Below are positions 1 to 64,000 of a DNA stretch of 64,000 bases, piece after piece. The notes beneath the pieces were generated by a model, which saw only the letters and a list, made by a program, of their open reading frames with translations, was not told the DNA's origin and searched no databases. The position numbers were made by a program, and so were the translations under genes. How positions within the stretch are numbered: position 1 is the first letter of the stretch; each line of letters opens with the position of its first letter. Source of the stretch: a virus; the IMG/VR virus record IMGVR_UViG_3300031215_000009, positions 1 through 64,000 of that record. One strand, written 5' to 3'.

Positions 1-1
1 T

Positions 2-3000
2 TCTAAATTCAAATTAGATAGTGAAGCGTTTTATGATAAGAAATATACTAATTTACCTCAAAATAAAGACATATCATCAAAATATGATGTAGATGTATTA
101 AGTGATTCTAATATCGCATTAGAGAACTCCAATGGAATAAAATTATTTGTTGATTATGAAAATGATTATAAACTTTTAAGTTCTGACATTAAAGGTGAAA
201 ACTTTTTACCTTATATTTATTCAACAGATGGTTTGTTTTATGATATTAACAACAATGTTGATTGGGAATCAAACGAAATTATATTAAAAGATACCTCAAT
301 AAACACACAAGATTTAAAAGGATATACAAAAGAAAGTTTAGGAATAATTCCGGCAACAAAAACAAATCAAGAAGGTAGGTCTTATTTTGAATTTACTATT
401 CAAGGTACTATGAATTCATTTGAATTACGTATAAGAGATGTAGATGAGGATTCAATCGACTTTGATATTAATAAAGTTTTTATTGGCGATTTTGGTATTC
501 CTGCAGGAACCTTTATCGGAAACAAGTTTTCTTTAGCTGGATTACCAGATGATATTTCAAATGCCGTTGTTGGTGCAATAAATGATTATTCAGAAAAGGA
601 TGAAGATTTTAATGTTTTAGCAATAACTAAATTCAACAAAGTTATAGTATTCACAAGGGGAACAAATGCTTATTGGAACAATTACGAATATTTGATGTTT
701 AGTGACGATGCTAATTTCGTAAATGTAATTAATGTTCCTTATAATACATTTATAAACACATCAGTTTATAATGCAGACCGTGCTGCAAATTTACCAATTG
801 AATTACCATCATTCAAAGACTATAATACTATTGTATCTGGTGCAACAAGTATGTTTGTAACACCTTCACAACATATATTAAGACAAAATTTCATAGGTGG
901 TAATGATAATGAAAAAAATAGAATAAGAATTTCAAAAGAATTTGTAAGTTATTTCAATAATAATTTGTTCTTAAAAACACAAGATTGGTATAGTCAAATA
1001 GTTTCAATTTGTGCTTATTTAGATGAACCAATTTTCCAAAATGGTAAAATTGTAAACTTTGATGATATAGATTCTTATATGACTATTAATAGTGATTCTA
1101 ATATTTGGGTATCCCCCGGAGCATATTGTGAATTATATGACGTAGAAACTAACAAAGTTGGATTAATGTCAATGTACCCAATCAAACAATTTGATGTGGA
1201 TCAATTTAGAAGTGATTATGGAAAAGACGGAGATGGATATATCCAAAAATTAAAAGATAATTATATTGCAAAAGGTGGTACAGCAAGTGGTGCAACTGCA
1301 AGTGGTATTCAAAATTCATTAAAATCATTCGAAGAACATGGATTTAAACGTCTTGGTGGAAAATTAGATGAAGCAACAGGTTCAATTAAACAAATTCAAA
1401 ATGAATATGATAGATTATTAGAAAATGAACTACCTCAATTATCAATTAAAGGTAGAATAATACCATACATTAATAAATGGGTATATGATGATGATGGATT
1501 AGATGTTAGAGAAAACAATTATAGATTGAATAGTAATAGTGCATTTAGTTACGATAACTTTGTACCATCTAATGTAAATGTATTACCTGATTTTAGGTTC
1601 TTTACACATGAATGGTATTACTTACAAGAATATCCACCATATTTGACAACAAAAGAAAAAATTGATTCCTTTTCTTACTTTGAAAATAAAATTATCATTG
1701 GAGCAACTGGATTAGCTGATGTTAATAATGATTACTTTACTAATTACTTTACACAATATAAAGTAGATGATAAATCATTTCCAAAAAAATCTAAATATTC
1801 AATAATTAGTGGTGGAAATGAAAATTCTTATGGGGAAACATTCTTTAGAGGTGCAAAAATTAAATTTAAAAGAAGAGTTGAAAATATTCAAGGACTTAAT
1901 TTCAATATCGAAAATATTGGAGTATATCCAAGTAGTGAATTTAATGATTATAAATTTAGTGCTGTTTTAACTAATGATACAAATAAAGCTATTGGATATA
2001 ATTTAATTGAAAATAAAAAATTCAAAACAATTACAATGTTCATTGAAGCTAATTTAGATGATTATTATTTATCAAGAGGTCCAATACCATCTGGGGCAAC
2101 TATGGGTGAATTATTTTTAGATAGAACCCTACTTTACACAATACAAGATAAATACAATTCAACAGGTAATTTTGCAGATATTTCAATATCCGGTGCAATA
2201 TCACCTTTTATTGAATTATCTAATGGATCACTTATTGCTAATTTCACTAAAATTCCAGCAGCAGTAGATGGTGGGACAAATTATGTAATAAATGGATTAT
2301 CAAATAGTGATACTGATTCATTACCTAATTTCGATAATGAAATTATTCCTGATGAAAATGGTACTTATAATAAAATAGAAATTGAAATTTCAACTACCGC
2401 TAAAATTGTAATAGATAATATTATTTCCGTTACTAAAAACACTATTACAGCAAAAACTTTTTTATTAATTACAGCAGGAACAACAAATGAAATTCAAGAA
2501 AATTATATAAACTTATACCCTACACCAACTCAATGTTTATCAAAAATGCCAATTTATTTATCTGGAGGATTTAATGCTTTTATAGGTATTTTACAAGATT
2601 TAAGTTTTGCCTCTATTTATGATAAAGTTAACAATGGTAGTCCTGATATATCATACACTACTATTAACGAAGATGGAAGTATTACTAAAGATACATTTAT
2701 AATAGAATTTGAATTATATTCAACAAATGCAAAATCTGATTATTTAAAAACTAAAGGTATTTTGTTTAATGGAGTAAAAAATAGTAACTTTAAACCAATT
2801 GGCCAAGAAACTACTGCATTAGAAAACACTTATGTTTCTACAATGTATAGATTTAATGGAAAATACAATCCAAAAGTTAAAGATGTTGTTTTATTTAAAG
2901 ATGTTTATGGTGCAACTGGAGATACTAAATTTACACCAGAAATTGTTGAAAAATTGAGATTTACAAATACTCAATTCTTTAGTACATATCCAGGGTTTGC

Positions 3001-3754
3001 ATTATATAAACAATTGTATATAAACAAAATTAATGAACAAAATCCATTCACAGTTTTAGACTTGAATATTGATAGTGCATTAAGACCAGAGTTTTGGAAA
3101 TTGGGTGAAATTTCACTTGATAAACAAGATTCTTATATTTTCAGAAGTTGTTGGGATAGTAATTATCATAGAAGATATGTTAGTAAAATAAACTATGAAA
3201 GATTACCCGGATATATAGAACCAAAAGAAGTTAGTAGTTTCTTAGCATCTACTATTATGAACATACCAGAAGAATTAAAATTAGAAATGTACACATTTAC
3301 TGACCAAATTCTAAATAGTAATTTTGATATTACGATAACAAGAAATTCTGGTAATACAATTTCAGGGGTTTTGAATAATACTAAAAAATTAGTAGATTCA
3401 ATTAGACCTAATTTAGTTGCATTATTTGAAAAATATGTAAATTATAAATTTAACTTTAATCAATTAGATACTCTAAATGATGATATTGATAGATACATAA
3501 AAACTAATATTTTACCTAGATATTTTGCAAACAATGTCTATGCTTATATAAAATATAGTAGTAAAGTATCAAACGAACCTTTAATTGTAAATAATTTGAC
3601 AGAACAACAATTGTTAATTGATGGATATATCAAATTAGAAAACATTAAATTTATAAAAGAAAGTTTTAATGAATTTGATTATAATTTTATTTTTTCAAAA
3701 CCATCAGATAAATCAGTAACTTTAGCATTCTTTACAAATATAAGTATAGTTTAG
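2..3754 (+). CDS. Large virion structural protein (baseplate/tail-associated), 5'-truncated by the window edge
   Basis: The frame of the 233..3754 ORF is open back to position 2, so the TTG at 233 is not the true start. N/T/S/G-rich, lies in a structural cluster. Confidence 0.6.
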   Translation, partial: SKFKLDSEAFYDKKYTNLPQNKDISSKYDVDVLSDSNIALENSNGIKLFVDYENDYKLLSSDIKGENFLPYIYSTDGLFYDINNNVDWESNEIILKDTSINTQDLKGYTKESLGIIPATKTNQEGRSYFEFTIQGTMNSFELRIRDVDEDSIDFDINKVFIGDFGIPAGTFIGNKFSLAGLPDDISNAVVGAINDYSEKDEDFNVLAITKFNKVIVFTRGTNAYWNNYEYLMFSDDANFVNVINVPYNTFINTSVYNADRAANLPIELPSFKDYNTIVSGATSMFVTPSQHILRQNFIGGNDNEKNRIRISKEFVSYFNNNLFLKTQDWYSQIVSICAYLDEPIFQNGKIVNFDDIDSYMTINSDSNIWVSPGAYCELYDVETNKVGLMSMYPIKQFDVDQFRSDYGKDGDGYIQKLKDNYIAKGGTASGATASGIQNSLKSFEEHGFKRLGGKLDEATGSIKQIQNEYDRLLENELPQLSIKGRIIPYINKWVYDDDGLDVRENNYRLNSNSAFSYDNFVPSNVNVLPDFRFFTHEWYYLQEYPPYLTTKEKIDSFSYFENKIIIGATGLADVNNDYFTNYFTQYKVDDKSFPKKSKYSIISGGNENSYGETFFRGAKIKFKRRVENIQGLNFNIENIGVYPSSEFNDYKFSAVLTNDTNKAIGYNLIENKKFKTITMFIEANLDDYYLSRGPIPSGATMGELFLDRTLLYTIQDKYNSTGNFADISISGAISPFIELSNGSLIANFTKIPAAVDGGTNYVINGLSNSDTDSLPNFDNEIIPDENGTYNKIEIEISTTAKIVIDNIISVTKNTITAKTFLLITAGTTNEIQENYINLYPTPTQCLSKMPIYLSGGFNAFIGILQDLSFASIYDKVNNGSPDISYTTINEDGSITKDTFIIEFELYSTNAKSDYLKTKGILFNGVKNSNFKPIGQETTALENTYVSTMYRFNGKYNPKVKDVVLFKDVYGATGDTKFTPEIVEKLRFTNTQFFSTYPGFALYKQLYINKINEQNPFTVLDLNIDSALRPEFWKLGEISLDKQDSYIFRSCWDSNYHRRYVSKINYERLPGYIEPKEVSSFLASTIMNIPEELKLEMYTFTDQILNSNFDITITRNSGNTISGVLNNTKKLVDSIRPNLVALFEKYVNYKFNFNQLDTLNDDIDRYIKTNILPRYFANNVYAYIKYSSKVSNEPLIVNNLTEQQLLIDGYIKLENIKFIKESFNEFDYNFIFSKPSDKSVTLAFFTNISIV

Positions 3755-3810
3755 AGTTGATTAAATATTCTATCACTGAGAGTTTACTCTTAAAAAATTA
3801 AGTTGACTAA

Positions 3811-6800
3811 ATGGCAAATATAAGCATAAAAGAACTATTCGGTTCAGATACAATTACAGCATTAACTGAAAAAATTAATTATAATTTTGACCAATTAATA
3901 TTGGCTGGAGGAGGACCAGAAGGACCAATTGGACCAACAGGTAACAATGGAGTTGCAGGACCAGATGGACTTAGAGGTTCACAATGGTTTGGAGAATCAG
4001 GTGCCACTGGTACTATAAATCAACCAACAGATGGTACTTTTAGAGAAAATGATTTTAAATTAAACACTAATGGAGATGTTGTATATTATAACAATAATAT
4101 ATGGAATTCTGCTGGAATTAATCTTACAGGGCCTGCAGGACCAACAGGTTCATCAGGAGATGGTTCTATTAAAATTTTAGCTGGTAAGAATGAATTCCAT
4201 CCTACTTGGAATAATCAATTTGTACCAGATTATCAACAATTACAAACTTATTTAGCAACAAACTTTTTAAACGACAAAGATGATTATGACAATAATGCAG
4301 TTGGGTTTAATAATGCTGGACTTGATTTTATTGGATTAGGTAGAGGAAATAATTCATTAGTTCTTGGTAGATATGCTTCAATGTTTAGAAACACATCAAC
4401 AGGAGCAGGAGGTACCTTTAGTCCCGCTTCTGGTAATAAAACAATGGCAAATTTACCATCAAGTGAATCTGATGTACCTATGTTATTTATTAGTCAAAAT
4501 GACTATAAAGACCCAACAGAAGCTAAAAGTTTTAGTAATGGTATTGCTATTGGACTTACGAAATCACAAAAATCTGAAGATTATACTGATGGGAAATTTG
4601 GAGTAGATGCCCCAATGGACTATAATGATTTTGCAAATATTAGTATTGAAAATAGGTGGATGGACTTTAAGATTGAAGTCCCTGCATTATTTAGATTAAA
4701 AGGTAAAAATTCACTTAGTGAATTTAGATTAGGAACACGTACAACGAGAGCTGGTCAATCTAATGTTCAAGATATTTCAACTAAATTAGAATCTCAAATA
4801 TATACAGAAGTAAACTTAAATGATTCCTTTGTTGTTACTTTATCTAGTAATGAATCAAATCATGATTTAGGTGTAATTCACAGAGGTGAATATAATTATA
4901 CAGAAAATAAAAGAATATATAATCCTACTGAGGATTTAAGAAAGAATGTAAGTAAATCATTTGTAACACCTGGTGATACAACATTTACTGATGGACAAGC
5001 TAATGAAATTGTATTAGTTAACAGAACAATACTTGAAACTATAACAACTGGCGGCACTGCAGATAAAGGTAAAGTTAATAATAATTATATTGATTCAAAT
5101 AATTTTAATTCTAATGATAGTAAACTACCATTTAGATTAGGACAAACATTCGTAAAAGTACCAGTAGTTTCTAATGGTGGACCTTTACCAATCTCACAAA
5201 GAAATATAAGTTTACATTATCAAGGATTTGGTTATGACCAATCTATTATTTCTTATTCTGGTAATGATGATGTATTTGGTGGTGAAACTCCAATCAACAC
5301 ATCAGGTAAACCGATTGATGCTTTGTTACCTAATGATAATACTTTAGAAAATTATTTAGGTTATGATATTAAATTACCAATTACTGACCAAGAAGGTTCA
5401 AGGTCAATGTCAAGAATGGGTTTATATCCTGGTTTATTTAGAAAAGAAAAAGTAGGTGGTGCTTATGATAATGATGGTGACCCATTAGGTGAAAATAGAA
5501 AAGATGATTTCTTTGATATTGCACATAAAATGTTACCAACAGGTTCTATGGATTTATACGGAACAGTTAGATTAAGACAACAAGGTGAAACAGATAATGG
5601 AGCACAAGATGGATGGATAGCAATTAATAAGAAAGATGGAATTGTAACTTTCGAAGAACCAAATAAAGTTAATACAACTCCTACTTATGCTATTATGTCT
5701 TTTCCAGAATTAGCATCTAATAAATTTAGTTTCTATGTAAATTCTAGAAAAGATATAGGTGTAACTGGTAATGCTTTTGACAACGCTCTTAATTTTAGAT
5801 TAGGTAGTACTGGAATAGGTATGGCGTTCCCTGGTAAAGGTTCTGATGAACTTAAAGATTATTATATTTGTAACGGGGCAGTTTTAGCAGACGAAAGAGA
5901 TATTTTAATAACAGGACCATATAGTAAAATGAAAGGTATGAATGTTCATGCTAATGTTGATGTTGAAAATGGGTTTGTAAATACAGGAGATTCGATGCTT
6001 TATACTTCTAATGATAAATTCGAGGGGTTACTTGGACAAACACATAGTACATTTGAATTGGATTTAGGTGGTACAATAACATCTTATGGTATTAGTTATG
6101 GTAATGCTGATTTTAGAAGAACTTATCCTATATGGGGATATAGTGTTTTAGCACCAAAAACTGCAGAGTCAGGGTTTAGAATCGTACTACCTAATTACTT
6201 TGGTAGAGTTCAAAAAATGATATTTCCAGATTCTGATACGATTATTAGAGCAGTTGCTGGTAATACCAGTTCAAGAAGCGATTATACTTTAGGATTCCGA
6301 ACTACAGGACAACATAGGGGTGATGGATTTCAATACTATACACCAGATAAATATTATAATAGTAGATGGATGATGAAAGGAGCGTTTGAATCTTTAGGAT
6401 TTCCTTATTTAATGAAACAACATTTCCCAGATACATATCATGCACATGTTCAAAGAGACTTATATACAGAAGTTTCTGATAAGTCATTGTTGGGAGGAAC
6501 TGGGGATTGGACTTTAGAACAGGGACCTCCTACAATTGCAGGTGGTGGCTTTCCAATAACAAGGTATCCTAAATTAACTGGAGAGGGTACTTTCTCAGTA
6601 TCAAATGAACATACACACCGGGAACAACAAGTTAATTCATATTTTGAGGATAGTTTCATGACGGAGAATAATTATCAATATTTGACTTATTATAGAGATA
6701 GTAAACCACTTCATCCAAATCCAGCAGTAGATTTAACACCTAACTTTAAAGATAAACCATACACAGATAAAAATCCTTTTGGGTTTGGACAAAAATTTAT

Positions 6801-7281
6801 AGAACCACCATTTAAAGGTACTTATATGGCGATTAATTTAAAAGGTGTAAGAAACCCATTAAGAAACAATACCTTAATTAATGATTTTCATTTTATTGCT
6901 GGTGTTCCACAATCTGGAATATCATCTCAAGATGATATGTCTTGGGGTTCTTATGTTTCATCATCATATAATAATATATATGAGGAATCGCAACATACAA
7001 TGACAGGTGCAATATACAATACTGATCCAAATGATATTACTCCATATCTTAATGATTATAACTTAAATGCAATTGAATATGGATTCAAAGCTATTCTTAG
7101 AAATGATAATACTATGCATCCTTATACATTTTACAATTCGAATGATTCATCAGGACAAAATAATAAAATGGTAAGACCATTAGATTTTACTGATCCATTA
7201 TTAAATAATTATGAAAGAAACACATTTGATGTTTATAAAACTAACATATCAAGAAATTCAATATATGACACAAGACCATGA
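3811..7281 (+). CDS. Tail fibre/baseplate-attached protein with short collagen-like G-P-x repeats
   Basis: GPEGPIGPTGNNGVAGPDG and GPAGPTG near the N-terminus. N-terminal ...KINYNFDQL segment resembles that of 22796. YYICNG...LPNYFGR resembles a tail-collar motif. TTAAATA box upstream. Confidence 0.6.
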   Translation: MANISIKELFGSDTITALTEKINYNFDQLILAGGGPEGPIGPTGNNGVAGPDGLRGSQWFGESGATGTINQPTDGTFRENDFKLNTNGDVVYYNNNIWNSAGINLTGPAGPTGSSGDGSIKILAGKNEFHPTWNNQFVPDYQQLQTYLATNFLNDKDDYDNNAVGFNNAGLDFIGLGRGNNSLVLGRYASMFRNTSTGAGGTFSPASGNKTMANLPSSESDVPMLFISQNDYKDPTEAKSFSNGIAIGLTKSQKSEDYTDGKFGVDAPMDYNDFANISIENRWMDFKIEVPALFRLKGKNSLSEFRLGTRTTRAGQSNVQDISTKLESQIYTEVNLNDSFVVTLSSNESNHDLGVIHRGEYNYTENKRIYNPTEDLRKNVSKSFVTPGDTTFTDGQANEIVLVNRTILETITTGGTADKGKVNNNYIDSNNFNSNDSKLPFRLGQTFVKVPVVSNGGPLPISQRNISLHYQGFGYDQSIISYSGNDDVFGGETPINTSGKPIDALLPNDNTLENYLGYDIKLPITDQEGSRSMSRMGLYPGLFRKEKVGGAYDNDGDPLGENRKDDFFDIAHKMLPTGSMDLYGTVRLRQQGETDNGAQDGWIAINKKDGIVTFEEPNKVNTTPTYAIMSFPELASNKFSFYVNSRKDIGVTGNAFDNALNFRLGSTGIGMAFPGKGSDELKDYYICNGAVLADERDILITGPYSKMKGMNVHANVDVENGFVNTGDSMLYTSNDKFEGLLGQTHSTFELDLGGTITSYGISYGNADFRRTYPIWGYSVLAPKTAESGFRIVLPNYFGRVQKMIFPDSDTIIRAVAGNTSSRSDYTLGFRTTGQHRGDGFQYYTPDKYYNSRWMMKGAFESLGFPYLMKQHFPDTYHAHVQRDLYTEVSDKSLLGGTGDWTLEQGPPTIAGGGFPITRYPKLTGEGTFSVSNEHTHREQQVNSYFEDSFMTENNYQYLTYYRDSKPLHPNPAVDLTPNFKDKPYTDKNPFGFGQKFIEPPFKGTYMAINLKGVRNPLRNNTLINDFHFIAGVPQSGISSQDDMSWGSYVSSSYNNIYEESQHTMTGAIYNTDPNDITPYLNDYNLNAIEYGFKAILRNDNTMHPYTFYNSNDSSGQNNKMVRPLDFTDPLLNNYERNTFDVYKTNISRNSIYDTRP

Positions 7282-8069
7282 TAATTAACGGAAAAGAATA
7301 TAATATATCAAGTAAATTAATAATTACAGTGCTAATAGGGATAATACTCCTATTAGCTAAATGTAATAGTGATAAAATTTCTGAAATACAAGCACAATTT
7401 ATTACAAGTCAAAACAACATTTCAGTGTTGCAAGATTCTATAATTACTTATACAACTAAAAATGGTTCATTAATTAGTGAAAGAGGTATTTTGATTGCTG
7501 AAAAAGAAGAATTGAAAACTTTAAACGCTGGGTTATATGAAGTAGTTAATAATTTAGAAAAATCTATTCCTAATATGAAACCTATTGTTGTTGTTGAATA
7601 TATCACATCAATTGAAACAGATACAGTTTACTTAAAATCTGACTTAGTTGCAATTAACGATAGTACTTATAATGTAAAATTTGGAAAAGATACTATTTAT
7701 GATGAAAATAATTCTAGACAAATTACTGGTGAGGTAACTATTAATCTTAAAAGTGATTCTACGGAGTTTAATCAAGTTCAAGTAGGTAATGTATCATTAA
7801 CTAAAGATAAAGTCAATATAACAGCTTCTTTGGTCATTGGAGAAAGAGATGGAGATTTAAAAGTTTGGTTAGAAACAAAATATCCTGGATTTTCTACAGA
7901 TGAAATTGAAGCTGTTACTTTAGATCCAGATATACACCCAGAACTTAAAAAGTTGAAAAATACTAAAAAGTTTAGTGTTGGTCCTTATATTGGATTTGGA
8001 CTTGGTGAAAATTTCTCAATATCACCAAGTGTTGGTATTGGTGTTCAATACTCTATCTTCAAATTTTAA
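7278..8069 (+). CDS. Putative spanin-like lysis/envelope protein
   Basis: N-terminal hydrophobic helix ending LLAKC, a coiled-coil stretch, and a C-terminal amphipathic beta-hairpin ending in an aromatic residue (GVQYSIFKF). Confidence 0.45.
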   Translation: MIINGKEYNISSKLIITVLIGIILLLAKCNSDKISEIQAQFITSQNNISVLQDSIITYTTKNGSLISERGILIAEKEELKTLNAGLYEVVNNLEKSIPNMKPIVVVEYITSIETDTVYLKSDLVAINDSTYNVKFGKDTIYDENNSRQITGEVTINLKSDSTEFNQVQVGNVSLTKDKVNITASLVIGERDGDLKVWLETKYPGFSTDEIEAVTLDPDIHPELKKLKNTKKFSVGPYIGFGLGENFSISPSVGIGVQYSIFKF

Positions 8070-8142
8070 ACAATTCTTTCTTATAACTGTTATTTATCAG
8101 TGATTAAATACATTAAGTAATTTAAAAAAGAAAGTACACTAT

Positions 8143-10374
8143 ATGAACGTTTTTCTAAACTTGGATAGTTCAGATTTCCTAATCGAATATAAATACTATG
8201 ATTCTGCAAGTCCAGAAATCATAACAACAACGGATGCCCCATTTTACTTTATGCAAAATGGTCACACTGATGTACCTTTGTTGATGAATGACGATGCTTC
8301 TGAAAATAAAACTAATAACACAAGAACACATTCAGTTGCACAAATTGAATCTCAATCTAAACAATTTGCATTATTAACACCTAATAAATTAGGTGCTGTA
8401 TATAATGACTATGATGCTAAATTAACAGATACTACAAGTTTACCATTAATTTTTGGAACACAAGAAGGAATAATTTACGATACTGTACGAATACATTTAA
8501 TTCAAGGATTTAGTTTTAATGACTATTTTTCTGGGATTAATTTAGATATTAAAGTTAAAGATAAATCTGGAGCTTCAATAAGTCTTTTAAGTGCTATTTA
8601 TAGAAAAGAAGATAATTTTGAAATAATGAATCCAAATCCTTTCCTTTATTCGGGAAGACAATATTCATCTTATATTGAATTTAAAGTACCATCATTAAAA
8701 TACTTAATTGACAGTTATATAGTGAAATATATACAAGGTTCAAATTCAGATATATTATCATATAAAATTTCTAATGGAAATGGATTTTATAGAAATACAC
8801 TAATTGAAATTACAGCAGGTAGATTTTCACAAACTACAAAACAAGACAACCAACTTTTCAATAAAAGACTTACTGGAGAATCAACATCTATTTCATCACA
8901 AGATGAATTTTCAGACGTTGGTGTTTTTATAAATGAAAGTTCTGAGGGTGACTATATTGAATTTTATGGAACATATCAAGGTTCAATTTTTGGTGATTAT
9001 ATGCAAAGATTGAATACAAGTGGAACAGGACAATATATAGCAATACATAAATTAATAATTACTGAACAAATACCTAATACAACAGGTCAATATCAAATTG
9101 TTGGTAATTACAATCCATTAACAAATGTACCAGATTTGAGTGACAATAGTTATTTATCAAATTTTGTTGATGGTAATTATTGGGTTGCAAAAGAAACCGG
9201 ATTTAATGTTGATATTAATCAAAATGTTAATAAAGGTAATTTTGTTGTTTATAATCCACTATTACCTGGTACTATTAAAGTTGAAGTTATTGATTCGCAA
9301 GATATTGAAAATTATAGTGACATTGCACAATTTATTAGATCTGGTGACCAAGAATTTATTCAAGATGATAAATTCGAAGAGGTTAATAATTTTAGACCAG
9401 TATTGAAATTTGGTGGTAGTGCATTATCATATAGAATAAATTATACATTACAAATTTTCAACACAAGTACAAATGCAACTATTGAAAAAATGGGTTCATT
9501 TGTAAGTTTTCAACCACAAAAATATGGTAAAGAATTGTTAAAATTAAACACAAGAGATAATATACAAATTTTTGATGTATTTAATAAGAAAATAACAAAT
9601 AATATTATAAATACTAATACACAATCAAAACCAAATGCTATTGAAAATACAAGTTTATATAGTAAAAACATAACATCATTTAAACAATCAAATTCAGTAT
9701 ATTCTGGTGTAACGGAAGTTAGTATCAATTCAAGTGGGGAAATAGTACCTAAAATAAACCCAGAATCTGTAATTAACATCAAAGGTCAAGGAACAGCAAC
9801 TGTTTATATTTCACCTTTTGATACATTTTTGCAATTTGGAATATACGAACAAATAGAAGATAAATCATTCAGAAGTATTGATTTAGATAAAGTTGGTCAA
9901 ATATTCTTAAACTTTACAAATAAGTCAGGCGAAATAATAAAAATTTCATCTACTAAGAATAAAAACGTAGATTCTTCTAAAGGTCAAGTATTATTTAGAA
10001 TCAAACCTGATTTATATAATCAAATTATAAATTCTGGAAATGATGTGTTTTATATAACATCTAAAGTAGGAATTAATAGTGCAGAAACTCCTCTATATAC
10101 TGGAAAATATAAAGATTATTCAAATATACCAGAAGATGAAACAGAAATATTAATTGGATCACAAAGACAGACTATTAATGATTTGAACGAGAGTGTTGCA
10201 GATTTAGAAAAAAGATTATTACTGAAACATACTATTGCAGGACCTACTGGGAAAGCAAAAGGAGGAACAGCAAATGATAAATCTATAAACAAAAATTCAA
10301 TGAATGTTAAAACAAGTACATTCAATCCATTTGGACCAACGAGTGGTTCTATTACAGGACCAACAAGTAATTAA
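8143..10374 (+). CDS. Virion structural protein (hypothetical)
   Basis: 743-aa beta-rich ORF with a TTAAATA box at about 8104. Confidence 0.5.
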   Translation: MNVFLNLDSSDFLIEYKYYDSASPEIITTTDAPFYFMQNGHTDVPLLMNDDASENKTNNTRTHSVAQIESQSKQFALLTPNKLGAVYNDYDAKLTDTTSLPLIFGTQEGIIYDTVRIHLIQGFSFNDYFSGINLDIKVKDKSGASISLLSAIYRKEDNFEIMNPNPFLYSGRQYSSYIEFKVPSLKYLIDSYIVKYIQGSNSDILSYKISNGNGFYRNTLIEITAGRFSQTTKQDNQLFNKRLTGESTSISSQDEFSDVGVFINESSEGDYIEFYGTYQGSIFGDYMQRLNTSGTGQYIAIHKLIITEQIPNTTGQYQIVGNYNPLTNVPDLSDNSYLSNFVDGNYWVAKETGFNVDINQNVNKGNFVVYNPLLPGTIKVEVIDSQDIENYSDIAQFIRSGDQEFIQDDKFEEVNNFRPVLKFGGSALSYRINYTLQIFNTSTNATIEKMGSFVSFQPQKYGKELLKLNTRDNIQIFDVFNKKITNNIINTNTQSKPNAIENTSLYSKNITSFKQSNSVYSGVTEVSINSSGEIVPKINPESVINIKGQGTATVYISPFDTFLQFGIYEQIEDKSFRSIDLDKVGQIFLNFTNKSGEIIKISSTKNKNVDSSKGQVLFRIKPDLYNQIINSGNDVFYITSKVGINSAETPLYTGKYKDYSNIPEDETEILIGSQRQTINDLNESVADLEKRLLLKHTIAGPTGKAKGGTANDKSINKNSMNVKTSTFNPFGPTSGSITGPTSN

Positions 10375-11480
10375 TATAATATGTCTGAAAGTCTTTTTGA
10401 TATTTCGGACTTATTATATAACCATATAAAACCATTAGATTGTTTATAATTCCCTAAACAAGATTGTGAAATACCACTACCAAATCCAGATTTATTCTTA
10501 GCATCTTGATATGAATTATATTCACACAAAAAGTCACCAGATAATGTAAACTGATAAACTGGTTTGTTTTTACCACTTAAATTATTTTTAGATATTTCAG
10601 TTACTCTATTTTTTAAATCATCTAAATTATTTTCATACAACCATATAAATCCACAGACGTGTCTATAATTAATATCACCTCTACAACATTTACCAATAGA
10701 ATTATTATTAAATTTATCAATAGCACTTTTCAACGTAGAGAAAATATTTATTAACTCACCATTTAAATCATATTGGTGAACCTTTCTGTTATAAATAGTT
10801 TTAGTGTTTTTTAGTTTTTCTATTCTTTTTTCTAAATCTGTTAAATTATCTTCATATAACCATATAAATCCACCAACGTGAGGATATTTATTACCTTTAG
10901 CACATTGTCCAATAATACTATTTGATAAATTTAATTTTTTAGAAGCTTCCTTGCAAGAATTGAATTTAGTTATGAAAATACCTTCCTTACTATATTGATA
11001 AACTTCCTTTCCATTGACAGAAACAAAATCATTTTTTAGTGAACTATAATCTTCACACTTGATAGTTCCTGATTTTCCCGTTTTTAAACAGCGAACCACC
11101 ATTGAACCACACCTATTCCAACCTAATTTAGGTATAGATATATTATACGTGTCTTTTCTTTTAATATATTGCTTATCAACTATTTCAATTTCTCTTAATT
11201 CTGCTTCTTTTCTACTTCCATGAAACGATAATATTTCAAATTTAATTTCCTTAGACATTATAATGTCTTGTTTATAAAATAAATGTAAAGATGAACCTAC
11301 ATACTTATCTTTAGTCCAATCAAAATGTGTTCTTACTCCAATATATTCCATATTAGTATATGGAATATTGATTTTATATATATAATGGAACTTGCCATCA
11401 TTACCTTTAAATATACTAGCATTAGTAAATAAATATTTTTTTATTGATTTACCTAGTAATTTCTTTTCGATTAAATACAT
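10371..11480 (-). CDS. GIY-YIG homing endonuclease with three NUMOD1-type DNA-binding repeats
   Basis: YIYKINIPYTNMEYIG...R...EAELRE...YN catalytic domain, followed by three VxQ(Y/F)xxxGxxxxx(F/Y) ... GFIWLY repeats. Confidence 0.85.
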   Translation of the reverse strand: MYLIEKKLLGKSIKKYLFTNASIFKGNDGKFHYIYKINIPYTNMEYIGVRTHFDWTKDKYVGSSLHLFYKQDIIMSKEIKFEILSFHGSRKEAELREIEIVDKQYIKRKDTYNISIPKLGWNRCGSMVVRCLKTGKSGTIKCEDYSSLKNDFVSVNGKEVYQYSKEGIFITKFNSCKEASKKLNLSNSIIGQCAKGNKYPHVGGFIWLYEDNLTDLEKRIEKLKNTKTIYNRKVHQYDLNGELINIFSTLKSAIDKFNNNSIGKCCRGDINYRHVCGFIWLYENNLDDLKNRVTEISKNNLSGKNKPVYQFTLSGDFLCEYNSYQDAKNKSGFGSGISQSCLGNYKQSNGFIWLYNKSEISKRLSDILY

Positions 11481-11524
11481 AAAATAGATTAAGTTTATAC
11501 TATTTAATCAATACAAATTATATT

Positions 11525-12145
11525 ATGTTTCGAGGACTAGCAAGAAAGGATTTATTTTATGTAGAATTTACTAATAAGTTTATACCACAAGAGATTGAGG
11601 ATTTATATAAACCTTATGTTAAGAATATGCCACATCAGATTGATAGTCCAAGAACATTAGTAGAAAGTTCATTACAAGGTGTGACTGTTCCTTCTTATAG
11701 ATATGACGGAGTTAATCAAAGTCATGTAGATACATTTAATAAAAATGAAATTTCTACGAATTATAGAAGTACTATAAATGCACAAGAAAATACGGAAAAA
11801 AACCTATCACTAACATTCAAGTTATTAAATGGATATATTAACTATTGGATTCTTCTTGATACTTTTTTCTATCATTATGATATGAAAAATCCAAATCCAT
11901 TTATTGGAGATATTACATTAAGAATGTTAGATAATCAAGAAAATGTAATGTTTTCGAGAATATACAGAGATGTTATTTTTACAGGAATAAGTGATTTTGA
12001 ATTAAGTTATTCAGAGAATATACAAACATTTGAAACGTTTACTGTTGATTTACAATATAGTACAGCAGAAACTACTTTTGCAAACCCTGGAAACCCTAAT
12101 ACTTTTATTAGTAATCCAAGTAAATTCACAGGTAAAGTAAACTAA
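11525..12145 (+). CDS. Tail tube-fold protein (T4 gp54/gp19 family)
   Basis: LARKDLFYVEF N-terminus, then LSLTF...YW, GDITLRMLD and ELSYS...ETFTVDLQY, typical of the tube fold. Confidence 0.65.
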   Translation: MFRGLARKDLFYVEFTNKFIPQEIEDLYKPYVKNMPHQIDSPRTLVESSLQGVTVPSYRYDGVNQSHVDTFNKNEISTNYRSTINAQENTEKNLSLTFKLLNGYINYWILLDTFFYHYDMKNPNPFIGDITLRMLDNQENVMFSRIYRDVIFTGISDFELSYSENIQTFETFTVDLQYSTAETTFANPGNPNTFISNPSKFTGKVN

Positions 12146-12172
12146 TTAAATATAAAAATAACTAAGTTTAAA

Positions 12173-12892
12173 ATGAATAAATTCAAAGATATACACAATA
12201 AGAAATCAATTGATGAAAATTTTCCTATGGAAACAGTTAGTTCTGTAAATGGTATGGGAGATGTTTCATTACCTGGACTTGAAGGCGAAATTGGAAGTGG
12301 TGATGTTCCGGGTGCAACAGGAGAATATGAAGTTTTTATTCAAGAACCTGGAAAGGCAATAAATATGAAGAAATTCGAAGAAATTAAAGAAGATAGAGAA
12401 GTTAACGAAAAGGAAATTTATATTCCAATAACAGACCTTGCTGATCCAGCATCTTTAATTGCAATTTTATCAAAAGAATTATCTACAAAAAATAGAACAA
12501 AAGAAACTCAAATAGCAAGAGAATTATCAAAAATAGAAATTAGTTATAATGGTATTGTAAATGTTTTTTCTTTGGGTAAACTTTCTGACATATTAAACAA
12601 AGATATTGAAGATGTAAAAACAGAGGTTGATGATTTGATTGATAAAAATATAAACCTATTAGAAGCAATGCAACTTGATTTTATGACAAGGGTTATGTTA
12701 GACCCAAAATCAATTAATGAAGGGATTATAGGTAGAGCACTTGGTGGTGTTGCTGGTTATGCATTAGGTCCAAAGGTTGGTAAAATGATAGCTAAAGTAT
12801 TAGGAATTAAAAAAGGCCCTTTATATAACGTATTAACATCAAGAGTTGTTAGTGCTGCATTAGCACAAGAACTTACTAAAAACTTAATATAA
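12173..12892 (+). CDS. Hypothetical protein, probably internal head protein
   Basis: IDE/VNE/INE protease-type sites, MKKFEE motif, Gly-rich hydrophobic C-terminus. Confidence 0.4.
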   Translation: MNKFKDIHNKKSIDENFPMETVSSVNGMGDVSLPGLEGEIGSGDVPGATGEYEVFIQEPGKAINMKKFEEIKEDREVNEKEIYIPITDLADPASLIAILSKELSTKNRTKETQIARELSKIEISYNGIVNVFSLGKLSDILNKDIEDVKTEVDDLIDKNINLLEAMQLDFMTRVMLDPKSINEGIIGRALGGVAGYALGPKVGKMIAKVLGIKKGPLYNVLTSRVVSAALAQELTKNLI

Positions 12893-14094
12893 TGGCAAAA
12901 TATACAAAAGAATCGTGGATTTTAAAAGCAATAGATAAATATGGACAAGGTAAATTTTCATTTGAAAAAACCATTTATATAGATAGTTACAATAAAGTCA
13001 TTGTTACTTGTTTAGAACACAATATTGACTTTGAAGTAGACCCTATATCATTTATACGCGAATCTTCAAAGGGAGTATTTTGCAACAAATGTAAAAACAA
13101 TCTTAAAATAACACAAAAAGAATTTATTAATACTATAAGCACTAAACATCCAAATTTAATATTTGACAAAACTATTTACACTAATCAAAGAGAAAATGTC
13201 GTAGTTACTTGTCCTGAACATGGTGATTTTGAAATCAAAGCAAAGAATTTACTACACAACAAATATATATGTAAACAATGTAAAGATGATGAACACATAT
13301 CATTTGATTTAGTTACTAGATATACAAATAATGAAAAATTAGGTTCTGAAGATGGTGTTTTTTATAAAGTATTAGTTACACACAAACCATCAAATATTCA
13401 ATTTATAAAGATAGGAGTATCATCTTATTCAACTTACCAAAGATACAATAAGTCTAGTTATAAAGATTTCGATTTTGATTTAATAGAAGAAATAATAGAC
13501 ACTAATCTAAATACAGCTTTAATAGAAAAAGAATATAAATTAATTAATAAACAGAATCGGTTTTTTTTACCAAAAGAAGTTGATTTTGTTGGTAGAACTG
13601 AATGTTATACTATAAATGAAACATACCAACTAAAGTCTTCGCAAATTAAATTCATTAGAGATTCACTACTATTAAAGCAAAATAATATTTGCCCTATATG
13701 TAAAAGTAACATAAAAATGCCTACATTAGACCACTATCATTCTAAGATACAACACGGGAGTGGGTTAATTAGAGGAGTTGTTTGTAATACTTGTAACAGA
13801 ATGATAGGTGTTATTGAAAATAACATTTCAAGAAATGGATTAAATTATAGCGATGCCCCTGACATACTTAGAAATTTAGCAAATTACCTAAAAGATAATA
13901 GAGAACCTTATCTACACCCAAGTGAGGCACCTAGAAAACCTATATTAATGAAATCATGTTATAACAAATTACTAAAAGTTATAGATGGTAAACAGAAAGT
14001 TCCTGAGTATAAAGAAAAAAGAGGAAATTTAACAGCACCATTGAAAAAACTATTTGAAAAGTATGGAGTAGAACCTGAATTCAAAAAGACATAA
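12892..14094 (+). CDS. Recombination endonuclease VII (gp49-like) fused to an N-terminal homing-endonuclease-like region
   Basis: C-terminal QNNICPIC...LDHYH...GLIRGVVCNTCN...LRNLANYL...LHPS. N-terminal CxEH...CxxC zinc repeats and a YKV...IKIGVS GIY-YIG-like segment. Confidence 0.75.
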   Translation: MAKYTKESWILKAIDKYGQGKFSFEKTIYIDSYNKVIVTCLEHNIDFEVDPISFIRESSKGVFCNKCKNNLKITQKEFINTISTKHPNLIFDKTIYTNQRENVVVTCPEHGDFEIKAKNLLHNKYICKQCKDDEHISFDLVTRYTNNEKLGSEDGVFYKVLVTHKPSNIQFIKIGVSSYSTYQRYNKSSYKDFDFDLIEEIIDTNLNTALIEKEYKLINKQNRFFLPKEVDFVGRTECYTINETYQLKSSQIKFIRDSLLLKQNNICPICKSNIKMPTLDHYHSKIQHGSGLIRGVVCNTCNRMIGVIENNISRNGLNYSDAPDILRNLANYLKDNREPYLHPSEAPRKPILMKSCYNKLLKVIDGKQKVPEYKEKRGNLTAPLKKLFEKYGVEPEFKKT

Positions 14095-14123
14095 AAAAGG
14101 GAACTAAAAATAGTTCCCTTTTT
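14094..14123. terminator. Bidirectional intrinsic terminator
   Basis: AAAAAGGGAACTA-AAAA-TAGTTCCCTTTTT between convergent genes. Confidence 0.8.
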
Positions 14124-14126
14124 ACT

Positions 14127-14603
14127 TTAAAAGTTTGGGTCTGTTATCCTGAGATCATAATCTGTAAAATATTCAAATAATACTCTATCGGTTACTATTC
14201 GTCTTGTAACATCATCAACATCATTTCGATTACTTAATCGTTTACTTCTTATTCCTTCTTCAATGTCAATAAAAATAACAAATGAGGAATCTCTAATTTC
14301 TTTTGATAACTCTTTAATTGCTGGAGGTGTCATAATGAAAATATCTGATTTATTAAACTCCTCTTTAGTTGTACCATAAAACCAACCTCTAAATTCTTTA
14401 TATTCAAAGAAATTATTTGAATCTATTTTTTCTTGAAATTGTTCAAGAGAACAGAAATAATAATCTTCACCATATACTTCACCATTTCTTGGTGCTCTTG
14501 TTGTTATTGATACACTTGGTTTATATCCTTTTTCAATGAATCTATTTTTTAGTAAATCTTTACCAGAACCACCTTTTCCGACTATTATAATTCTTTTTTC
14601 CAT
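14127..14603 (-). CDS. gmk: Guanylate kinase
   Basis: P-loop GKGGSGK, TTRAPRNGEVYGEDYYF and FYGT motifs. Confidence 0.9.
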   Translation of the reverse strand: MEKRIIIVGKGGSGKDLLKNRFIEKGYKPSVSITTRAPRNGEVYGEDYYFCSLEQFQEKIDSNNFFEYKEFRGWFYGTTKEEFNKSDIFIMTPPAIKELSKEIRDSSFVIFIDIEEGIRSKRLSNRNDVDDVTRRIVTDRVLFEYFTDYDLRITDPNF

Positions 14604-14873
14604 TTATTTCCAATTTACAGACACATCTAAGTCTTTTAGTTTAAGTTCTATCATTAAAAGGGTTTTATTATCATCTACATAGTGACAATGTATTGATTCG
14701 AGTTTTACTCTATAAGGTACATCTACTATATCTTCTAATTTATTGTCTGATACGACTACTTTATAATCTGCTCTTAAATATACTTCTATTTCATCTAAGT
14801 TAAAATTATAAACATTGATTATTGACCGATAGCTATCATGCTTTTTGCTATAGCGAAAATTATTAAATTCCAT
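14604..14873 (-). CDS. Small protein, possibly Hsp20/alpha-crystallin-like
   Basis: Pattern FNLDEIEV...VPYRVKLESIHCHY...LLMIEL loosely fits an alpha-crystallin domain. Confidence 0.3.
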   Translation of the reverse strand: MEFNNFRYSKKHDSYRSIINVYNFNLDEIEVYLRADYKVVVSDNKLEDIVDVPYRVKLESIHCHYVDDNKTLLMIELKLKDLDVSVNWK

Positions 14874-15223
14874 TTGCTTTTATTAATTGTATTTATATAT
14901 ATTAAAGCATTATTCTTTAATAAATCTTTTTAACTCTTTCGTTTTTTAACTTATAAGTTTATAGTTTTATTAATAATCTAGTATCTATGCTAATTACACA
15001 TAGTTATAATAGTATTAATATTACCCCTGGGAGAATTATACAATTATTATATGCATAGAATATAAGTTTTATTTTATTCAAAGTCACTTATTTTTTAAAA
15101 ACACTCTATTTATATTCATTCTAAATAACAAAAATATTAAAATAAATTGAAATTACTTACTTTTCTATAAAATATTTAGGTATTTATTTGACTTTAATAT
15201 ATAGTTATTACAAGTGTAGCTAC

Positions 15224-15281
15224 AAAGTAAGACAGTAAACAAAAAGTAAAAAAAGTAAAAAAAGTAAAAAAAAGTAAAATT
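15224..15281 (+). promoter_or_regulatory. Unstructured A-rich repeat leader of gene 32 (putative autogenous translational operator)
   Basis: About six A(n)GT units directly upstream of the ATG at 15282. Confidence 0.55.
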
Positions 15282-16316
15282 ATGTCAGTAGATATTTTCA
15301 ATTTATCAGTAGATGATTTAGACAAAGGAACTAAAAAATCATTCGTAAATAATGAGTTCAAACCGAACCCTAAACAAACAAAGGATAACGTATATAGAGC
15401 GTTAATAAGACCAGTATATTGGTTAGAAAATCCAAAGAAGTCTTTTATTCCAAAAACAACCTTTTATTTTGGTAAGGATGATGGTAATGATACAGGAAAC
15501 AATTTTTTCGATTCGCCATTTTCAATAGAAGAAGACTGTTTAGCAATGAATACGTTCTTTGATTTAAAAAGAGAAGGTAAAACTGACGCTAGAGCAGAAC
15601 AATTGGCGAAAGAAATCAGACCAAAAAGTTCATTTTTCTACTTAGTATTAGTAGAATCTGATGCATCAACACCAGAAAATGAAGGTAAATTATTAGTTTA
15701 TAAAGCACCAATTCAAGTACATAAAATTATCCAAGCAGCTATTAACGTATCTGATGAAGATAAGAAAATGGGTATCAAACCTTGTAATATCTTTGATCCA
15801 TTCAAAGGAAAATCTTTAAGGTTATCTATTGATATGGTAGGTACAAACTGGAATTACAATGGTACTGTACAACTTGCTGATGCAGGTCCAGTACAATTTG
15901 AAGGGTCGGAATTGACAATCGAAAAGAAAGATGCATTCATTGAATTGTTAAAAACAGGTAATGAATTACTTGAAACATATAAGTACAAGAAAATGGATGA
16001 TAATAGAACAAAGTTACTATTATCCATAATTTCTGAGAAAACAGGGAAACAATTTGGTAACATTAAACCTATTAAGGTTAATGCTGACATCAACATCGAA
16101 GGATTAGATGCAAAACCAGAAGTAAAAGATGAAGCCTCTTTTGACATGGAAGATGCTCAAGCAGCAAATGACGCTAAAGAACCAACTGCAATGGAAGCAG
16201 CAAGGGGGAAAGAATCAAAAGCAGCAAGGGGGAAAGAATCAAAAGTACCAACAAAAAAAGTTGATGCAGTAGATGATGGAGTTTTTGATGATATTCTTGA
16301 AGGATTAGATGTATAA
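15282..16316 (+). CDS. Single-stranded DNA-binding protein (gp32-like)
   Basis: ALIR..., PENEGKLLVYK, NIFDPFKGKSLRL...WNY and an acidic C-terminal tail (DDILEGLDV). Confidence 0.85.
   Translation: MSVDIFNLSVDDLDKGTKKSFVNNEFKPNPKQTKDNVYRALIRPVYWLENPKKSFIPKTTFYFGKDDGNDTGNNFFDSPFSIEEDCLAMNTFFDLKREGKTDARAEQLAKEIRPKSSFFYLVLVESDASTPENEGKLLVYKAPIQVHKIIQAAINVSDEDKKMGIKPCNIFDPFKGKSLRLSIDMVGTNWNYNGTVQLADAGPVQFEGSELTIEKKDAFIELLKTGNELLETYKYKKMDDNRTKLLLSIISEKTGKQFGNIKPIKVNADINIEGLDAKPEVKDEASFDMEDAQAANDAKEPTAMEAARGKESKAARGKESKVPTKKVDAVDDGVFDDILEGLDV
16195..16242 (+). repeat. Perfect 24-bp tandem duplication in the gp32 tail
   Basis: AAGCAGCAAGGGGGAAAGAATCAA twice, encoding AARGKESK twice. Confidence 0.9.
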
Positions 16317-16379
16317 TATGTTATGAATTAAATTAAAGGGGATGGTTTTTACTTATCCCCTTTTTTTATAAACTTTGAT

Positions 16380-17465
16380 ATGAGTGATTTAAGAAAAGAC
16401 ATTATAGAAATTGTTGATGATATATTAATAAGTTCTCATGGTGATGGTGAAAAAAGAAGATTAGTTAAAGATAAAGAAGGTCAACTTGAAATGGCTTGTC
16501 CTGTTTGTGGAGATTCAAAATCTAACCCAACAAAGAAAAGAGGTATATTATATCTTGATTCATTCAAATATTATTGTTGGAATGGAGAATGTAGTGCAAA
16601 GTATTGGTCAATATTTCAATTTTTTAAACAATTCGGAAGAAAATTAAAAAATTTAGACCAAATATCTGAGATCAGTAAAGTAATAGAAAAATCAAAAAGA
16701 CTTAGAAAACCAACAAAACTAATTGAATCTAGTGAATATTTTGAATTTTTGTATAATAATTCTGTTACAATATTAGATTTAGAAAAACATTATGGTCTGT
16801 TCACATCTTTCAGCTGTAAATGGGGTGAAGAATTTTTAAATAGTAGATTGTTACATAGATTTGAAGATAGAATACGTTTCAGAAAAAACAAGTTTGGTAA
16901 TAGGGAAGTTTGGGTTTTAAACAAAATAAATGAAAATGAAAAAGTAGTTGGATTACAAATAAAGAACTTAGATTTCGGGACTAAATATAGCACAAAAACA
17001 TTTCCTGTTATTCTTGAAGAAATGAAAAGAGATTTAGAATATCCTGAAGATGCGATGTTTAAAGAAAAATTGACATCACTTTCTATTATTTTTAATTTAT
17101 TCAATGTTGATATTGAAAAAGATATTACAGTATTTGAAGGACCATTTGATTCATTCTTTGTACCAAATTCAGTTGCAACAGCAGGTGCAAGTAAATTGAA
17201 AAACTTTTTTGATGGATTGGACAACATTAGATATTGGTATGATAATGATCCAACAGGAAAAAGTAGTGCAATTGATAAGATAAAAACTAAAAATAGATGT
17301 TTTCTTTGGAAAAGATTTTTCAAGAATTCATCATTTAAGAATAAGAGGATTAAAGATTTAAACGAATTAGTTGTGTATGTTTACAAGAATAGAGAATACA
17401 AACACACATTGAGTTATATTAAAGATTCTTTTAGTAAAAATAAATACGATATATATCATGTTTGA
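16380..17465 (+). CDS. DNA primase (gp61-like)
   Basis: CPVCGDS...YYCWNGEC zinc finger, TOPRIM VFEGPFDS, YDNDPTG and KDLNE. Confidence 0.9.
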   Translation: MSDLRKDIIEIVDDILISSHGDGEKRRLVKDKEGQLEMACPVCGDSKSNPTKKRGILYLDSFKYYCWNGECSAKYWSIFQFFKQFGRKLKNLDQISEISKVIEKSKRLRKPTKLIESSEYFEFLYNNSVTILDLEKHYGLFTSFSCKWGEEFLNSRLLHRFEDRIRFRKNKFGNREVWVLNKINENEKVVGLQIKNLDFGTKYSTKTFPVILEEMKRDLEYPEDAMFKEKLTSLSIIFNLFNVDIEKDITVFEGPFDSFFVPNSVATAGASKLKNFFDGLDNIRYWYDNDPTGKSSAIDKIKTKNRCFLWKRFFKNSSFKNKRIKDLNELVVYVYKNREYKHTLSYIKDSFSKNKYDIYHV

Positions 17466-17646
17466 AAACCCCAGAAAAAACCCTAATATTAAACAAGGTG
17501 ATAGATTATTAATTGATTTTGACCAAATCAAAGCACCTAAAACTAATAAAAATGATATTAATATAGAAAGAGAAAAACTAAAAGAGGATATTAAAAAACC
17601 TACGATTAGAATTAACCCACCTAAAAAAGGTAAAAGTTTATTTTAA
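17458..17646 (+). CDS. Hypothetical protein
   Basis: 62-aa ORF tightly coupled to both neighbours. Confidence 0.5.
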   Translation: MFENPRKNPNIKQGDRLLIDFDQIKAPKTNKNDINIEREKLKEDIKKPTIRINPPKKGKSLF

Positions 17647-18120
17647 ATGAATGAAGAAAACGAAGAACTAAAACAAACTGAATTATCAACGTCTGATAAA
17701 TTAGATGTTGCGTTTGAAAAAGAACGCAAAGAAATATCTGCATATATTAAAGAAAATATTACAGATAAAATGCATAGTATTGATGAAATAGCAAATCTTC
17801 AAGTTCATTTGTTATCTCAACGACAACGATTGGTTGATAAGACTAATAGTTTAAGAGCCTCTATTAGAAAGAAAAACAAAAGTATGGCAAGGATTAGGAA
17901 ACAAAAATTTCGTTTCTATAAACTCGACTATGACGTTAAATTAAATGATTATGAAATAACAAGACATATTGATGCAGATGTAGAGGATGTAGTAAATATG
18001 GTTAAAATATTAGAAAATCAAATATTATACTACAAAGATACAACCGACACGTTAGACAAATGTACTTATATGATTAAGTACTTAATAGACGTTAAAAAGT
18101 TTATGTCAGGTAGTTTTTAA
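17647..18120 (+). CDS. uvsY: Recombination mediator UvsY-like protein
   Basis: Helical 157-aa protein with FY...Y...L...I..HIDAD, directly upstream of uvsW as in T4. Confidence 0.6.
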   Translation: MNEENEELKQTELSTSDKLDVAFEKERKEISAYIKENITDKMHSIDEIANLQVHLLSQRQRLVDKTNSLRASIRKKNKSMARIRKQKFRFYKLDYDVKLNDYEITRHIDADVEDVVNMVKILENQILYYKDTTDTLDKCTYMIKYLIDVKKFMSGSF

Positions 18121-18170
18121 CACTATTAAATACCTTATAAACACTATAAACACTATAAATACAAGTACTC

Positions 18171-19190
18171 ATGAAATTCGAGACAACTCACTCGGGTAAA
18201 ATATTAACTTTAGTTGACGCTTCTGTTTTAGAAAGAAAGCAATTAAGTTTATCTTTAACCAAAAAATTAGAATATTACAATTTCTTACCTCCAGCAGTTA
18301 AGAAAAGATGGAATGGAATTGTATCTTATTTCCACAAGGATAGATTTGTCCCTGTTGGTTTGTGGCAAGAATTAAAGTACATTGCAGAAACTTTCAAATT
18401 CCCATTAGAAATAACAGGACTTGGAGAAGCAATATTCTACAAAGATGTAACAAGAGATGAATTTCAAGATTGGGTAGATGATAAGTTTTTCGGTGCCGTT
18501 AATTCTAAAGGTGATGATTTTATTCCAAGAAAATATCAAGTTGATACTGCATACGCAATCTTAACTAATAAAATATCAGTTAGTGAATTAACAACAGCTG
18601 CAGGGAAATCTTTGATTATCTTTATTTGTATTGTTTATTTTCAAGAAACTGGTTTAGGAAAGAAATTCTTAATGATTGTACCATCTATTGATTTAGTAAT
18701 ACAAGCTTATGAAGATTTTAATGAATATAATAGTTTTTTATTAGAAGATAATAGATTTCCATTGAATATCAAACAAATTCATGGGGGAGAAAAGAAAGAC
18801 TTTATTGCATCACAAAATATACATGTTAGTACGTTTCAATCACTTGCTAAATTTCAAAATCAATACTTCACTGTATTTGATACTGTTATTGTTGATGAGT
18901 GTTTACACCCAGACAGTTTAATCAAGATGGGAGATAATACAACAAAGAAAATATCAGATGTAGTAATAGGAGATGAAGTTTGGACTACTAATGATATTAC
19001 AGGAGATTTGGAAATTAATAAAGTAGATTATATTTATAAAAATCTTTCAAGTCACGAACACTTATATGAATTGGAATTAGAGGATGGTTCGATATTAGAA
19101 CTAACAGGAAATCACAAAGTAAAACTTTCTGATAAATCTTATAAGAGAGTTGATGAATTGACAGGAAGTGAAGATATAATAACTTATTAA
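18171..19190 (+). CDS. uvsW: UvsW helicase segment 1 plus split intein N-half (Cys1 at 18900)
   Basis: PRKYQ, TAAGKS Walker A, IVPS, STFQS and VIVDE, followed by CLHPDS...LTGNHKV (intein blocks A and B). Confidence 0.92.
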   Translation: MKFETTHSGKILTLVDASVLERKQLSLSLTKKLEYYNFLPPAVKKRWNGIVSYFHKDRFVPVGLWQELKYIAETFKFPLEITGLGEAIFYKDVTRDEFQDWVDDKFFGAVNSKGDDFIPRKYQVDTAYAILTNKISVSELTTAAGKSLIIFICIVYFQETGLGKKFLMIVPSIDLVIQAYEDFNEYNSFLLEDNRFPLNIKQIHGGEKKDFIASQNIHVSTFQSLAKFQNQYFTVFDTVIVDECLHPDSLIKMGDNTTKKISDVVIGDEVWTTNDITGDLEINKVDYIYKNLSSHEHLYELELEDGSILELTGNHKVKLSDKSYKRVDELTGSEDIITY

Positions 19191-19197
19191 ATAACCT

Positions 19198-19473
19198 ATA
19201 AAAAGTTTACAAGAAATTATAAATGAACAAACAGAAGCTATTCATCAAGATACTGGGATAGAAGAAGGACAACGCAAAGATGTTGATGAAAAAGTAGAAA
19301 AGAAGAATCAACAGAATATAGATAAGTTCAAAGGTTTAGAAGTTTACTTAAAAGAAAATGACTACAAATTCCATTTAATAGATGAAGACTATTTTAGTGT
19401 TCAAGATTATTCTTCTTTGGAAAACCAACCAAATAAAAAATTACTTAAAACCAGACTAAAAGCATTTATATGA
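19198..19473 (+). pseudogene. ATG-less open frame between the intein halves, probable endonuclease remnant
   Basis: About 90 open codons. NIDKFKGLEVYLKENDYKFHLIDEDYF resembles the end of TnsA-like PD-(D/E)xK nucleases. The stop overlaps the IntC start (ATGA). Confidence 0.45.
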
Positions 19474-20273
19474 AAATAAAGAAAATAACAAAAAAGAAAT
19501 ATAAAGGTGATGTTTATAATCTTAGAATAGATAGTGAAGATGGAAACAATCATAATTACTTTGCTAACGATATTAATGTATCGAATTGTCATAGAACTAA
19601 GTCAAACACTATTAGAGAATGTATTAGTAAGTGTGTAAATGTAGAAAGACGTTTCGGATTAACAGGAACAACTCCAAAACAAGGTACTTTAGATAGTTTA
19701 ACACTACAAGCATATCTTGGTCCCAAGGTAATAGAAGTTAAAGCAAAAGAATTACAAGACAAAGGAGATATTGCAGAAGTTGATATAGCAATTGTTGAAT
19801 TGATTTACCCTGAAGAAATTCAAAAACGATTTGATGATATTAAAAAGAGTATGACAGGTGAAGACAAAGGAAAACTTCTTAAAATAGAACAAGATTTTAT
19901 TATTAAGTACATTCCTAGAGTTGAATTAATTTCAAAAGTCATTTCTAAAGTTCAAAAAAACCAATTAGTGTTGTTTCACAGACAAGCTTATGGTAAACAA
20001 CTTAAAAAGTACTTAGAAGAAAATACAGATAAAGAAATATATTTTATTTATGGTGAAACTAAGAAAGATGATAGAGCTGAGATTAAAAGATTGATGGAAC
20101 ATGATGTTATTGAAAAGGAAATAGATGCTTTTCGATTTGATTCAGAAGGTAATAGTTATGAAATATCACACAATGAGTATATTAGATTAGTAAATGGTAA
20201 ATCTATAAAGGTGTCAAATTTAAGTGAAAATGATGATATTGATTTGAAAAGTATATCTAAATTTAAAGTTTGA
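19470..20273 (+). CDS. uvsW: Split intein C-half (39 aa) plus UvsW segment 2, ending in a degenerate Hint-like tail
   Basis: VYNL...HNYFANDINVSN|CH restores DECH. GLTGT motif III, LVLF...G and IYGETKKDDR follow. Confidence 0.9.
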   Translation: MKIKKITKKKYKGDVYNLRIDSEDGNNHNYFANDINVSNCHRTKSNTIRECISKCVNVERRFGLTGTTPKQGTLDSLTLQAYLGPKVIEVKAKELQDKGDIAEVDIAIVELIYPEEIQKRFDDIKKSMTGEDKGKLLKIEQDFIIKYIPRVELISKVISKVQKNQLVLFHRQAYGKQLKKYLEENTDKEIYFIYGETKKDDRAEIKRLMEHDVIEKEIDAFRFDSEGNSYEISHNEYIRLVNGKSIKVSNLSENDDIDLKSISKFKV

Positions 20274-20318
20274 ATCACAACTGGAGTAAATATATAAAAT
20301 ATATAAAATAGATATATT

Positions 20319-21260
20319 ATGAAAAATGATTTACTTAAATGTTTCCAAGAAAAACATGGAACTCCAGATAATGTAAATAAATTAAATGAATATGTTGATT
20401 TCCTCCTGACATATAAGTTAAATGAAACTGAATATACTGAAAATCATCATATATTAGATAGGGCATCATTCCCAGAATTTGAAAAAGAAGAATGGAATAT
20501 TATAACATTAGACTATAAAGACCATATTAAAGTACATGAAATGTTGTTTGAAGATTATAATATTAGAAGATACCAAAGAACTCTTACTTTCAAAGGAGTG
20601 AAAAAAGATTATAAGTTACTTTCTAATGCAGCAAAGAAAGGATGGACTAAATTTAAAAACAACAAAGTAAAATATGATTTATTTTGTTTACGTAGAAGTG
20701 TAATAATGAAAACACTTTCGTCAGATGAACAATCAAGAAGGGGTAAATTATTTTGGGATAATTTATCAAGTGATGAATTAGAAAAATGGAAAATGAAATG
20801 TAATAAAGGTAGAACCAACGAATCAAAAATAAAACAAAAAGAATCAATTAATATTTATTATTCTAATCCTGATAATAGGGAAAAGAAATCTAAAGAAACA
20901 AAAGACTATTGGGATTCATTAAGTGAATCTAAAAGAAATGATTTTAGAAAAAACATGAAATCTATAAATTCTAATGAAGATAAAAGAAAAGATGCAAGTG
21001 TAAAAATAAAAAATAAATGGCAAGACCCTGTTTTTCAAGAAAAAATGTCAAATAGAAAAACTAAACCAAAAAACAAATATGAATTGATATTTGAAGATGG
21101 TAATAAAGAAATAATAATTGGGTTTTCTGAAATGATAGAAAAATATAACTTAAATGCTACACTAATTAGAAAATTCTTAAATACGAAAACCAAAGTAGAA
21201 TCTAAAAGTAAACGAGAACAAGCATTAAATACAATAGGATTAATAATAAACCAAATATAA
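20319..21260 (+). CDS. Free-standing HNH homing endonuclease (Mob-type) interrupting uvsW
   Basis: ENHHIL...NIITL...DHIKVHEML followed by basic helical repeats. Confidence 0.8.
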   Translation: MKNDLLKCFQEKHGTPDNVNKLNEYVDFLLTYKLNETEYTENHHILDRASFPEFEKEEWNIITLDYKDHIKVHEMLFEDYNIRRYQRTLTFKGVKKDYKLLSNAAKKGWTKFKNNKVKYDLFCLRRSVIMKTLSSDEQSRRGKLFWDNLSSDELEKWKMKCNKGRTNESKIKQKESINIYYSNPDNREKKSKETKDYWDSLSESKRNDFRKNMKSINSNEDKRKDASVKIKNKWQDPVFQEKMSNRKTKPKNKYELIFEDGNKEIIIGFSEMIEKYNLNATLIRKFLNTKTKVESKSKREQALNTIGLIINQI

Positions 21261-21261
21261 T

Positions 21262-21604
21262 ATGGCACAAATAACAAATTTAAAACACATAAAAAAGAAA
21301 GTAGAGGCTGCAAGAGTTCTTGTAGCCTCTTATTAGGTGCGGTACGTTATCGACAGGAATTAACATAAAAAATATCCATAATATTCACTTTACTGAATCG
21401 TTTAAATCAGATGTTATTGTAAGACAGTCTATTGGTAGAGGTTTAAGACAACATAAAGATAAAGATAAATTAAGAGTTTATGATTTTGTAGATTGTCTTA
21501 ATACTGGAAAAGATAACATGTTAATGAATCATTCAAGAGTTAGACGAACAATCTACAAAGAACAACAATTTGATTATATTATCAAGAAAGTACATTTAAT
21601 TTAA
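21262..21604 (+). CDS. uvsW: UvsW C-terminal part, interrupted by 7 nt (TAGGTGC, 21334-21340); absent from the ORF track
   Basis: 21262-21333 reads MAQITNLKHIKKEVEAARVLVASY. 21341-21604 in the +1 frame reads GTLSTGINIKNIHNIHF...RQSIGRGLR...VYDFVD..., i.e. helicase motifs V and VI. Confidence 0.85.
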
Positions 21605-21694
21605 TAATGGTCTCATAGAGTTAAATACTTTATGAGACCTTTTATTTTTTATAAAGTTTTTAATTACATTAAATAATTAAAAGAAATATAGTAA

Positions 21695-22042
21695 ATGAAG
21701 AGTTTAAATGAATTTTTAAAGGAAGAGGTATCTGATAAGTTAGAAGAAAGAACTGTTCAAGTTAAAAGAAAATATGGTATTCATGATTCTATCAAAGTTG
21801 GAGCAATTGCACCAGTTAGATTAAAAATATTAGGATTTATTGCAGAAAAAGGTCATTGTACTAAAGATGAATTAAAAGAATTTATAAATTCTAAAAATGA
21901 AGATTCAGGGACAAGAACTAATATGTCTTGGTTAAGAAAAAATGCAAAATATATTACAGAATTTGAAAAAGATGGTTGTAGTTGTTGTAAACTTTCTAAA
22001 CTTGGTAAAAGAGTTATAAACAAAACAAATATCAACGATTAA
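21695..22042 (+). CDS. Small basic protein, winged-helix-like, with a capsid-targeting-like N-terminus
   Basis: Starts MKSLNEFLKEE; contains RLKILGFI...TKDEL...CKLSKLGKR. Confidence 0.5.
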   Translation: MKSLNEFLKEEVSDKLEERTVQVKRKYGIHDSIKVGAIAPVRLKILGFIAEKGHCTKDELKEFINSKNEDSGTRTNMSWLRKNAKYITEFEKDGCSCCKLSKLGKRVINKTNIND

Positions 22043-22108
22043 TAGTTTAATTCGCAATTAAATCTAATTAGGATTAAATATAGTAACTAAAAAATATAAA
22101 CATAAAAA

Positions 22109-22702
22109 ATGAAAAATTTAACAGGATTTATAAACGAGGCTCAAAAGTCTAAAAAACAAAAAGAATATCAAGATTTCTTTGATAAGAAATTAGAAAAATA
22201 TAATGTAAAATCACCTGCAGAACTTGATGATGCTGAAAAGAAAAAATTCTTTAATGAAATAGATAAAGAATGGACAGGTGAAGCTACAAACGAAAAGAAA
22301 GTAGAAGAAGATTTCGATTCTGAAGATGATGAAGATTCTGAAGACTTGAAAGATAAGAAAGATAAAGACGATAAGAAAGACAAAAAAGAAGAAGATGAGG
22401 ATGATGAAGAAGATGAGGATGATGAAGAAGATGAAGATGATGAAGAGGATGATGAAGAAGATGAAGATGAAGAAGAAGATGAGGAAAAAGTTGATGAAAG
22501 TTTAATAACAGAAAAAGAATCTAAATTTGCTAAAAAATTCAAAGGGTTAGTAGATAGTAAAGATATTGCAGGAATTAGAAACGGTGTAAAAAACGTTTTC
22601 GCTGATTTAGCAGAAGAAGGAGCAGCTAATGAAGATATTAGAGAATTTATTCAAATGTATGTTGATATTTCATTGGATCAAATCGAAGCATCTGTTGGAT
22701 AA
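22109..22702 (+). CDS. Highly acidic internal head/prohead core-type protein
   Basis: Starts MKNLTGFINE; long D/E tract encoded by GAA/GAT/GAG repeats (about 22388-22485). Confidence 0.55.
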   Translation: MKNLTGFINEAQKSKKQKEYQDFFDKKLEKYNVKSPAELDDAEKKKFFNEIDKEWTGEATNEKKVEEDFDSEDDEDSEDLKDKKDKDDKKDKKEEDEDDEEDEDDEEDEDDEEDDEEDEDEEEDEEKVDESLITEKESKFAKKFKGLVDSKDIAGIRNGVKNVFADLAEEGAANEDIREFIQMYVDISLDQIEASVG

Positions 22703-22763
22703 GTATAATAAAACACAACAAAACACATTAAAAAAGGAATCTCAAAAGGATTCCTTTTTTTAT

Positions 22764-22791
22764 TGATTAAATATTAAAACTTAGAATTACT
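22764..22791 (+). repeat. 28-bp promoter/leader direct repeat, copy 1
   Basis: TGATTAAATATTAAAACTTAGAATTACT, identical to 26487-26514. Confidence 0.9.
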
Positions 22792-22795
22792 ATAC

Positions 22796-24073
22796 ATGGC
22801 AAATTGTAACATTATAACTTTAAAAGGAACATCTTCGATTTCAAATGATAGAATCATTATAAATGAAAATTTTAAAAACCTTATTGGGTGTTTAAAAGAA
22901 CTACAATCTTTAGTAGATTCTGGAAATATAGATATTAATAGTAATTCTGTTAGTAATGATTCGAATGTTCCTGGTAATACTGTTACCAATGCACTAAATA
23001 ATTTATTATCTTCAATGTCAACAAGTAATTCAGTTACTTTAGTTGATTTACTTGATGATTTACCATATATTGGTAGTAGTGGTGATTTATGTTTTGTTAG
23101 AGATATAACTGCAAAAACAACACCTATAAGTGCATTATATATTTATGATACAGAATGGAAACAATTAATTAGGGAAGATTCAAATACGTACATAACAGAT
23201 TTGAATGATGCTATCGAATCACCGGGTCTAAATATAATAGGAGCAACCGTCGCAGATATAAAAGGTAAAACATTCTCAGATTTCATTGATATTTACGTGT
23301 TTCCAACTGTAGCAGCATCAATATCAGCAAACGAATCTGCTAATATAGTTTATGCTGGTGCATCTTCAACTGTTGAAGTAGGTACCACACTAGATGTTAC
23401 ATTAACTGCAACATTTAATAGAGGTTCTATACAAAATGGTGATGGTAGTTCAGGTCCATTATTAGTAGGTTTACCAAATCAATATGAATTTTCTGGACCT
23501 GGTATTTCGGTTCCTGTTGTAATTACATCAACAAATTTATCTGAAATATTAACAACTGCAAATACTGGAATGTCAACAGTATTAGCGATTTTCGGTTCAC
23601 AAAATTGGGGAATTGATATTGATTATGATGCTGGAAGTGGTACTTATTTAGATTCTAAAGGAAATGTTGCTAATAATCTTGATGGTAGTAGAGTATCTGG
23701 AAATGATACAGATGATACACCAAATATTACAGGTAGATATTATGTATTTTATGATACTGGTTCAATAGTATCAAATTCAGCACAAGTTAGAAATTCATCA
23801 GGAAAAGTATTTTTATCTGCATCTAATACTGGTTCATTTACTATAAATATACCATTAAATACAGCAGAAGTATATTTTTCAGTTCCTACTGGAAAATCAG
23901 TACAAGTAAATTACGTACAAAGTTCAAATGCAGACGTAACAGGGTCATTTGCTAGTTCAACATTTAATGTTGATGATGCTAGTGGTTCTGCAGTATCTTA
24001 TGATACTTGGCGTTCTACTATTGGTGGTGGAGGTTATCCTGCAAATGCAACATATAACGTAGTAATAAGTTAA
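22796..24073 (+). CDS. Tail fibre/appendage adaptor protein
   Basis: N-terminal IINENFKNL anchor similar to 3811; S/T/G-rich beta-sandwich-like body. Confidence 0.55.
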   Translation: MANCNIITLKGTSSISNDRIIINENFKNLIGCLKELQSLVDSGNIDINSNSVSNDSNVPGNTVTNALNNLLSSMSTSNSVTLVDLLDDLPYIGSSGDLCFVRDITAKTTPISALYIYDTEWKQLIREDSNTYITDLNDAIESPGLNIIGATVADIKGKTFSDFIDIYVFPTVAASISANESANIVYAGASSTVEVGTTLDVTLTATFNRGSIQNGDGSSGPLLVGLPNQYEFSGPGISVPVVITSTNLSEILTTANTGMSTVLAIFGSQNWGIDIDYDAGSGTYLDSKGNVANNLDGSRVSGNDTDDTPNITGRYYVFYDTGSIVSNSAQVRNSSGKVFLSASNTGSFTINIPLNTAEVYFSVPTGKSVQVNYVQSSNADVTGSFASSTFNVDDASGSAVSYDTWRSTIGGGGYPANATYNVVIS

Positions 24074-24087
24074 AAATAAAACAATAA

Positions 24088-25743
24088 ATGAGTTTTTTCA
24101 ATTTACCCTTTCCTATCAGAATTGCGGGTGCTGACCCAGTTGATGGAGAAAGATACTTAGCAGCAGATTTAACAGAAAGAAATGATTTAATAGGTTCAGG
24201 AAGAGAATATGATGGTTTACAAGTATTTGTAGAATCTGAAAAACTATTATATATTTTAGAAGATAAAACGATTCCAACTTGGACAGTTATCGGTTCAGGT
24301 GGTTCTATTGACTTACCTTTAAAGTATTATTGGATAGTTGACCCAATAAATGGTGATGATTCAACGGGAGAAAAAGGTAATATATTAAAACCACATGCTA
24401 CAATAGCAGGGGCGGAATTAGGAGCAACTTCTGGTGATACTATAAAAATAGTTTCTGATATTGTTGAAGCAAATTGTGGTAAAGATGGATTAACTTATAT
24501 ATTTGACGAAAATGTTCAAATGTATTGGCCAAGCACTAATGCTAACATTACAGGACAAAACTGGAATGCTCTTTTTACAGATTATGGTGCTACTGGAACA
24601 GAAGTTATGTCATATACTATAATAGGTGGTAAGTTTCTTGCAGGTAGTTATTGGTATGGTAATTGGCGAAGAAGTGTAGTACGATTAAATGCTGCATCTA
24701 GTGTGAAAATGATTGCAGCAGAAACTATTGGGATGGAACAAAATGATGGGTGGATATTTCACATGGTTGGTGACAATTCAAGAATTGATGTTACTTGTAG
24801 TGGAGATATAACAAATTCTTATGAAGTATTAAGAATTAATGGAAATAATGTTACTGCTAATATACATACACAATCTAGTATAGTGCCTATTGAAAATTCT
24901 GGAATTGTTATTGTTAGAACTAGTGCTGTATCTAATTATCATGTAGTGATTACCGCAGAAATAAATATGTCAACAAGAGGTCATGATATTGGTGTAGAAC
25001 GTAGACCATTTCATTTGCGTGGTTCTACTAATAGTACAAAAAAGAGTACAGTTGTTATAAACACTCCAGTATTTGATTATTATGATAATTATCCTAATAC
25101 TGCAGGTGACGAATACGGTTTAGTTACTTTAGTTGAAACTGGCGTTAATATATATGTAGCATTTAATGCAGATATAGTTAAAATTCATCATGACGTTTCA
25201 ATACCTGGAGGTTATTATCAAGGTGGTAGAGCAGGTTTATATAGTTCTTCAGGTGGTCAAAACTTTACATTCGCACATATAGATTTTAATATTAGACTAT
25301 TACTTTTAGGGATTAATCACAATCTAGATTATTGTAGAAATACAACAGCTGCTGCAAAACCTAAAACTCTCATTAATCTTATAGATTGTACTATTGTTTC
25401 ATATACTGATAACGCAGATACATATAATGATTGGAGAACTAATTCAAACAGAGATAACACTGTATTAATTCCTACTATGTACACAAATTACGTTTTTAAA
25501 GGTGACACTGTTGTTGTTATGAATCCAGTAGGTGCAACTGCAGGTAAAAAAGTAATAGGAAGTTACGATAATGTTAATGATGGTGCATTTATAATGGGTG
25601 AATTTGTATCTAATGCTGATATTAAAAATACAACTTTCGAGGATTTATATACTGGAACAGATTATGCAACTGGTATACCTAAAATGAAACTATTAAATAA
25701 CAATATATTAACAGACTACACAAATTATGAAAATATAATATAA
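24088..25743 (+). CDS. Tail spike/receptor-binding protein with probable beta-helix
   Basis: IVDPINGDDSTG...KPHATIAGA...GDTIKI entry motif of pectate-lyase-like beta-helices. Confidence 0.6.
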   Translation: MSFFNLPFPIRIAGADPVDGERYLAADLTERNDLIGSGREYDGLQVFVESEKLLYILEDKTIPTWTVIGSGGSIDLPLKYYWIVDPINGDDSTGEKGNILKPHATIAGAELGATSGDTIKIVSDIVEANCGKDGLTYIFDENVQMYWPSTNANITGQNWNALFTDYGATGTEVMSYTIIGGKFLAGSYWYGNWRRSVVRLNAASSVKMIAAETIGMEQNDGWIFHMVGDNSRIDVTCSGDITNSYEVLRINGNNVTANIHTQSSIVPIENSGIVIVRTSAVSNYHVVITAEINMSTRGHDIGVERRPFHLRGSTNSTKKSTVVINTPVFDYYDNYPNTAGDEYGLVTLVETGVNIYVAFNADIVKIHHDVSIPGGYYQGGRAGLYSSSGGQNFTFAHIDFNIRLLLLGINHNLDYCRNTTAAAKPKTLINLIDCTIVSYTDNADTYNDWRTNSNRDNTVLIPTMYTNYVFKGDTVVVMNPVGATAGKKVIGSYDNVNDGAFIMGEFVSNADIKNTTFEDLYTGTDYATGIPKMKLLNNNILTDYTNYENII

Positions 25744-25748
25744 TAGAT

Positions 25749-25982
25749 ATGAAAACTTATAACACAAAGAAAATAAACTTATTTTTCACTTTTGATAGTG
25801 AAGGAAATGTAATAGAAGGTAGTAAATTTGTTGGTGTTACTTATCTTGATGAAGATGGACAAAGATTTGAACCAGAAGGTAAACGTTCTAGTTTAGCAGT
25901 TCAATATGAACAAATGACAATAGAACAAAAAGAAGCATTTGATACATTAATAGAATCTTATGTGAATCTTAAAGACCAATAA
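25749..25982 (+). CDS. Small hypothetical protein (possible fibre chaperone)
   Basis: 77-aa ORF coupled to the spike gene. Confidence 0.4.
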   Translation: MKTYNTKKINLFFTFDSEGNVIEGSKFVGVTYLDEDGQRFEPEGKRSSLAVQYEQMTIEQKEAFDTLIESYVNLKDQ

Positions 25983-25996
25983 AAATATATAGCATT

Positions 25997-26473
25997 ATGC
26001 AAAATATTAATCAATTAAAAACATTATTTAAGGTAAAAGATTTATATTCTTTTACTTTATATCCTAATTTAAAAGAAGAGGTTATAATAAATGCTTTATT
26101 AAAAGATATTAAAGATTATGATTTACCAAAGGAAGTTTTTAATTTATTATTAGAAGCTTGGAATAGTAGATTTTGGGTAACTCATGGGTATGATGGAGCA
26201 ACTATAATAAAAAATAAGAAGCATCCAGCAATTGCAAATTTCTTGCATGATTATATGTGGAGATTTGGAATGGGTGGATATAAAAGTGATTTTATATATA
26301 AAAAATTATTACCAATAACAGGATATAAAAATACAACAGCTTTAAAAAGATTTTACATAATAAGATTAGCTTGGTTATTTCATTATAAATGGAAACATAT
26401 ATTTAAAGATAATAAATTACCTATTAGTATTAATGTTAATAATTTGTACATAAAATTAAAAGAACACATTTAG
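25997..26473 (+). CDS. Hypothetical protein, DUF1353-like
   Basis: YDGAT...FLHDYMW...SD pattern. Confidence 0.4.
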   Translation: MQNINQLKTLFKVKDLYSFTLYPNLKEEVIINALLKDIKDYDLPKEVFNLLLEAWNSRFWVTHGYDGATIIKNKKHPAIANFLHDYMWRFGMGGYKSDFIYKKLLPITGYKNTTALKRFYIIRLAWLFHYKWKHIFKDNKLPISINVNNLYIKLKEHI

Positions 26474-26486
26474 TGTTCTTTTTTTA

Positions 26487-26514
26487 TGATTAAATATTAA
26501 AACTTAGAATTACT
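26487..26514 (+). repeat. 28-bp promoter/leader direct repeat, copy 2
   Basis: Identical to 22764-22791. Confidence 0.9.
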
Positions 26515-26517
26515 TTT

Positions 26518-27444
26518 ATGAACAAATTATATGAAGGTGGAAATGCCGTTAGTAACGTTATGCCAATTAGAGCAGAAGATACAATACCTACTCTTAAAGA
26601 TATAGACACTAAAATTTTATCAAGATTTTTAAAATTAAAGAAAAATGAATGGGCTGCGTTAGGTTCAACAGGTAAAAAGTTACCCGGACAATCAAGTGGC
26701 GATATTGATTTAGCAATTGATATTAATAAAATTGCAAAATCTTATAAAATACAAACTAATGAAGTTGGTCAAAAAATACTTGATTTATTAGATTCTGCAT
26801 ATCCTAAGATGGAAAAAAACTATATGAAAGGATTAGAAATTATTTCATTAGCTTATCCAATTAAAGGTTCTGGTGGAAATGTTCAAGTAGATTTGATGTT
26901 ACAAGACAATATTGATTTTGCAAAATGGATGTTTCATAGTCCTGATTTTACTAAACACGAGTCTGAATGGAAAGGTTTATATAGAACGGAATTACTAAAA
27001 GCAATTGGTAATGCTATTTCTATTCCAGAAATGACAGAATATTTTGAAGATGAATTTGAAGGAAAATATAAAGGAACTATAAAGAAATTAGCAAGAAATA
27101 TGTTAGATCCAAACAAAGGTTATAAGAAACAATTGAAATCATTTGTTGGTAAAAAAGGAACACCTGTAAAAACTGGGAAAAGTGAATATGAAGAACTTAT
27201 AAGTAAAGACCCAGAATTCATTACAAAAGCATTATTAGGTCAATCTGCAACTATCAAAGATACTAATTCATTCGAAACTGTATGGAAAGTAATGCAAAAC
27301 AAAGATTTCCCATGGAAAGACCAACTGAATAAAATTGTAGTTAAATTTGCAGAGGTTCTTAGAGGTAAAGGTTTACCTATGCCAAAAGAACTTGGTATTT
27401 CAGAGAATTCTCGAATGAAAAAGTTTTCAGATATTAGACAATAA
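26518..27444 (+). CDS. Pol-beta superfamily nucleotidyltransferase
   Basis: LGSTGKK...SSGDIDLAI and VQVDLM catalytic pattern. Confidence 0.8.
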   Translation: MNKLYEGGNAVSNVMPIRAEDTIPTLKDIDTKILSRFLKLKKNEWAALGSTGKKLPGQSSGDIDLAIDINKIAKSYKIQTNEVGQKILDLLDSAYPKMEKNYMKGLEIISLAYPIKGSGGNVQVDLMLQDNIDFAKWMFHSPDFTKHESEWKGLYRTELLKAIGNAISIPEMTEYFEDEFEGKYKGTIKKLARNMLDPNKGYKKQLKSFVGKKGTPVKTGKSEYEELISKDPEFITKALLGQSATIKDTNSFETVWKVMQNKDFPWKDQLNKIVVKFAEVLRGKGLPMPKELGISENSRMKKFSDIRQ

Positions 27445-27445
27445 A

Positions 27446-27477
27446 TTTGTTTAACTTAAATAAAAATCGTATATTTA
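27446..27477 (+). promoter_or_regulatory. Bacteroidota-type sigma70 promoter-like element
   Basis: TTTG-N20-TATATTTA, compared with the consensus TTTG-N19-21-TAnnTTTG. Confidence 0.45.
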
Positions 27478-27506
27478 CATAATATACAAAACTAAATTAA
27501 TAAAAA

Positions 27507-27911
27507 ATGGCAGGACTACAACACTTATTCGATATTTATAGTAAACAAGGAAACGAGTTTATACAAGATATGTTTAGTAAACAATTAATTGTATCGGAAA
27601 AACCAGATGGTTGTCTAAAATATGATACTATTTTAGAAACCGAAGATGGATTAAAGACAATACAAGAAATATGCGAAACTCAATACAAAGGTAAAGTTAA
27701 ATCATATTGTATAGAAACTAATAGTATAGTTTGGGATTGTATAATAAATCATCTAATAAAGGAAGACCTTTCAAAAGTATGGTTTGAATTAGAATCTACC
27801 AATGGACAAATAATAACAGTAACTGGCAACCATAAAATATACTGTTCAGATTTAAAAATGTGGAAAAGAGTTGATGAATTAGATGGTACCGAATTGTTAT
27901 TGTTTAAATAA
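27507..27911 (+). CDS. RNA-ligase-like nucleotidyltransferase N-extein (35 aa) plus split intein N-half (Cys1 at 27612)
   Basis: VSEKPDG|CLKYDT...ITVTGNHKIY; KxDG is ligase motif I. Confidence 0.85.
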   Translation: MAGLQHLFDIYSKQGNEFIQDMFSKQLIVSEKPDGCLKYDTILETEDGLKTIQEICETQYKGKVKSYCIETNSIVWDCIINHLIKEDLSKVWFELESTNGQIITVTGNHKIYCSDLKMWKRVDELDGTELLLFK

Positions 27912-27980
27912 AGAAAGGGTATCATAGGAATTGTAGTTCCTCGCCCTTTCTTTAAAATAATTATTAACTAATGTATTTAA
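27904..27980 (+). ncRNA. Conserved structured leader of homing endonuclease genes, copy A
   Basis: TTAAATA, outer stem AAAGAAAGGG/CCCTTTCTTT, inner stem AGGAA/TTCCT, then ATGTATTTAA. Confidence 0.55.
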
Positions 27981-28033
27981 CACACTAAAAGAATGTCCAA
28001 TTTGCAAAAAGAAAATGAAATTTTTTGTAGGTA

Positions 28034-28194
28034 GACCGTGATGTAAATGCCGCTTGTAACATAAAATCTTTTACTTTAAAAAATATCTTGAGTACGGAAC
28101 ATACTCTTAAAAATCAAGGTAAGTTGCCAATATTAGTTGGAGCGTTAACCCTTGAAGCCCATCCCATCACCTCTGGCGTGGGTGGGTAGTTCAC
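28034..28194 (+). mobile_element. tnpB: IS200/IS605-family remnant: tnpB 3' end and right end (omega-RNA region)
   Basis: Frame reads DRDVNAACNIKSFTLKN...EAHPITSGVGG*, with a GC-rich subterminal hairpin and terminal TTCAC. Confidence 0.8.
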
Positions 28195-28269
28195 TAGTTC
28201 TTTGGGAAACATATATAAATAATGCGAGTGATTCGGAATTATTAAATACAATAACTAAAATAATATCAA

Positions 28270-29493
28270 ATGGAAATAACGAAAATAAAATCTATAAAGA
28301 AATTAGACAATAAATTTACTTGTTATGACATAACAACGGAAAAAACCCATAATTTCTTTGCTAATGAAATATTAGTTCACAATTCGTCATTTTCAGCACA
28401 ACAAAGAGAAGATGGTGGTATGGATTTCTTTAAAAGAGATGATAGACAACCAATATCTAAATTAGACAGAACAATAATGTCTTTATATGAACCACCAATT
28501 GAATTCATCGAAAAACAAATAGGTGATAAAAAGATTCCATCAAATTTAAGATTTGGATTTGAATATTTTCAAAATACTAAACCAGTTGCAATATCTTATG
28601 ATGTATTACCTAAGAATGGACTTGTGTTAACACACATGAAAGAAATGAATGATAAAGGTAAAGTAACAAAATTTATTGATGATCCAAAAACTTTGAATAA
28701 ATGGGCGAAATACTTTAATGTAGAGAACCCTTTTATCATTTTTGATGGTAAGTTAAGTCAATTACAAAAAGAACAATTAGAAGAGTTCCTTAACACACCA
28801 TTCGAAGACTTAGTTGCTAAGTTTAAAACTTCATCGTTTACTAAATACATTGTTTCTATTTTAAATCCAAAATTAAAAAAAACAGCACTAAATAATACTC
28901 TTGATAAACCAATTGAAGGATTAGTGTTCAAATTTAATGATGGTGAGTATCTGGCAAAAGTAGTTGACCCAATGTTTACTCAAATGGCAAGAGATAAGGC
29001 AAATGCAAGACACGCTGAAAAAAAGAATAATAAACAAAGTTCTGATGAATTTGGATTAGTTCTTTATACTTTTATTAATTGGATAGAAGAAAATCAAATA
29101 TTTAAAGATTTCATTGCAGATGGTGATAATGAAGATGAAAAATATGTTGATTTAATGACAAGAATTGCAAAGCGTTTTATTGACGAAAATGCTATATTCT
29201 TAAAAGGATTGAATATCAAAAAACCAGATTTTGCTAAAGCACCAGAATTTGCATTGAATACTAAAATGATTAAAAATAAAGAAGTTGTAGATTTCATAAA
29301 TAAAAATAGAAACCAAGAAGAAATATTCAAAATTTTGTTATCTGGGTTTAGGAAACTTAGAAAACGAAAAACTAATATGATTGATGAAAATTTGATGAAA
29401 CAAATCAATTCAGTTGTAAATCAAATAAGAACAATTACAAAAAAAGTAAACGAAGAATTTCTTTCATTTTCAGATTGGAAGAAAACATTGTAA
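28270..29493 (+). CDS. Split intein C-half (38 aa) plus remainder of the RNA-ligase-like protein
   Basis: CYDI...HNFFANEILVHN|SSF; later FGFEYF, IEGLVFK and LAKVVD (ligase motifs III, IV, V). Confidence 0.85.
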   Translation: MEITKIKSIKKLDNKFTCYDITTEKTHNFFANEILVHNSSFSAQQREDGGMDFFKRDDRQPISKLDRTIMSLYEPPIEFIEKQIGDKKIPSNLRFGFEYFQNTKPVAISYDVLPKNGLVLTHMKEMNDKGKVTKFIDDPKTLNKWAKYFNVENPFIIFDGKLSQLQKEQLEEFLNTPFEDLVAKFKTSSFTKYIVSILNPKLKKTALNNTLDKPIEGLVFKFNDGEYLAKVVDPMFTQMARDKANARHAEKKNNKQSSDEFGLVLYTFINWIEENQIFKDFIADGDNEDEKYVDLMTRIAKRFIDENAIFLKGLNIKKPDFAKAPEFALNTKMIKNKEVVDFINKNRNQEEIFKILLSGFRKLRKRKTNMIDENLMKQINSVVNQIRTITKKVNEEFLSFSDWKKTL

Positions 29494-29519
29494 TTAAATA
29501 CTAAAAATAACATAATATT

Positions 29520-29900
29520 ATGGCTAAGAAAAAAGAAGTGATTAACAAAGAAGTAACAAAAGTTGTTGATGAAGTGACAATTGAAGAAACTTCGGTAACT
29601 GAAGAAAAAGTTGAAGAAAAAGTTGAAGAAAAAGTTGAAGAAAAAGTTGAGGAAAAAGTTGAAGAAAAAGTTGAAGAAAAAGTTGAAGAAAAAGTTGAAG
29701 AAATAGATGTAGATATTACTATCGAAAACCCGGTTAAAGAAATAATTGTAAATGCTGTTATTGAAAATCCAAATTCTAAAAAAGTTGAAGGTAAAGGTAA
29801 AATTGTTAAATTATCACATAGAGTTGCAGTTTACGAAGATGGTACAGAACTAAAAATCACAAGTAAAAAACAACACGCTGAATTAAGAAAGCAAAGATAA
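29520..29900 (+). CDS. Hypothetical protein with (EEKV)8 tandem repeat
   Basis: 12-bp unit GAAGAAAAAGTT eight times at 29601-29696. Confidence 0.6.
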   Translation: MAKKKEVINKEVTKVVDEVTIEETSVTEEKVEEKVEEKVEEKVEEKVEEKVEEKVEEKVEEIDVDITIENPVKEIIVNAVIENPNSKKVEGKGKIVKLSHRVAVYEDGTELKITSKKQHAELRKQR

Positions 29901-30006
29901 ATAACTACTACCATGTATGTAAAAGCCCTGTATGTAGTTTAATAAAAGGTCTAGTTAATTCTAGACCTTTTTTGTTTGTATTAAATAAGAAAACAAATAT
30001 TATCAA

Positions 30007-32493
30007 ATGGCAAACGAAGATGTTATCAAAAAAGATATGATTAGTGAACTAAAGGATATGGAATCTGAAAACGACCAACGTCATTTAGAACCTGTAAACG
30101 TAGTAGTTGGAAGATTTCAACCCTATACGATTGGTCATTTAAGTATGGCAAAAGAATTAGAAAAAATCAATGGTTTACCATCGGTTTATATTTATATAAG
30201 AAGTAAAAGTGGTAAAAATGCAAAATTTACAGATAAGTTGACTATCAACTACATGGAAGATGTTGTTCAAGGTCAACCATTAGTAAGAGATGCCTGGGCA
30301 ATGGAATCTGCATTTATTCCTGTTATTATACTTGAATCGCAAAGAAGAGGATATAATCCAGTACTTATTGGTGCAGGGGAAGATAGAGCAAAGTCATATA
30401 AAGGTATGGCAAAGAGAATGAAAGATGTTGTAACACACCCAGATTTCGAAATAAAAGAACTTAAAGGAAGAATAACATCAGCAACAGAAGTTAGACAAGC
30501 TATTTTAGATGATGACAAGAAAAAATTTAATAAACTTGTTCCCAAACAAGTACAACCATATTATACACAACTTAAAGCAGAATTAGAAGCAAGTTTAGTT
30601 GAATCTATTAATGTTTCTGATATTGTAAACAACTTTGATGTTGATATTGATGAGATGGAATCTATACTTTATAAATATGATGAAGATTTCTTTTCTGATG
30701 TATTGATTATTGAAAGTATTTTAGAATATGAACTAACACAAAAAACAATTAAAACTATGAATGAAGATACTATGTCCCCAGCAGTAAAAAAAGAAATGAT
30801 TTCAGTAATTACTACCTATACAGGAGCAAGAAATTCTTTTATTGAAAAAAAGATAGAAAATAATCCTAATTGGGATTGGAATAAAATTACATCTGCATTA
30901 ACTTCTAAAGATAAAAAAGAAAAAAAGAAAGTAGTTGATGTTATTATGGGATGGGGTTCAGAAATAGATAAAAAATATATTAATGAATCTATTAATGAGG
31001 CTGCAATGTCTAAAGATACTAAGAAATTCCTTAAAGGGATGAAAAAGATTAAAATAAATGAATTAGGTGGATGGATGCCTGGTCATAAATATATTTATTT
31101 TGATAGTAATGATTCTAAATATTACTTTGTTGACTTTGAAGGAGATCACATGGAATTAAAAAACGAAGGCACACTAAAAGAATTAGAAAAATTCTTGAAA
31201 AAGAATGAATCTAATCATATTGAATTAGTACATGTTTACGATGAAGATGGTTCATTATTCGGAACAGGTGAATTAATTAAAACTAAAGGAGATAAATCAT
31301 TAGTTAGTTTTGATGCAAATACAGAAAAATGGGTTAAATCTAAATTAGTTAAACTTGTCGAATCTAAAGTGAATGAGAAACTTAAACTAAACAGTAACTA
31401 TCCTGTATATCATCACACATTTGGTTCAGCATTAGATGCTATTTCAGCATACGCAGAATCAGGTGGATATAATATCGACCAACAAGAATTCTTCACTGCA
31501 TTTGGAGATGCCTTCTTTAAACCAAAGAAAGGTAAAACTTTAAGTAAATCAGTTGAATTGCAAGATAAAAACGGAAACGTAGTTGGTGTATTACATTCTT
31601 CAATATACAATAGAGGTGTTGATGGTAAAACATACGAATTGACTATGTATTCTGACCAAACTAAAAAAGGATTGAGAGAATCAGTAAACGAAAGTAAAGG
31701 TAACTTTAAGGATGCTTTAAAAGTTATGAACTTTAAAGATGCTTCTAAAGAAGATGTACATAGTATGATTACAGATTTCTTTGGTGAAGATGGTGTTCCT
31801 GTATTAGAACACATGACATCTAAACATGGTGAATCAATAAACAAAGCACACACAAGATTCTTCGAAAGAGTTATTGCATTCAAAAAAGGTGAATTAACTT
31901 TAGAATCTTTAGATAGTATAAAAGAAAGAGAATCAATTCCTTACTTATCTAAAATTACAGAATCTAAATTGGAATCATTTAAAGATGCACTTACAGAAAT
32001 GGTAGGTTCTAATGAATATGAAGCTAAACTTGATGCCGCAATTTGTATGTTAGTTAAATCTAACAGACCTGTTGTCTGGGAAGATTTCAAATCTCAAATG
32101 TTAAGTTGTGATTTCTTTAAGAAAGATTTTAAACCATTCTTAATGATGCAAGGTTTAAATGATTATCAGATTGATAAATTCATTGAAAATATACTTAGAG
32201 TAAAGTATCAACATTATACAAATTATTTCACTGGATCAATTCCATTGCAATATGTAAAGGAATCTGAACAAATTCTAGAAGCAACCGTCGAAGATGGACT
32301 AGCAGGAATTATTGCAAGATATACAGGAGCAAGAGCTACACACATTCTAAAAGTAATGGCAGAACAACCAGAAATTGATTGGACTAAAGTTGCAAAGGAT
32401 ATTTCAACTACTGATAAACATGGATTACGAAGATCATTCATGTTCCCATCAAAAAAGGAAACAGAAAACTTTAATAAAGTATATTTAAAGTAA
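30007..32493 (+). CDS. HxGH (cytidylyltransferase/NMNAT-like) nucleotidyltransferase with a multi-domain C-terminal extension
   Basis: VVGRFQPYTIGH, GAGEDR and TSATEVR motifs; many (I/V/L)xE sites; repeated YTGAR...DWxK domain. Confidence 0.8.
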   Translation: MANEDVIKKDMISELKDMESENDQRHLEPVNVVVGRFQPYTIGHLSMAKELEKINGLPSVYIYIRSKSGKNAKFTDKLTINYMEDVVQGQPLVRDAWAMESAFIPVIILESQRRGYNPVLIGAGEDRAKSYKGMAKRMKDVVTHPDFEIKELKGRITSATEVRQAILDDDKKKFNKLVPKQVQPYYTQLKAELEASLVESINVSDIVNNFDVDIDEMESILYKYDEDFFSDVLIIESILEYELTQKTIKTMNEDTMSPAVKKEMISVITTYTGARNSFIEKKIENNPNWDWNKITSALTSKDKKEKKKVVDVIMGWGSEIDKKYINESINEAAMSKDTKKFLKGMKKIKINELGGWMPGHKYIYFDSNDSKYYFVDFEGDHMELKNEGTLKELEKFLKKNESNHIELVHVYDEDGSLFGTGELIKTKGDKSLVSFDANTEKWVKSKLVKLVESKVNEKLKLNSNYPVYHHTFGSALDAISAYAESGGYNIDQQEFFTAFGDAFFKPKKGKTLSKSVELQDKNGNVVGVLHSSIYNRGVDGKTYELTMYSDQTKKGLRESVNESKGNFKDALKVMNFKDASKEDVHSMITDFFGEDGVPVLEHMTSKHGESINKAHTRFFERVIAFKKGELTLESLDSIKERESIPYLSKITESKLESFKDALTEMVGSNEYEAKLDAAICMLVKSNRPVVWEDFKSQMLSCDFFKKDFKPFLMMQGLNDYQIDKFIENILRVKYQHYTNYFTGSIPLQYVKESEQILEATVEDGLAGIIARYTGARATHILKVMAEQPEIDWTKVAKDISTTDKHGLRRSFMFPSKKETENFNKVYLK

Positions 32494-32553
32494 ACAAAAA
32501 GGGAATCGTAATTGATTCCCTTTTTTAATATGAATAAATGTGATTAATATCAT

Positions 32554-33378
32554 TTAATACCACGATTTACCCTGTGCTTTTAGTTTTTCTTTTAATTCCT
32601 TTGTTGGTCGTCCCCAATTATCATCATTAACCATTTCCCTGACAATATCTCTAAAAGTATCTCCAGCTCCATAAGTTACTTTATGATGTTCTTCTTTAGA
32701 CATTCCAGATTCTTTTGTTGTAGTTCCTTCTGTTTCGTTATGATGTTCTACAAATGATGTTCCTACAAATATATGTGGAATTTGATGATGTTGCAATGCA
32801 ACACTATACCAATTGTCACAAAACCAAAACTTTACACGTTCTTCGAGTTTACCTATTTTATCAAATACGTTTCTTGATTGAAATAAACACCAACCTGCAA
32901 TATGTTGTCTCACACCATATCCAACTTCAATATTGTTTAATTTCCTTTTATGCCACATTTCTCGTGGATTACAAGGAGATGCTGAAACAAATTCCCATTG
33001 TGCCGGATTTCCTTTTCTTTGTGCATTTATTAAACCTATTATTTCAGACGCCCAACCTGGTTTAAATACTAAATCGTTGTTACATAAACAAGTCCATTCT
33101 GCAGACCCATGTTCTAATCCTACATTTAAGTATGTGTGATACCCAAATTCTTTATCTGTATAAACAGTTTTAATAGAATGTCCTTTACCCTCAATATCAT
33201 CATACGATGTGTCTTTGTTGGATTCTACTACTATTATATTAAATTTTATATTGCTGGATTCTTCACTATCTATAAGTGTTTCTATTGTTGTAAGTGATTC
33301 TTTGTGTAATTTTTTACTTTTCGCCCAGGATATGATAACCATATCAACCTCAGTGTGTTTCAAATTAATTTGTGACAT
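32554..33378 (-). CDS. GT-A fold (family 2-like) glycosyltransferase
   Basis: DMVIISW, IIVVES, NVGL...WTCLCNNDL, IGKLEER...WFCD...VEH. Confidence 0.8.
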   Translation of the reverse strand: MSQINLKHTEVDMVIISWAKSKKLHKESLTTIETLIDSEESSNIKFNIIVVESNKDTSYDDIEGKGHSIKTVYTDKEFGYHTYLNVGLEHGSAEWTCLCNNDLVFKPGWASEIIGLINAQRKGNPAQWEFVSASPCNPREMWHKRKLNNIEVGYGVRQHIAGWCLFQSRNVFDKIGKLEERVKFWFCDNWYSVALQHHQIPHIFVGTSFVEHHNETEGTTTKESGMSKEEHHKVTYGAGDTFRDIVREMVNDDNWGRPTKELKEKLKAQGKSWY

Positions 33379-33445
33379 TGATGTGTTTGTTTAAAATAAA
33401 TGATTCTTATTTGTTATTTAATAAGTATAAAAACACACTATTCTA

Positions 33446-33693
33446 TGGAAATACACATAAACAATATATTAGACTTGAGTTTAGTTAATGAAGATGTTAC
33501 TCATTTTGTTAATTTATTTGGGTTACTTAAAGATACAATTAATTCATCTGAAAAATCAGTAGGGTTTAAAAAGAAAGGAAAAATAACAGTCGAATTGACA
33601 GAAGAATCTATTGAATTTATAATGAAAATGTGCGAATCTGCAGGTATAATAACAGAAGATGAAATAGAAAATCAAAACCAAGAACAAGAATAA
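33446..33693 (+). CDS. Hypothetical protein
   Basis: Likely start MEIHIN, downstream of a TTTAATA box; coupled to the polymerase gene. Confidence 0.5.
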
Positions 33694-33695
33694 AT

Positions 33696-35204
33696 ATGAT
33701 ATTAGATATTGAACAAACAAAATACACCAATTCGGTAAAAATTTCTTATATTGATGCAAACAGGAATAGACAAATTCTTGACATTCCTAAAAGAGATTTT
33801 TGGAAATGGAAGTATAATGAAGGTGCAAATGCAGATTCTACTTTTAAATCTTGGGATAACAAAGGAGTTGTTAGGTGTTCATATAAAGATTCTGATAATA
33901 TAGACAAGAAAAGTATATGGGAATGGATCAATGCACAACCAGAATACAAAGACTTGTTATATCAATTCAATATACCAAAGATTCTTTTTTGTGATATTGA
34001 AACAGATATTCATGATGGATTTCCAGATGTAACTTTAGCAAAAGAAAAAATTACTTGTATTACCGTTTGTTATAAAGATGATAAAGGTGTTGTACAAGTA
34101 ATAATTTTAGGTGAAAAGGAAAACTTTGATTACGACAAACAAAAGAAAATGAATGATTTCATTGCTGATTATTTTTCAAAAATATCAGATTTGAAATTTG
34201 TATTGAAATATGTATTTATTCCAGATGAAAAGAAATTATTAGAATCATTTGTTAAGATTTGTTCTAAGTTTCACGTTTTAACTGGTTGGAACTTTATTAA
34301 TACCTTCCGTTCAAAGTGGTTTAATGACAGTGGATTTGATTGGCCTTTCTTATCAAAGAGAATGGAAAACTTAGGAGTTGATTACAGATCAATTTCACCA
34401 ACAAGAAACATTGCAAAGAAAAAAGATGTTGGTAATGTACCAAGTCACTTTGCAGTTGTTGATTATATGTATTACTTTGATGCATTTGATAGAAGTATTA
34501 AAGTAAAAGAATCTAAATCATTAGACTTTGTTTCTGGGGAAGTTCTTAAAGTTAAGAAATTAAAATATGGAAACTATCCAGTAATGGATGGTGATGTTCT
34601 TAAAGAAATGTATGATAAAGATTATTATACTTATTGTTTATATTGTGCCGTAGATACTATTTTAGTTCTATTAATACACGAAAAAAGACAACCATTCTCA
34701 GCAATCTTAGCACAAGGTAATGATTCCGGTAATCATATCGACAAAGCAGATTCTGCTGTAAATGTTACAGAAGGATTTATGTCTAAGGCTTACTATAAGG
34801 ACAACAAAGTAATGCCAATGATTGATATGACTAAAAGGAAAAAAGAATGGTATGAAGGTGCCTTTGTGAAGGCCCCTTTAGCAGGTTTACACGAATTAAC
34901 ATGTTGTTATGACTTTAGTTCACTATATCCATCAATATCAAGATTCTTAGAATTAGGATTTGAAAACTTTGATAGAAAATTAACAGATGATTTGAAAAAG
35001 TATGTAAACTATAAACCAGTTTCACTTAAATTAGAAAGACCAAAGAATGATGAGATTGTAAGTGTTACCGGTTGTGTATTCAAAAAAGGTGAATCAACAT
35101 TAAAAAAAGTTTATGATGAATTGTACGCTGCAAGGAAAAATAATCAATACCGAGCAAAATTATGTGCAAAAATCGCTCATGAATTAAAAGAAAAAAGTAA
35201 ATAA
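33696..35204 (+). CDS. Family B DNA polymerase fragment A (exonuclease, palm N-part, ascending finger)
   Basis: CDIET, TGWN...FDWPFL, YCAVDT, YEGAFVK and YDFSSLYPS; ends after ARK in the fingers domain. Confidence 0.92.
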   Translation: MILDIEQTKYTNSVKISYIDANRNRQILDIPKRDFWKWKYNEGANADSTFKSWDNKGVVRCSYKDSDNIDKKSIWEWINAQPEYKDLLYQFNIPKILFCDIETDIHDGFPDVTLAKEKITCITVCYKDDKGVVQVIILGEKENFDYDKQKKMNDFIADYFSKISDLKFVLKYVFIPDEKKLLESFVKICSKFHVLTGWNFINTFRSKWFNDSGFDWPFLSKRMENLGVDYRSISPTRNIAKKKDVGNVPSHFAVVDYMYYFDAFDRSIKVKESKSLDFVSGEVLKVKKLKYGNYPVMDGDVLKEMYDKDYYTYCLYCAVDTILVLLIHEKRQPFSAILAQGNDSGNHIDKADSAVNVTEGFMSKAYYKDNKVMPMIDMTKRKKEWYEGAFVKAPLAGLHELTCCYDFSSLYPSISRFLELGFENFDRKLTDDLKKYVNYKPVSLKLERPKNDEIVSVTGCVFKKGESTLKKVYDELYAARKNNQYRAKLCAKIAHELKEKSK

Positions 35205-35249
35205 ATGCATTTAATAATAAACAAGTAACAAATAGTAAATTTAAAATTA

Positions 35250-36038
35250 ATGAAAAAAGTAGTATTAAAAACAGTAGACTTAGTAAAGTTCAATAGCTTT
35301 ATAGATTCTTTAATCCCACTTAGTGAATCGGGAACAATATATTTCAAGATTGATTCAGAAGGATTAAGTACAGATTCACACAATAGTAGTGGAACTATTA
35401 TTAAAAGTTTGAGAACAAGTATAGGTGAAATTTGTGGTGAAAGCAACTTAGATAAAGTTGAAGGACCAATTAAATTTTGTTTCTATGATGGTAAAAAAGT
35501 AAAAAAAGCATTTTCATTCCTAAGTGGTAGTGATATTAAATGTGAAATTACATTTCAAAAATTAGATTCAACAGGTGAATTGTTTGCAGAATCTATGAGA
35601 GTTTCAAGTCCTAAAATATCATTTACCTTAGATGCAGCAGACCCTGATTTATTCGAATTTGCAAATGTACCAGCAGAATCTATTGCAGAGGTAAAAGATG
35701 TAACAAATGCTGATTGTAACTTTAGAATGACAGCAAATGAAATTTTACAAGTTCAAAAGTTTTTTGACTTTGATACAAATGAAGAAGTTGAATTTCAAGT
35801 TAATGGTGAAGTAAGAGTTGTTTCTGAAGGTGCATATAATATTGCAATATCAGATGATTTTGAAGGTTTATCAGGTGGTGGAACAAATTCTTATAAAGTT
35901 TCAAAAGACTTGTTTAAATTGTTAGATTTCAACACTTATATAGTTTATCCATTGATAGATGAATGTAAAATCATTTTCGAAGCAGAAGATAAAACATCAG
36001 AAGTAGTACTTACCTTACACGAAGATTTAGAATTGTAA
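35250..36038 (+). CDS. Sliding clamp (gp45/PCNA-like)
   Basis: 262-aa acidic alpha/beta protein with AADP in the interdomain linker, in replication context. Confidence 0.7.
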   Translation: MKKVVLKTVDLVKFNSFIDSLIPLSESGTIYFKIDSEGLSTDSHNSSGTIIKSLRTSIGEICGESNLDKVEGPIKFCFYDGKKVKKAFSFLSGSDIKCEITFQKLDSTGELFAESMRVSSPKISFTLDAADPDLFEFANVPAESIAEVKDVTNADCNFRMTANEILQVQKFFDFDTNEEVEFQVNGEVRVVSEGAYNIAISDDFEGLSGGGTNSYKVSKDLFKLLDFNTYIVYPLIDECKIIFEAEDKTSEVVLTLHEDLEL

Positions 36039-36063
36039 AATTTGGGAATATAAAAGTATTTGA

Positions 36064-36141
36064 TTAAATAAAGAAAGGAACTATAATAGGACTCGAATCC
36101 TAAGTTCCTTTCTTTAAAATAATTAAACTTAATGTATTTAA
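36064..36141 (+). ncRNA. Conserved structured leader of homing endonuclease genes, copy B
   Basis: TTAAATA, stem AAAGAAAGGAACT/AGTTCCTTTCTTT, inner TAGGA-CTCGAA-TCCTA, then ATGTATTTAA. Confidence 0.65.
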
Positions 36142-36221
36142 CACACACCCAAATAATCCCAAATTCTGGAGGATTGTATCAAATAAGAAATAAAAATTTC
36201 AATAATTATAAATACATTTGA
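36132..36221 (+). pseudogene. GIY-YIG endonuclease stub
   Basis: MYLTHTQIIPNSGGLYQIRNKNFNNYKYI*; the stop abuts the next ATG. Confidence 0.65.
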
Positions 36222-36962
36222 ATGATTAAAATAAGAGATATGACAACTGATGAAATAGAGAACTTTGATTATAGTTCTCTATCAGAATCTGAGAAAGCCA
36301 ATATCATTAGGGAACTAACTGACGAAGCAGCAATCAAAGGTACACTTGAACAATCTAATAAATTAGTTCTTAACTCTATTTATGGTTCGATGGCATCTAT
36401 ATTTTTCTATTTTTATAATAAGAGTTTAGCGGAAACAATAACAGGACAAGGACAAGATGCTATTCGATATGCTGAAAGGGCAGTTGATTCTTATTTTCAA
36501 AACATTTTACACAAAGATAAATTTATTCTTAATAAATTAAAAGAAATTTGTCCAGATGTGAATGTAACCCCCGAACCTTGTGTTAAACCAACAGTTGTTT
36601 ATATTGACACAGATAGTGTTGATAAAGATACTATTATTAGTACAAATAAAGGAAATATTAGAATAGAAGATTTGTATAACGAAAATTCTATTAATGCAGG
36701 GGGAACCAAAAGTGGGCACGAATCTGTTGAAACTAACAGAACAGTATTGAATTGGTCAGAAACTAATGGACTTTATCAAGCACCAGTAAAAAGAATTATT
36801 AGACACAAAGTATCTAAAGCAAAATGGAAACTTAAAACTAAATCTGGAAAAGAAGTAACTGTAACTAACGACCACTCTATGATTGTATTTAGAAATGGGG
36901 TTAAGATAGAAGTTAAACCATCTGAAATATTAAAAACCGATAAAATATTGTCAATTAGGTAA
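36222..36962 (+). CDS. DNA polymerase fragment B1 plus split intein N-half (Ser1 at 36615)
   Basis: KLVLNSIYG, AETITGQGQ and VYIDTD|SVDKDT...VTVTNDHSM. Confidence 0.92.
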   Translation: MIKIRDMTTDEIENFDYSSLSESEKANIIRELTDEAAIKGTLEQSNKLVLNSIYGSMASIFFYFYNKSLAETITGQGQDAIRYAERAVDSYFQNILHKDKFILNKLKEICPDVNVTPEPCVKPTVVYIDTDSVDKDTIISTNKGNIRIEDLYNENSINAGGTKSGHESVETNRTVLNWSETNGLYQAPVKRIIRHKVSKAKWKLKTKSGKEVTVTNDHSMIVFRNGVKIEVKPSEILKTDKILSIR

Positions 36963-37006
36963 CTTTGTAGTTTATATAGATTAAATTTAGAAAGTCTATA
37001 TAAAAT

Positions 37007-37207
37007 ATGAATTTAAAAGAACAAATAAAAGGATTTAGAAATAGAGAGATAAATTACATAGTGCGAATATGTGATATATTAGAATTTGATAGTTGCATAG
37101 TAACGGGAGAATCTATAATATATCCAAATACTAAAATTAGACAACACAAAGACGGTGAAATTTACTTAGAAAATGAAATACGAAATAGAAGAAATAGAAT
37201 ACATTGA
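37007..37207 (+). CDS. Small ORF between the intein halves (possible endonuclease remnant)
   Basis: 66 aa; overlaps the IntC start. Confidence 0.35.
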   Translation: MNLKEQIKGFRNREINYIVRICDILEFDSCIVTGESIIYPNTKIRQHKDGEIYLENEIRNRRNRIH

Positions 37208-38126
37208 GTGTATAGGAGAATTTGATGATGAATATGTTTATGATATAGAAGTTGATGATGATACCCATACATTTATTGCAAATGATATATTGGTTCATAA
37301 TTCTGCTTATGTGACTTTTGAAGAAGTTGCAAAGAAAATCAATTGGACAGGTTCAGCAACGGATTTAGTACTTACTATCAATAAACACAGACTAGAATCT
37401 TATTTAAAGAAAGTGTTTGAAAAGTATGCTGAATCTTATAATACTGAAAATTATTTAGATTTTGAATTAGAAACAATCAGTAAATCGGGTATTTGGGTAA
37501 AGAAAAAGAAATATACACAAGACATTGTGTGGGCTGATGGTAAGTTCTATGATAGTGGTAGTTACACAAAAACAACAGGATTGGAGATCATTAGATTAAC
37601 TACACCTCCATTTTGTAGACCAGAATTAGTTAAATTAGTTCAATGGATATTCGATAAAGGTAAACAATTTACACAAAGAGATATTACAATTGAATTGTTG
37701 AAATTAAAGAAAAGATTTGCAATTGTTGACATTGAAGATATTAGTATTACAACAGGAATAGGTGATTATGAAAAATATATTCTTAGTGACACTAATGGGT
37801 TAAAAGTTGCAAGTGGTTGTGGAACTCACATTAGAGGAGCAGGGATTTATAATATGTACCTTAATAACAATCCAGATTATGAAAATAAGTATGAAAGATT
37901 AAAAACAGGTGACAAAGTTAAGTGGTATTATGCAAAATCACACAAAGAAGAATTAAATGTTTTTAGTTACAAACGTGGTTCACACCCTAAAGAGTTTGCA
38001 CCAGAAATAGACATTGATTTGATGTTTGAAAAAACAGTGATAAACCCACTAAATAATATTCTTCAAGCAATGCCAGGGATTAATGCATTATCTGGTTCAT
38101 TGAAGATCAAAAAAAGATTATTTTAA
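37173..38126 (+). CDS. Split intein C-half (43 aa) plus DNA polymerase fragment B2 (palm and thumb)
   Basis: VYDIEV...HTFIANDILVHN|SAY restores YIDTDS; KKKY and GLEIIR..TP follow. Confidence 0.92.
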   Translation: MKYEIEEIEYIECIGEFDDEYVYDIEVDDDTHTFIANDILVHNSAYVTFEEVAKKINWTGSATDLVLTINKHRLESYLKKVFEKYAESYNTENYLDFELETISKSGIWVKKKKYTQDIVWADGKFYDSGSYTKTTGLEIIRLTTPPFCRPELVKLVQWIFDKGKQFTQRDITIELLKLKKRFAIVDIEDISITTGIGDYEKYILSDTNGLKVASGCGTHIRGAGIYNMYLNNNPDYENKYERLKTGDKVKWYYAKSHKEELNVFSYKRGSHPKEFAPEIDIDLMFEKTVINPLNNILQAMPGINALSGSLKIKKRLF

Positions 38127-38143
38127 AAAAACAATTAATATAT

Positions 38144-38452
38144 ATGGCAAAAACAAGTAAAAAACATAGTTCCGTTGATGATATATTCAAAGAACTTAAC
38201 GAAGTTAATCCTTTTGGTAGTAGTAGTTTCGGTACCTCAGAGATTTATAAAAACAACAACTGGATTGATTCTGGTAATTGGATTCTTAATGCAGCATTAA
38301 GTGGTTCAATTAAAAAAGGGTTTCCAAGTACTAAACAAACATCATTAGTAGGAGAATCTGGTTGTTTACCGAAAGAAGAAGTTGTTCGATTATATATACT
38401 AAAGAGTATAGATAATTATGATAGAGAAATTATTAACGAGGAACATATCTAA
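38144..38452 (+). CDS. uvsX: UvsX/RecA N-fragment plus very short split intein N-half (29 aa, Cys1 at 38363)
   Basis: WIDSG..LNAALSG...GFP...LVGESG|CLPKEEVV. Confidence 0.9.
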   Translation: MAKTSKKHSSVDDIFKELNEVNPFGSSSFGTSEIYKNNNWIDSGNWILNAALSGSIKKGFPSTKQTSLVGESGCLPKEEVVRLYILKSIDNYDREIINEEHI

Positions 38453-38493
38453 CACTAAATCTTTATTTTGTGTTAAGGACGAAAACAAAAAAT

Positions 38494-39966
38494 ATGAAAA
38501 TAGAAATTATTAAAAAAGAGTTAACTCATTGTGGATATGACATCGACAAGTTAACTGATGGGGAATTAACTAAGTTATTCAATACTCATTGCGAAGAACA
38601 TTCTGAATTAGTTAAAGTACAAGATTTAATTGAAAATAAACTATCTAACTTTATAGTTATAGATACACCAGATGGATTTCAAGAAATTAGTACTATTTAT
38701 AATAAAAAGGAAAGACCTATATATGAAATAGTATTGACTAATGGATTTAAAGGACTATCTTCTAATGACCACTTATATGAAACACCAACTGGATGGGTTA
38801 AAGCCGAAGTACTTAAAAAATCTGATTTAGTATTGACTAAAGATGGAGTTTACGAGGTATCTACTATAAATAAAAAAGACAAAGAATTAGTATATGATTG
38901 GACAGTAGAACACGAAAACCATAGATACTGGTCTGGTGTTGGAGGTATTAGTTCCCATAATAGCGGTAAAACATTCTTAACACTTAACGCTGTAAGGAAT
39001 GCACAATTAGCTGGTTACACACCAATTTATTACGATACAGAAGGTGCTGTTGACCCTGATAGTTGTTTGAATTTCGGTATTGATTTAAAAAACTTTAGAC
39101 ACGAACCAGTTTCGGAGATTGAAAAGTTGAAAACAATGTATGCTATTTTCATCAAGAACTTAACCGCATTGAAAATCAAAGGACAAGAAATTCCTAAATT
39201 TATTCTGATTCTTGATTCAATCGGAATGGTTGCATCATCAAAAGAAATAGAAGATGCAAGAACTGGAAATAGTGCCGCAGATATGACAAGAGCAAAACAA
39301 ATACGTTCGTTCTTTAGAATTATCACATCAGATTTGAATTCATTAGGAATTCCAATGATATTCACAAACCATACAATGGTAAACATTGGTGGTTATGGAG
39401 ACCCAGTTGTTCAAGGTGGTGGAGGTGGTGTTGTTTATTCCCCAAGTATCACATTATACTTATCAAAAGCAAAATTGAAAGATGATAAGAATGATGATAA
39501 AAGACAAACAGGTGTAATTGTAACAGCCAAGACCGGAAAGAATAGATTTGCACAACCTAAAACTATTAAGTTTCCTATATTCTTTGATAGACCATTCAAC
39601 AGATATATGGGTGTTCAAGATTATCTAAGTTGGGATAATGTAGGAATTGCAAAAGGAAATCTATTAACAAAATCTGAATATAATAAACTTAAAGGACAAG
39701 CAAAAGAAAAGATAAAAGTTTTTACACCAGACAACTCAGATGAAATAATGTATTTCGCACCAAAAGAAACAGCGAGAAAATATGTTGTTGAACATTTAGG
39801 CGAAGCAATCGACACGAGACAATTATTTTCTGAAAGAGTTATGAAACCATTAGAAGATAGATTTGATGCTGTAATTAGAAAAGATTTCGAATTTAGTTCA
39901 CAAGAAACCGATGAAGAAATTGAAGAAATACTTCACAATGATGATGAAGAACTAAACGAAGATTAA
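38494..39966 (+). CDS. uvsX: Long split intein C-half (to 38961) plus UvsX C-fragment
   Basis: IDTPDGFQ...SSNDHLY...VYDW...NHRYW...SHN|SGKT restores Walker A GESGSGKT; YDTEGA, LDSIG, DMTRAK and FTNH follow. Confidence 0.92.
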   Translation: MKIEIIKKELTHCGYDIDKLTDGELTKLFNTHCEEHSELVKVQDLIENKLSNFIVIDTPDGFQEISTIYNKKERPIYEIVLTNGFKGLSSNDHLYETPTGWVKAEVLKKSDLVLTKDGVYEVSTINKKDKELVYDWTVEHENHRYWSGVGGISSHNSGKTFLTLNAVRNAQLAGYTPIYYDTEGAVDPDSCLNFGIDLKNFRHEPVSEIEKLKTMYAIFIKNLTALKIKGQEIPKFILILDSIGMVASSKEIEDARTGNSAADMTRAKQIRSFFRIITSDLNSLGIPMIFTNHTMVNIGGYGDPVVQGGGGGVVYSPSITLYLSKAKLKDDKNDDKRQTGVIVTAKTGKNRFAQPKTIKFPIFFDRPFNRYMGVQDYLSWDNVGIAKGNLLTKSEYNKLKGQAKEKIKVFTPDNSDEIMYFAPKETARKYVVEHLGEAIDTRQLFSERVMKPLEDRFDAVIRKDFEFSSQETDEEIEEILHNDDEELNED

Positions 39967-40066
39967 AATAAATTCTAAATTAAATCCCACATTTCTTTGA
40001 TTTGTGGGATTTTTTGTTATCTTACATTTTCTAAAAATTAAATAAACTATAAAAATAATTAACAAA

Positions 40067-40279
40067 ATGAACGATTTATTAAAATATATTAATAAAGAAG
40101 AAATTAATGAAGCAATGGTACAAATTGCAGGAAGTAAAAAACCATCAGGTGCAAAAGTTTTAGCAAAGATTACTGTTGAAATGTTAGTTGATAAAGGTTA
40201 TTTTACAAAACTACCTAAAGATTTTATACCGTATGCAAAAGAAGATATTGAAGAAGTTATTATAAATAGTACATTTTAA
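40067..40279 (+). CDS. Small late protein, probably head-internal
   Basis: Own TTAAATA box and terminator; starts MNDLLKYINKEEINE. Confidence 0.5.
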   Translation: MNDLLKYINKEEINEAMVQIAGSKKPSGAKVLAKITVEMLVDKGYFTKLPKDFIPYAKEDIEEVIINSTF

Positions 40280-40358
40280 TATTATAATCATAATTTAATT
40301 ACGAAGGACTAAAATTATTTAGTCCTTTTTTGTGTTTAATACACAAAGAAAGATATAT

Positions 40359-41681
40359 ATGATAAACACTAATGAATTTGAGAAGATATTTTTACTGTAC
40401 GCATTGCAAACACCTGTCTATTTAGAACCAGTTGAACAAGGGTTCTTTTCCGTACCAGAAATAGATTTACTTGCTACCCTATCAAAAAGGTATTACAAGA
40501 AATATAAAATTGCACCTACAAAAGATAACTTGTGGATGCTTATTTCAACAGGAGAATTAGAACAACGATGTCCTAAAGTATTTTTTGATGAAATATTTAA
40601 GAAAAAAATAGAATCTTATGATATTGCTTGGGTAGAAGAAACAGCTCAATCGTGGATCAAATGGAAACATTTAGACTCATCTATCATTGATACAGTTGAA
40701 TATATCAATACTGTAAAGGTTACACCTGAAAATGTTAGTTCTATTGTTGATGATGTTAAAAATATGATTAATGGTAGAAACAATATTACTTTTGATGATG
40801 ATTTAGGTTCAGATTTCTTTGATACAAAATCTCACGTTCGTGACCCACAAGATTTATTAAGTTCTAATTATGATTTCTTAGACAAAAACCTTGGTGGGCA
40901 CTCTAAAGGAACATTAAATGTTTATGTTGCACCACCAAACACAGGAAAATCGTTATTCTTAGCACAAGATGCTGCTAATTATATGAAAGCAGGTAAAAAT
41001 GTATTGTTTATCTCATTAGAAATGGGAGGACAAAAGGTTCATAAAAGAATTGGTTCAGATATTTTCAATATTGCTATGAGTGATTATGATAACAAAGCAG
41101 ATGATACTGATTTCATGCATCGCAAAATTTCTGAATTCAAAGCACATAGTATAATTGAACCAGGTGCATTAACAGTAAAGAATTACGAAACAAGTAATGC
41201 AACTGCCGATGATATTGATAATTTTATTGGTAAAGTTCAAGATATTACAGGATTAGTTTATGATGTTGTAATAGTGGATTATATTAATATCATGAAAGAT
41301 ATTAGAAATCCTAATTCAGAATCAACATACATCAAGATTAAAAACATTTGTGAAGATTTAAGAGCAGTTGCTCAAAGAAGACATGTAGTTCTTTTAAGTG
41401 CAACACAAACTAACAGATGTTTAAGTTTAGATACTAAAGTACAAACTAAAGAGGGAGAAATGGAAATATCTAAAATAAAAGAAGGTGACTTTATTATGGG
41501 AACAGAAGATTGGGTTAAAGTTACTAAAGTTTACCCAATAGAAACACTACCTAAAGTATTGAAACTTAAAACCAAATCAGGAAAAGAAATTGTTTGTGGT
41601 CATAATCACTTATTCCCAATAGGAGATAAATTAGTAAAAGCATCCGACTTAGTAATTGGAGACAAATTAACAAGTAAATAG
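40359..41681 (+). CDS. Replicative helicase (gp41/DnaB-like) N-fragment plus split intein N-half (Cys1 at 41418)
   Basis: APPNTGKS, ISLEM, IVDYINI and SATQTNR|CLSLDT...CGHNHLFP. Confidence 0.92.
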   Translation: MINTNEFEKIFLLYALQTPVYLEPVEQGFFSVPEIDLLATLSKRYYKKYKIAPTKDNLWMLISTGELEQRCPKVFFDEIFKKKIESYDIAWVEETAQSWIKWKHLDSSIIDTVEYINTVKVTPENVSSIVDDVKNMINGRNNITFDDDLGSDFFDTKSHVRDPQDLLSSNYDFLDKNLGGHSKGTLNVYVAPPNTGKSLFLAQDAANYMKAGKNVLFISLEMGGQKVHKRIGSDIFNIAMSDYDNKADDTDFMHRKISEFKAHSIIEPGALTVKNYETSNATADDIDNFIGKVQDITGLVYDVVIVDYINIMKDIRNPNSESTYIKIKNICEDLRAVAQRRHVVLLSATQTNRCLSLDTKVQTKEGEMEISKIKEGDFIMGTEDWVKVTKVYPIETLPKVLKLKTKSGKEIVCGHNHLFPIGDKLVKASDLVIGDKLTSK

Positions 41682-41728
41682 GTGTTTGTGTTGCAGATAA
41701 TAGTTTTTGAGTAAATAGTATTGTATAA

Positions 41729-42928
41729 ATGTCATATATTATGAAATCAAAAACTATTAAAAATAACATACAAAAAATCATAGAGCAAGACAATTATAAT
41801 AAATCAAATGTCGAAATTAATTTTCGTAGATTGTTAGTATTCTTTAGATTCTTTGAAAAAAATATTAGATTCGTCCAGATATATCAAACAACAAAGAAAC
41901 TTCAATTATTAAAAAAACTATATTATATGTTTCAATACAATATAGAAATAGAAACATCTACAAATTTAGATGAAAAATGGACAAATTTATTGTCTTTGTC
42001 ATCTAAAGATAGTTCATCTATTGAATATCATACTATCATATATGGACAAAAATTAGGTAAGGTTATACAAGAAAACAAATCAAAGAAAACTGCAATTACT
42101 GTTAATAATTTTATTAACAAGGTAGGTACTCTTTATAAAAATATCGAAGAAGCCAAAGTAGCATATAGAAATAGTAGAAATGGAACAAGTGATGTAAAGT
42201 TTAAAGAAAAATTTGGAACGAACTGGAAGGAACACAAACAAGAGTATTTAGACAGGAAACGACATAAACAATCAGTAGAGTATTTAGGGGAAGATGAATA
42301 CAATAAAAGAAAAGAATATCACAAATACTATAATACGAAAGACGGATATATCAAAAAGCATGGATTTGTAAAGGGATATGGTTTATGGAAAAGTAAAAAT
42401 AATAATATTAGAAAGTCTAATAAATTATTAACACACAACCGAGATAATAATAGTTTACCTGCACATATTCAAAGATATGGTATATTCAAAGGTAACCAAA
42501 TATATAAAAATCTTTGTTCAAAACAAAGACAAATATCAATAGTAAATGAATCGTATAAATATTTTGGTAAAAATAATGGTGCTATTAGTAAAATATCAAT
42601 GGTATTATATGATATGTTAATTCCATTTATTGATAATATAGAATGTGAGTTTAAAATAAATAGATATTATTTTGACTTTAAGATAGGTAAGACTATTATA
42701 GAGTTTAATGGTGACTATTGGCACTGCAATCCTATGATTTATGAACATGACCAATTAGTAAAATTTCCAAATAGAACAATACCCGCTAATACTAAATGGG
42801 AAGAAGATAAAAAGAAAATTAAAGTTGCTAAAGATAATGGATATGATGTTATTGTTATTTGGGAAAAAGATTTTAGAAATAATAAACAAAAAGTATTACA
42901 ACAATTAAAAAGAATATTATGTATTTAG
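41729..42928 (+). CDS. Vsr-like (EDxHD-type) homing endonuclease between the gp41 intein halves
   Basis: EF...FDF...IIEFNGDYWH...D..K...GYDVIVIWE. Confidence 0.85.
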   Translation: MSYIMKSKTIKNNIQKIIEQDNYNKSNVEINFRRLLVFFRFFEKNIRFVQIYQTTKKLQLLKKLYYMFQYNIEIETSTNLDEKWTNLLSLSSKDSSSIEYHTIIYGQKLGKVIQENKSKKTAITVNNFINKVGTLYKNIEEAKVAYRNSRNGTSDVKFKEKFGTNWKEHKQEYLDRKRHKQSVEYLGEDEYNKRKEYHKYYNTKDGYIKKHGFVKGYGLWKSKNNNIRKSNKLLTHNRDNNSLPAHIQRYGIFKGNQIYKNLCSKQRQISIVNESYKYFGKNNGAISKISMVLYDMLIPFIDNIECEFKINRYYFDFKIGKTIIEFNGDYWHCNPMIYEHDQLVKFPNRTIPANTKWEEDKKKIKVAKDNGYDVIVIWEKDFRNNKQKVLQQLKRILCI

Positions 42929-43284
42929 ATGAAATAATAGAAATAGAAACAATAGACAATATAGATACCGTAGATATTGAAGTATCAGGTAAAGATAGAT
43001 TATTTTATGCTAATAATATTTTAACTCACAATAGTGGTTTTGAGAGTTCAAATATTAATATGGGAATGATTGCAGAATCAGCTGGTTTAGCAGCAACTTG
43101 TGATACTATCATGGCAATTATTCAAACACCTGATATGAACCTAGAAGGATTCTATTGGTTGAAACTATTAAAAGTTAGAGATGGTTCCGGTAAAGGAATA
43201 AAGTGTAAAATTGATATAGATTATGAATACATGAGATTGCACGAAACCAACACGGTATTGTTTGACGATGGTAGTGGTGAATAA
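42919..43284 (+). CDS. Split intein C-half (38 aa) plus helicase C-fragment
   Basis: TVDIEV...RLFYANNILTHN|SGF; IAESAGLAATCD and LKVRDG. Confidence 0.92.
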   Translation: MYLDEIIEIETIDNIDTVDIEVSGKDRLFYANNILTHNSGFESSNINMGMIAESAGLAATCDTIMAIIQTPDMNLEGFYWLKLLKVRDGSGKGIKCKIDIDYEYMRLHETNTVLFDDGSGE

Positions 43285-43332
43285 AATATTTCAACTAAAA
43301 AACACATTTAATAAGTATAATTAACCAACAAT

Positions 43333-43812
43333 ATGGCAGAAGATAAAAAACCAACAACAAAACAATCCAACTATTACTTACAAAGTAGGTATGATAATGG
43401 AGAACTTAATATAGAACCGATTTCATTTGAACCAGATACTGGTAGTAGAATGTATTCCGACAATTCACAAGAATCTGTAAATAAAAAAGAAGACTTAGAA
43501 GAATTAGATTTACAAATTTCAAACAATTCTATGATTAAAAAATTAATTGATGATATTCCATTAGAAAGAACAATTAATTTACCAATAGAAAGTGTTAATA
43601 AGATATATGCATTTTGTATGTTGTTATTGAAAAACAATAAACGATTATCGAGATTGACAAAAACAGATATGTTTGCATTAATAACAGACTATATCAATCT
43701 TAATGAAAAAGAAGAACGTTATTTCTATAAAAATTTATCAATTAAGTTTAAAGGTGAATTATTAGATGAATTGAAAAAAGCTAATTTATACAAATCAAAT
43801 AAATTATTTTAA
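43333..43812 (+). CDS. Hypothetical protein
   Basis: 159-aa ORF in the replication cluster with a TTTAATA box. Confidence 0.55.
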   Translation: MAEDKKPTTKQSNYYLQSRYDNGELNIEPISFEPDTGSRMYSDNSQESVNKKEDLEELDLQISNNSMIKKLIDDIPLERTINLPIESVNKIYAFCMLLLKNNKRLSRLTKTDMFALITDYINLNEKEERYFYKNLSIKFKGELLDELKKANLYKSNKLF

Positions 43813-43831
43813 TATGTCAAAAGTATTTTGA

Positions 43832-43910
43832 ATAAATAAAGAAAGGAACTATTATAGAACTGCAAATTCTAAGTTCCTTTCTTTAAAAATAATTAACTTA
43901 ATGTATTTAA
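43832..43910 (+). ncRNA. Conserved structured leader of homing endonuclease genes, copy C
   Basis: TAAATA, same outer stem as copy B, inner TAGAA-CTGCAAA-TTCTA, then ATGTATTTAA. Confidence 0.65.
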
Positions 43911-44246
43911 TCTCACGAGAATGGAGTATCAGAACTCCATATTATTTCTACAAAACAACAAATCTTATTAGCAATAAATTCTACTACGGTAGTGGAACGG
44001 ATAAAGAAAACTACATTAGTTAAAGACAAAAAAGGAAACAAATTTCATATCAGTCCAGATGATACTCGATATATAAGTGGTGAATTATTCGGACACACTA
44101 AAGGTGATTGGGTTTGGAATAATAGAATACAAATAAACAATATGATAAAAATAGCGAAAGAGTGGAAAGATTTTTATAGTTTAGTAAAATTATCTGAACT
44201 AAAATCACATTTAATAAGTAACAATATTAAATTTGAAAAATTATGA
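43901..44246 (+). pseudogene. Deleted/frameshifted GIY-YIG homing endonuclease
   Basis: 43901-44023 reads MYLISRE...YYFYKTTNLISNKFYYGS; another frame carries VKDKKGN...DDTRYISGELFGHTKG. Confidence 0.7.
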
Positions 44247-45295
44247 GTAAGGTTTTCGTGTGGTCTGACACTCATTTAGGTGCAAGGTCAAACTCAACAG
44301 AGTGGATGGATATAATGGAAGAAGCACATTTCAAATTCATTATTCCAACAATAAAAAAACATTTCAAAAAAGGAGACATCATCGTAAATTGCGGTGATGT
44401 TTTTGACAATAGAACCTCCGTTAACATTAAATCATTAGACTTAGGAATAAGGATTTATGAAGAATTAGGTAAAATTGGACCAGTTCACATCATTGCAGGG
44501 AATCATGACCTCTATTATAAAACTAATACAGAAGTAACCAGTTTAGATTCGTTGAAATACATTCCAAATGTAACTGTACACAAAGATGTAAATGTAATAG
44601 AACATGACAATCAAAAAATATTAATGATGCCTTGGAGGCGAGATATTAAAGAAGAAGCAGAAACCTTACAAGATTATCAAATTAATAACAATTGTGACTA
44701 TGCATTTATGCATGGTACTTTTTCGTTAATCAAATACAACAAATATGTGAACATACACGAAGACGAAGGAGCTAATCCAAAAAGTGCTGATGGTTACAAA
44801 AGAGTTTACACAGGACATATTCATTGGTCACAACAAAAAGGAAATATCAATGTTGTAGGTACACCTTATCAAATCACTAGAGGAGACTCAGGGAACAATA
44901 AAGGGATGTTTATATTAGACCTTGCCACAGGTAAAGATACGTTCTATGAGAACACTATATCACCTAAATTTATACAGTTTACAATAAATAATATAGATAA
45001 AGACCAACTAATGGAAATACACGCATTAAGTAAAAACAACTTTGTTGATATTAACATTAAAGAAAAGTTATTATCATCAAGTTCATCTAAACTTACAAAA
45101 GTATTTCATAAGATTGGAGAACAAACTAGAGTATTAAATATTTTCCCAATTGAAGAAGATTATGGGGAAATAGACGAAGACTCATCTACATTAGATGCAA
45201 AAGAACTTATTAATAAAGAAATTAACAATAGGTTTCAGGGTGAAGATAACAAAAAAGCAAGAAAGATTTTTGAAGACTTGTTTAAAGGAATATAA
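44243..45295 (+). CDS. Recombination nuclease, Mre11/SbcD-like (gp47)
   Basis: SDTHLG, GDVFDNR, GNHD, GHIH and GTPYQ. Confidence 0.92.
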   Translation: MSKVFVWSDTHLGARSNSTEWMDIMEEAHFKFIIPTIKKHFKKGDIIVNCGDVFDNRTSVNIKSLDLGIRIYEELGKIGPVHIIAGNHDLYYKTNTEVTSLDSLKYIPNVTVHKDVNVIEHDNQKILMMPWRRDIKEEAETLQDYQINNNCDYAFMHGTFSLIKYNKYVNIHEDEGANPKSADGYKRVYTGHIHWSQQKGNINVVGTPYQITRGDSGNNKGMFILDLATGKDTFYENTISPKFIQFTINNIDKDQLMEIHALSKNNFVDINIKEKLLSSSSSKLTKVFHKIGEQTRVLNIFPIEEDYGEIDEDSSTLDAKELINKEINNRFQGEDNKKARKIFEDLFKGI

Positions 45296-45300
45296 CAATT

Positions 45301-46959
45301 ATGAAATTACTTAAATTAGAATATAAAAACTTTAATTCATACGGGAACAAAGTAACTCGAGTTGAATTTAATGATAAAGGTGAAATGATAATGCTTATCG
45401 GTCAATCTGGCCATGGTAAATCTACAATTAGAGAAGTTATTTCATATTTGATTTATGGTAAAGTTCAAGAAAAGAAACTTGGGGATCTCCCCAACAGAGT
45501 TAACAAATCTCTTTGGGGAAAAATCACTTTAGGGGCAAAGGGTTCAATTATAACTATTGAACGTGGTATTGCACCAAAAGTGTTTAATGTATGGATTGAC
45601 AATGTAGAACAAGAAGTTGCTGGAAATAGTAACATACAGGGTATAATCGAAGATGATTATATGAAAATTCCACAATCTACATTTGACAATGTTATATCAA
45701 TTTCTGTTGATAAATTCAAGTCATTCTTGACAATGAAACCATCAGACAAAAGAAAAATCTTAGACCAAATCTTTGGTATAATATTCTTTAATAAAATTCA
45801 CGATTCTTTAAAAGAAAATGTTAAACAATTCAACATTGAAATAAAAAACTTAGATGGACAAGCAAGAGTATTACTTGACAATAAGAAATCAATTCAAGAT
45901 AAGTTGGAAAAGATTGACAAAGATAAATCAAAAGATATTACAGATAAATTAGAAGAGGTTGTTTCACAAATAGAAGAATTAAGTACATCTTTAACAGATT
46001 TAAACAATAAGTCTGAATTAGTATCTGAAAAGTCTAATTTAGCCTTTGAAAAAATGACAAAATTGACAAAGACTAAAAATGATTATGCATATAAAATAAA
46101 GGATTGTACAGAAAAACTAAAACTTTATGATAATGAAGAATGTCCAACTTGTGGATCAGATTTAACCGGGGAAATACATAAGAAATATCAAGAAAAGGTA
46201 AAAGAAGATAAGATTGCATTTGAAGCTGAGATTGAAACGACTAAAGATGCAATAACTAAAGTAAAACTAGTTACAATCTTGATTGACAATAAGAAACGAG
46301 AATTAAATGATTCTATTTTTGACATTAGATTAGGATTAGATAAATTACACACAACACAAAACACTTTATTAAAACCTAAAGAAGAAAAAAGTGAATTTGA
46401 TTCTGTATTACAGAACACTATTAAAAAAATTGATGAAATTCTATTAAACATAGAAGAAAATAAAAAGAATGAATTTTTATACACTGAATTAGGTAAAATA
46501 TTTGGTGATGATGGGGTTAAGTTACAAATTACAAGAAACTTTTTACCAAGTTTTAACAAGTCTATCAATGAGATTAGTAAGAAATTACATTTCCCATATA
46601 AAATTGAAATAGATGAAAAGTTTAATAGTAAGTTGTTATATATTGGGGAAGAAATTAATACAAAGACATTAAGTACAGGGGAACGTAAAAAAGCAGATTT
46701 TGCTGTGTTAATTTCTTTGATTCATATTATGAAAAGAAACTATCCAAATATCAATTTATTATTCTTAGATGAAATATTAGCGTCACTTGATGCTAATTCT
46801 ATACACGAAGTATTGTCATTGATAAGAACAATTGTAGATGAATTGGATTTGAATGTATTTGTTATTAATCATTCAACTCTACCCAAGGAAATGTTTGATT
46901 CAGTTTATTCTGTAAATAAAGTAGCAGGATTTAGTGAATTAGAGATAAATCCTTGTTAG
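45301..46959 (+). CDS. Recombination ATPase, Rad50/SbcC-like (gp46)
   Basis: KNFNSYGN, GQSGHGKS, CPTC hook, LSTGE, FLDE and INH. Confidence 0.92.
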   Translation: MKLLKLEYKNFNSYGNKVTRVEFNDKGEMIMLIGQSGHGKSTIREVISYLIYGKVQEKKLGDLPNRVNKSLWGKITLGAKGSIITIERGIAPKVFNVWIDNVEQEVAGNSNIQGIIEDDYMKIPQSTFDNVISISVDKFKSFLTMKPSDKRKILDQIFGIIFFNKIHDSLKENVKQFNIEIKNLDGQARVLLDNKKSIQDKLEKIDKDKSKDITDKLEEVVSQIEELSTSLTDLNNKSELVSEKSNLAFEKMTKLTKTKNDYAYKIKDCTEKLKLYDNEECPTCGSDLTGEIHKKYQEKVKEDKIAFEAEIETTKDAITKVKLVTILIDNKKRELNDSIFDIRLGLDKLHTTQNTLLKPKEEKSEFDSVLQNTIKKIDEILLNIEENKKNEFLYTELGKIFGDDGVKLQITRNFLPSFNKSINEISKKLHFPYKIEIDEKFNSKLLYIGEEINTKTLSTGERKKADFAVLISLIHIMKRNYPNINLLFLDEILASLDANSIHEVLSLIRTIVDELDLNVFVINHSTLPKEMFDSVYSVNKVAGFSELEINPC

Positions 46960-46970
46960 TTAAATAGACT

Positions 46971-47771
46971 ATGAGCGAAACTTATAACAATTATCAAAAC
47001 AAGGATGATGTATTATTCCGTAATTTGATAATCGGAACATTAAATGCAATTGATGATAGAATATTCTGGAATAATGTTATTGATAACAAAAAGACCAAAG
47101 TAGAAGTACCAGTAAATTTTACTGTTGCTGGATCAGAAAGGTTTATGAGTGATATATTTCTAAATTCAGATGAATTAAAATCAGAAGGAAAAGCAACAGG
47201 TCTTTATGAAAAGTTTCCAAGAGCGACATTGAGTTTGCAAGGTATAGGATTACAAGAAGAATATTTAGCGAATAAGTTCAAACGAGCAAATTTCATTAAA
47301 CAAGAAGGTAATGAAGTCAGAGAATTCAATGCAGAATTTATGGAAGCCCCTTTTAAAATGGACTTTGAAATTACTATTCACGTAGATTCCATAGTAGATA
47401 TTTTTAAATGTATAAATTCGATATTTTCAAACATGTATAAAAATGTATATTTCTATGTCGATGTGTTTAGTGTGAAGGTACCATGTTATTTTGCAATCCC
47501 ACCAGATATAAATAAGGAAAGGTTAGTTAACTTTGGTCTATCGGATAAAAAAGAAATAAAAATAACATTTCCAATAGAAGTACAAGCAAGTTATCCATTA
47601 TTCAAAGATAAAACAGAAATTTTTGCAGGAAATAGAATGGAGAATATAATTGCTAATATTTATACAATTTCCGAAAAACCTAAAGATACTGATTCTGCAG
47701 GTCGAAATATCGTAGTTACAAAAGATGTGTGGCCAACTGGAAATAATTCTGGTTCAACCTACAATGATTAA
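46971..47771 (+). CDS. Tail terminator/sheath stabiliser (gp15-like)
   Basis: FRNLIIG...VPV...ERF...PR...PFKMDFEITI pattern; TTAAATA box upstream. Confidence 0.6.
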   Translation: MSETYNNYQNKDDVLFRNLIIGTLNAIDDRIFWNNVIDNKKTKVEVPVNFTVAGSERFMSDIFLNSDELKSEGKATGLYEKFPRATLSLQGIGLQEEYLANKFKRANFIKQEGNEVREFNAEFMEAPFKMDFEITIHVDSIVDIFKCINSIFSNMYKNVYFYVDVFSVKVPCYFAIPPDINKERLVNFGLSDKKEIKITFPIEVQASYPLFKDKTEIFAGNRMENIIANIYTISEKPKDTDSAGRNIVVTKDVWPTGNNSGSTYND

Positions 47772-47803
47772 ATAAGTAAATAAGAAAAATAAAATACAAT
47801 AAA

Positions 47804-49345
47804 ATGAGAATTAACGTTATTGAAAAATTAGGACTATATGAAAAACTAAAAGGGTTATCTGCAAGTCTTAACGAACACGAAGTATCTCAAACGATTTGCA
47901 ACAAAGCAATACACGATTTGAAAAGTGGGTTTACCGCAAGTAAATTTAACTTATACTTAGAACAATTAAAAGAATATGATTGGATTACAGATGTTGAAAG
48001 TTTCCTTGAATCAGTTGACACATTTATAAACGAAAACAAATACGGGTTAGAACTTGAAAGAATAATGAACAAATTGGATGGTATTAACACATACGTACCA
48101 GTTGTTGAATCAATCAAAAGTTTAGTAGCTCTTGAAGAATCAGAAATTAAAAACAGTCTTCCATCATTATCAAAATTCAAATTCGAACCAAATGTTAAGA
48201 GATTAATAGAAGGTTTCGAAAGAGAAGAGTTTAATGTACAAACTACGGCAAAAGCAGAAATTACAAGTTCACCTGTGTCACCTGTTATGCAATTAGAAGA
48301 AGGATTTGTATTCACTTCTAAAAGCGGTAACTATATGGTAGCAAATGACCTTACTAAAGTTGAAAAATTTACAGGTAAAGTTAGTGCTGAATTTGCAAAA
48401 GCAAACCAAGCTTTGAATATGTTTACTTACAAAGGTAACAACACATTTGAAGCAGTATTACCAAAAGCAACGTTTAAGATTGTTACAAGTGAAAAAGGTA
48501 ATACAATGACTATCAATGAAAGTGTAATTGAAAACAAAGAACAATTATCTAAAGTATTGAAAAACGCAGGATTTATTGATTATACTAATACTAAAGTGAG
48601 ATCACTTGTTGAATTCATGTATGAAAAAGCAAACGATTTTATAGAAATTGATTTTGTTAAATCGGTTGAAACTATCAAAGAAAACTTTGAAGTATTCAAA
48701 ATGGCAAACAATGAAGTATCTATTTCTAAATTCGATAAAGTTTCAAGAGGGTTTGTATTAGAATCATTAGACATTGAAGATGTTGAAGAGTTAAGTGAAT
48801 CATTAAAGAAAAATTATGATTTAGATTTCAATCATGTTCTTGAAGGATTACACATCAATGTTGATTCTTTAGAGTTTAAAGGATTAGTAGAAGGAATTGA
48901 TATAACTAAACTTGTTGATATGACTAAAACTGATGAAATTTACGCTAAGATTGACGAAGCAGTTGCAAAGTACAACGAATTAAATGTTGAAAATAGAGCA
49001 AATGTTGAAGCTGAATTCAAAACTTTATCAGAAATGGAAGACACATTAAAGAGTGATGAAGTTCAATTTATCGTTGAAACAAAGAAAGTCTTAGTTGAAA
49101 AACTAGATGAAGGTGAGGAGTTAGAGAAGTCTATCGCTATGTTAAACGAAGAATTAACTACTTTGTTAATAGAAAAGAAAAAGGTTTCCCCAAAGGAAGC
49201 AAAAAAAAGATTAGAAGAAATTAGAAAATCTTTAAAAGCGGAAAACATTAGTTATGGTGAAATTGCAGAACTTGAAGCACTTTCAGCATATATTGAAGAT
49301 GATGATATAGAACTTAGACAAGCAGCTGGATTACCAGAAAATTAG
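47804..49345 (+). CDS. Acidic late protein, probable prohead core/internal protein
   Basis: Many LNE/INE/LES/VES sites; TTAAATA box upstream. Confidence 0.45.
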   Translation: MRINVIEKLGLYEKLKGLSASLNEHEVSQTICNKAIHDLKSGFTASKFNLYLEQLKEYDWITDVESFLESVDTFINENKYGLELERIMNKLDGINTYVPVVESIKSLVALEESEIKNSLPSLSKFKFEPNVKRLIEGFEREEFNVQTTAKAEITSSPVSPVMQLEEGFVFTSKSGNYMVANDLTKVEKFTGKVSAEFAKANQALNMFTYKGNNTFEAVLPKATFKIVTSEKGNTMTINESVIENKEQLSKVLKNAGFIDYTNTKVRSLVEFMYEKANDFIEIDFVKSVETIKENFEVFKMANNEVSISKFDKVSRGFVLESLDIEDVEELSESLKKNYDLDFNHVLEGLHINVDSLEFKGLVEGIDITKLVDMTKTDEIYAKIDEAVAKYNELNVENRANVEAEFKTLSEMEDTLKSDEVQFIVETKKVLVEKLDEGEELEKSIAMLNEELTTLLIEKKKVSPKEAKKRLEEIRKSLKAENISYGEIAELEALSAYIEDDDIELRQAAGLPEN

Positions 49346-49435
49346 TATAAATAAAATAAATTACATAAAAAACGTATTTAATATATACATAAAGGGGAAA
49401 CAATTATGTTTCCCCTTTTTAAATTTAAGAAATAT

Positions 49436-50182
49436 ATGTCAAAAACTAAAAATTATCTAAATAAAAAAGATTTGTTAGAAGAAATCTACAAATCAAGAGC
49501 ACAAGACGAACTTACAACAAAATGTGTAGAAATGTTAATGTTACTTGCAAAAAAGACTATTCGAAAACTTTATTACAAATGTGAAGATGATAAAGAACAT
49601 GCACTATCAGAAGCATATTACGATTTGGCAAAGAATTGGCGAGGATTTGATCCAGATTACGCAAAGTTTCATGGTTATGCAGATTTAAAACCAGGTGATG
49701 AAATTAGAGTTTATCCAGAAAAAGGTTCAGATAGGACAGCAGCCGCAATTGTAGTAGAAAACTATCCAGTAGAAACTCTTATAGAAGAAGAAAAAAAACG
49801 TTTAGTTAGTTTAGGTAAAAGAGAAATAACATTTGAACATATTAAAGAAGATGAAATTGTTATTTTTAGATTCTTAAAAAAAGGGGTTAGAAAATCTAAA
49901 TCTAATCCAGAAGAAGATTATACAACATCAATGGTAGATGTTACAGGTTCAGATACTATCAAATTAAATTATATCGTTAAGAAAAACCTTAGAGATATTG
50001 ATATATTTGAAAAAGAACAAATAATTATCAAAGACCCAAATCCATTTTCCTTTTTTACATCAGCATGTATCAATGGTTATGCAAAAGGATGGAAAAGATT
50101 ATATCCAAAGAAATCGAAAGGATTGTTACTTAGTATAGATTCTGGATATAATACAGACGGCGATGGTATGCATTCAATATAA
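49436..50182 (+). CDS. Late sigma factor (gp55-like) with a large internal insertion
   Basis: NYLNKKDLL...FDP [about 125 aa] NPFSFFT. Confidence 0.75.
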   Translation: MSKTKNYLNKKDLLEEIYKSRAQDELTTKCVEMLMLLAKKTIRKLYYKCEDDKEHALSEAYYDLAKNWRGFDPDYAKFHGYADLKPGDEIRVYPEKGSDRTAAAIVVENYPVETLIEEEKKRLVSLGKREITFEHIKEDEIVIFRFLKKGVRKSKSNPEEDYTTSMVDVTGSDTIKLNYIVKKNLRDIDIFEKEQIIIKDPNPFSFFTSACINGYAKGWKRLYPKKSKGLLLSIDSGYNTDGDGMHSI

Positions 50183-50256
50183 TATCCCATCAAATTAATT
50201 TAAACCTTAAACCTCTATCATTTGATAGGGGTTTTTTTGTGTCTATTAAATAATAT

Positions 50257-50736
50257 ATGAATATTAAGAACTTGAAACCAACAATGAATGGAAGAACAAA
50301 ACAAGGATATTTTAACATATCTGAATCCGTTAAATATATTGGAGCAGTAAAGAAAGTAATTTATAGGTCCTCGTGGGAACAACGTTTTTGTATTTGGTGT
50401 GAAAGAAGTCCAGTAGTAGAAAAATGGTCTTCAGAATCAATAGTAGTGAAATATCATTGTCCAATAGACAATAGAGTTAAGAATTACTATCCAGACTTTT
50501 TAGTTAAAATGTCAGATGGTAAAACTTGGTTAGTTGAAGTAAAGCCCGCACAGGAATATAAAAATCCACCATCAAAACCTAAAAGAAAAACAAAGAAATC
50601 ATTGAAAACTTATGAATATCTGATGAAAAATTATATAGTAAATACCTCGAAGTTTAAGTCTGCAATTGCATTTTGTGATTCAAAGGGGTGGACTTTCTTT
50701 GTTGCAGATGAAAATTGGTTCAAAACTAAGAAATGA
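50257..50736 (+). CDS. Head completion nuclease (gp4-like)
   Basis: IYRSSWE...W.SE...YYPDF...LVEVKP...N..K..A..FC. Confidence 0.9.
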   Translation: MNIKNLKPTMNGRTKQGYFNISESVKYIGAVKKVIYRSSWEQRFCIWCERSPVVEKWSSESIVVKYHCPIDNRVKNYYPDFLVKMSDGKTWLVEVKPAQEYKNPPSKPKRKTKKSLKTYEYLMKNYIVNTSKFKSAIAFCDSKGWTFFVADENWFKTKK

Positions 50737-51341
50737 TACTAAAAGAAATAAATCAAGAAGTTAGGTCTAAGGGAGTTAAAATTGCAGAAAAAGAAGCTGA
50801 TAATTGGTTATCATCTGCAAAAAATAACCCAAGAGACTCAACTGTTGTGTTTTGTGAAAATCAAATGATGCAAGTTGGTAAAATAAACCAATTTAGTTAT
50901 AATCCCAAAGGTAAAGACACTTTAGATTATTATGACAAAAAACCTTTAGTTCTTAGTTTAGGTGTTGTGCATAAGAAAAAAATGAGATATGAATTAGGAA
51001 TAAACTTAAATTTTATTCCCGCTCCATATAAATGGTTCATATTAGATAAAGTTCAAAGAACATATAGTGGTTTCTTTAATAGACAAAAAGATGGTAGAGC
51101 ATCAAACGATGCATTAAAACAACCACAAATAATGTACAAATATAGAGCAATAAAGGCAATGTTATCTCAATATGGATTTGAATTTGCAATTAGAATGTAC
51201 ATCCCAAGTAGAAAATCAAGAGTTTATTGTATTAATTATAATAGTTGGGTAAACGCCTCCTTTTTAAAGAAAGAAAACTTTTCTGGTATCACATATAGTG
51301 AAATGATAAAAGAGTTTCAAAAAGCGAAAAATTCGAGGTAG
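50733..51341 (+). CDS. DNA end protector (gp2-like)
   Basis: FSYNPKGKDTLDYYDKKPL...GINLNFIP. Confidence 0.8.
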   Translation: MILKEINQEVRSKGVKIAEKEADNWLSSAKNNPRDSTVVFCENQMMQVGKINQFSYNPKGKDTLDYYDKKPLVLSLGVVHKKKMRYELGINLNFIPAPYKWFILDKVQRTYSGFFNRQKDGRASNDALKQPQIMYKYRAIKAMLSQYGFEFAIRMYIPSRKSRVYCINYNSWVNASFLKKENFSGITYSEMIKEFQKAKNSR

Positions 51342-51372
51342 TTAAATAATATAATAAAAAGATAATTAAAAT

Positions 51373-52983
51373 ATGGCATCTATATTCAATAGAAGTGGGG
51401 CAAATAGCAATAATCCCAATGTAAATAATAAATCATTCAGAAACACTTCTTTAAGAAAGTTATCTGGAAGAGGATATGATTTCAAGGATAGTGTAATATC
51501 AAATTCAGAAGCAATTGGTTCTATTGAGAATCAAATTGGTTGGGAAGATAACAATAACCTGTTACGTTATGGTTATGACACTAATAATATGGATCAATTA
51601 TATGATTTTTCATATTCTGATGTATATTCAAAGAAAAACATTCCCTTTTTTGACCAAAACTATCCTGAAAAGATAAAACAACTTAGAAGTTATGCATTAC
51701 AAGATGAAATTGAAATGATTCTCGATACATTGACAGATGAAGTAGTTGTTTACAATACAGATAGATATTTTGCAGATATTTCTTGGGAATCAGACCCAAA
51801 TATGAAAGACGAGTTTTCTCAAATCATAAAAGAAAACTTAAATGATAATTTCAAAAAGATATATAATCTATTTGGATTTAAAAATGAGAACACAGCTTGG
51901 CACTTTGTAAAGAAGTTTTTAGTTGATGGTTATTTATCATACGAAATCATTTGGGATAATTCAAAAACAAACATTATTGGTTTCAAAGAATTAGATCCAG
52001 TTTCATTAACACCAAAAATTTATGAAGATGGTACTCGTGGATGGGTTCAATATCCAATGGACCAAGTTAAGAAACGTGAATTAACGGACGCCCAGGTTAT
52101 TTTCTTATCTTATTCAGCAATCAACAACGAAAATAGAGTATCGTACACTGAGAGACTTGTAAGGTCGTTTAATCTATTGAGAATCATGGAACAAACAAGA
52201 ATTATTTGGTCTGTTGTGAATAGTTCATACAAAACTAAATTTATTATTCCAGTTGGTGGAAAGTCTAAACAAATGGCAAAACAAACATTAGGTTCATTAA
52301 TGCAGTCTTATAGAGAGAATGTAGATTTTGATAATGAATCAGGAGAATTAAAAATCAATGGTAAATCAATGATGCCTTTCTCTAAAGAATATTGGATCCC
52401 AGAAGGGGAACAAGGAACACCATCAATTGAAAATATTGGGAATGATGGACCAGATTTATCAGATACAGACAAATTAAAATATTTTGTTGATAAATTAATT
52501 CAAGTTTCTAAAATTCCAAGAAATAGATTTATGAAAGAAGAATCTCCAAGATGGGAATCTTCAGCTGAAGGATATACAAGAGAAGAAATATATTTCAGTA
52601 GGTTTATTGACAGATTAAGAGGTAAAATTCAAGAAGTTTTATTAAGACCTGTAATTTTACAAACTAAAAGAGATATTAAAGAATTAGCAGAGGATCCGAT
52701 GTTTGATTCAAAAGTTAATCTAAACTGGACAAGATATGATGTTTTTGAAAAAATAAAGGAAACTGAATTACTACAAAGAGAATTAGATTTAATTAGTTCA
52801 GCAAAAGACTCATTAATTGACTATGATGCAGAAGGTAACGAAATTAGATTTTTTGCATCCGAGTTTTTAGTGCGAAAATACTTGACATCATTGACAGAAA
52901 CTGATTTAAAGTTGAACAGAAAACTGAAAGCACAAGAAGATAAAGCTATGAAAGATAACCTACCAGATGAACAAGAATTTTAA
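51373..52983 (+). CDS. Portal protein (gp20-like)
   Basis: FLVDG, ELDP, NLLRIME, YWIP, REEI.FSRFI.RLR. Confidence 0.9.
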   Translation: MASIFNRSGANSNNPNVNNKSFRNTSLRKLSGRGYDFKDSVISNSEAIGSIENQIGWEDNNNLLRYGYDTNNMDQLYDFSYSDVYSKKNIPFFDQNYPEKIKQLRSYALQDEIEMILDTLTDEVVVYNTDRYFADISWESDPNMKDEFSQIIKENLNDNFKKIYNLFGFKNENTAWHFVKKFLVDGYLSYEIIWDNSKTNIIGFKELDPVSLTPKIYEDGTRGWVQYPMDQVKKRELTDAQVIFLSYSAINNENRVSYTERLVRSFNLLRIMEQTRIIWSVVNSSYKTKFIIPVGGKSKQMAKQTLGSLMQSYRENVDFDNESGELKINGKSMMPFSKEYWIPEGEQGTPSIENIGNDGPDLSDTDKLKYFVDKLIQVSKIPRNRFMKEESPRWESSAEGYTREEIYFSRFIDRLRGKIQEVLLRPVILQTKRDIKELAEDPMFDSKVNLNWTRYDVFEKIKETELLQRELDLISSAKDSLIDYDAEGNEIRFFASEFLVRKYLTSLTETDLKLNRKLKAQEDKAMKDNLPDEQEF

Positions 52984-53038
52984 GGTTAAATTCAAAAGGA
53001 TTAAATATTATAAATTAAGACAAAATTAATTAATACAA

Positions 53039-54919
53039 ATGAAAGATTATTTATTAATAGAAAAATCAAAGTTTAAAGTAAAATCTACAGACGAAAGTGA
53101 TAAATATACTTTAGAAGGTGTTTTTACAGAATTCGATAATGAAAATAGAAATGGTAGAATTTATACCAGAAAAGAATTTCAACCACATTTTGATGTCTTG
53201 AAAAAGACAGTATTAGAAGGGACTTCTGTTGGGGAATTGGATCATCCAAAACAATTTGAAACAACATTGAAAAATGTTTCACATAAGATTGAAGATATTT
53301 GGATAGACGAATCAACTAACTGTGTAATGGGGAAAATTAAGTTACTAAACACAGAAGCAGGAAAAAATGCAAAAGCATTAGTTGATGCTGGTGTTCCTTT
53401 ACATATTTCTTCAAGAGCAGCTGGAACTGTTACAGAAAACAAATCTGTTAAAATTCATAAACTTTTTACTTATGATTTAGTAGATACTCCAGGTTTCGCA
53501 AATGCCCGTTTGAATAGTTTAACAGAATCTTTTGGGTTCTTAAATGAAAACGAAGAACTTGATGAATTTAGTAATTTTGCTATATATGAAGTTCAAAAGC
53601 AAATCAAAGCGGATATGGTTGAGTTAAATAATAAAAATAAAGAAACTAAACCAATGGACAAAATCGAATACCTTAAAGAAAACGAATTCAACAAATACAC
53701 AGAAGAACAGTCTAAAGCAACTAAAAAAGCTATTAATTCTGTTAAATCTGAAATTGCTGAAATGAAAGAAATTCAAGAAAGTATAATTGAACAAAATGAT
53801 TCAATTGTTGATGAATATAGTAATGCAGATTTCAAAAAGAAAATTGCAGATTTAGAAGAAAAATTAGTTGCAATCGACAAATGGTCTGAGCACGTTAAAG
53901 ACGAATTTAATGGTCTTAAAGAAGCTAATGATGGTGGAAAACTTGGTAAAGAAGATGAAACTATCGAATATCACGTAGGGGATGAAGTAGAAGGAAAAAT
54001 TGTTAGAGCAATCGAAAAAACAGATGATGGTAAAACAACAATCTATTTTGAAGGTGAAGACGAACCAATGATTATGGAAGCACAAGCAGAACTTGCTAAA
54101 GCAGACCCATTACAAGTTGGTGCAAAATATAAAGGTGGTGTTATTACACAAGTAGAAGTTCAAGATGATGGAAGTACTAAAGTATATCTTGATTCAACTG
54201 ATGAACCTATTATTGTAGGTAAAACTAAAGTTGATAATTTAATTGACGATACTACAATGCAAGAAAAGTACGATGCTCTTGAAGCAAAGTTTGAAGCAAT
54301 GATTAAGTGGTCAGAAGAAGTAACAGAAACTGTTACAGCATTAGAAAAATGGTCAGATCATTCAACTGACACTGTTTCAGCAATGGAAAAGTGGACAGAC
54401 CACGTTACAGAAAGTGTTACAACTATTGAAAAATGGTCAGAACATGTAACAGAATCAGTAACTCTTTTAGAAGAAAGTGCTGTAAATAAAAGTGATATAA
54501 ACGCTGAAAAAATTAACGAAAATAAAATTTCCGATTTTAAAGCGAGTATATATAATAAGTTAGAGAGTATTTTAGAAAATGCTAAGGAGCAAAAAGCAAC
54601 AGACAAAACACCTCTAAACGAATCTAAATCTGATTTAGAAAAGAAAAACGAGTCTCCATTATGGTTACAAATGATTCCAACTAAATACAAGGAAACTTGG
54701 GAAGGATTAGAAGAAAGCGAAAAAGTTAGAATCTCAAAGAGAGCTGATTTATTCGATTTCAAAACAGAATCAGTAATTAAATCTTTTTGGAACAACGAGT
54801 TGACTAAAGAGAATGTAATTAAAGAGGAAAAAGTTGAAATTACTCCTGAAGCTAAACAAACTATGCTTAACGAAAGAAGAGCAGCCGCAGTTAAAGGTTA
54901 TAGAGCAAATTTCGGTTAA
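53039..54919 (+). CDS. Prohead protease (gp21-like) fused to a scaffold-like coiled coil (gp22-like)
   Basis: NRNGRIY, GELDHP, VSHKI, ISSRAAG and YDLVDTPG, followed by about 450 aa of acidic coiled coil. Confidence 0.88.
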   Translation: MKDYLLIEKSKFKVKSTDESDKYTLEGVFTEFDNENRNGRIYTRKEFQPHFDVLKKTVLEGTSVGELDHPKQFETTLKNVSHKIEDIWIDESTNCVMGKIKLLNTEAGKNAKALVDAGVPLHISSRAAGTVTENKSVKIHKLFTYDLVDTPGFANARLNSLTESFGFLNENEELDEFSNFAIYEVQKQIKADMVELNNKNKETKPMDKIEYLKENEFNKYTEEQSKATKKAINSVKSEIAEMKEIQESIIEQNDSIVDEYSNADFKKKIADLEEKLVAIDKWSEHVKDEFNGLKEANDGGKLGKEDETIEYHVGDEVEGKIVRAIEKTDDGKTTIYFEGEDEPMIMEAQAELAKADPLQVGAKYKGGVITQVEVQDDGSTKVYLDSTDEPIIVGKTKVDNLIDDTTMQEKYDALEAKFEAMIKWSEEVTETVTALEKWSDHSTDTVSAMEKWTDHVTESVTTIEKWSEHVTESVTLLEESAVNKSDINAEKINENKISDFKASIYNKLESILENAKEQKATDKTPLNESKSDLEKKNESPLWLQMIPTKYKETWEGLEESEKVRISKRADLFDFKTESVIKSFWNNELTKENVIKEEKVEITPEAKQTMLNERRAAAVKGYRANFG

Positions 54920-54952
54920 AATTAAGAAAATTAAAAAAAATAAGTTGTTAAA

Positions 54953-56611
54953 ATGAACAAACATCAATTATTAGAAAGTTGGACACCAACTATCGAACAA
55001 ACAATTGGTAAAGATGTAGATGCTACTAAAAAACATTTAGTTGCAACAATCTGTCAATTACAAGAAACCTATGAATCCAAACTACAAGGTATGGGTGGAT
55101 TAATGGAAAACAATGCTTACGCAACTTTAGGTTCTGTAAACGGTATGGGTGCAGTACAATTACCTACAACAAATGGAAACGGTTGGTCAACTGGAGCAGC
55201 AGGTTCTGGAGATGTTCCTTATTCTCTATTACCATTAGCTATTCAAGTTGCAGCACAAACTATTGGATTGGAATTAGTTCCTACTATCCCAATGAACTCT
55301 CCAGTTGGAATGTTATCTTACATGGATTTCGTTTATTCTGGTGGTAAAAATGGTTATGCACCATTGAATGATTTATATGCAAAAGGAACAAGTGGATTCG
55401 GTGCAAACTCACCTATCTATATTAAAGTACCTTTGGATGATTACACATTAGCTGTTAAAGGAGCAACTGCAACTTTAGATACTACTGCTGTAACTGTATT
55501 AGGTCAATCAAGAATTGATGGTTACGCTATCTTAAAATTACCAAGAGAATTAGGTGCTGCAGTTTCTGTTGCTACTTTAGTTCCAGCGGCAACTCCAGGA
55601 ACTAATGCATTGACATTTGCTGGTGGTACTGCAGGTATTACTGCAAAAGCAGAATTAGTAAAAGCGTTAGAAGATCACATTATTGATTTCTCTACAAACC
55701 AAGGTGCTGACACATTCAACCAAGTTGATAAAATGTCAAGATTACAAGGTGAAACTACACCAGCAAACGTTGGAAACCTACAATTATTCTCTAAAGCAAT
55801 CGAGGCTAAGACTGTACAAGCAGCAGCAGCGGTAACAAGAGAGCAATTAATGGACTTGAAACAATTCGGTATTGATGCGGTTGCACAAGCAAACCAATTC
55901 TTAGCGAATGAAATGACGCAAGTTATTAACAAGGACATTTTAGGTGAAATCTTTGAGTTAGGATTAACTAACCACAAGAACATCGAAACTGTTTCTGGAA
56001 AAAACTATCACTTAGTTTTAGACCAAAACAACACTGCTAATTCTATTGCAACTTTGGCAGCAGCAAATCCTTTCTGGGGATATTTCACAGGAATGGGAAG
56101 TGTAACATCAGTAGATGCTGCAAACTTAGGTGCTGAGAACTTAGCAACAAGACAAAGAAGATTAATGTCAAGAATGTTAGCTTCAAGTAACATCATTTCT
56201 GTAAGAGGAAGAAGAGGACCAGCAACTTTCGCTGTATGTTCTGGAGGTGTTGCAAGTGGATTCCAAGATTGTGCAGGTTTCGTACCTTACCCAATCGCTA
56301 ACACTATTAACCAAGTTCCTGGTGCTTTATATCCAATCGGAACATTGGCAGGAGTAGCAGTATACGTTGACCCTAACATGACTTGGGAAGATGGTAGAAT
56401 TGCATTAGGAAGAAAAGGAGACGGTAACACACCAGGTCTTGTATTCATGCCTTACGTAATGGCTGATACTGTTGAAACAATCGCAGAAGGAACAATGGCT
56501 CCTAAACTTCAAATGAAGTCTAGATATGCATTGGTTCACGCTGGACATCACCCTGAAACTATGTACTTGACTATCGGTACAGAGAACATTGTTGATAACG
56601 GTTGGGCATAA
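54953..56611 (+). CDS. Major capsid protein (gp23-like)
   Basis: LLESW.P, LVPTIPM.SP, EM...INK.I, VYVDP, FMPY and P.L.MKSRYAL. Confidence 0.92.
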   Translation: MNKHQLLESWTPTIEQTIGKDVDATKKHLVATICQLQETYESKLQGMGGLMENNAYATLGSVNGMGAVQLPTTNGNGWSTGAAGSGDVPYSLLPLAIQVAAQTIGLELVPTIPMNSPVGMLSYMDFVYSGGKNGYAPLNDLYAKGTSGFGANSPIYIKVPLDDYTLAVKGATATLDTTAVTVLGQSRIDGYAILKLPRELGAAVSVATLVPAATPGTNALTFAGGTAGITAKAELVKALEDHIIDFSTNQGADTFNQVDKMSRLQGETTPANVGNLQLFSKAIEAKTVQAAAAVTREQLMDLKQFGIDAVAQANQFLANEMTQVINKDILGEIFELGLTNHKNIETVSGKNYHLVLDQNNTANSIATLAAANPFWGYFTGMGSVTSVDAANLGAENLATRQRRLMSRMLASSNIISVRGRRGPATFAVCSGGVASGFQDCAGFVPYPIANTINQVPGALYPIGTLAGVAVYVDPNMTWEDGRIALGRKGDGNTPGLVFMPYVMADTVETIAEGTMAPKLQMKSRYALVHAGHHPETMYLTIGTENIVDNGWA

Positions 56612-56631
56612 TAACTTAAACACAATAAACC

Positions 56632-56665
56632 AAAAGGGTAACATTTATTTGTTACCCTTTTTTTT
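56632..56665 (+). terminator. Intrinsic terminator after the capsid gene
   Basis: AAAAGGGTAACA-TTTATT-TGTTACCCTTTTTTTT. Similar hairpins lie at about 16336, 21609, 22730, 29945, 32497, 39983, 40304, 49392 and 50209. Confidence 0.85.
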
Positions 56666-56695
56666 GATTAAATAACTAAAATACCAACTTAAAAT

Positions 56696-57757
56696 ATGAT
56701 TAAGAATTTAAACGATTATAGTCAATATATTTCAAATAAAGAAAACCTTTCTTTAACAGAAGAAGATTTAGGATTTTTAAAATCTTATATGGACACACAA
56801 GAAAAACTAAAAGCATTTTTAGCAACATATATGTATATTTTATCTCCCGGAACTGGAGATGGTATAATGGAATCAAATAGGTTAGAATCTATTGATATTA
56901 AAAAAGTATTAGAAGATAATAATGAACTTAATGAAAATGTTCTTGGTAATGTTATGGCATTCTTAAAAGGAAAAACTGGAATTAGCAAATATTATAAAGG
57001 ATTGGATTCAGCAGCGAAAAACTATATTAAAGCATCTAAACAAATTGATAAATTGGATTTAGATAAAAGAACAGATTCAAGAGAAAAAGCATTAGATGTT
57101 TATACAAAACAAGTTAAGTCATTAGATTCTATTAAAAGTGATGTTGATAAACTTAAAAAAGATTCTAAGATATTAACTAAATATGACCAATTTGCATTAA
57201 ACAAATATAAAATTAATTTATTTTTATCAGGAAAGAAATCTGGAGTTAGTTTAGCAAAACTGAAAGGTTATGAAGATAAAATTGATAAAATCAAAGCAGA
57301 CCAAGTAAAGTATGCTCAAGAAATTAAAGATAACGAACAAAAAACCAAAAAAGAACAAGAAAAGGCAAAAGAAAAGGTGGCAGAAGAGGGTGATAAGAAA
57401 GATGATAAAGATGAAAAGACAGAAGTAGAAAAAACACAATCTGAAACTGCTAAAATCAAGGCTGATGTTGATAAAGAAAACCCAAATCAAGACACTAAAG
57501 ATGTTAAGAATGAAAAGATTCAAAAACAATTAGATGATTTAAAAGCAAAAAAGAATAGAATCAAAATAGAATCTATTAAAAAACCAAAGAAAGGTAAAGA
57601 TTACGAAAAAGAAATTGATGACCTTTCTAATAAAGTAGCAAATCTTGAAAAGAAACTTAAAGAAAATTCTACACTATCATTATCATTCTTTTATGAACTG
57701 AGTAATATTAACGAAAAACTTACATGCTTAGAAAACTCAATCGGAGAAAATCTGTAA
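56696..57757 (+). CDS. Lys-rich coiled-coil late protein, probably head-internal
   Basis: TTAAATA box upstream; LTE/LNE/INE sites. Confidence 0.45.
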   Translation: MIKNLNDYSQYISNKENLSLTEEDLGFLKSYMDTQEKLKAFLATYMYILSPGTGDGIMESNRLESIDIKKVLEDNNELNENVLGNVMAFLKGKTGISKYYKGLDSAAKNYIKASKQIDKLDLDKRTDSREKALDVYTKQVKSLDSIKSDVDKLKKDSKILTKYDQFALNKYKINLFLSGKKSGVSLAKLKGYEDKIDKIKADQVKYAQEIKDNEQKTKKEQEKAKEKVAEEGDKKDDKDEKTEVEKTQSETAKIKADVDKENPNQDTKDVKNEKIQKQLDDLKAKKNRIKIESIKKPKKGKDYEKEIDDLSNKVANLEKKLKENSTLSLSFFYELSNINEKLTCLENSIGENL

Positions 57758-58365
57758 GAAAAAACTTTCATACAGATATAATATATCAAAGATTATTATT
57801 AGATAAAGCAAATCAACAAGAAAAACGCGTGTTTACCTCCAACAAGGTAGCACGTAATTTCTTTGATGATGATTTATTTTGTAATATGTTGATCCAAAAG
57901 GATAAGTTTATAATGAATAAACTTACAGGAACATTAGCAAAAAGATTATTTCCATTTTATCCAAGTTATATTCCATTAGTAGATTCAAATATTATTCTAT
58001 CTAAAGATGAATATTATTGGACTGCAAACACTATACATTATCCATGTTTAAGATGTGGTGAAAATACAACATCATTTTTAGGTGATTTTGGATTAAAGAA
58101 TGTATTGTGTGGTACTTGCATTGAAGATAATTACATTAACAAGAAAGGAATATTTGATAAAAGACTACACGACCACGAATATTCAAAATTTCATCAAAAT
58201 TTCTACGTAATTAACAAAGAACATCAAAGTATGATATTCAGTAAGTTGATTAAACGAGAGAAATCTTTTTATTCTAATGACAAATCTATAAGAAAAGGAT
58301 TGAAACGTAGTTATACTGAAAAATTAAAGAGCATTGAAAAGGTTTTTAATTCTTTGACAAATTGA
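57724..58365 (+). CDS. Hypothetical protein with CxxC...CxxC zinc finger
   Basis: CLRC...CGTC. Confidence 0.5.
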   Translation: MLRKLNRRKSVRKNFHTDIIYQRLLLDKANQQEKRVFTSNKVARNFFDDDLFCNMLIQKDKFIMNKLTGTLAKRLFPFYPSYIPLVDSNIILSKDEYYWTANTIHYPCLRCGENTTSFLGDFGLKNVLCGTCIEDNYINKKGIFDKRLHDHEYSKFHQNFYVINKEHQSMIFSKLIKREKSFYSNDKSIRKGLKRSYTEKLKSIEKVFNSLTN

Positions 58366-59014
58366 TTTTAAGTAAATACGGTATAATTACACCTTTACTA
58401 TTCAATGCAATAGAAGTTTTAACTTCTAGAAGGTTATTTTCTTCATCTTCAACAAACTTAGTTGTACTACGAAACGAACCTAAGAAATCAATTTTACCTT
58501 TTTTAGATACAGTATAGTGTTCTATAATATCACAATTACACATTTCAATGTATATGTGTATATTTTTTCTACGGTCACGTATTTCTTTACGAACAATTGA
58601 AATGTTATTCTTCAAAAATGTTATTGCTAAACTTAATTCTAAAAATTTTTGTTTAAGTTTTTTTACACTTCTTTTTGCAATCTCATCAATTTCTTTAAAT
58701 TCTAACTCAGCACTTGGTAATTCATAGATGTAATTGAAAAGTTCTTCACTTTCTTTATCTTTGTTTACAATTTCATACGTTGATACAAAAGATTCTAAAT
58801 CCTTGTATCGTTTTTCTAAAGTTTCAAATTCTTTAAACAAATAACCTTTTTTAATATTATCATCAACTCTTTGTAAATATGCAAGTAATTTCCAATGTTT
58901 GTGTTCTATATCTATTGGTTTTTGGACAAACCACGTATTAGGAAATTCATTTACAATATAATTTTTATCTGTAAATGAAACTTTTTCTGTATCTATAAAA
59001 TATTCTGTATTCAT
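58346..59014 (-). CDS. Hypothetical protein
   Basis: 222-aa ORF containing WF..PID.EHK.WKLLAYLQ. Confidence 0.55.
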   Translation of the reverse strand: MNTEYFIDTEKVSFTDKNYIVNEFPNTWFVQKPIDIEHKHWKLLAYLQRVDDNIKKGYLFKEFETLEKRYKDLESFVSTYEIVNKDKESEELFNYIYELPSAELEFKEIDEIAKRSVKKLKQKFLELSLAITFLKNNISIVRKEIRDRRKNIHIYIEMCNCDIIEHYTVSKKGKIDFLGSFRSTTKFVEDEENNLLEVKTSIALNSKGVIIPYLLKINLSKN

Positions 59015-59058
59015 ATTGTCTTTAATAAGTGTAATTAACAGTCTTAATAATATTTACT

Positions 59059-60012
59059 ATGAGTTTAAAAAATAACATTTGGGTCGAAAAATATAGACCA
59101 CAAACACTTGATGATTTAATTATCCCAGAAAGAGTATATAACAAGTTCCAAGGTGGAAAGTTAAACAACCACGTATTACTTTATGGAAGTCCCGGATTAG
59201 GGAAAACGAGTTTAGGGAAGATTATCGCAAAAGATATGGTTTCTTTAGAAATCAACTGTTCACTTGATACAAGTGTTGACAATGTTAGGACTAAAATTAC
59301 TGAATTCTGTTCAAATATTTCTATTTTAAATGGAAAGAAAGCACAAAAGGTTGTGTTATTAGATGAGTTTGATGGAGTATCTGATGCTTATTTAAAAGCA
59401 ATGAGGGGGGTTATTGAAAAATTTGCAGCAACTACAAGGTTTATTGCAACGTGTAACTACATTCAAAAGATTCCTGATAATGTTCAATCCAGATTTGATT
59501 GTATTAACTTTGATTTTCCTAAAGAAGAAGAAAGAGATTTGATGAAGAAATACTTAATGAGATTTCATCATATTTGTAAAGCAGAGGGAATGACAGTTGA
59601 TCCAAAAGTTATGGGACAAATTGTAAAAAAACATTTTCCAGATTTACGTTCTACTATTACTTTTTTACAAGGTATGTTCGAAGAAGGTAAAACAGAGATT
59701 ACTTTAGAAGATTTAAACTCATTTGCTGGTGAAAATAAACAATTGTTTGACCATTTAATGGATAAACAATTGGATTTCATTGAATTATATTCGTATGCTT
59801 ATAAAAACTATGTGAATAATGAAGACAATGTACTTAGTTCATTAGGAAAAGAATTTGTCGAATACTTAATTAAGAATGATACATCTTCAAATAAAATAGG
59901 TAACGTAATTGTAGAGGTTGCCGACTACACTTACAAATCACAATTCGTGATTGATAAATTTGTTACATTATCGGCTTGTTTACAAAAAATCAAATTAATA
60001 TTAAATGCGTAA
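59059..60012 (+). CDS. Clamp loader ATPase subunit (gp44/RFC-like)
   Basis: WVEKYRP, GSPGLGKT, LLDEFD, FIATCNY and SRF. Confidence 0.93.
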   Translation: MSLKNNIWVEKYRPQTLDDLIIPERVYNKFQGGKLNNHVLLYGSPGLGKTSLGKIIAKDMVSLEINCSLDTSVDNVRTKITEFCSNISILNGKKAQKVVLLDEFDGVSDAYLKAMRGVIEKFAATTRFIATCNYIQKIPDNVQSRFDCINFDFPKEEERDLMKKYLMRFHHICKAEGMTVDPKVMGQIVKKHFPDLRSTITFLQGMFEEGKTEITLEDLNSFAGENKQLFDHLMDKQLDFIELYSYAYKNYVNNEDNVLSSLGKEFVEYLIKNDTSSNKIGNVIVEVADYTYKSQFVIDKFVTLSACLQKIKLILNA

Positions 60013-61195
60013 ATTTACATTAATCATTGATGGTAATTACTTATTGTATTCAACTTTAAGTGTTCTTCAATTGTTTTCACCAAAGAATCAAATGTTCTTA
60101 AAGACAAATGATGAAGAAATTCTAAGAAAAGATACTAATTTCTTGCTGGAAAAACTGGCACAGGTATATGCTAAGGATATTAGAAGTATGAGTCCAATTT
60201 TGGAAGATGTTATCATTACGATTGATGATGCTCATTCTTGGAGAAAAGATTTATGTCTTACTAAGAATTACAAAGGAATCGAAAAGGAATTACTTTATAA
60301 AGGTAATAGAAAAAAAGATGATAGTTTAGATTTTACAGCTATCTTTAATGTTTTTGATTCTTTTGTAAAGGGTATTGCTATTAGTTCTGGTACTAAATTC
60401 AAATCCATTACAGGTTGTGAGGGAGATGATTTAATTTTTGTTCATTCAAGTTATTTGAATAGTCAAGGAAAAAGTACTATCATTTATTCCGGGGATGGTG
60501 ATTTAAAACAATGTGTAGGGTTTGATAAATCTAAAAACACATTTACAATTCAATATCAAAAGCAAAATAAGAAACTTTGGATTGACAGAGAGACTGCATT
60601 ATACATTAAAGAACATCAAAAAGAATATTTTGTTGATTGCTTACGTTCTGTTATTGCAAATACTTCTTCAAAGTTAGCAGTAGTTGATCCATTTGAGGTC
60701 GTTCTAAGTAAAGTTATCGGTGGTGATATAAGTGACAACATATTTTCAATTATAAGCGAACAGAGACAGCGTAAGACAGGTAAAAACATAGGAGAGTGGT
60801 ATGAGACTAGAGTAACACCAACAATTGTTGCAAAGGTAAGTAAAGAAATTGACATTAACAAATATAATGTAGAAGATTTATTTAGACTAGATTTTCAAAA
60901 AAAGTTAGCAAGTTCAACATTAAGAAACTTTAAAACACAAAATAGATATACTATTGATGACTTGCAAAATAATGTTGATGTGAATACTACATTAGTATTA
61001 TTACACAAGGACACTATACCATCTTATTTGTATGCTGATATTTTAGATTGGTCTGAAAAGGTTGCAACTAAACCTAAGTGTGAACTTAAAAAACAATTCA
61101 ATTACAAAGAACTACTAATGTCTATGAAATTATACGATAAAAAATTACAAGACGATTCAAGTAGTGCATCAATATTTAAAGAATTAGGATTATAA
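60005..61195 (+). CDS. rnh: RNase H / 5'-3' flap exonuclease (T4 Rnh-like)
   Basis: IIDGN, SWRK, YKGNR, EGDD, SGDGDL.Q and GDISDNI. Confidence 0.88.
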   Translation: MRKFTLIIDGNYLLYSTLSVLQLFSPKNQMFLKTNDEEILRKDTNFLLEKLAQVYAKDIRSMSPILEDVIITIDDAHSWRKDLCLTKNYKGIEKELLYKGNRKKDDSLDFTAIFNVFDSFVKGIAISSGTKFKSITGCEGDDLIFVHSSYLNSQGKSTIIYSGDGDLKQCVGFDKSKNTFTIQYQKQNKKLWIDRETALYIKEHQKEYFVDCLRSVIANTSSKLAVVDPFEVVLSKVIGGDISDNIFSIISEQRQRKTGKNIGEWYETRVTPTIVAKVSKEIDINKYNVEDLFRLDFQKKLASSTLRNFKTQNRYTIDDLQNNVDVNTTLVLLHKDTIPSYLYADILDWSEKVATKPKCELKKQFNYKELLMSMKLYDKKLQDDSSSASIFKELGL

Positions 61196-61348
61196 TGGAA
61201 GAATTAACAAATAAAACAAACCCGAAAATAGACGCTTCTAAAATAGAAACGTTAGAAGATGATAAGTTAATATTCAAATTGATGAATTTAACTGTTAATA
61301 AAGAAAACGTATCAGATAGTGATTATGAATCTTTAAAACATTTATTAC

Positions 61349-61789
61349 ATGATAATTAAATCACCATTTGATATTTTAAATCAATTAGGAAAATCTGCAT
61401 TTGATGATATTTCTAATATGGATAAGAAAAGACACGCATTCATTATAAATAGAATGTTATCAAGAGCATTACCAGAAGTTTCATTGAATATGAATCACAT
61501 GAGAGTTGCTCCAGAAAGTACCGTAGATTTTTGGAATCAAGCATTTAAAGATATGATGGCATCCCAAAGAGGAAGGAACATGTTAAATCACATTAGAAGT
61601 GTATATAGAGTTTCAATGGCAGGTGCTAAGAAAAAAACAAAGAAAAATATTGACAAAGATTTAGCAAAACAATATATGCAGATCAGTAAAATTGGAAAAA
61701 AAGAGTTTAAAGTTTTAGAAGATTATCACGAAAAAGACTTGGTTACATATTTAAAGAAGTTTTCTAAAATGTTAGAAACTACTAAATAA
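61349..61789 (+). CDS. Clamp loader small subunit (gp62-like)
   Basis: SPFDILN...FIINRMLS pattern, close to gp44. Confidence 0.65.
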   Translation: MIIKSPFDILNQLGKSAFDDISNMDKKRHAFIINRMLSRALPEVSLNMNHMRVAPESTVDFWNQAFKDMMASQRGRNMLNHIRSVYRVSMAGAKKKTKKNIDKDLAKQYMQISKIGKKEFKVLEDYHEKDLVTYLKKFSKMLETTK

Positions 61790-61798
61790 ATTTTAAGT

Positions 61799-62590
61799 AT
61801 GAAAATAAAAGAAAAGTTTTGGGTTGGGACATTTATTTCCCTATGGTTATTAGTAAGTACAGTAAGTACATTTCACGCAGTTGAATTTTTTGAATTGTCT
61901 AATAATCAATTTTTATCATGGGTATTAGCATTCGCATTTGAATTAGGTGCTATGGCATCATTAGGTGGAATGGTAATAGGTAAAGGAAATAAATCTATTA
62001 TATGGATAATGTTCATTCTTTTAACGGCTTTTCAAATACATGGTAATATGTTTTATGCATGGACACACTCAGGTGATTTAACTAATTGGACAAACCTATT
62101 TGATTTAGGTGACGAAGATGTTAATTTCACCAAGCGTGTGTTTTCGTTTATAAGTGGTGGTATTCTACCGTTAATTTCATTAGGGTTCGTTAAATCGTTA
62201 ATGGATTACTTGAAACCACAAGAAGATGTTATAAGTGAAGGAATAACTGAGGAAGTAATTGAGGGAATACCTGATGAAAAAAATAATAAACAATCATCAT
62301 TTACTAAGGAAGAAATAGAGAATAACGAAAAACTGCGACACGAAGAAATATCAGAAATTGAATTTGAAGAAGTAAAAGATGATGTAAAAATTGATAATAC
62401 AACAGGGAAAGTAAACATTTCTGACGAACCTTTAGAAATGAAAAAGGAATTTTGGTTAGGTCAAACAGATGAATCGCCTATTATTGAAGAAGTAAAAGAT
62501 AGTGAGTTAAATACTAAGAGTGACCCTATTAACTTAGGTGATATTATTGATAAAGCGGAAAATACTGTGAATTCAATAGGTGAAAAATAA
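61799..62590 (+). CDS. Membrane protein with about four TM helices and an acidic tail
   Basis: Hydrophobic segments in the first 135 aa. Confidence 0.6.
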   Translation: MKIKEKFWVGTFISLWLLVSTVSTFHAVEFFELSNNQFLSWVLAFAFELGAMASLGGMVIGKGNKSIIWIMFILLTAFQIHGNMFYAWTHSGDLTNWTNLFDLGDEDVNFTKRVFSFISGGILPLISLGFVKSLMDYLKPQEDVISEGITEEVIEGIPDEKNNKQSSFTKEEIENNEKLRHEEISEIEFEEVKDDVKIDNTTGKVNISDEPLEMKKEFWLGQTDESPIIEEVKDSELNTKSDPINLGDIIDKAENTVNSIGEK

Positions 62591-62600
62591 TTAACAATAA

Positions 62601-63674
62601 ATGTCAAGTACTACTAAATGTGTAATAAGAATAGATGAAAATGGACCAAGAGTTGAATCCAACAGTAACGTTATTGCAAGTGATTTAAAATTAACCCTAA
62701 AAGATTATATTCCAGAAGTAACCAATTGGACTACGTGGAATGGTATATTAAATGAAGGTGAAACGATAAGTATTTCGACACCATATAAATTCATTGCTCT
62801 AAGAGCAAGAAATGCTGGTAATAGTGTTGGTAGTACATTAAACCCACCAACAGGAGCAATTGATTTAACAAGTGCCTGTTTACCAGCAAATAATTCATTA
62901 GCAAGTAATTGTGGGTGTTCTGATGATTCTTCATCTTCAAATGAGGTATTACTTGATTTTAAAATGGATCAATATACAACCTATGAATTAGATAACAAAA
63001 CAATTTATTCAACAAACCCTTATATTTTCGATTGTACAAATGGTGCAACCGCTTCTGGTGTAACTGGATGGTCAGGTTGTGTGATTAATAGTACAGACCC
63101 TTGTGGTGTTACAGGAGCAACAGGAGCAACAGGTGCAGTTGGAATCACTGGTGGTATAGGAGGAACTTGTATAATAGGAGCTACAACGGTAGCTGCACCA
63201 GCAAAAGGTGTTTATGAATATGCATTTGTTGGATTACTTAAAGATAATAATTTAGTAATCAAAACAGATGAAGCAGAATGTGACTATAAATGTAAGTTAG
63301 ATTATTATGCTTATACAAAAACAGACAACGAATATATATTGTTTATTTGGGATGACACTGCCGGAAAATGGGTAATTGTTAGACTTGATGAAAAAATAAG
63401 TGATATTGTAACAAATAAAATATCATTTAATATCATTGAATTAATAGAGTGGTCTGAATCAGTATACTCTTATAAAAATAGTAATATAACAATGCCTGGT
63501 GTTACAGGAGCAACAGGTACAAATAGTTATGAAGGTTCTGTAACGGAATTAGATATTGATATGCCAGTCGAATTCAAGTTGAATAGTCTGTTTATAATGG
63601 AATCTAAAACCTTTACAGGGATAATTACATCGAGGTTAAATAACTTAGATGTTAATATAATGTTAGCAGTTTAA
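62601..63674 (+). CDS. Structural protein with GxT-rich, Cys-containing loops
   Basis: GVTGATGATGAVGITGG and GVTGATGT. Confidence 0.5.
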   Translation: MSSTTKCVIRIDENGPRVESNSNVIASDLKLTLKDYIPEVTNWTTWNGILNEGETISISTPYKFIALRARNAGNSVGSTLNPPTGAIDLTSACLPANNSLASNCGCSDDSSSSNEVLLDFKMDQYTTYELDNKTIYSTNPYIFDCTNGATASGVTGWSGCVINSTDPCGVTGATGATGAVGITGGIGGTCIIGATTVAAPAKGVYEYAFVGLLKDNNLVIKTDEAECDYKCKLDYYAYTKTDNEYILFIWDDTAGKWVIVRLDEKISDIVTNKISFNIIELIEWSESVYSYKNSNITMPGVTGATGTNSYEGSVTELDIDMPVEFKLNSLFIMESKTFTGIITSRLNNLDVNIMLAV

Positions 63675-63692
63675 TTTTAAATTTATATAAAG

Positions 63693-64000
63693 ATGAGTAA
63701 AGAAGTGAAAAAAGAAAACACAAATCAAGCAGGTGCAAAAACAGTAACACAAAACGTTCCTGAAGGGCCACAACAAGTAACAAATTTCCACCAAGCAATT
63801 TCTGTATTGTTACAAGCCGCAGAAATAGGAAGAAAAGCGGCAATTTATGATTGGGAAGATAGTATTTTAATTGGACAAGCCGTTATTTTATTAACAGATG
63901 CTCAACAACAAGCACAAGAACAAGCAGTTGCTCAACAACAAAAACAGGAAACTCCTGTCCCAGAAACTAAAGAAGTTAATTTAGAACCTATTAAAGACTA
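63693..64000 (+). CDS. Hypothetical protein, 3'-truncated by the window edge
   Basis: MSKEVKKENTNQAG... open to the end of the window. Confidence 0.5.
   Translation, partial: MSKEVKKENTNQAGAKTVTQNVPEGPQQVTNFHQAISVLLQAAEIGRKAAIYDWEDSILIGQAVILLTDAQQQAQEQAVAQQQKQETPVPETKEVNLEPIKD

Follow-up and report, generated by a model that had tools for sequence, protein, structure and literature searches.

The DNA analysed here, a 64,000-nucleotide stretch of viral sequence (the window; positions 1 to 64,000 of IMG/VR record IMGVR_UViG_3300031215_000009), carries a UvsW-like repair-helicase gene that was confirmed by sequence comparison to be interrupted three times by selfish DNA elements. The initial annotation had placed its four segments at 18171-19190, 19470-20273, 21262-21333, and 21341-21604, and all four were found there. 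Based on sequence and on analogy with studied systems, we consider it probable (roughly 0.6) that this is one helicase gene invaded by three homing elements, whose active enzyme would be rebuilt after transcription. For each junction, the joining mechanism proposed in the initial annotation remains the best reading. Our preferred reading of the third junction is programmed translational bypass over a short distance; it would be a small-scale counterpart, but not a homologue, of the T4 mobA/gene 60 element.

The four segments and the elements between them

Eight uninterrupted relatives (L009-L016; 512 aa in seven and 499 aa in L016) read in one frame through ...LMESGTNKVLVASYGTLSTG..., with a close variant in L011, L015, and L016, and this read-through fixes the three insertion points. 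A full-length relative, L012, matches T4 UvsW (PDB 2OCA) end to end (E value, 1.8e-47; residues 32-511). All of the window features described here lie on the plus strand. ORF1 (18171-19190) encodes 243 aa of helicase ending in VIVDE (extein 1, 18171-18899; from motif I, AAGKS, through the DE of motif II; Pfam ResIII and DEAD matches), followed by a 96-aa intein N half (IntN) starting CLHPDSL. ORF2 (19470-20273) consists of a 39-aa IntC half ending in NDINVSN, a second extein of ∼172 aa (19587-20102) that begins CHRTKSN and runs through motif III, LTGTTP, to about RLMEHD, and a 56-aa tail. The last segment (segment 4, 21341-21604; 87 aa and a TAA stop) supplies the rest of motif V, GTLSTG, and motif VI, QSIGRGLR. 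Identity to L009-L016 is 78 to 80% for extein 1, 75 to 82% for extein 2 (residues 1-171), which was recognized by this similarity, and 78 to 84% for segment 4 (GTLSTGINIKN...QSIGRGLR...). The claim that the SF2 motifs are present held, as the pieces contain AAGKS, DE/CH, LTGTTP, VASY/GTLSTG, and QSIGRGLR. A terminator-like hairpin and T-run (21609-21649; 13 pairs, then TTTTATTTTT) would close the transcription unit and is the sole such site within 18000-21800 (shuffle average, 0.3). No second uvsW copy was found in the 81-kb record, for which CheckV estimated a completeness of 26%.

The many layers of selfish-element damage in the window are borne by a gene still under purifying selection. Values of dN/dS were 0.11 to 0.16 for extein 1, 0.05 to 0.13 for extein 2, and 0.07 to 0.14 for segment 4, with dS saturated in the window and with the selection on segment 4 possibly antedating each insertion in part. 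Elevated dN/dS or frequent loss of the last segments had been named beforehand as evidence against a working gene; segment 4 is no higher than the other segments and is complete in 29 of 30 loci (28 with a stop-led gap), and the remaining one, L104, ends with its contig. Among cassette loci, dN/dS of segment 4 was ∼0.0 to 0.4 in most close pairs (dS of <1.2) and up to ∼0.6 in distant pairs. Codons just 3′ of the gap vary synonymously, e.g., Ser as TCN or AGC.

At junction 1, the split intein proposed for the DE/CH box has Cys1, block B TGNH, a terminal Asn followed by Cys+1, and separate stop and start codons (TAA at 19188-19190 and ATG at 19470); L009-L017 read ...VDECH... without an insert. 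IntN (18900-19190; CLHPDSL...TGNHKV..., then TAA) matches Pfam Hint (30.6 bits, cutoff of 29.7), shares 46 to 50% identity with the IntN halves of L092, L117, and L118, and is missing in L009-L017. Its Cys1 and TGNH are both invariant in four of four aligned IntN halves. IntC (19470-19586), recognized by similarity to other IntC halves (60 to 72% identity to those of L092, L117, and L118), does lack the penultimate His, as had been remarked. The residue is Ser, and VSN is invariant in four of four aligned IntC halves. The extein restarts with CH directly afterward, completing DECH. Same-site split inteins also occur in L092, L117, L118, and L158 and in cultured Salmonella phages, where the parts are annotated uvsW_1 and uvsW_2. 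A split intein and an HNH cassette share one gene in a minority of loci (at least four distinct ones).

The 279-nt spacer of junction 1 contains a 92-codon open frame (19195-19473) without ATG, GTG, or TTG, the TGA of which overlaps the IntC ATG. Its last 50 aa share 42% identity with the C terminus of the 269-aa ORF between IntN and IntC in L117 (pairwise E value, 7e-6), and the match to the corresponding ORF of L092 is weaker. Intact TnsA/Vsr-like ORFs (∼270 to 285 aa; Pfam Tn7_TnsA-like_N matches) lie between the intein halves of L092, L117, and L118; between those of the window there is no intact free-standing endonuclease gene, only this C-terminal remnant. Judged by these similarities, the spacer is a decayed TnsA/Vsr-like free-standing homing endonuclease gene, which refines the earlier reading. 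By analogy with known split inteins, the halves made from ORF1 and ORF2 would associate and trans-splice, joining VIVDE to CH... and restoring motif II.

Junction 2 is a ∼1.2-kb cassette with a Mob-like HNH endonuclease gene, a 56-aa C-terminal tail, and a 24-codon leader. The HNH gene is free-standing (20319-21260; 313 aa; PHROG 12434 “HNH endonuclease,” E value of 3e-15), and its product shares 28 to 31% identity with Mob-like and MobD-like endonucleases of T4-like phages and retains the invariant columns H43, H44, N60, H69, and H73. The gene occupies the same position of a UvsW-like helicase gene in 38 of 64 metagenome loci that were found with an HNH profile. The tail (20103-20273; ∼56 aa and TGA) has no counterpart in uninterrupted relatives, is conserved across 31 cassette loci, and resembles the last 37 residues of IntN halves in a profile comparison (hhalign probability of 88%, E value of 3e-6). 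The leader (MAQITNLKHIKKKVEAARVLVASY, 21262-21333), whose ATG lies 1 nt past the HNH stop, combines 16 cassette-specific codons with 8 that make up for helicase sequence removed by the insertion (RVLVASY plus the A before it). Its final codon, TAT (21331-21333), is the Tyr codon of take-off, and TAG comes next. Leaders of 18 to 26 codons are conserved in 23 distinct loci.

Mobility is indicated by L107 and L108, which differ at a single base over 3664-5001 and are otherwise identical there; their divergence resumes at base 5 of the gap. The mobile cassette, comprising tail, HNH gene, leader, hairpin, and gap, appears to have been inserted between LMEHD and VLVASY in the second RecA-like domain. 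The two polypeptides encoded on either side of the HNH gene would then assemble non-covalently, probably helped by the conserved acidic tail and basic leader. Manning & Atkins describe T4 gp39/gp60 and Aeh1 NrdA, and by analogy with these systems the conservation of both extensions fits such assembly.

The coding gap and hairpin of junction 3

In motif V of the window, the Tyr codon is separated from the Gly codon by a 7-nt coding gap, TAGGTGC (21334-21340), which consists of the stop TAG and then GTGC; landing is proposed on its last triplet, TGC. The spanning contigs (X1 record 5, 20952-21461, and X3 record 15, 21301-21451) show zero differences, and the insertion is not a sequencing error because contigs of two runs carry it, one of which may be the window's own source sample. 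The junction is visible in 30 loci, the window included, and in 28 of them a Tyr codon is immediately followed by a stop and a gap of 4 to 9 nt, although the cassette loci are related and these counts are not independent events. The take-off codon is TAT in 21 and TAC in 7, and the stop is TGA in 17, TAG in 7, and TAA in 4. Total gap lengths of 7 nt (14 loci), 4 nt (6), 8 nt (3), 5 nt (2), 6 nt (2), and 9 nt (1) span all three frame classes, and GGN ACN always stands directly 3′ of the gap. The same Tyr-stop-gap arrangement was seen in 13 of 13 IMG/VR loci with a visible junction. Four IMG/VR loci (L156, L158, L159, and L162) lie outside the metagenome set and represent three distinct cases, L158 and L162 being the same here.

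The gaps of L101, L103, L109, and L124 finish with a second stop triplet in the sole frame that leads onward, so these four can be crossed only by hopping the full length of the gap. Across the 28 loci, the last triplets look Tyr-like: GAC (8), TAT (5), AAC (5), TAA (3), TAC (2), TGC (2), TAG (1), AAT (1), and GTC (1). An exact Tyr landing codon precedes GGN in only 7 of 28, and at least two of three positions are pairable in 27 of 28. Against a hop, UGC, the landing triplet in the window, can pair with the Tyr anticodon only through a G-U in the middle position, the stop codon itself dictates two of the three “landing” bases in 4-nt gaps, and a +1 shift adding one or two residues would also be feasible for most of the 20 loci with gaps of 4 or 7 nt.

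A 12-bp RNA hairpin with one G-U pair and a 4-nt loop (21303-21330; minimum free energy [MFE], −19.9 kcal/mol) ends 1 nt 5′ of the take-off codon. All 28 loci with stop-led gaps have an equivalent hairpin of 10 to 14 bp just 5′ of the gap (MFE, −12.8 to −26.7), in a shifted register in divergent clades, and the hairpin is absent from 80 uninterrupted genes (mean MFE, −4.5; range, 0 to −9.8). Covariation was pronounced: 88.5% of cells were paired, with 23 double-change cells, and 0 of 500 shuffles scored as high. Compensatory changes fall at synonymous sites; pair 18-33, for example, is AU in eight cases, GC in six, GU in four, and UA in four. L118 and L125, which lack a stop-led gap, have no hairpin (MFE, −3.2 and −1.7), and in L118 the leader continues in frame into segment 4 and the HNH frame lacks a start codon. 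The conserved arrangement and hairpin strongly support the earlier claim that this junction needs recoding.

We propose that ribosomes translate the 24-codon leader and arrive at the Tyr codon UAU with the stop UAG in the A site, with the strong hairpin of the immediately preceding sequence folding again at the mRNA exit. The peptidyl-tRNA-Tyr would unpair, the ribosome would advance 7 nt, the tRNA would re-pair on the Tyr-like UGC, and decoding would restart at GGU. The predicted product reads ...VLVASY-GTLSTG... at this junction, just as the uninterrupted genes do. A probable role of the gap, on the model of T4 MobA, is to shield the element's own DNA from its endonuclease.

Other explanations and implications

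Conventional recoding, with part of the gap being read, could instead carry ribosomes across junction 3: in the window by a +1 shift at UAU-U, yielding ...VASY-RC-GTLSTG..., and in other loci by +1, +2, or stop readthrough, depending on gap length. The 20 of 28 gaps that fall in the +1 class are consistent with this, the window's +1 frame is open through AGG TGC GGT, and +1 frameshifting is classically stimulated by an A-site stop (prfB). We nevertheless consider it unlikely. Eight of the 28 loci have gaps of 5, 6, 8, or 9 nt, four loci end the gap with a stop in the onward frame, and the added residues would vary widely (E-Y, E-D, K-D, R-C, D, N) within a conserved motif; L107 and L108 differ only by Y/D at the added-residue position. 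The prfB-type shift involves P-site re-pairing in the +1 frame and a Shine-Dalgarno (SD) sequence ∼3 nt upstream. A shift of that type was rejected for the window, where UAU to AUU gives no P-site re-pairing and the nearest GAGG is 24 nt upstream, within the 5′ arm of the hairpin. On comparative grounds, a probable hop across the entire gap describes junction 3 better than a simple +1 shift does, which refines the initial annotation.

It is very unlikely that the gene is dead 3′ of the HNH cassette, with segments 3 and 4 as untranslated remains and an N-terminal fragment, or no UvsW at all, sufficing for the phage. Automated gene calling does find a stop and no start, and a record that is 26% complete leaves room for a second uvsW; yet segment 4 is open to its natural end wherever this could be judged, dN/dS is ∼0.1, the hairpin and Tyr-stop arrangement are kept with compensatory changes, and the terminator sits after segment 4, not segment 3. 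Separate initiation of segment 4, by reinitiation after the leader stop or at a non-canonical or TTG codon, would make the helicase three chains. An in-frame TTG lies 5 to 6 codons upstream of GGN in 13 of 28 loci, the window not among them, and 70S ribosomes are able to slide and reinitiate (PMC11194080). This alternative has a slimmer chance still: ATG, GTG, and TTG are all missing there from the other 15 loci, one of which is the window (where the frame is closed by TAG at 21323-21325), in four loci not a single upstream codon is open, the TTG arises incidentally from GTT GCC codons in the 3′ arm of the hairpin, and the leader of L118 is fused in frame with segment 4. Hardly credible is a covalent joining of the halves at junction 2, by a self-splicing intron housing the HNH gene or by a second working split intein, even though group I introns often house homing endonuclease genes and the tail is similar to the last part of an IntN half. 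No Rfam match was found within 18000-21800 at E values up to 1, VLVASY is encoded 3′ of the HNH gene behind its own ATG, the tail and leader-specific part amount to ∼70 aa with neither a Cys/Ser first residue nor a terminal Asn, and the leader has no detectable similarity to IntC.

A bolder version of the preferred reading, which we hold tentatively and at somewhat below even odds, is that a hairpin, UAY, a stop, and a gap of ≤9 nt constitute a minimal portable bypass module and that the window enzyme needs three post-transcriptional repairs. Refolding of the hairpin at the exit side of the ribosome would push the peptidyl-tRNA-Tyr over the stop to a near-cognate triplet. The three repairs would be trans-splicing, a clasp derived from a split-intein interface, and a ribosome hop, and each would trace back to its own homing element. 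The natural gap variants of 4 to 9 nt would then be a ready-made mutational series.

If the bypass reading is right, the uvsW family holds a second, independently evolved homing-endonuclease cassette that depends on hops by ribosomes. Consisting of a 5′ hairpin, a Tyr codon, a stop, and a few bases, its signals would be far simpler than those of gene 60 and would allow a direct test of mRNA pairing behind the ribosome as a driver of forward movement. Dozens of phage uvsW genes labeled truncated by automatic pipelines may be intact.

Comparison with known systems

Junction 1 resembles the fractured genes of Dassa et al. 2009 (PMC2677866), where a phage DNA enzyme is likewise split at a catalytic motif, with IntN and IntC on separate neighboring ORFs; the eight enzyme types listed there do not include UvsW. 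The endonuclease gene between those halves is free-standing, and that of the window is reduced to a startless remnant. Salmonella phage CF-SP2 and S16-like phages have a comparable layout (uvsW_1, ORF, uvsW_2). For junction 2, the Aeh1 nrdA gene split by MobE is also an enzyme gene divided by a Mob endonuclease gene, and its added tail and leader are required for activity of the two-chain enzyme; unlike for the window, no coding gap or recoding is described for it in the account of Manning & Atkins (10.1101/2022.08.31.505936).

Programmed translational bypass is known, in the sources cited here, from T4 gene 60 and its homologues, yeast mitochondria, and a Streptomyces phage candidate. In that candidate, the terminase gene of phage Hau3 (RNA Biol 2023, PMC10732093), bypass was proposed for two 10-nt gaps, and a junction peptide was detected by mass spectrometry in E. 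coli. Shared features include short frame-breaking inserts in an essential phage gene with relatives that lack them, a slow-to-decode A-site codon, and proposed 5′ stem-loop signals. The Hau3 gap differs in being led by a rare sense codon, UUA, read as a regulatory sensor, and in having no homing endonuclease; such inserts occur in only 3 of the 100 terminase genes analysed in that paper. Synthetic “stop-hops” in E. coli, in which peptidyl-tRNA crosses a stop to a matched codon a few nucleotides on, differ in being low-level events in constructs, and the review that covers them knew of no natural in-frame stop-hop in 2016 (Atkins et al. 2016, PMC5009743).

The closest parallel is the T4 MobA element (gene 39, mobA, and gene 60, with a 50-nt bypass), in which a Mob-family HNH gene likewise splits an essential DNA-metabolism gene. 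Manning & Atkins (10.1101/2022.08.31.505936) call the gene 60 cassette unique, and “helicase” and “UvsW” have no occurrence in their main text. Both cassettes add a conserved C-terminal tail to the upstream ORF and have a leader that unites a unique part with a replacement of deleted host sequence and abuts or overlaps the HNH ORF. In both, a stop-led gap follows the replacement stretch at once (TAT, then TAG in the window) and the mobile block ends at the gap. In the uvsW family, one locus (L118) has also lost the gap, and its nuclease gene appears defective. This likeness is one of architecture, with no sequence homology seen in the bypass region. In the T4 element as described there, the host gene encodes the large subunit of topoisomerase II rather than UvsW, the gap is 50 nt (20 nt in the shortest clade) rather than 4 to 9 nt, the take-off codon is Gly rather than Tyr, and the leader has 44 to 45 rather than 18 to 26 codons. 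T4 gene 60 uses a take-off stem-loop and an internal SD; here no stem-loop encloses the take-off codon, a strong hairpin lies wholly 5′ of it, and an internal SD would have no room. The uvsW host, the short gap, and the hairpin position rule out membership in the T4 MobA/gene 60 family. Judged by architecture and analogy, the uvsW cassette would work like a MobA element but is not a member of its family.

A helicase gene in four pieces and its split intein

The window comes from an IMG/VR virus record of 81 kb (∼28% G+C), and its samples of origin are salt-lake metagenomes. As read from the sequence, the uvsW region comprises, all on the plus strand, ORF1 (18171-19190), a 279-nt spacer, ORF2 (19470-20273), an ORF for a 313-amino-acid (aa) HNH protein (20319-21260), a 24-codon leader ORF with a terminal TAG (21262-21333), a 7-nt gap, and segment 4 (21341-21604), an open frame of 87 codons that has no start codon. 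The segment 4 frame is closed upstream by a TAG at 21323-21325, and segment 4 is followed by a terminator-like hairpin plus T-run (21609-21649, plus strand). Just downstream of the helicase unit is a 197-aa ORF (22109-22702) that includes a long Asp/Glu run (∼80 acidic residues).

In close relatives recovered by IMG/VR scans (L009 to L016), the helicase is a single ORF with 78 to 84% identity in each piece. This ORF is 512 aa long in seven of the eight loci and 499 aa in L016, and the gene is likewise uninterrupted in more distant relatives (L003 to L008 and L017). T4 UvsW (PDB 2OCA) was matched over its full length by one uninterrupted relative (E = 1.8e-47). At the insertion sites, the uninterrupted relatives read ...VIVDECH... 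and ...LMESGTNKVLVASYGTLSTG.... Because the relatives are uninterrupted, we conclude that the UvsW-like SF2 helicase gene of the window carries three insertions: one splits motif II between DE and CH, one separates LMEHD from VLVASY, and one falls between the Tyr codon and the Gly codon in motif V. All three of these interruptions in one gene also occur in L092, L117, and L158/L162.

The initial annotation had described uvsW as a gene in four segments with intact SF2 motifs. Both points were borne out, as the relatives have a single ORF where the window has four pieces, and motifs I (AAGKS), II, III (LTGTTP), V, and VI (QSIGRGLR) are all found across the latter. A second intact uvsW, which the annotation regarded as evidence against its reading, was absent from the 81-kb record, itself rated 26% complete.

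Junction 1 bears the split intein that had been called there. The 96-aa IntN lies in ORF1 directly after VIVDE and has Cys1, TGNH, and a Pfam Hint match (30.6 bits versus a cutoff of 29.7); the 39-aa IntC at the start of ORF2 ends in VSN, followed by Cys. Trans-splicing of the two halves would rejoin the helicase. The same site holds a split intein in L092, L117, L118, and L158/L162, as well as in cultured Gelderlandvirus phages, where the genes are annotated as uvsW_1, hypothetical protein, and uvsW_2. The two halves correspond to PHROG families 16259 and 9690. In L092, L117, and L118, the halves flank an ORF of 270 to 285 aa with a Pfam match to Tn7_TnsA-like_N, which is the “fractured gene” layout, judging from excerpts of Dassa et al. 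2009 (PMC2677866). The window's spacer contains an open frame of 92 codons that lacks ATG, GTG, and TTG and whose last 50 residues share 42% identity with the C terminus of the L117 ORF (pairwise E = 7e-6); the match to the L092 ORF is weaker. The resemblance to L117 indicates that the spacer is a decayed gene for the endonuclease of the window's intein.

The HNH cassette at junction 2

The HNH ORF matched PHROG 12434, “HNH endonuclease” (E = 3e-15), and is 28 to 31% identical to Mob-like/MobD-like homing endonucleases of T4-like phages, with the invariant His/Asn columns of the HNH family retained. An HNH-family profile search of metagenomes yielded 64 loci, 38 of which have the HNH gene at the same site in a UvsW-like helicase. 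In cassette loci, the upstream ORF always has an added conserved tail of ∼50 aa (consensus ...VEYTILNFGDYEIEVKSDF.ILLSNG..K.AKDIT..DDIDD.FI), and the downstream part always opens with a short leader (consensus MA.IIDKRKIIREE.ATKVLVASY). The leader ATG adjoins or overlaps the HNH stop, and the last 8 to 9 codons of the leader stand in for the helicase residues missing at the insertion site.

We considered whether junction 2 might be an intron or a second intein. The tail profile does resemble the IntN halves over their final 37 residues (88% probability by hhalign; E = 3e-6), and it is the only junction 2 addition to resemble an IntN end; hhalign found no similarity between the leader and IntC. 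A second working intein was rejected because tail and leader are too short and lack nucleophiles, and because the leader is unlike IntC. A group I or II intron around the HNH gene was ruled out by the lack of any Rfam match. By analogy with T4 gp39/gp60 and Aeh1 NrdA, for which noncovalent two-chain assembly is described in the part of Manning and Atkins (10.1101/2022.08.31.505936) available to us, we infer that the two chains arising from junction 2 assemble noncovalently. The split lies within the second RecA-like domain, so such assembly would be required for activity.

The window's cassette clade is divergent. Its HNH protein is 35 to 49% identical to those of the other loci fetched, and its closest relatives, P0002 and P0003, are 59% identical to it. 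We found no cassette in cultured phages of the “phages” collection, where tblastn with a main-clade tail gave no match, HNH matches had at most 72% coverage and 25 to 31% identity, and a DNA search of the region returned weak matches only. An IMG/VR scan with the tail alignment yielded nothing confirmed, probably because the confirmation query was the window's divergent tail. Among ten distant HNH relatives picked from L131 to L154 (L131, L133, L136, L140, L142, L144, L146, L149, L151, and L152), none had the uvsW arrangement; their genes are free-standing or within other genes. The gene in L146 (2200-6018; same contig as L192) lies within an apparent DNA polymerase gene with an intein-like stretch further downstream, after YGDTDS, and may represent multiple interruption of another enzyme gene. 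The called product of P0006 (196 aa), another HNH relative, starts MLSTGLNIQK..., like helicase motif V running into the HNH ORF, which hints that its HNH gene is placed differently with respect to motif V. An extra insertion of ∼520 to 630 nt separates the stop of the helicase N-terminal part from the HNH start in L096 (1290-1918) and L098 (2437-2960) and is absent from their close relative L105.

One pair of loci bears on mobility. L107 and L108 are identical over 3664-5001 except for one base, a block that spans the end of the helicase N-terminal part, tail, HNH gene, leader, and hairpin. Beginning at the fifth gap base, their sequences differ once more, and segment 4 dS is 0.45. Given that divergence resumes within the gap, the gap marks the 3′ end of the exchanged block.

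A stop-led gap and its hairpin at junction 3

The gap was surveyed in 30 loci with a visible segment 4 start, including the window; L121 was omitted from the counts, being on the same contig as L089, of which L090 is a further copy. In 28 of the 30, the leader ends in a Tyr codon (TAT in 21, TAC in 7) followed immediately by a stop (TGA in 17, TAG in 7, TAA in 4), 1 to 6 further bases, and then GGN ACN. The total gap length is 7 nt in 14 loci, 4 nt in 6, 8 nt in 3, 5 and 6 nt in 2 each, and 9 nt in 1, so that all three frame classes are represented. The Tyr-stop-gap pattern also appeared in 13 of 13 IMG/VR loci with a visible junction, four of which (L156, L158, L159, and L162, with L158 and L162 the same here) are on contigs outside the metagenome set. 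The last gap triplet is GAC in 8 loci, TAT and AAC in 5 each, TAA in 3, TAC and TGC in 2 each, and TAG, AAT, and GTC in 1 each. At least two of its positions could pair with the Tyr anticodon in 27 of 28 loci, although in 4-nt gaps two of these bases are set by the stop codon itself. The window reads TAT/TAGGTGC/GGT, a gap form particular to it, with UGC as the putative landing triplet.

Several other accounts of the gap were weighed. An alternative genetic code was rejected: of 62 long open frames in the window, 44 terminate at TAA, 11 at TGA, and 7 at TAG, and TAG is therefore an ordinary stop in this phage. Assembly error was likewise rejected, as the 7 nt are present in contigs of two runs. 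A Tyr-to-Tyr hop onto the TAC at 21343-21345 would resume in the wrong frame and run into a TAA. In-frame ATG, GTG, or TTG before GGN is absent from the window and 14 other gap loci; 13 other gap loci have a TTG 5 to 6 codons upstream of GGN, a product of the codons GTT GCC. The gap ends in a stop triplet, in the sole frame leading onward, in L101, L103, L109, and L124, so any one mechanism that serves the whole family has to pass over the entire gap.

In all loci that could be assessed, segment 4 stays open up to its natural end, and the codons immediately after the gap vary synonymously. The dN/dS of segment 4 was mostly about 0.0 to 0.4 in close pairs of cassette loci (dS < 1.2), reaching about 0.6 in distant pairs. 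Between the window and uninterrupted relatives, with dS saturated, it was 0.07 to 0.14, compared to 0.11 to 0.16 and 0.05 to 0.13 for other segments. Neither elevated dN/dS nor frequent loss of the last segments, the outcomes that the initial annotation had set against its own proposal, was seen.

The 36 nt ending at the Tyr codon form a hairpin of 10 to 14 bp in 28 of 28 gap loci (minimum free energy [MFE], −12.8 to −26.7 kcal/mol); that of the window lies at 21303-21330 (−19.9 kcal/mol). The equivalent 36 nt in 80 uninterrupted genes had a mean MFE of −4.5 (range, 0 to −9.8); these were drawn from the 86 loci L003 to L088, with 6 omitted because segment 4 was missing or <400 nt from the locus start. 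Across 24 distinct sequences, 88.5% of cells were paired versus 37 to 60% in slid controls, 23 cells were altered on both sides, and none of 500 shuffles scored as high. Pair 18-33, at synonymous sites, is AU in 8, GC in 6, GU in 4, and UA in 4. The divergent clades L089, L117, L119, and L124 form the hairpin in a different register, from different amino acids.

Two loci serve as natural controls. L118 (3998-5329) has a cassette without a gap, in which the leader is in frame with segment 4 (IASF-GTLSTG, Tyr replaced by Phe), the hairpin is lost (MFE, −3.2), and no start codon is present in the HNH frame; this locus may have reverted naturally, losing its gap after the nuclease decayed. L125 (5100-5230) has one extra base (GGA ACA TTT C TCC) in place of a stop-led gap and no hairpin (MFE, −1.7). 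Here, tRNA-Phe could slip from UUU to UUC in a classic +1 pattern, and the extra base may reflect either another way of recoding or an error in sequencing.

Proposed decoding and comparison with known systems

These data establish the anatomy of the cassette, its conservation, the covariation of its hairpin, and selection on segment 4. They confirm what the initial annotation had observed and support its interpretation. We propose that the 3′ arm of the hairpin would still be within the ribosome when UAY occupies the P site and the stop the A site. The hairpin would then refold where the mRNA leaves the ribosome and so favor advance of the ribosome along the message; the peptidyl-tRNA-Tyr would re-pair with the Tyr-like triplet that precedes GGN, and decoding would restart, giving a product with the uninterrupted protein sequence. 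Forward bypassing driven by pairing of exiting mRNA is discussed for gene 60 in Wills et al. 2024, as far as that text was available. By analogy with MobA, the gap would protect DNA that already carries the element against the element's nuclease.

A literature search found no account of bypass or a coding gap in uvsW or any helicase, although the metagenomic-cassette supplements of Manning and Atkins might bear on this. According to the consulted section of a 2016 review (Atkins et al., PMC5009743), no natural in-frame stop-hop was known. The cassette family is a simple series of natural variants with which a rare decoding event can be tested at the bench. The Hau3 terminase candidate, as outlined in part of PMC10732093, differs in having 10-nt, UUA-led gaps and no endonuclease. 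On the portions of the literature at hand, the closest system is the T4 MobA/gene 60 element, which shares the cassette logic but has another host gene, a gap of different length, a different take-off codon, and its structure in another position. The uvsW cassette would work like that element but is not a member of its family.

Follow-up and report, generated by a model that had tools for sequence, protein, structure and literature searches.

The window analysed here is a stretch of 64,000 nucleotides from a virus (IMG/VR record IMGVR_UViG_3300031215_000009, positions 1 to 64,000), and the locus of interest is a helicase gene lying in pieces on its plus strand. The helicase is of the UvsW type of the SF2 group, with similarity to T4 UvsW across the whole length, motifs II, V and VI included; an unsplit relative matches 2oca (T4 UvsW) with E 1.3e-47 over residues 32–511. 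The features are as follows.

18171–19190, plus strand: helicase segment 1, given for context; its C-terminal end is a genuine IntN.
19470–20273, plus strand: helicase segment 2 (phrog_9690, DNA helicase, E 1e-28).
20106–20270, plus strand: the tail, 55 residues added to the C-terminus of segment 2; by profile comparison it is related to the half of a split-intein IntN that runs from block B to the end, but is non-catalytic.
20319–21260, plus strand: gene for a Mob-type HNH homing endonuclease of 313 aa, free-standing and matched by PHROG families of HNH proteins and of homing endonucleases.
21262–21300, plus strand: the head, MAQITNLKHIKKK, a basic stretch of 13 residues by which the downstream piece is extended at its N-terminus.
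21301–21333, plus strand: native helicase codons VEAARVLVASY; the last codon, Tyr, is the proposed take-off site.
21303–21330, plus strand: predicted RNA hairpin of 12 bp with a tetraloop, ending immediately 5′ of the Tyr codon.
21334–21340, plus strand: 7-nt insertion TAGGTGC, missing from unsplit relatives; its first three bases are a stop codon, and it places the following sequence in the +1 frame.
21341–21604, plus strand: last 87 helicase codons, which include motifs V and VI (GTLSTG...QSIGRGLR...) and lack a start codon.

The same helicase gene is also divided, between DE and CH, by a genuine split intein. Segment 1, in which ResIII and DEAD domains are detected, ends in an IntN whose Cys1 follows VIVDE and whose block B reads TGNH (Pfam Hint E 3e-7; Intein_splicing E 2e-4). 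Segment 2 opens with the IntC of this intein (...VSN, followed by CHRT), continues with the middle part of the helicase as far as LMEHD, and ends in the tail. No endonuclease ORF was found in the 279-nt spacer of the split intein. At the second break, the helicase match in segment 2 runs to LMEHD (residue 212) and 55 additional residues follow. The sequence-only reading had called these residues foreign to the helicase, and the comparison with relatives agrees: close unsplit homologues (512 aa, 78–83% identity) read ...LMESGTNKVLVASYGTLSTG... at the break site, free of any insert, and T4 UvsW (2oca) has merely ...LAENGKGIIIVASYG..., the short loop that had been expected. The HNH gene assigned to this break is indeed there (phrog_12434, E 3e-15).

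The product of the HNH gene is 28–31% identical to those of MobD-like and Mob-like genes of T4-type phages, and its relatives were found at 64 metagenomic loci. The window and 27 of these loci have a common layout, namely a tail, a Mob-type HNH gene, a short head and a stop-initiated gap of 4–9 nt. HNH-based scans of viral contigs returned L009 only. The exact gap-context pattern occurs in at least 119 stretches of viral contigs; among the 121 matches listed, L009 alone has helicase context.

The ancestry of the tail was examined with a profile of 28 tail sequences (alignment A3), which was run against a library of 1.84 billion proteins and matched 123 of them at E <= 1e-3. When these matches were re-aligned, 108 domain rows in 105 proteins proved to lack the block-B T/S..H pair and are thus non-catalytic; in 102 of these rows the protein ends within 25 residues of the domain end. 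The pair is present in 17 rows, from 13 proteins. All 13 match Pfam Intein_splicing (E 4e-4 to 1e-83), and the tail profile reaches these confirmed inteins with library-wide E-values of 2e-7 to 9e-4. One of them, P0106, matches the solved inteins DnaE (E 1.7e-9) and NrdJ-1 (E 1e-7). In the alignment, the tail segment ...K-S-D-F-K-I-L-L-S-N-G... lies over ...C-T-P-D-H-K-F-M-L-x-D-G... of the inteins. A leave-one-out search, with a profile of the other 27 tails against the 940 open frames of the 81-kb genome, ranked the window's tail first (E 0.0013), and the runner-up was the genome's own genuine IntN, the one that ends segment 1 (E 0.023). With real inteins reached by the family profile and rank 1 of 940 in this search, the likeness to the block-B-to-end part of an IntN that had been seen by eye stands above chance.

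The relationship is found with the family profile. None of the 28 single tails matches a Pfam intein model at E <= 5, and the tail profile, run against PDB sequences, matched no solved intein directly. Its best hit there was the AXH domain of Ataxin-1 (E 0.13), which we read as a shared short motif, because AXH is also weakly matched in a genuine IntN (P0129). Matches of 12 of the 28 tails to Pfam Y_Y_Y (best E 0.007) are weak and were judged spurious. A search with the tail region in a 5.8-billion-protein set at near lengths returned the window's own protein only, and 50,697 cultured-phage records held no match to the tail. As a side observation, an ESM Atlas model of residues 208–267 has structural neighbours with TM 0.52–0.66 over 42–53 residues, and four of the neighbour clusters include Intein_splicing members; this is a lead only.

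The residues needed for splicing are missing from the window's cassette, as the sequence-only reading had proposed. There is no space for block A and Cys/Ser1: the tail begins right after LMEHD, and the first ~45 residues of a Hint domain are missing. The window's tail contains no Cys at all. Its block-B columns read S..E, and T..H or S..H is found in none of the 28 tails. On the downstream side, the 13-residue head abuts native VEAARVLVASY, which leaves blocks F and G, the terminal Asn and the +1 Cys/Ser/Thr absent, and with them the HN-plus-nucleophile ending. Because block A with Cys1, the block-B Thr/His, blocks F/G and the terminal Asn with its nucleophile are all missing, trans-splicing is impossible. 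Since, in addition, the profile matches the 13 Intein_splicing proteins, these comparisons show that the tail cannot splice and that it descends from the latter half of an IntN, and with it from the Hint fold, of a split intein. The notion of an intein-derived half-Hint module that cannot splice is thereby upheld. No intact intein was found at this helicase site, so decay in place receives no support. The median dN/dS of the tail is 0.21 (209 pairs), and on this measure the tail is a maintained protein segment.

It might be supposed that a single covalent helicase is nevertheless made, through RNA splicing of a group I or group II intron that carries the HNH gene, or through an unusual active intein. 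HNH genes are often carried by group I introns or inteins, and the Hint relationship of the tail would fit the second version. An intein, however, would have to act with none of the splicing residues just listed. As for an intron, the region from 18000 to 22000 has no Rfam match at E <= 1 on either strand, and no exon junction removes the HNH gene and the 7-nt gap yet keeps VLVASY; the intron reading was therefore rejected. Against both versions, selection acts on the tail and the head as protein, and a stop codon closes the one while an ATG opens the other. We find a covalently restored helicase of this kind barely credible.

The downstream piece differs from what had been assumed. Segment 3 had been taken for the other half of the helicase, but its frame closes after 24 codons at the TAG at 21334–21336, and the rest of the helicase lies in the +1 frame. 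The 7-nt gap thus separates ...VLVASY from GTLSTG... in the window. Logan contigs of runs X1 and X3 contain this insertion stretch with no base changed; some Logan runs are without contig cover over parts of the stretch. No ATG, GTG or TTG was seen between the preceding stop codon and the Gly codon in the window's last helicase frame, and inspection by eye (untabulated) of three-frame translations of the other loci revealed no conserved start for the downstream frame. A general recoding of TAG was considered and rejected, as TAG closes 9 of the 68 plus-strand ORFs that reach 100 aa and no open frame follows it there, and the window has no tRNA gene.

The junction was compared at 29 loci, the window and 28 of the 64 relatives. 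A gap is present in 28 of them, with a length of 4 nt (6 loci), 5 nt (2), 6 nt (2), 7 nt (14), 8 nt (3) or 9 nt (1), and a stop codon is the first codon of the gap in 28/28. Given these lengths, all three frames are used by the downstream part. The downstream frame is open in all 25 gap-bearing loci for which it was followed (24 complete, 1 ended by the contig edge), and its dN/dS of 0.22 (153 pairs) shows the out-of-frame helicase end to be under purifying selection.

These values bear on the simplest account of the locus, in which the helicase gene, inactivated by the HNH gene and the 7-nt insertion, is decaying as a pseudogene and the tail is chance read-through. A stop codon and a frameshift after 24 codons, followed by 87 codons without a start, are what such an account predicts. 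Nevertheless, 27 other loci show the same layout at a divergence that has saturated synonymous sites, the median dS of more than 1 speaking against recent copies of one sequence. Both the downstream frames and the tail are under selection, a covarying hairpin is found at the break, and a 55-codon tail free of stops at 25% GC has a chance of about 0.005, a rough estimate rather than a computed value. A pseudogene is therefore highly improbable.

The hairpin precedes the gap. In the window its predicted energy is −20.6 kcal/mol (z −3.8). Across the family, 97.4% of cells are paired and 4 pairs are changed on both sides, a level reached in 0 of 500 shuffles. The one gap-less locus, L157, is without the hairpin (−4 kcal/mol, z +0.8). 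Taken together, the conserved position of the stop codon, the selected downstream frame and the hairpin suggest that ribosomes probably cross the stop-bearing gap by a short hop. The codon preceding the Gly codon, on which the peptidyl-tRNA would land, is Tyr in 7/28 loci, NAY in 21/28 and UAR in 4, with near-cognate codons (NAY/UAR) accounting for 18 loci beyond the cognate 7; in the window it is UGC. Since a cognate landing codon is found in just 7 of the 28 loci and the window's is UGC, a +1 frameshift with the product Y-R-C-G may be an alternative to the hop for the window alone.

The head begins with an ATG that starts 1 nt past the stop codon of the HNH gene. It had been read as ending in ...KKEVE and as the first strand of an IntC; the actual reading is MAQITNLKHIKKKVE. 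Compared by eye with the N-termini of IntCs, the heads are basic and start with M, and at 7–15 residues they are too short for statistics, so that an IntC origin is not demonstrable. The charges of the two extensions are opposite: the last 40 residues of the tail are net negative in 25/28, and the head is net positive in 24/27. In split inteins, association begins with an electrostatic "capture" step between an anionic IntN and a cationic IntC, as reviewed in PMC11766414, and the disordered anionic capture region described in that review is the part of IntN to which the tail corresponds. A cis form, P0023, has a tail-like stretch and then a short strand within a helicase loop. A homologue with the module in cis, of the kind that the sequence-only reading had proposed to look for, is seen in this one protein, and no second was added by a search around its residues 195–290, which returned P0023 itself only. 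P0023 is a singleton on a 2.4-kb contig and is possibly an assembly artefact. Because the acidic tail and basic head match the anionic-IntN/cationic-IntC capture, and in view of the cis form, it is plausible that the tail clasps the two helicase polypeptides via the head.

A different function has to be weighed, in which the tails are intein-derived yet not glue. The helicase pieces would then re-associate through the RecA-domain interface, the tail would serve solubility or contact a partner protein or DNA, and the head would be a nascent-peptide signal together with hairpin-coding sequence. Several facts agree with this. Codons 14–23 of segment 3 encode the hairpin in the window, the head varies widely among clades in sequence and length (segment 3 has 18–26 residues), the N-terminal extension in T4 is critical in bypassing, and the pieces of the MobE-split nrdA bind each other without their extensions (both in bioRxiv 10.1101/2022.08.31.505936). 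Conservation of the head may accordingly serve read-through of the gap, by way of the nascent peptide and the hairpin codons, rather than clasping. On the other hand, selection keeps the tail as a protein (dN/dS 0.21), a basic head always accompanies it, it corresponds to the very region of IntN that performs capture (PMC11766414), and a cis fusion (P0023) is on record. We regard tails without a clasping role as unlikely, while giving that reading real weight.

Our preferred reading, to which we assign a probability of roughly 0.6, is that 20106–21340 is a homing cassette like that of T4 gene 39/mobA/gene 60, inserted in a UvsW-like helicase and equipped with a non-splicing clasp and a short hop. 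Its parts would be the C-terminal extension, the Mob-type HNH gene, the basic N-terminal extension, the RNA hairpin and the 7-nt gap, which sits within a conserved motif, between ASY and GT.STG, 24 codons into the downstream piece. We propose that the half-Hint tail, which is acidic, and the head, which is basic, associate as split-intein fragments do in the initial electrostatic capture, and that this binding keeps the two helicase pieces joined without splicing. The gap would break the nuclease's own target and so protect the carrier genome. In translation, the ribosome would halt at the stop codon with peptidyl-tRNA-Tyr in the P site and slide 4–9 nt forward, aided by the hairpin refolding behind it. 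Decoding would resume at the Gly codon, and ...VLVASY-GTLSTG... would be restored.

Should the tail prove to clasp the pieces, a minimal heterodimerising module would exist in nature, one that needs no chemistry and stems from the electrostatic capture half of a split intein, which would be of interest for protein engineering; it would also explain how free-standing nucleases invade the interiors of essential genes. As to the gap, bypasses like that of gene 60 but shorter have been presumed for a long time (PMC5009743). Among the 28 natural variants the gap length, the frame and the landing codon vary and a simple 5′ hairpin is shared, and the family is a ready mutational series on mRNA refolding behind the ribosome as the driver of sliding. 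For annotation, such genes will be labelled truncated or pseudogenes unless the layout is recognised. It is tempting to go further and suppose that Mob-HNH cassettes with a dead-intein capture half and a hairpin-driven stop-hop of 4–9 nt are widespread, and that the extensions of T4 gp39 and gp60 belong to the same Hint-derived family. The T4 gp39 extension scores 12.1 bits on the tail profile, a value reached by 0 of 2000 shuffles. We offer this wider proposal tentatively and would not yet favour it; if it holds for the T4 extensions, a single origin would underlie the split of the topoisomerase, those of the helicase at two sites and perhaps more.

The closest known system is the T4 gene 39/mobA/gene 60 element, a homing cassette of MobA in which translation bypasses 50 nt (bioRxiv 10.1101/2022.08.31.505936). 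In both cases an essential replication or repair gene is divided by a Mob-type HNH gene; the upstream piece bears a conserved C-terminal extension, of about 44 aa in T4 and 55 aa in the window, and the downstream piece an N-terminal one. In both, too, a conserved motif some dozens of codons into the downstream piece is interrupted by an untranslated insert whose first codon is a stop. The two differ in host gene, a topoisomerase in T4 and a UvsW-like helicase here, and in the gap, which is 4–9 nt here against 50 in T4. The hairpin here lies 5′ of the take-off codon and leaves that codon outside, the take-off codon is Tyr and not Gly, the landing codons are often merely near-cognate, and the head has 7–15 residues against 44–45. 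The literature consulted, as far as its main texts go, yielded no account of the helicase cassette or of short stop-hops in nature, and none that derives such extensions from Hint domains; the supplementary alignments of the MobA preprint may bear on the T4 extension.

The sequence-only reading had presented the module as another route by which the insertion of a homing endonuclease is tolerated, but conserved extensions at both the C- and the N-terminus of nuclease-split genes have already been described for T4 MobA, in the topoisomerase, and for MobE, in nrdA (bioRxiv 10.1101/2022.08.31.505936). In Aeromonas phage Aeh1, where MobE splits nrdA ("genes in pieces"), two extended polypeptides form a working complex, and deletion of the nrdA tails did not abolish mutual binding of the pieces, according to the same preprint. 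The insertion of a Mob HNH gene leads in Aeh1, as here, to two polypeptides with added extensions, whereas the preprint's account of that system reports neither a Hint relationship for the extensions nor a recoding gap for the split. A second parallel is with fractured genes, in which a free-standing homing endonuclease gene lies between the IntN and IntC of a split intein (PMC2677866). The order is the same as described there: a host N-part with a Hint-type C-terminal piece, an endonuclease gene, and a short N-terminal piece on the C-part. Here, by contrast with PMC2677866, the splicing blocks are missing, the nuclease is of Mob type and there is a separate target-site gap.

Finally, the gap resembles artificial stop-hops, in which a take-off codon, a stop codon and a landing codon lie within 9 nt and efficiency is low; as of 2016 no natural in-frame stop-hop was known in the account given in PMC5009743. 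The layout is the same as that described there, and the exact Tyr-stop-N-Tyr arrangement is found in 7/28 loci. Unlike the artificial sites of that account, those of the present family are accompanied by a hairpin and a conserved nascent peptide.

The window has a GC content of ~28% and forms the first 64 kb of an 81-kb IMG/VR viral contig. Its UvsW-like helicase gene is read in four segments, laid out as follows.

18171-21604, + strand: UvsW-like helicase gene, four reading segments
18171-19190, + strand: segment 1, with a genuine IntN at its C-terminus (Cys after VIVDE, TGNH block B; Pfam Hint E 3e-7)
19470-20273, + strand: segment 2, the matching IntC first (...VSN|CHRT), then helicase up to ...LMEHD, then the tail
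20106-20270, + strand: the tail, 55 extra residues after ...LMEHD of segment 2
20319-21260, + strand: HNH gene (PHROG HNH and homing endonuclease families)
21262 onward, + strand: segment 3, starting 1 base past the HNH stop, sequence MAQITNLKHIKKKVEAARVLVASY, then TAG at 21334-21336
21341-21604, + strand: remaining helicase, GTLSTGINIKN...QSIGRGLR..., 87 codons, in the +1 frame and with no start codon

In six close relatives (78-83% identical) the helicase is a single unsplit 512-residue protein reading ...LMESGTNKVLVASYGTLSTG..., and compared with these the window has 7 extra bases, TAGGTGC (21334-21340), between the Tyr and Gly codons. Logan contigs from salt-lake metagenome runs contain the stretch, and those from two runs, one of which is possibly the source sample, cover 21301-21451 with zero differences. 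The gap is therefore no quirk of a single assembly. The sequence-only reading had described about 55 non-helicase residues at the end of segment 2, where T4 UvsW has only a short loop. The tail has 55 residues, and the alignment with T4 UvsW (2oca, E 1.3e-47) indeed shows ...LAENGKGIIIVASYG... at that site. The HNH gene is 28-31% identical to MobD-like and Mob-like genes of T4-type phages. Between the genuine IntN and IntC, at 19195-19470 (+ strand), there is a 92-codon open frame that lacks an ATG, GTG or TTG start, is +1 relative to segments 1 and 2, and overlaps the start of segment 2 through a terminal ATGA. Its sole family match is a weak one, to a PHROG helicase loader (E 0.058), and it could be what is left of an endonuclease gene or of another small gene.

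The window's layout recurs. Five relatives of its HNH protein were present in a large protein set, and their alignment, when used to scan metagenome contigs, gave 64 loci. The helicase junction was located in 28; for the other 36, the junction is outside the available DNA or the HNH genes are more distant. All 28 have the same order of parts as the window. The helicase N-part comes first and ends in a homologous tail wherever the contig covers it, with the computed consensus ...VEYTILNFGDYEIEVKSDFxILLSNGxYKxAKDITxDDDIDDxFI.... The HNH gene follows, preceded in two loci by one additional ORF (L135, 1288-1917; L137, 2435-2959, the latter product being 153 aa with no recognised protein match). 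Next are a short segment, which in the main clade reads M-A-R/K-I-I-D-K-R-K-x-I-R-E-E-G-A-T-K-V-L-V-A-S-Y, a stop codon, and GT.STG.... The tail is absent from the 50,697 cultured-phage records searched. In another locus, L164, at ~5131-5250, a helicase end reading ...ILASYGTF and then, in another frame, ...FSTGVSIK adjoins a more remotely related HNH gene (32% identity); here the motif seems to contain a shift of one base, not a stop-bearing gap.

The derivation of the tail from a Hint domain is well supported by profile comparisons, which bear out the likeness first seen to the part of an IntN from block B to its end. A profile of the 28 tails, scored against all 1.84 billion representative proteins, matched 123 at E ≤ 1e-3, including 27 at E ≤ 1e-10, and these 123 were re-aligned locally. 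Thr/Ser and His are lacking at the two block-B columns in 108 domain rows (105 proteins), and since 102 of these rows end ≤25 residues from the protein C-terminus, they are tails of this sort as well. The six rows that end elsewhere comprise two from P0115, an internal copy in P0023, one intein with E..H, and two Calx-beta rows that were judged spurious. T/S..H is present in 17 rows from 13 proteins, all of which match Pfam Intein_splicing (E 4e-4 to 1e-83, several under Pfam's own cut-off). Among them are inteins within GyrB-like and T4-type portal proteins, fragments of NrdD and PolA whose split IntN ends terminate in ...DLTxDDDI... as the tails do, and P0106, which matches the solved DnaE and NrdJ-1 inteins (E 1.7e-9 and 1e-7). 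The tail's ...V-K-S-D-F-K-I-L-L-S-N-G-x-Y-K-x-A-K-D-I... aligns on ...C-T-P-D-H-K-F-M-L-x-D-G-S-Y-K-E-A-K-D-L... of the inteins, a stretch that covers positions 50-93 in the Pfam model, which has 155 positions (P0098). The most divergent tail is the window's own (16-35% identity). When it is left out of the profile, it is still the best hit in the genome's 940 open frames (E 0.0013), followed by the genuine IntN of segment 1 (E 0.023). None of the 28 single tails matches a Pfam intein model, and the tail profile has no direct match to any solved intein. In the ESM Atlas model of segment 2 (pTM 0.42), four clusters among the structural neighbours of residues 208-267 (TM 0.52-0.66) contain inteins, which for so short a stretch is only a lead. 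The neighbours are mostly viral fragments of ribonucleotide reductase, PolIII alpha, dUTPase, terminase and PolA; IntN-like or dead tails similar to the window's may end many split phage proteins.

Judged by the residues they retain, the tail and the 13-residue head of segment 3 cannot splice. Because helicase sequence and tail adjoin directly, there is no counterpart of the first ~45 Hint residues, which hold block A and Cys/Ser1. The block-B columns are S..E in the window and T/S..H in 0/28 tails. The head joins native helicase sequence directly, and blocks F and G, the terminal Asn and the nucleophile are all missing. The proposal of an intein-derived half-Hint that does not splice is upheld on both counts.

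At the other end of the cassette, 29 junctions were compared (the window and 28 loci), and a gap is present in all except that of L157. Its length is 4 nt in 6 loci, 5 in 2, 6 in 2, 7 in 14, 8 in 3 and 9 in 1; the downstream part therefore occurs in all three frames. The first gap codon, directly 3' of the Tyr codon, is a stop in 28/28 (TGA 17, TAG 7, TAA 4), and L140 and L163 each have two in-frame stops. Downstream, 86-99 codons are open in each of the 25 distinct loci that have a gap (24 complete, 1 ended by the contig edge), with a dN/dS of 0.22 (153 pairs; median dS 1.6). This conservation argues that the downstream helicase part is translated, though it has no start codon. The codon preceding Gly is Tyr in 7 loci (e.g., Tyr-TGA-G-Tyr-Gly), GAC in 8, AAC/AAT in 6, TAA/TAG in 4, TGC in 2 (window included) and GTC in 1. 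For the window alone, a +1 shift yielding Y-R-C-G instead of a hop is possible; single frameshifts cannot serve all the gap lengths.

All the gap-bearing loci that were folded form a 10-14 bp hairpin whose end lies 0-1 base 5' of the Tyr codon, with energies of -14 to -27 kcal/mol (z -2.9 to -5.8; 0/200 shuffles as good at each locus). Pairing is conserved as follows, and the hairpin is in the sense RNA, since G-U pairs are common.

Base pairing of the hairpin in 21 main-clade sequences
Cells with a standard pair: 97.4% observed; 88.6% in shuffles, 0/500 as high
Pairs changed on both sides: 4 observed
Cells with a both-side change: 20 observed; 0/500 shuffles as high
Paired cells with the partner slid 1-3 columns (control): 35-58%

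The simplest reading of the gap is a pause at the stop codon followed by a hairpin-driven slide of 4-9 nt. The ribosome would pause with peptidyl-tRNA-Tyr in the P site; refolding of the hairpin would pull out its 3' arm, until then inside the ribosome; and the mRNA would slide until decoding restarts at the Gly codon. For gene 60, pairing of the mRNA leaving the ribosome has been proposed to drive forward bypassing (bioRxiv 10.1101/2024.12.09.627546). The gap-less L157 (5020-5070 of a 401-kb contig) carries the cassette and reads ...KVLIASFGTLSTG... in a single frame, with Phe in place of Tyr and different Ala and Ser codons, and no hairpin was found on folding (-4 kcal/mol, z +0.8). It may escape the nuclease through point changes.

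The tail is maintained: its median dN/dS is 0.21 (209 pairs from 23 main-clade loci, the window and four divergent rows being set aside; median dS 1.1). The net charge of its last 40 residues is negative in 25/28, zero in 2 (window included) and positive in 1; that of the head is positive in 24/27 and zero in 3. Split inteins are described as assembling by "capture and collapse", in which an extended, disordered, anionic IntN region and a cationic IntC meet first electrostatically (PMC11766414). What the tail retains is that region of IntN; what is lost is the pre-folded first half, together with the catalytic C-terminal strands. Tails of this type are also found at a second site of UvsW-like helicases, after IxGG...K at about residue 200-250, where it is C-terminal in six proteins (P0109, P0113, P0123, P0124, P0126 and P0127). 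One protein has the module in cis: P0023, a singleton from a 2.4-kb contig, has a tail-like stretch (residues ~212-280) and then a short strand inside that other loop, so both module ends can adjoin within one loop. Charge, conservation and P0023 fit the non-covalent clasp of the sequence-only reading, and a clasp function would be a reasonable inference. A serious rival is that the helicase pieces may associate unaided, the head being kept for the hop. In MobE-split nrdA of Aeromonas phage Aeh1, according to a preprint, the terminal extensions are required for activity and not for mutual binding (bioRxiv 10.1101/2022.08.31.505936). The same source reports conserved extensions rescuing genes split by MobA and MobE, so the clasp cannot be claimed as a different way of tolerating a homing endonuclease.

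The observation on the tail was thus largely right, and the half-Hint is probably one face of a larger, MobA-like homing cassette in the helicase, with a natural 4-9 nt stop-hop. By analogy with the T4 bypass insert, which protects against MobA nicking (bioRxiv 10.1101/2022.08.31.505936), the gap probably removes the HNH nuclease's own target within the conserved ASY|GT.STG codons. The segment 3 ATG lies -23 to +26 nt from the HNH stop, mostly -8 to +5 and ≤14 nt in 24/26 loci (21258-21264 in the window), and no purine-rich stretch precedes it in the 26 loci, which together suggest that the downstream helicase piece is translationally coupled to the nuclease gene. No intact intein was found where this helicase is split by the HNH gene, and tails of this type are present at the second site too; it is therefore more likely that the half-Hint pieces travel with the cassette than that they decay in place.

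The T4 MobA element resembles this arrangement in that its gp39 C-terminal extension (L194, NC_000866, 3778-3930, - strand) aligns with the tail profile at 12.1 bits, reached by 0/2000 shuffles (maximum 9.7). On a block-B profile of genuine intein rows it scores 4.2 bits, with 9/2000 shuffles as high. The alignment hints that the classic T4 element is of the same lineage as the helicase cassette, and the T4 topoisomerase tails may likewise be Hint-derived. In its available part, the preprint draws no Hint link for the MobA/MobE extensions, and the word "intein" occurs in it four times, each time for other elements (bioRxiv 10.1101/2022.08.31.505936). Shorter counterparts of gene 60 have long been presumed and synthetic stop-hops exist, with no natural one known according to the review PMC5009743. 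MobA-like cassettes are already known; a natural 4-9 nt stop-hop in the helicase cassette, if true, would be new against this published work.

Follow-up and report, generated by a model that had tools for sequence, protein, structure and literature searches.

The 64,000-nt stretch analysed here (the window) comes from an 81-kb IMG/VR viral record that is estimated to be 26% complete and is present in salt-lake metagenome runs; its GC content is 28.3%. The UvsW-type helicase encoded in the window is fragmented in comparison with the intact 504-aa UvsW of LR756500. Piece 1 (18171..19190; this and all features below lie on the plus strand) encodes the N-terminal part of the helicase, which runs as far as motif II (DE), and then the N half of a Hint/intein domain. 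It matches the Pfam families ResIII (1.4e-13), DEAD (2e-9) and Hint (3.2e-7), and aligns with the LR756500 protein in tblastn with an E-value of 1.4e-44. Piece 2 (19470..20102) opens with the C half of the intein (ending ...VSN, then CH) and continues with the middle of the helicase to ...RLMEH, as judged from a PHROG DNA helicase match (1.3e-28), the ORF list and the alignment to LR756500. This first break in uvsW, at 18900-19590, is a split intein inserted in motif II between DE and CH, and about 280 nt without a long ORF separate the two intein halves.

The gene is split again between ...RLMEH and RVLVASY..., that is, between motifs IV and V, by a mobile cassette made up of a tail on the upstream piece, a Mob-like HNH gene and a leader ORF. 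The tail, or C-terminal extension (CTE), is a 56-codon in-frame addition to piece 2 plus the stop TGA (20103..20273). The HNH homing endonuclease gene (20319..21260, 313 aa) matches phrog_12434 (HNH endonuclease, 3.1e-15) and phrog_655 (homing endonuclease, 1.4e-5); its link to the Mob proteins runs via the HNH protein of a relative, L085, with which it shares 35-39% identity and which itself matches T4 MobE (tblastn, 7e-6). Pfam returned no match for the CTE or HNH proteins, and solved structures returned nothing relevant. The leader ORF (21262..21333; translation MAQITNLKHIKKKVEAARVLVASY, 24 aa) consists of an N-terminal extension (NTE), MAQITNLKHIKKKVEA, followed by the native strand (A)RVLVASY, and ends at a UAU codon (21331..21333) that is followed by a stop. 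A group I intron around the HNH gene was considered and rejected because neither Intron_gpI nor another relevant Rfam family matched at E<=1 in 17500-22500 or at E<=10 in 20060-20340, although Rfam models may miss intron cores that are interrupted by long ORFs.

The HNH gene ends 70 nt upstream of a second, much smaller insert. The site reads GTA GCC TCT TAT (21322-21333), TAG GTG C (21334-21340) and GGT ACG TTA TCG ACA GGA (21341-21358), so that TAGGTGC separates a Tyr from a Gly codon in helicase motif V. The insert is missing from nine close relatives (L005-L013, 67-84% amino acid identity) and from LR756500, which read ...VLVASY GT(L/F)STG...; the DNA of the nine, ...AAA GTT CTA GTA GCA AGT TAT GGT ACT CTT AGT ACA GGA..., has neither insert nor endonuclease. 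The window therefore carries exactly 7 extra nucleotides, as the original prediction, made from the sequence alone, had stated. It was right about the gap and drew no link to the homing-endonuclease cassette next to it. The frame that resumes at GGT (21341..21604; 87 codons plus the TAA at 21602-21604) encodes GTLSTGINIK...QSIGRGLR... with motifs V and VI; it has tblastn matches in 2515 phage records, annotated UvsW proteins and helicases among them, and 59% identity to LR756500. This +1 frame is closed upstream by a TAG at 21323-21325, and the ORF list contains no ATG, GTG or TTG ORF of at least 30 aa in it that covers motifs V and VI, which confirms the predicted lack of a usable start in a frame that stops at 21604. 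A terminator-like hairpin plus T-run (21609..21649) directly follows the helicase stop and is the sole terminator-like site within 20000-21800.

The sequence around the gap stands out in composition. The 60 nt at 21301-21360 have 46.7% GC, in the top 0.7% of all 60-nt segments of the window, and GCC, ACG and TCG each account for 4% of their codon families and GAG for 9%, as expected from the earlier remark that these codons are unusually GC-rich for this genome. The GC excess and the rare codons fit a foreign tract. Two other runs, which come from different samples, have Logan contigs that cross the site with 0 differences and 0 gaps: X2 record 12 (510 nt, 20952-21461, depth 4.5) and X3 record 16 (151 nt, 21301-21451, depth 2.1). 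The contigs of X1 end at 21313 and restart at 21349 and thus do not bridge the gap, and X4 has no coverage of the site. An assembly error is unlikely because contigs (not raw reads) of two other runs carry the 7 nt unchanged, with the qualification that the spanning depths are low and one run may be the source sample of the assembly. The exact 22-nt junction had 0 matches in viral contigs.

Several conventional routes to the downstream segment were rejected. An independent start would need an initiation codon in the +1 frame, and the GTG at 21337 is in the zero frame. Initiation at AUU (21332) would be in frame solely in those members of the family described below that have 4- or 7-nt gaps. 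A genetic code in which TAG is sense would leave the ribosome in the zero frame, with a stop 9 codons later (TAA 21361-21363); the long ORFs of the window are open under table 11. With a suppressor tRNA the frame would likewise stay wrong, and the window has no tRNA gene.

The same layout, consisting of a hairpin abutting UAU, a gap that begins with a stop codon and an intact helicase end of 82-97 codons, was found in 11 other distinct uvsW sequences. A narrower motif scan had already found L087, and most of the 11 came from a broad motif search (TAT, T-R-R, 0-6 nt, then a GTxSTG(I/V)(N/D)(I/V)-type motif) that returned 16 loci, 14 of them new and all in uvsW; loci with identical printed flanks were counted once, which together with the window gives 12 distinct sequences. 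Their gaps are TGAC (six sequences), TAGTGA (two), TAGAAC (one), TAGTGC (one) and TAGGTGC (two). UAG or UGA follows UAU in 12 of 12, among the TAA, TAG, TGA or TGG that the pattern admitted there. Because the pattern demanded TAT, T-R-R and the GTxSTG-type motif, the constancy of UAU plus stop and of the first nine downstream codons is partly by design. TAGGTGC is identical in the window, L087, L093 and L095, the last two being metagenome contigs with the local sequence of L087; seven of 10 metagenome pattern matches (L088-L092, L094, L096) were chance occurrences outside uvsW. The insert is rare: in a uvsW survey, 157 of the 158 loci with enough flank are uninterrupted. The lone exception, L125 (IMGVR_UViG_3300044513_001174, ~2480-2510), has TAG in place of the Tyr codon of an unsplit uvsW (...GTT GCT TCA TAG GGA ACT...), a change that may represent an error, a nonsense allele or a related gap of 3 nt.

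Scans of viral contigs with the HNH protein and an HNH alignment found a single relative, the contig of L085, whose HNH gene occupies the same place in the uvsW of another phage. After it come a leader ORF, MKPTKVKEVKGAIIIASY, and then TAT TAG TGC GGT ACA TTT TCT ACC GGG; the insert here is 6 nt long and in frame; it falls at the identical codon boundary, and the 9-bp hairpin before it keeps the register. Leaders in the other split members have 18-31 codons (MKPT.., MAKV..), with NTEs of 10-16 aa. A full HNH gene is present in the window, L085, L266 and L261 and partly in L263, a remnant in L270, and L259 and L267 are split, with tail and leader, but have no endonuclease. In L262, L264 and L268 it is replaced by an unrelated ORF of 262-281 aa, and L087 bears the gap in an unsplit gene. 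The replacement ORF in L262 (reverse strand, oriented 8634-9422), L264 and L268 is Gly/Ala/Thr-rich and has no Pfam match. The endonucleases of the gap-bearing members share 28-63% identity with one another, a divergence which indicates that the arrangement is old.

The CTE, a tail of about 50 aa, is homologous in all split members and conserved across 10 loci (the window and nine others). Used as a single query, the CTE of L085 matched itself alone; a profile matched 137 representatives (50% clustering, E<=1e-3), and the six long single-stretch hits that were checked were all N-terminal parts of UvsW-like helicases ending in the tail (ResIII/DEAD in every case, UvsW_N in four of the six). The profile also matches a stretch inside the PT-HINT/intein region of an intein-bearing GyrB (P0153), so the CTE may derive from half of a Hint module and serve to keep the split pieces together.

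L087 provides a test of the resume site in a gene without a cassette. It has TAGGTGC and the hairpin in an unsplit uvsW, and its 408 + 89 codons are colinear with the uninterrupted, 93%-identical P0001 of 497 aa, so that its length confirms resumption at GGN. Between the two proteins, 17 of 28 amino acid differences fall in residues 351-411, directly 5' of the gap, and none in the next 86 residues. Judged by its position, the cluster is the apparent footprint of a one-sided gene-conversion tract, a pattern that supports spread of the gap by co-conversion; since the 86 residues after the tract are identical to those of P0001, the insertion in L087 may be recent.

In the window the hairpin 5' of UAU (21303..21330) is AGAGGCTGCAAG-AGTT-CTTGTAGCCTCT, 12 bp with one G.U pair (G21310/T21323), its 3' arm ending at the Ser codon just before UAU. 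These features agree with the original prediction, and the hairpin has a minimum free energy of -20.6 kcal/mol (z = -3.85; 1 of 200 shuffles folds equally well). All 12 gap-bearing sequences have a hairpin of 9-12 bp whose last pair abuts UAU, with -12.7 to -19.6 kcal/mol for the 36 nt upstream; the window is an AT-rich member with the strongest hairpin. The 171 unique uninterrupted homologues average -4.9 and reach -12.1 at best. Thus none has a hairpin as strong as even the weakest gap-bearing one (Mann-Whitney p 3.7e-9, phylogeny ignored), but weaker hairpins do already occur in some relatives that have no gap.

The stem covaries, a pattern that the original prediction had proposed to look for in related uvsW genes. 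Among nine sequences in one register (eight distinct, two rows being identical), 72 of 72 cells pair, compensatory double changes occur in three of nine pairs, and 0 of 500 shuffles reach the covariation score; with the register slid as a control, only 29-47% of cells pair. The window, L261 and L267 have other arm sequences and registers with the identical 3' end. G.U pairs on the sense strand argue for a sense-strand RNA structure rather than a DNA palindrome. Within hairpin subfamilies the gap varies in length and letters, the stop always coming first: AGAGGC...GCCTCT goes with TGAC in L267 and TAGGTGC in the window, GACGCGAT with TGAC in L262-type sequences and TAGGTGC in L087, and GGGCGCAAT with TAGTGC and TAGTGA. 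The consensus fold of the 12 sequences contains this 5' hairpin only; an outer helix between a purine-rich 5' stretch and the T-F-S codons, seen in single folds of L259, L266 and L270, is absent from it and was dropped. The hairpin was also considered as a terminator and is not terminator-like. Most members have a purine-rich, Shine-Dalgarno-like stretch (GAGG, AAGGAGGT, GAGGAGG) in or just 5' of the left arm, at 21302-21307 in the window and at about -32 to -24 from UAU in L085, L087, L259, L266 and L270.

All 12 sequences keep an open helicase C-terminus with QSIGRGLR (motif VI). For the downstream segment, 18 pairs with at least 60% identity give pN of 0.08-0.31 versus pS of 0.62-0.99, and dN/dS is 0.09-0.25 in the eight computable pairs. 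The segment thus looks to be under purifying selection, and the relaxed selection that the original prediction had named as evidence against recoding was not seen. The low dN/dS need not postdate the insert, because homing can carry the cassette into hosts that had diverged beforehand. The phage of the window may also be able to do without UvsW, and both points weigh against a bypass.

Taken together, the sequence comparisons make it probable, with room for real doubt, that TAGGTGC (21334..21340) is the untranslated coding gap of a programmed short translational bypass that belongs to the Mob-like homing-endonuclease cassette. Resuming at GGN fits 12 of 12 sequences and restores exactly ...ASY-GT..., and for this reason the short bypass is favoured. 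A +1 slip could account for gaps of 4 or 7 nt but not for those of 6 nt, which exclude it as a general mechanism; readthrough fits only the 6-nt gaps other than TAG TGA and is excluded because that gap is two stops in a row. The position of the sole terminator-like site, after the stop of the downstream segment, also counts for a functional bypass. Of the two mechanisms originally proposed, a hop from UAU to UGC and a +1 slip, the comparative data (gaps of 4, 6 and 7 nt) favour the hop, and recoding stands as the best-supported reading.

In the proposed mechanism the ribosome would arrive with UAU (21331-21333) in the P site and UAG (21334-21336) in the A site, where decoding would be slow. 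The 3' arm of the hairpin, lying in the E site and exit channel, would strive to re-form, loosening the E/P-site pairing and dragging mRNA out of the ribosome. The peptidyl-tRNA(Tyr) would move 7 nt forward to UGC (21338-21340), with U-A, G.U and C-G as possible pairs, and Gly-tRNA would then read GGU to give ...RVLVASY-GTLSTG..., the exact consensus; the expected tryptic peptide is VLVASYGTLSTGINIK. A similar idea exists for gene 60, where pairing of mRNA that is leaving the ribosome has been put forward as what drives it onward. A point against such a bypass here is that only ~10-13 nt separate the hairpin loop from the P site, which leaves no room for the stem until the mRNA has moved forward somewhat. 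Three polypeptides would finally make up the helicase: the split intein would join pieces 1 and 2, and the tail and leader would hold the leader-plus-C-terminal piece in place.

Two further features of the site speak against a bypass. The take-off UAU and the landing triplet are unmatched, and a perfect UAC is present at 21343-21345, where landing would lead into the zero frame and a stop five codons later. The triplet before GGN varies among members (GAC, UGA, AAC or UGC) and always differs from a Tyr codon. The near-cognate UGC landing of the original prediction therefore cannot be generalised, and what holds throughout is resumption at GGN. With the anticodon of tRNA(Tyr), each of these triplets would appear to form no more than two Watson-Crick pairs and perhaps one G.U.

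In a rival reading, UAU-UAG is the site of a programmed +1 frameshift: tRNA(Tyr) would hold its position or slip by one base, AGG and UGC would be decoded as the following codons, and the product would be ...VASY-RC-GTLSTG... with two extra residues in motif V and the tryptic peptides VLVASYR and CGTLSTGINIK. In its favour, the window's 7 nt and the 4 nt of the TGAC relatives both amount to +1 in frame, +1 shifts are classically stimulated by a stop codon in the A site, refolding of the upstream hairpin could favour forward slips, and UGA-C resembles the prfB shift site; AGG and TGC are rare here (8% of Arg and 10% of Cys codons), which is compatible with no selection as coding sequence. However, UAU to AUU gives no re-pairing, the three 6-nt gap types would be brought into the wrong frame (and in TAG TGA readthrough would face two stops), and the variation of gap length among 4, 6 and 7 nt within one hairpin subfamily would not be tolerated by a frame-specific mechanism. 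No extra motif V residue occurs in 157 of 158 surveyed homologues, and we regard the +1 shift as quite improbable. An artefact of sequencing or assembly, or removal of the 7 nt from the RNA by a tiny intron or editing, is a very remote prospect: depth in the public runs is low (2-4.5), but two runs from different samples have the 7 nt with 0 differences, and three assemblies of another phage (L087, L093, L095) have the same 7 nt. No Rfam family, group I introns included, was found in 17500-22500 or 20060-20340, and to our knowledge 7 nt is too short for any known self-splicing element.

Unlikely, though deserving more weight than an artefact, is the reading that the insert is an immunity scar only, which shields the cassette and inactivates an untranslated C-terminal helicase segment, the hairpin serving the cassette otherwise, for instance by stabilising the transcript or regulating how the endonuclease is expressed. 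In favour of this, a split intein and a homing endonuclease have already interrupted the gene, the insertion in L087 may be a young one, homing into diverged hosts could mimic purifying selection, and some uninterrupted relatives already have a weaker hairpin. Against this, 12 of 12 sequences keep the 82-97 codon frame open and motif VI intact despite endonucleases at 28-63% identity, the hairpin abuts UAU in every one and does not resemble a terminator, the stop-first gap is retained while its length and letters change, and the transcription unit ends just after the downstream segment.

The endonuclease cassette is the key to why a gap exists at all. At the DNA level the insert would break the endonuclease's own target and, by analogy with MobA and gene 60, probably makes its carriers immune to their own enzyme. 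It may be speculated that a true UAY before GGN would rebuild TAY-GGN-AC, presumably part of the endonuclease target. A broader and more tentative proposal, to which we give slightly less than an even chance, is that the hairpin, UAU and a stop-led gap of 4-7 nt form a self-contained, portable minimal bypass module, in which an exit-side stem drags the mRNA past the stop and, no matched landing codon being needed, the ribosome goes on from the next suitable A-site codon. The module would be spread by homing endonucleases as a self-immunity device, and it could persist alone in an unsplit gene, as the sequence of L087 suggests. If this is true, the module would add one bypass family to the single one known from phages, would be the first short stop-hop found in nature, and would offer a small, tractable system for testing the model that pairing of the exiting mRNA drives bypassing.

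Some elements of the proposed bypass recall known recoding events. The prfB (RF2) frameshift, which is always +1, depends on a slippery CUU-U together with Shine-Dalgarno pairing 3 nt upstream. Both have a stop codon in the A site, which in the TGAC members precedes a C, and an upstream RNA element on the E-site/exit side. In contrast, the uvsW site has no slippery codon, UAU to AUU is without pairing, and three gap types are 6 nt long, not +1. The synthetic E. coli "stop-hops" (Weiss et al. 1987, via Atkins et al. 2016, PMC5009743) are, as described in the latter, inefficient events in which matched codons flank a stop. There too a peptidyl-tRNA leaves a codon beside a stop and decoding resumes a few nucleotides on, and in the 6-nt uvsW members 9 nt would similarly specify one amino acid; unlike in the synthetic cases, the triplets on either side do not match, and a strong hairpin has been conserved. 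According to the same review, no natural in-frame stop-hop was known, and shorter natural counterparts of gene 60 had long been presumed (Atkins et al. 2016, PMC5009743). In Aeromonas phage Aeh1, a MobE insertion splits nrdA into two tailed ORFs that are reassembled into an active enzyme (PMC2988022; 10.1101/2022.08.31.505936), as a Mob endonuclease here splits a gene into two ORFs with added tails; unlike here, the portions of these sources available report no coding gap or recoding.

The closest parallel is the T4 gene 39/mobA/gene 60 element with its 50-nt translational bypass (Manning & Atkins, 10.1101/2022.08.31.505936; Bonocora et al. 2011 cited there). According to that survey, MobA elements add a CTE and an NTE, the endonuclease has been lost or replaced in some while the bypass is retained, and MobA nicking is blocked by the bypass insert and not by nearby polymorphisms (10.1101/2022.08.31.505936). 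Both elements place a Mob-type HNH homing endonuclease between the halves of a split DNA-metabolism gene, with an in-frame CTE on the upstream ORF and an NTE leader on the downstream ORF. In both, a stop-led non-coding insert follows directly after the take-off codon, a few tens of nucleotides downstream, in a highly conserved motif, and members whose endonuclease is lost or replaced still keep the gap. The likeness is one of layout. The split gene is uvsW (an SF2 helicase) here and the Topo II large subunit (Toprim domain) there, the gap 7 nt (4-7 in relatives) against ~50 nt, and the NTE 10-16 aa against 44-45. The uvsW hairpin lies 5' of, and abuts, the take-off codon, whereas gene 60 has a stop-containing take-off stem-loop on the 3' side, and its geometry differs from that of the gene 60 5' stem-loop. 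No matched landing codon (UAU versus UGC, and GAC, AAC or UGA elsewhere) and no mini-Shine-Dalgarno sequence in the gap are present in uvsW, unlike in gene 60. The 2022 survey calls the gene 60 cassette unique (Manning & Atkins, 10.1101/2022.08.31.505936). No account of a gap or bypass in uvsW came up in our literature search, although the supplementary tables of that survey might hold related cases. In phages, efficient translational bypassing has been established for little besides T4 gene 60 and its homologues. The uvsW gap, if the bypass reading is right, would be a miniature counterpart of the gene 60 jump in a second, independent cassette. A gap in an endonuclease's own target combined with a ribosome skip would then be a general strategy of selfish endonucleases, the truncated uvsW genes reported by gene callers in many aquatic phages would be explained, and a minimal system of ~40 nt would be at hand for studying how exit-side mRNA structure moves ribosomes.
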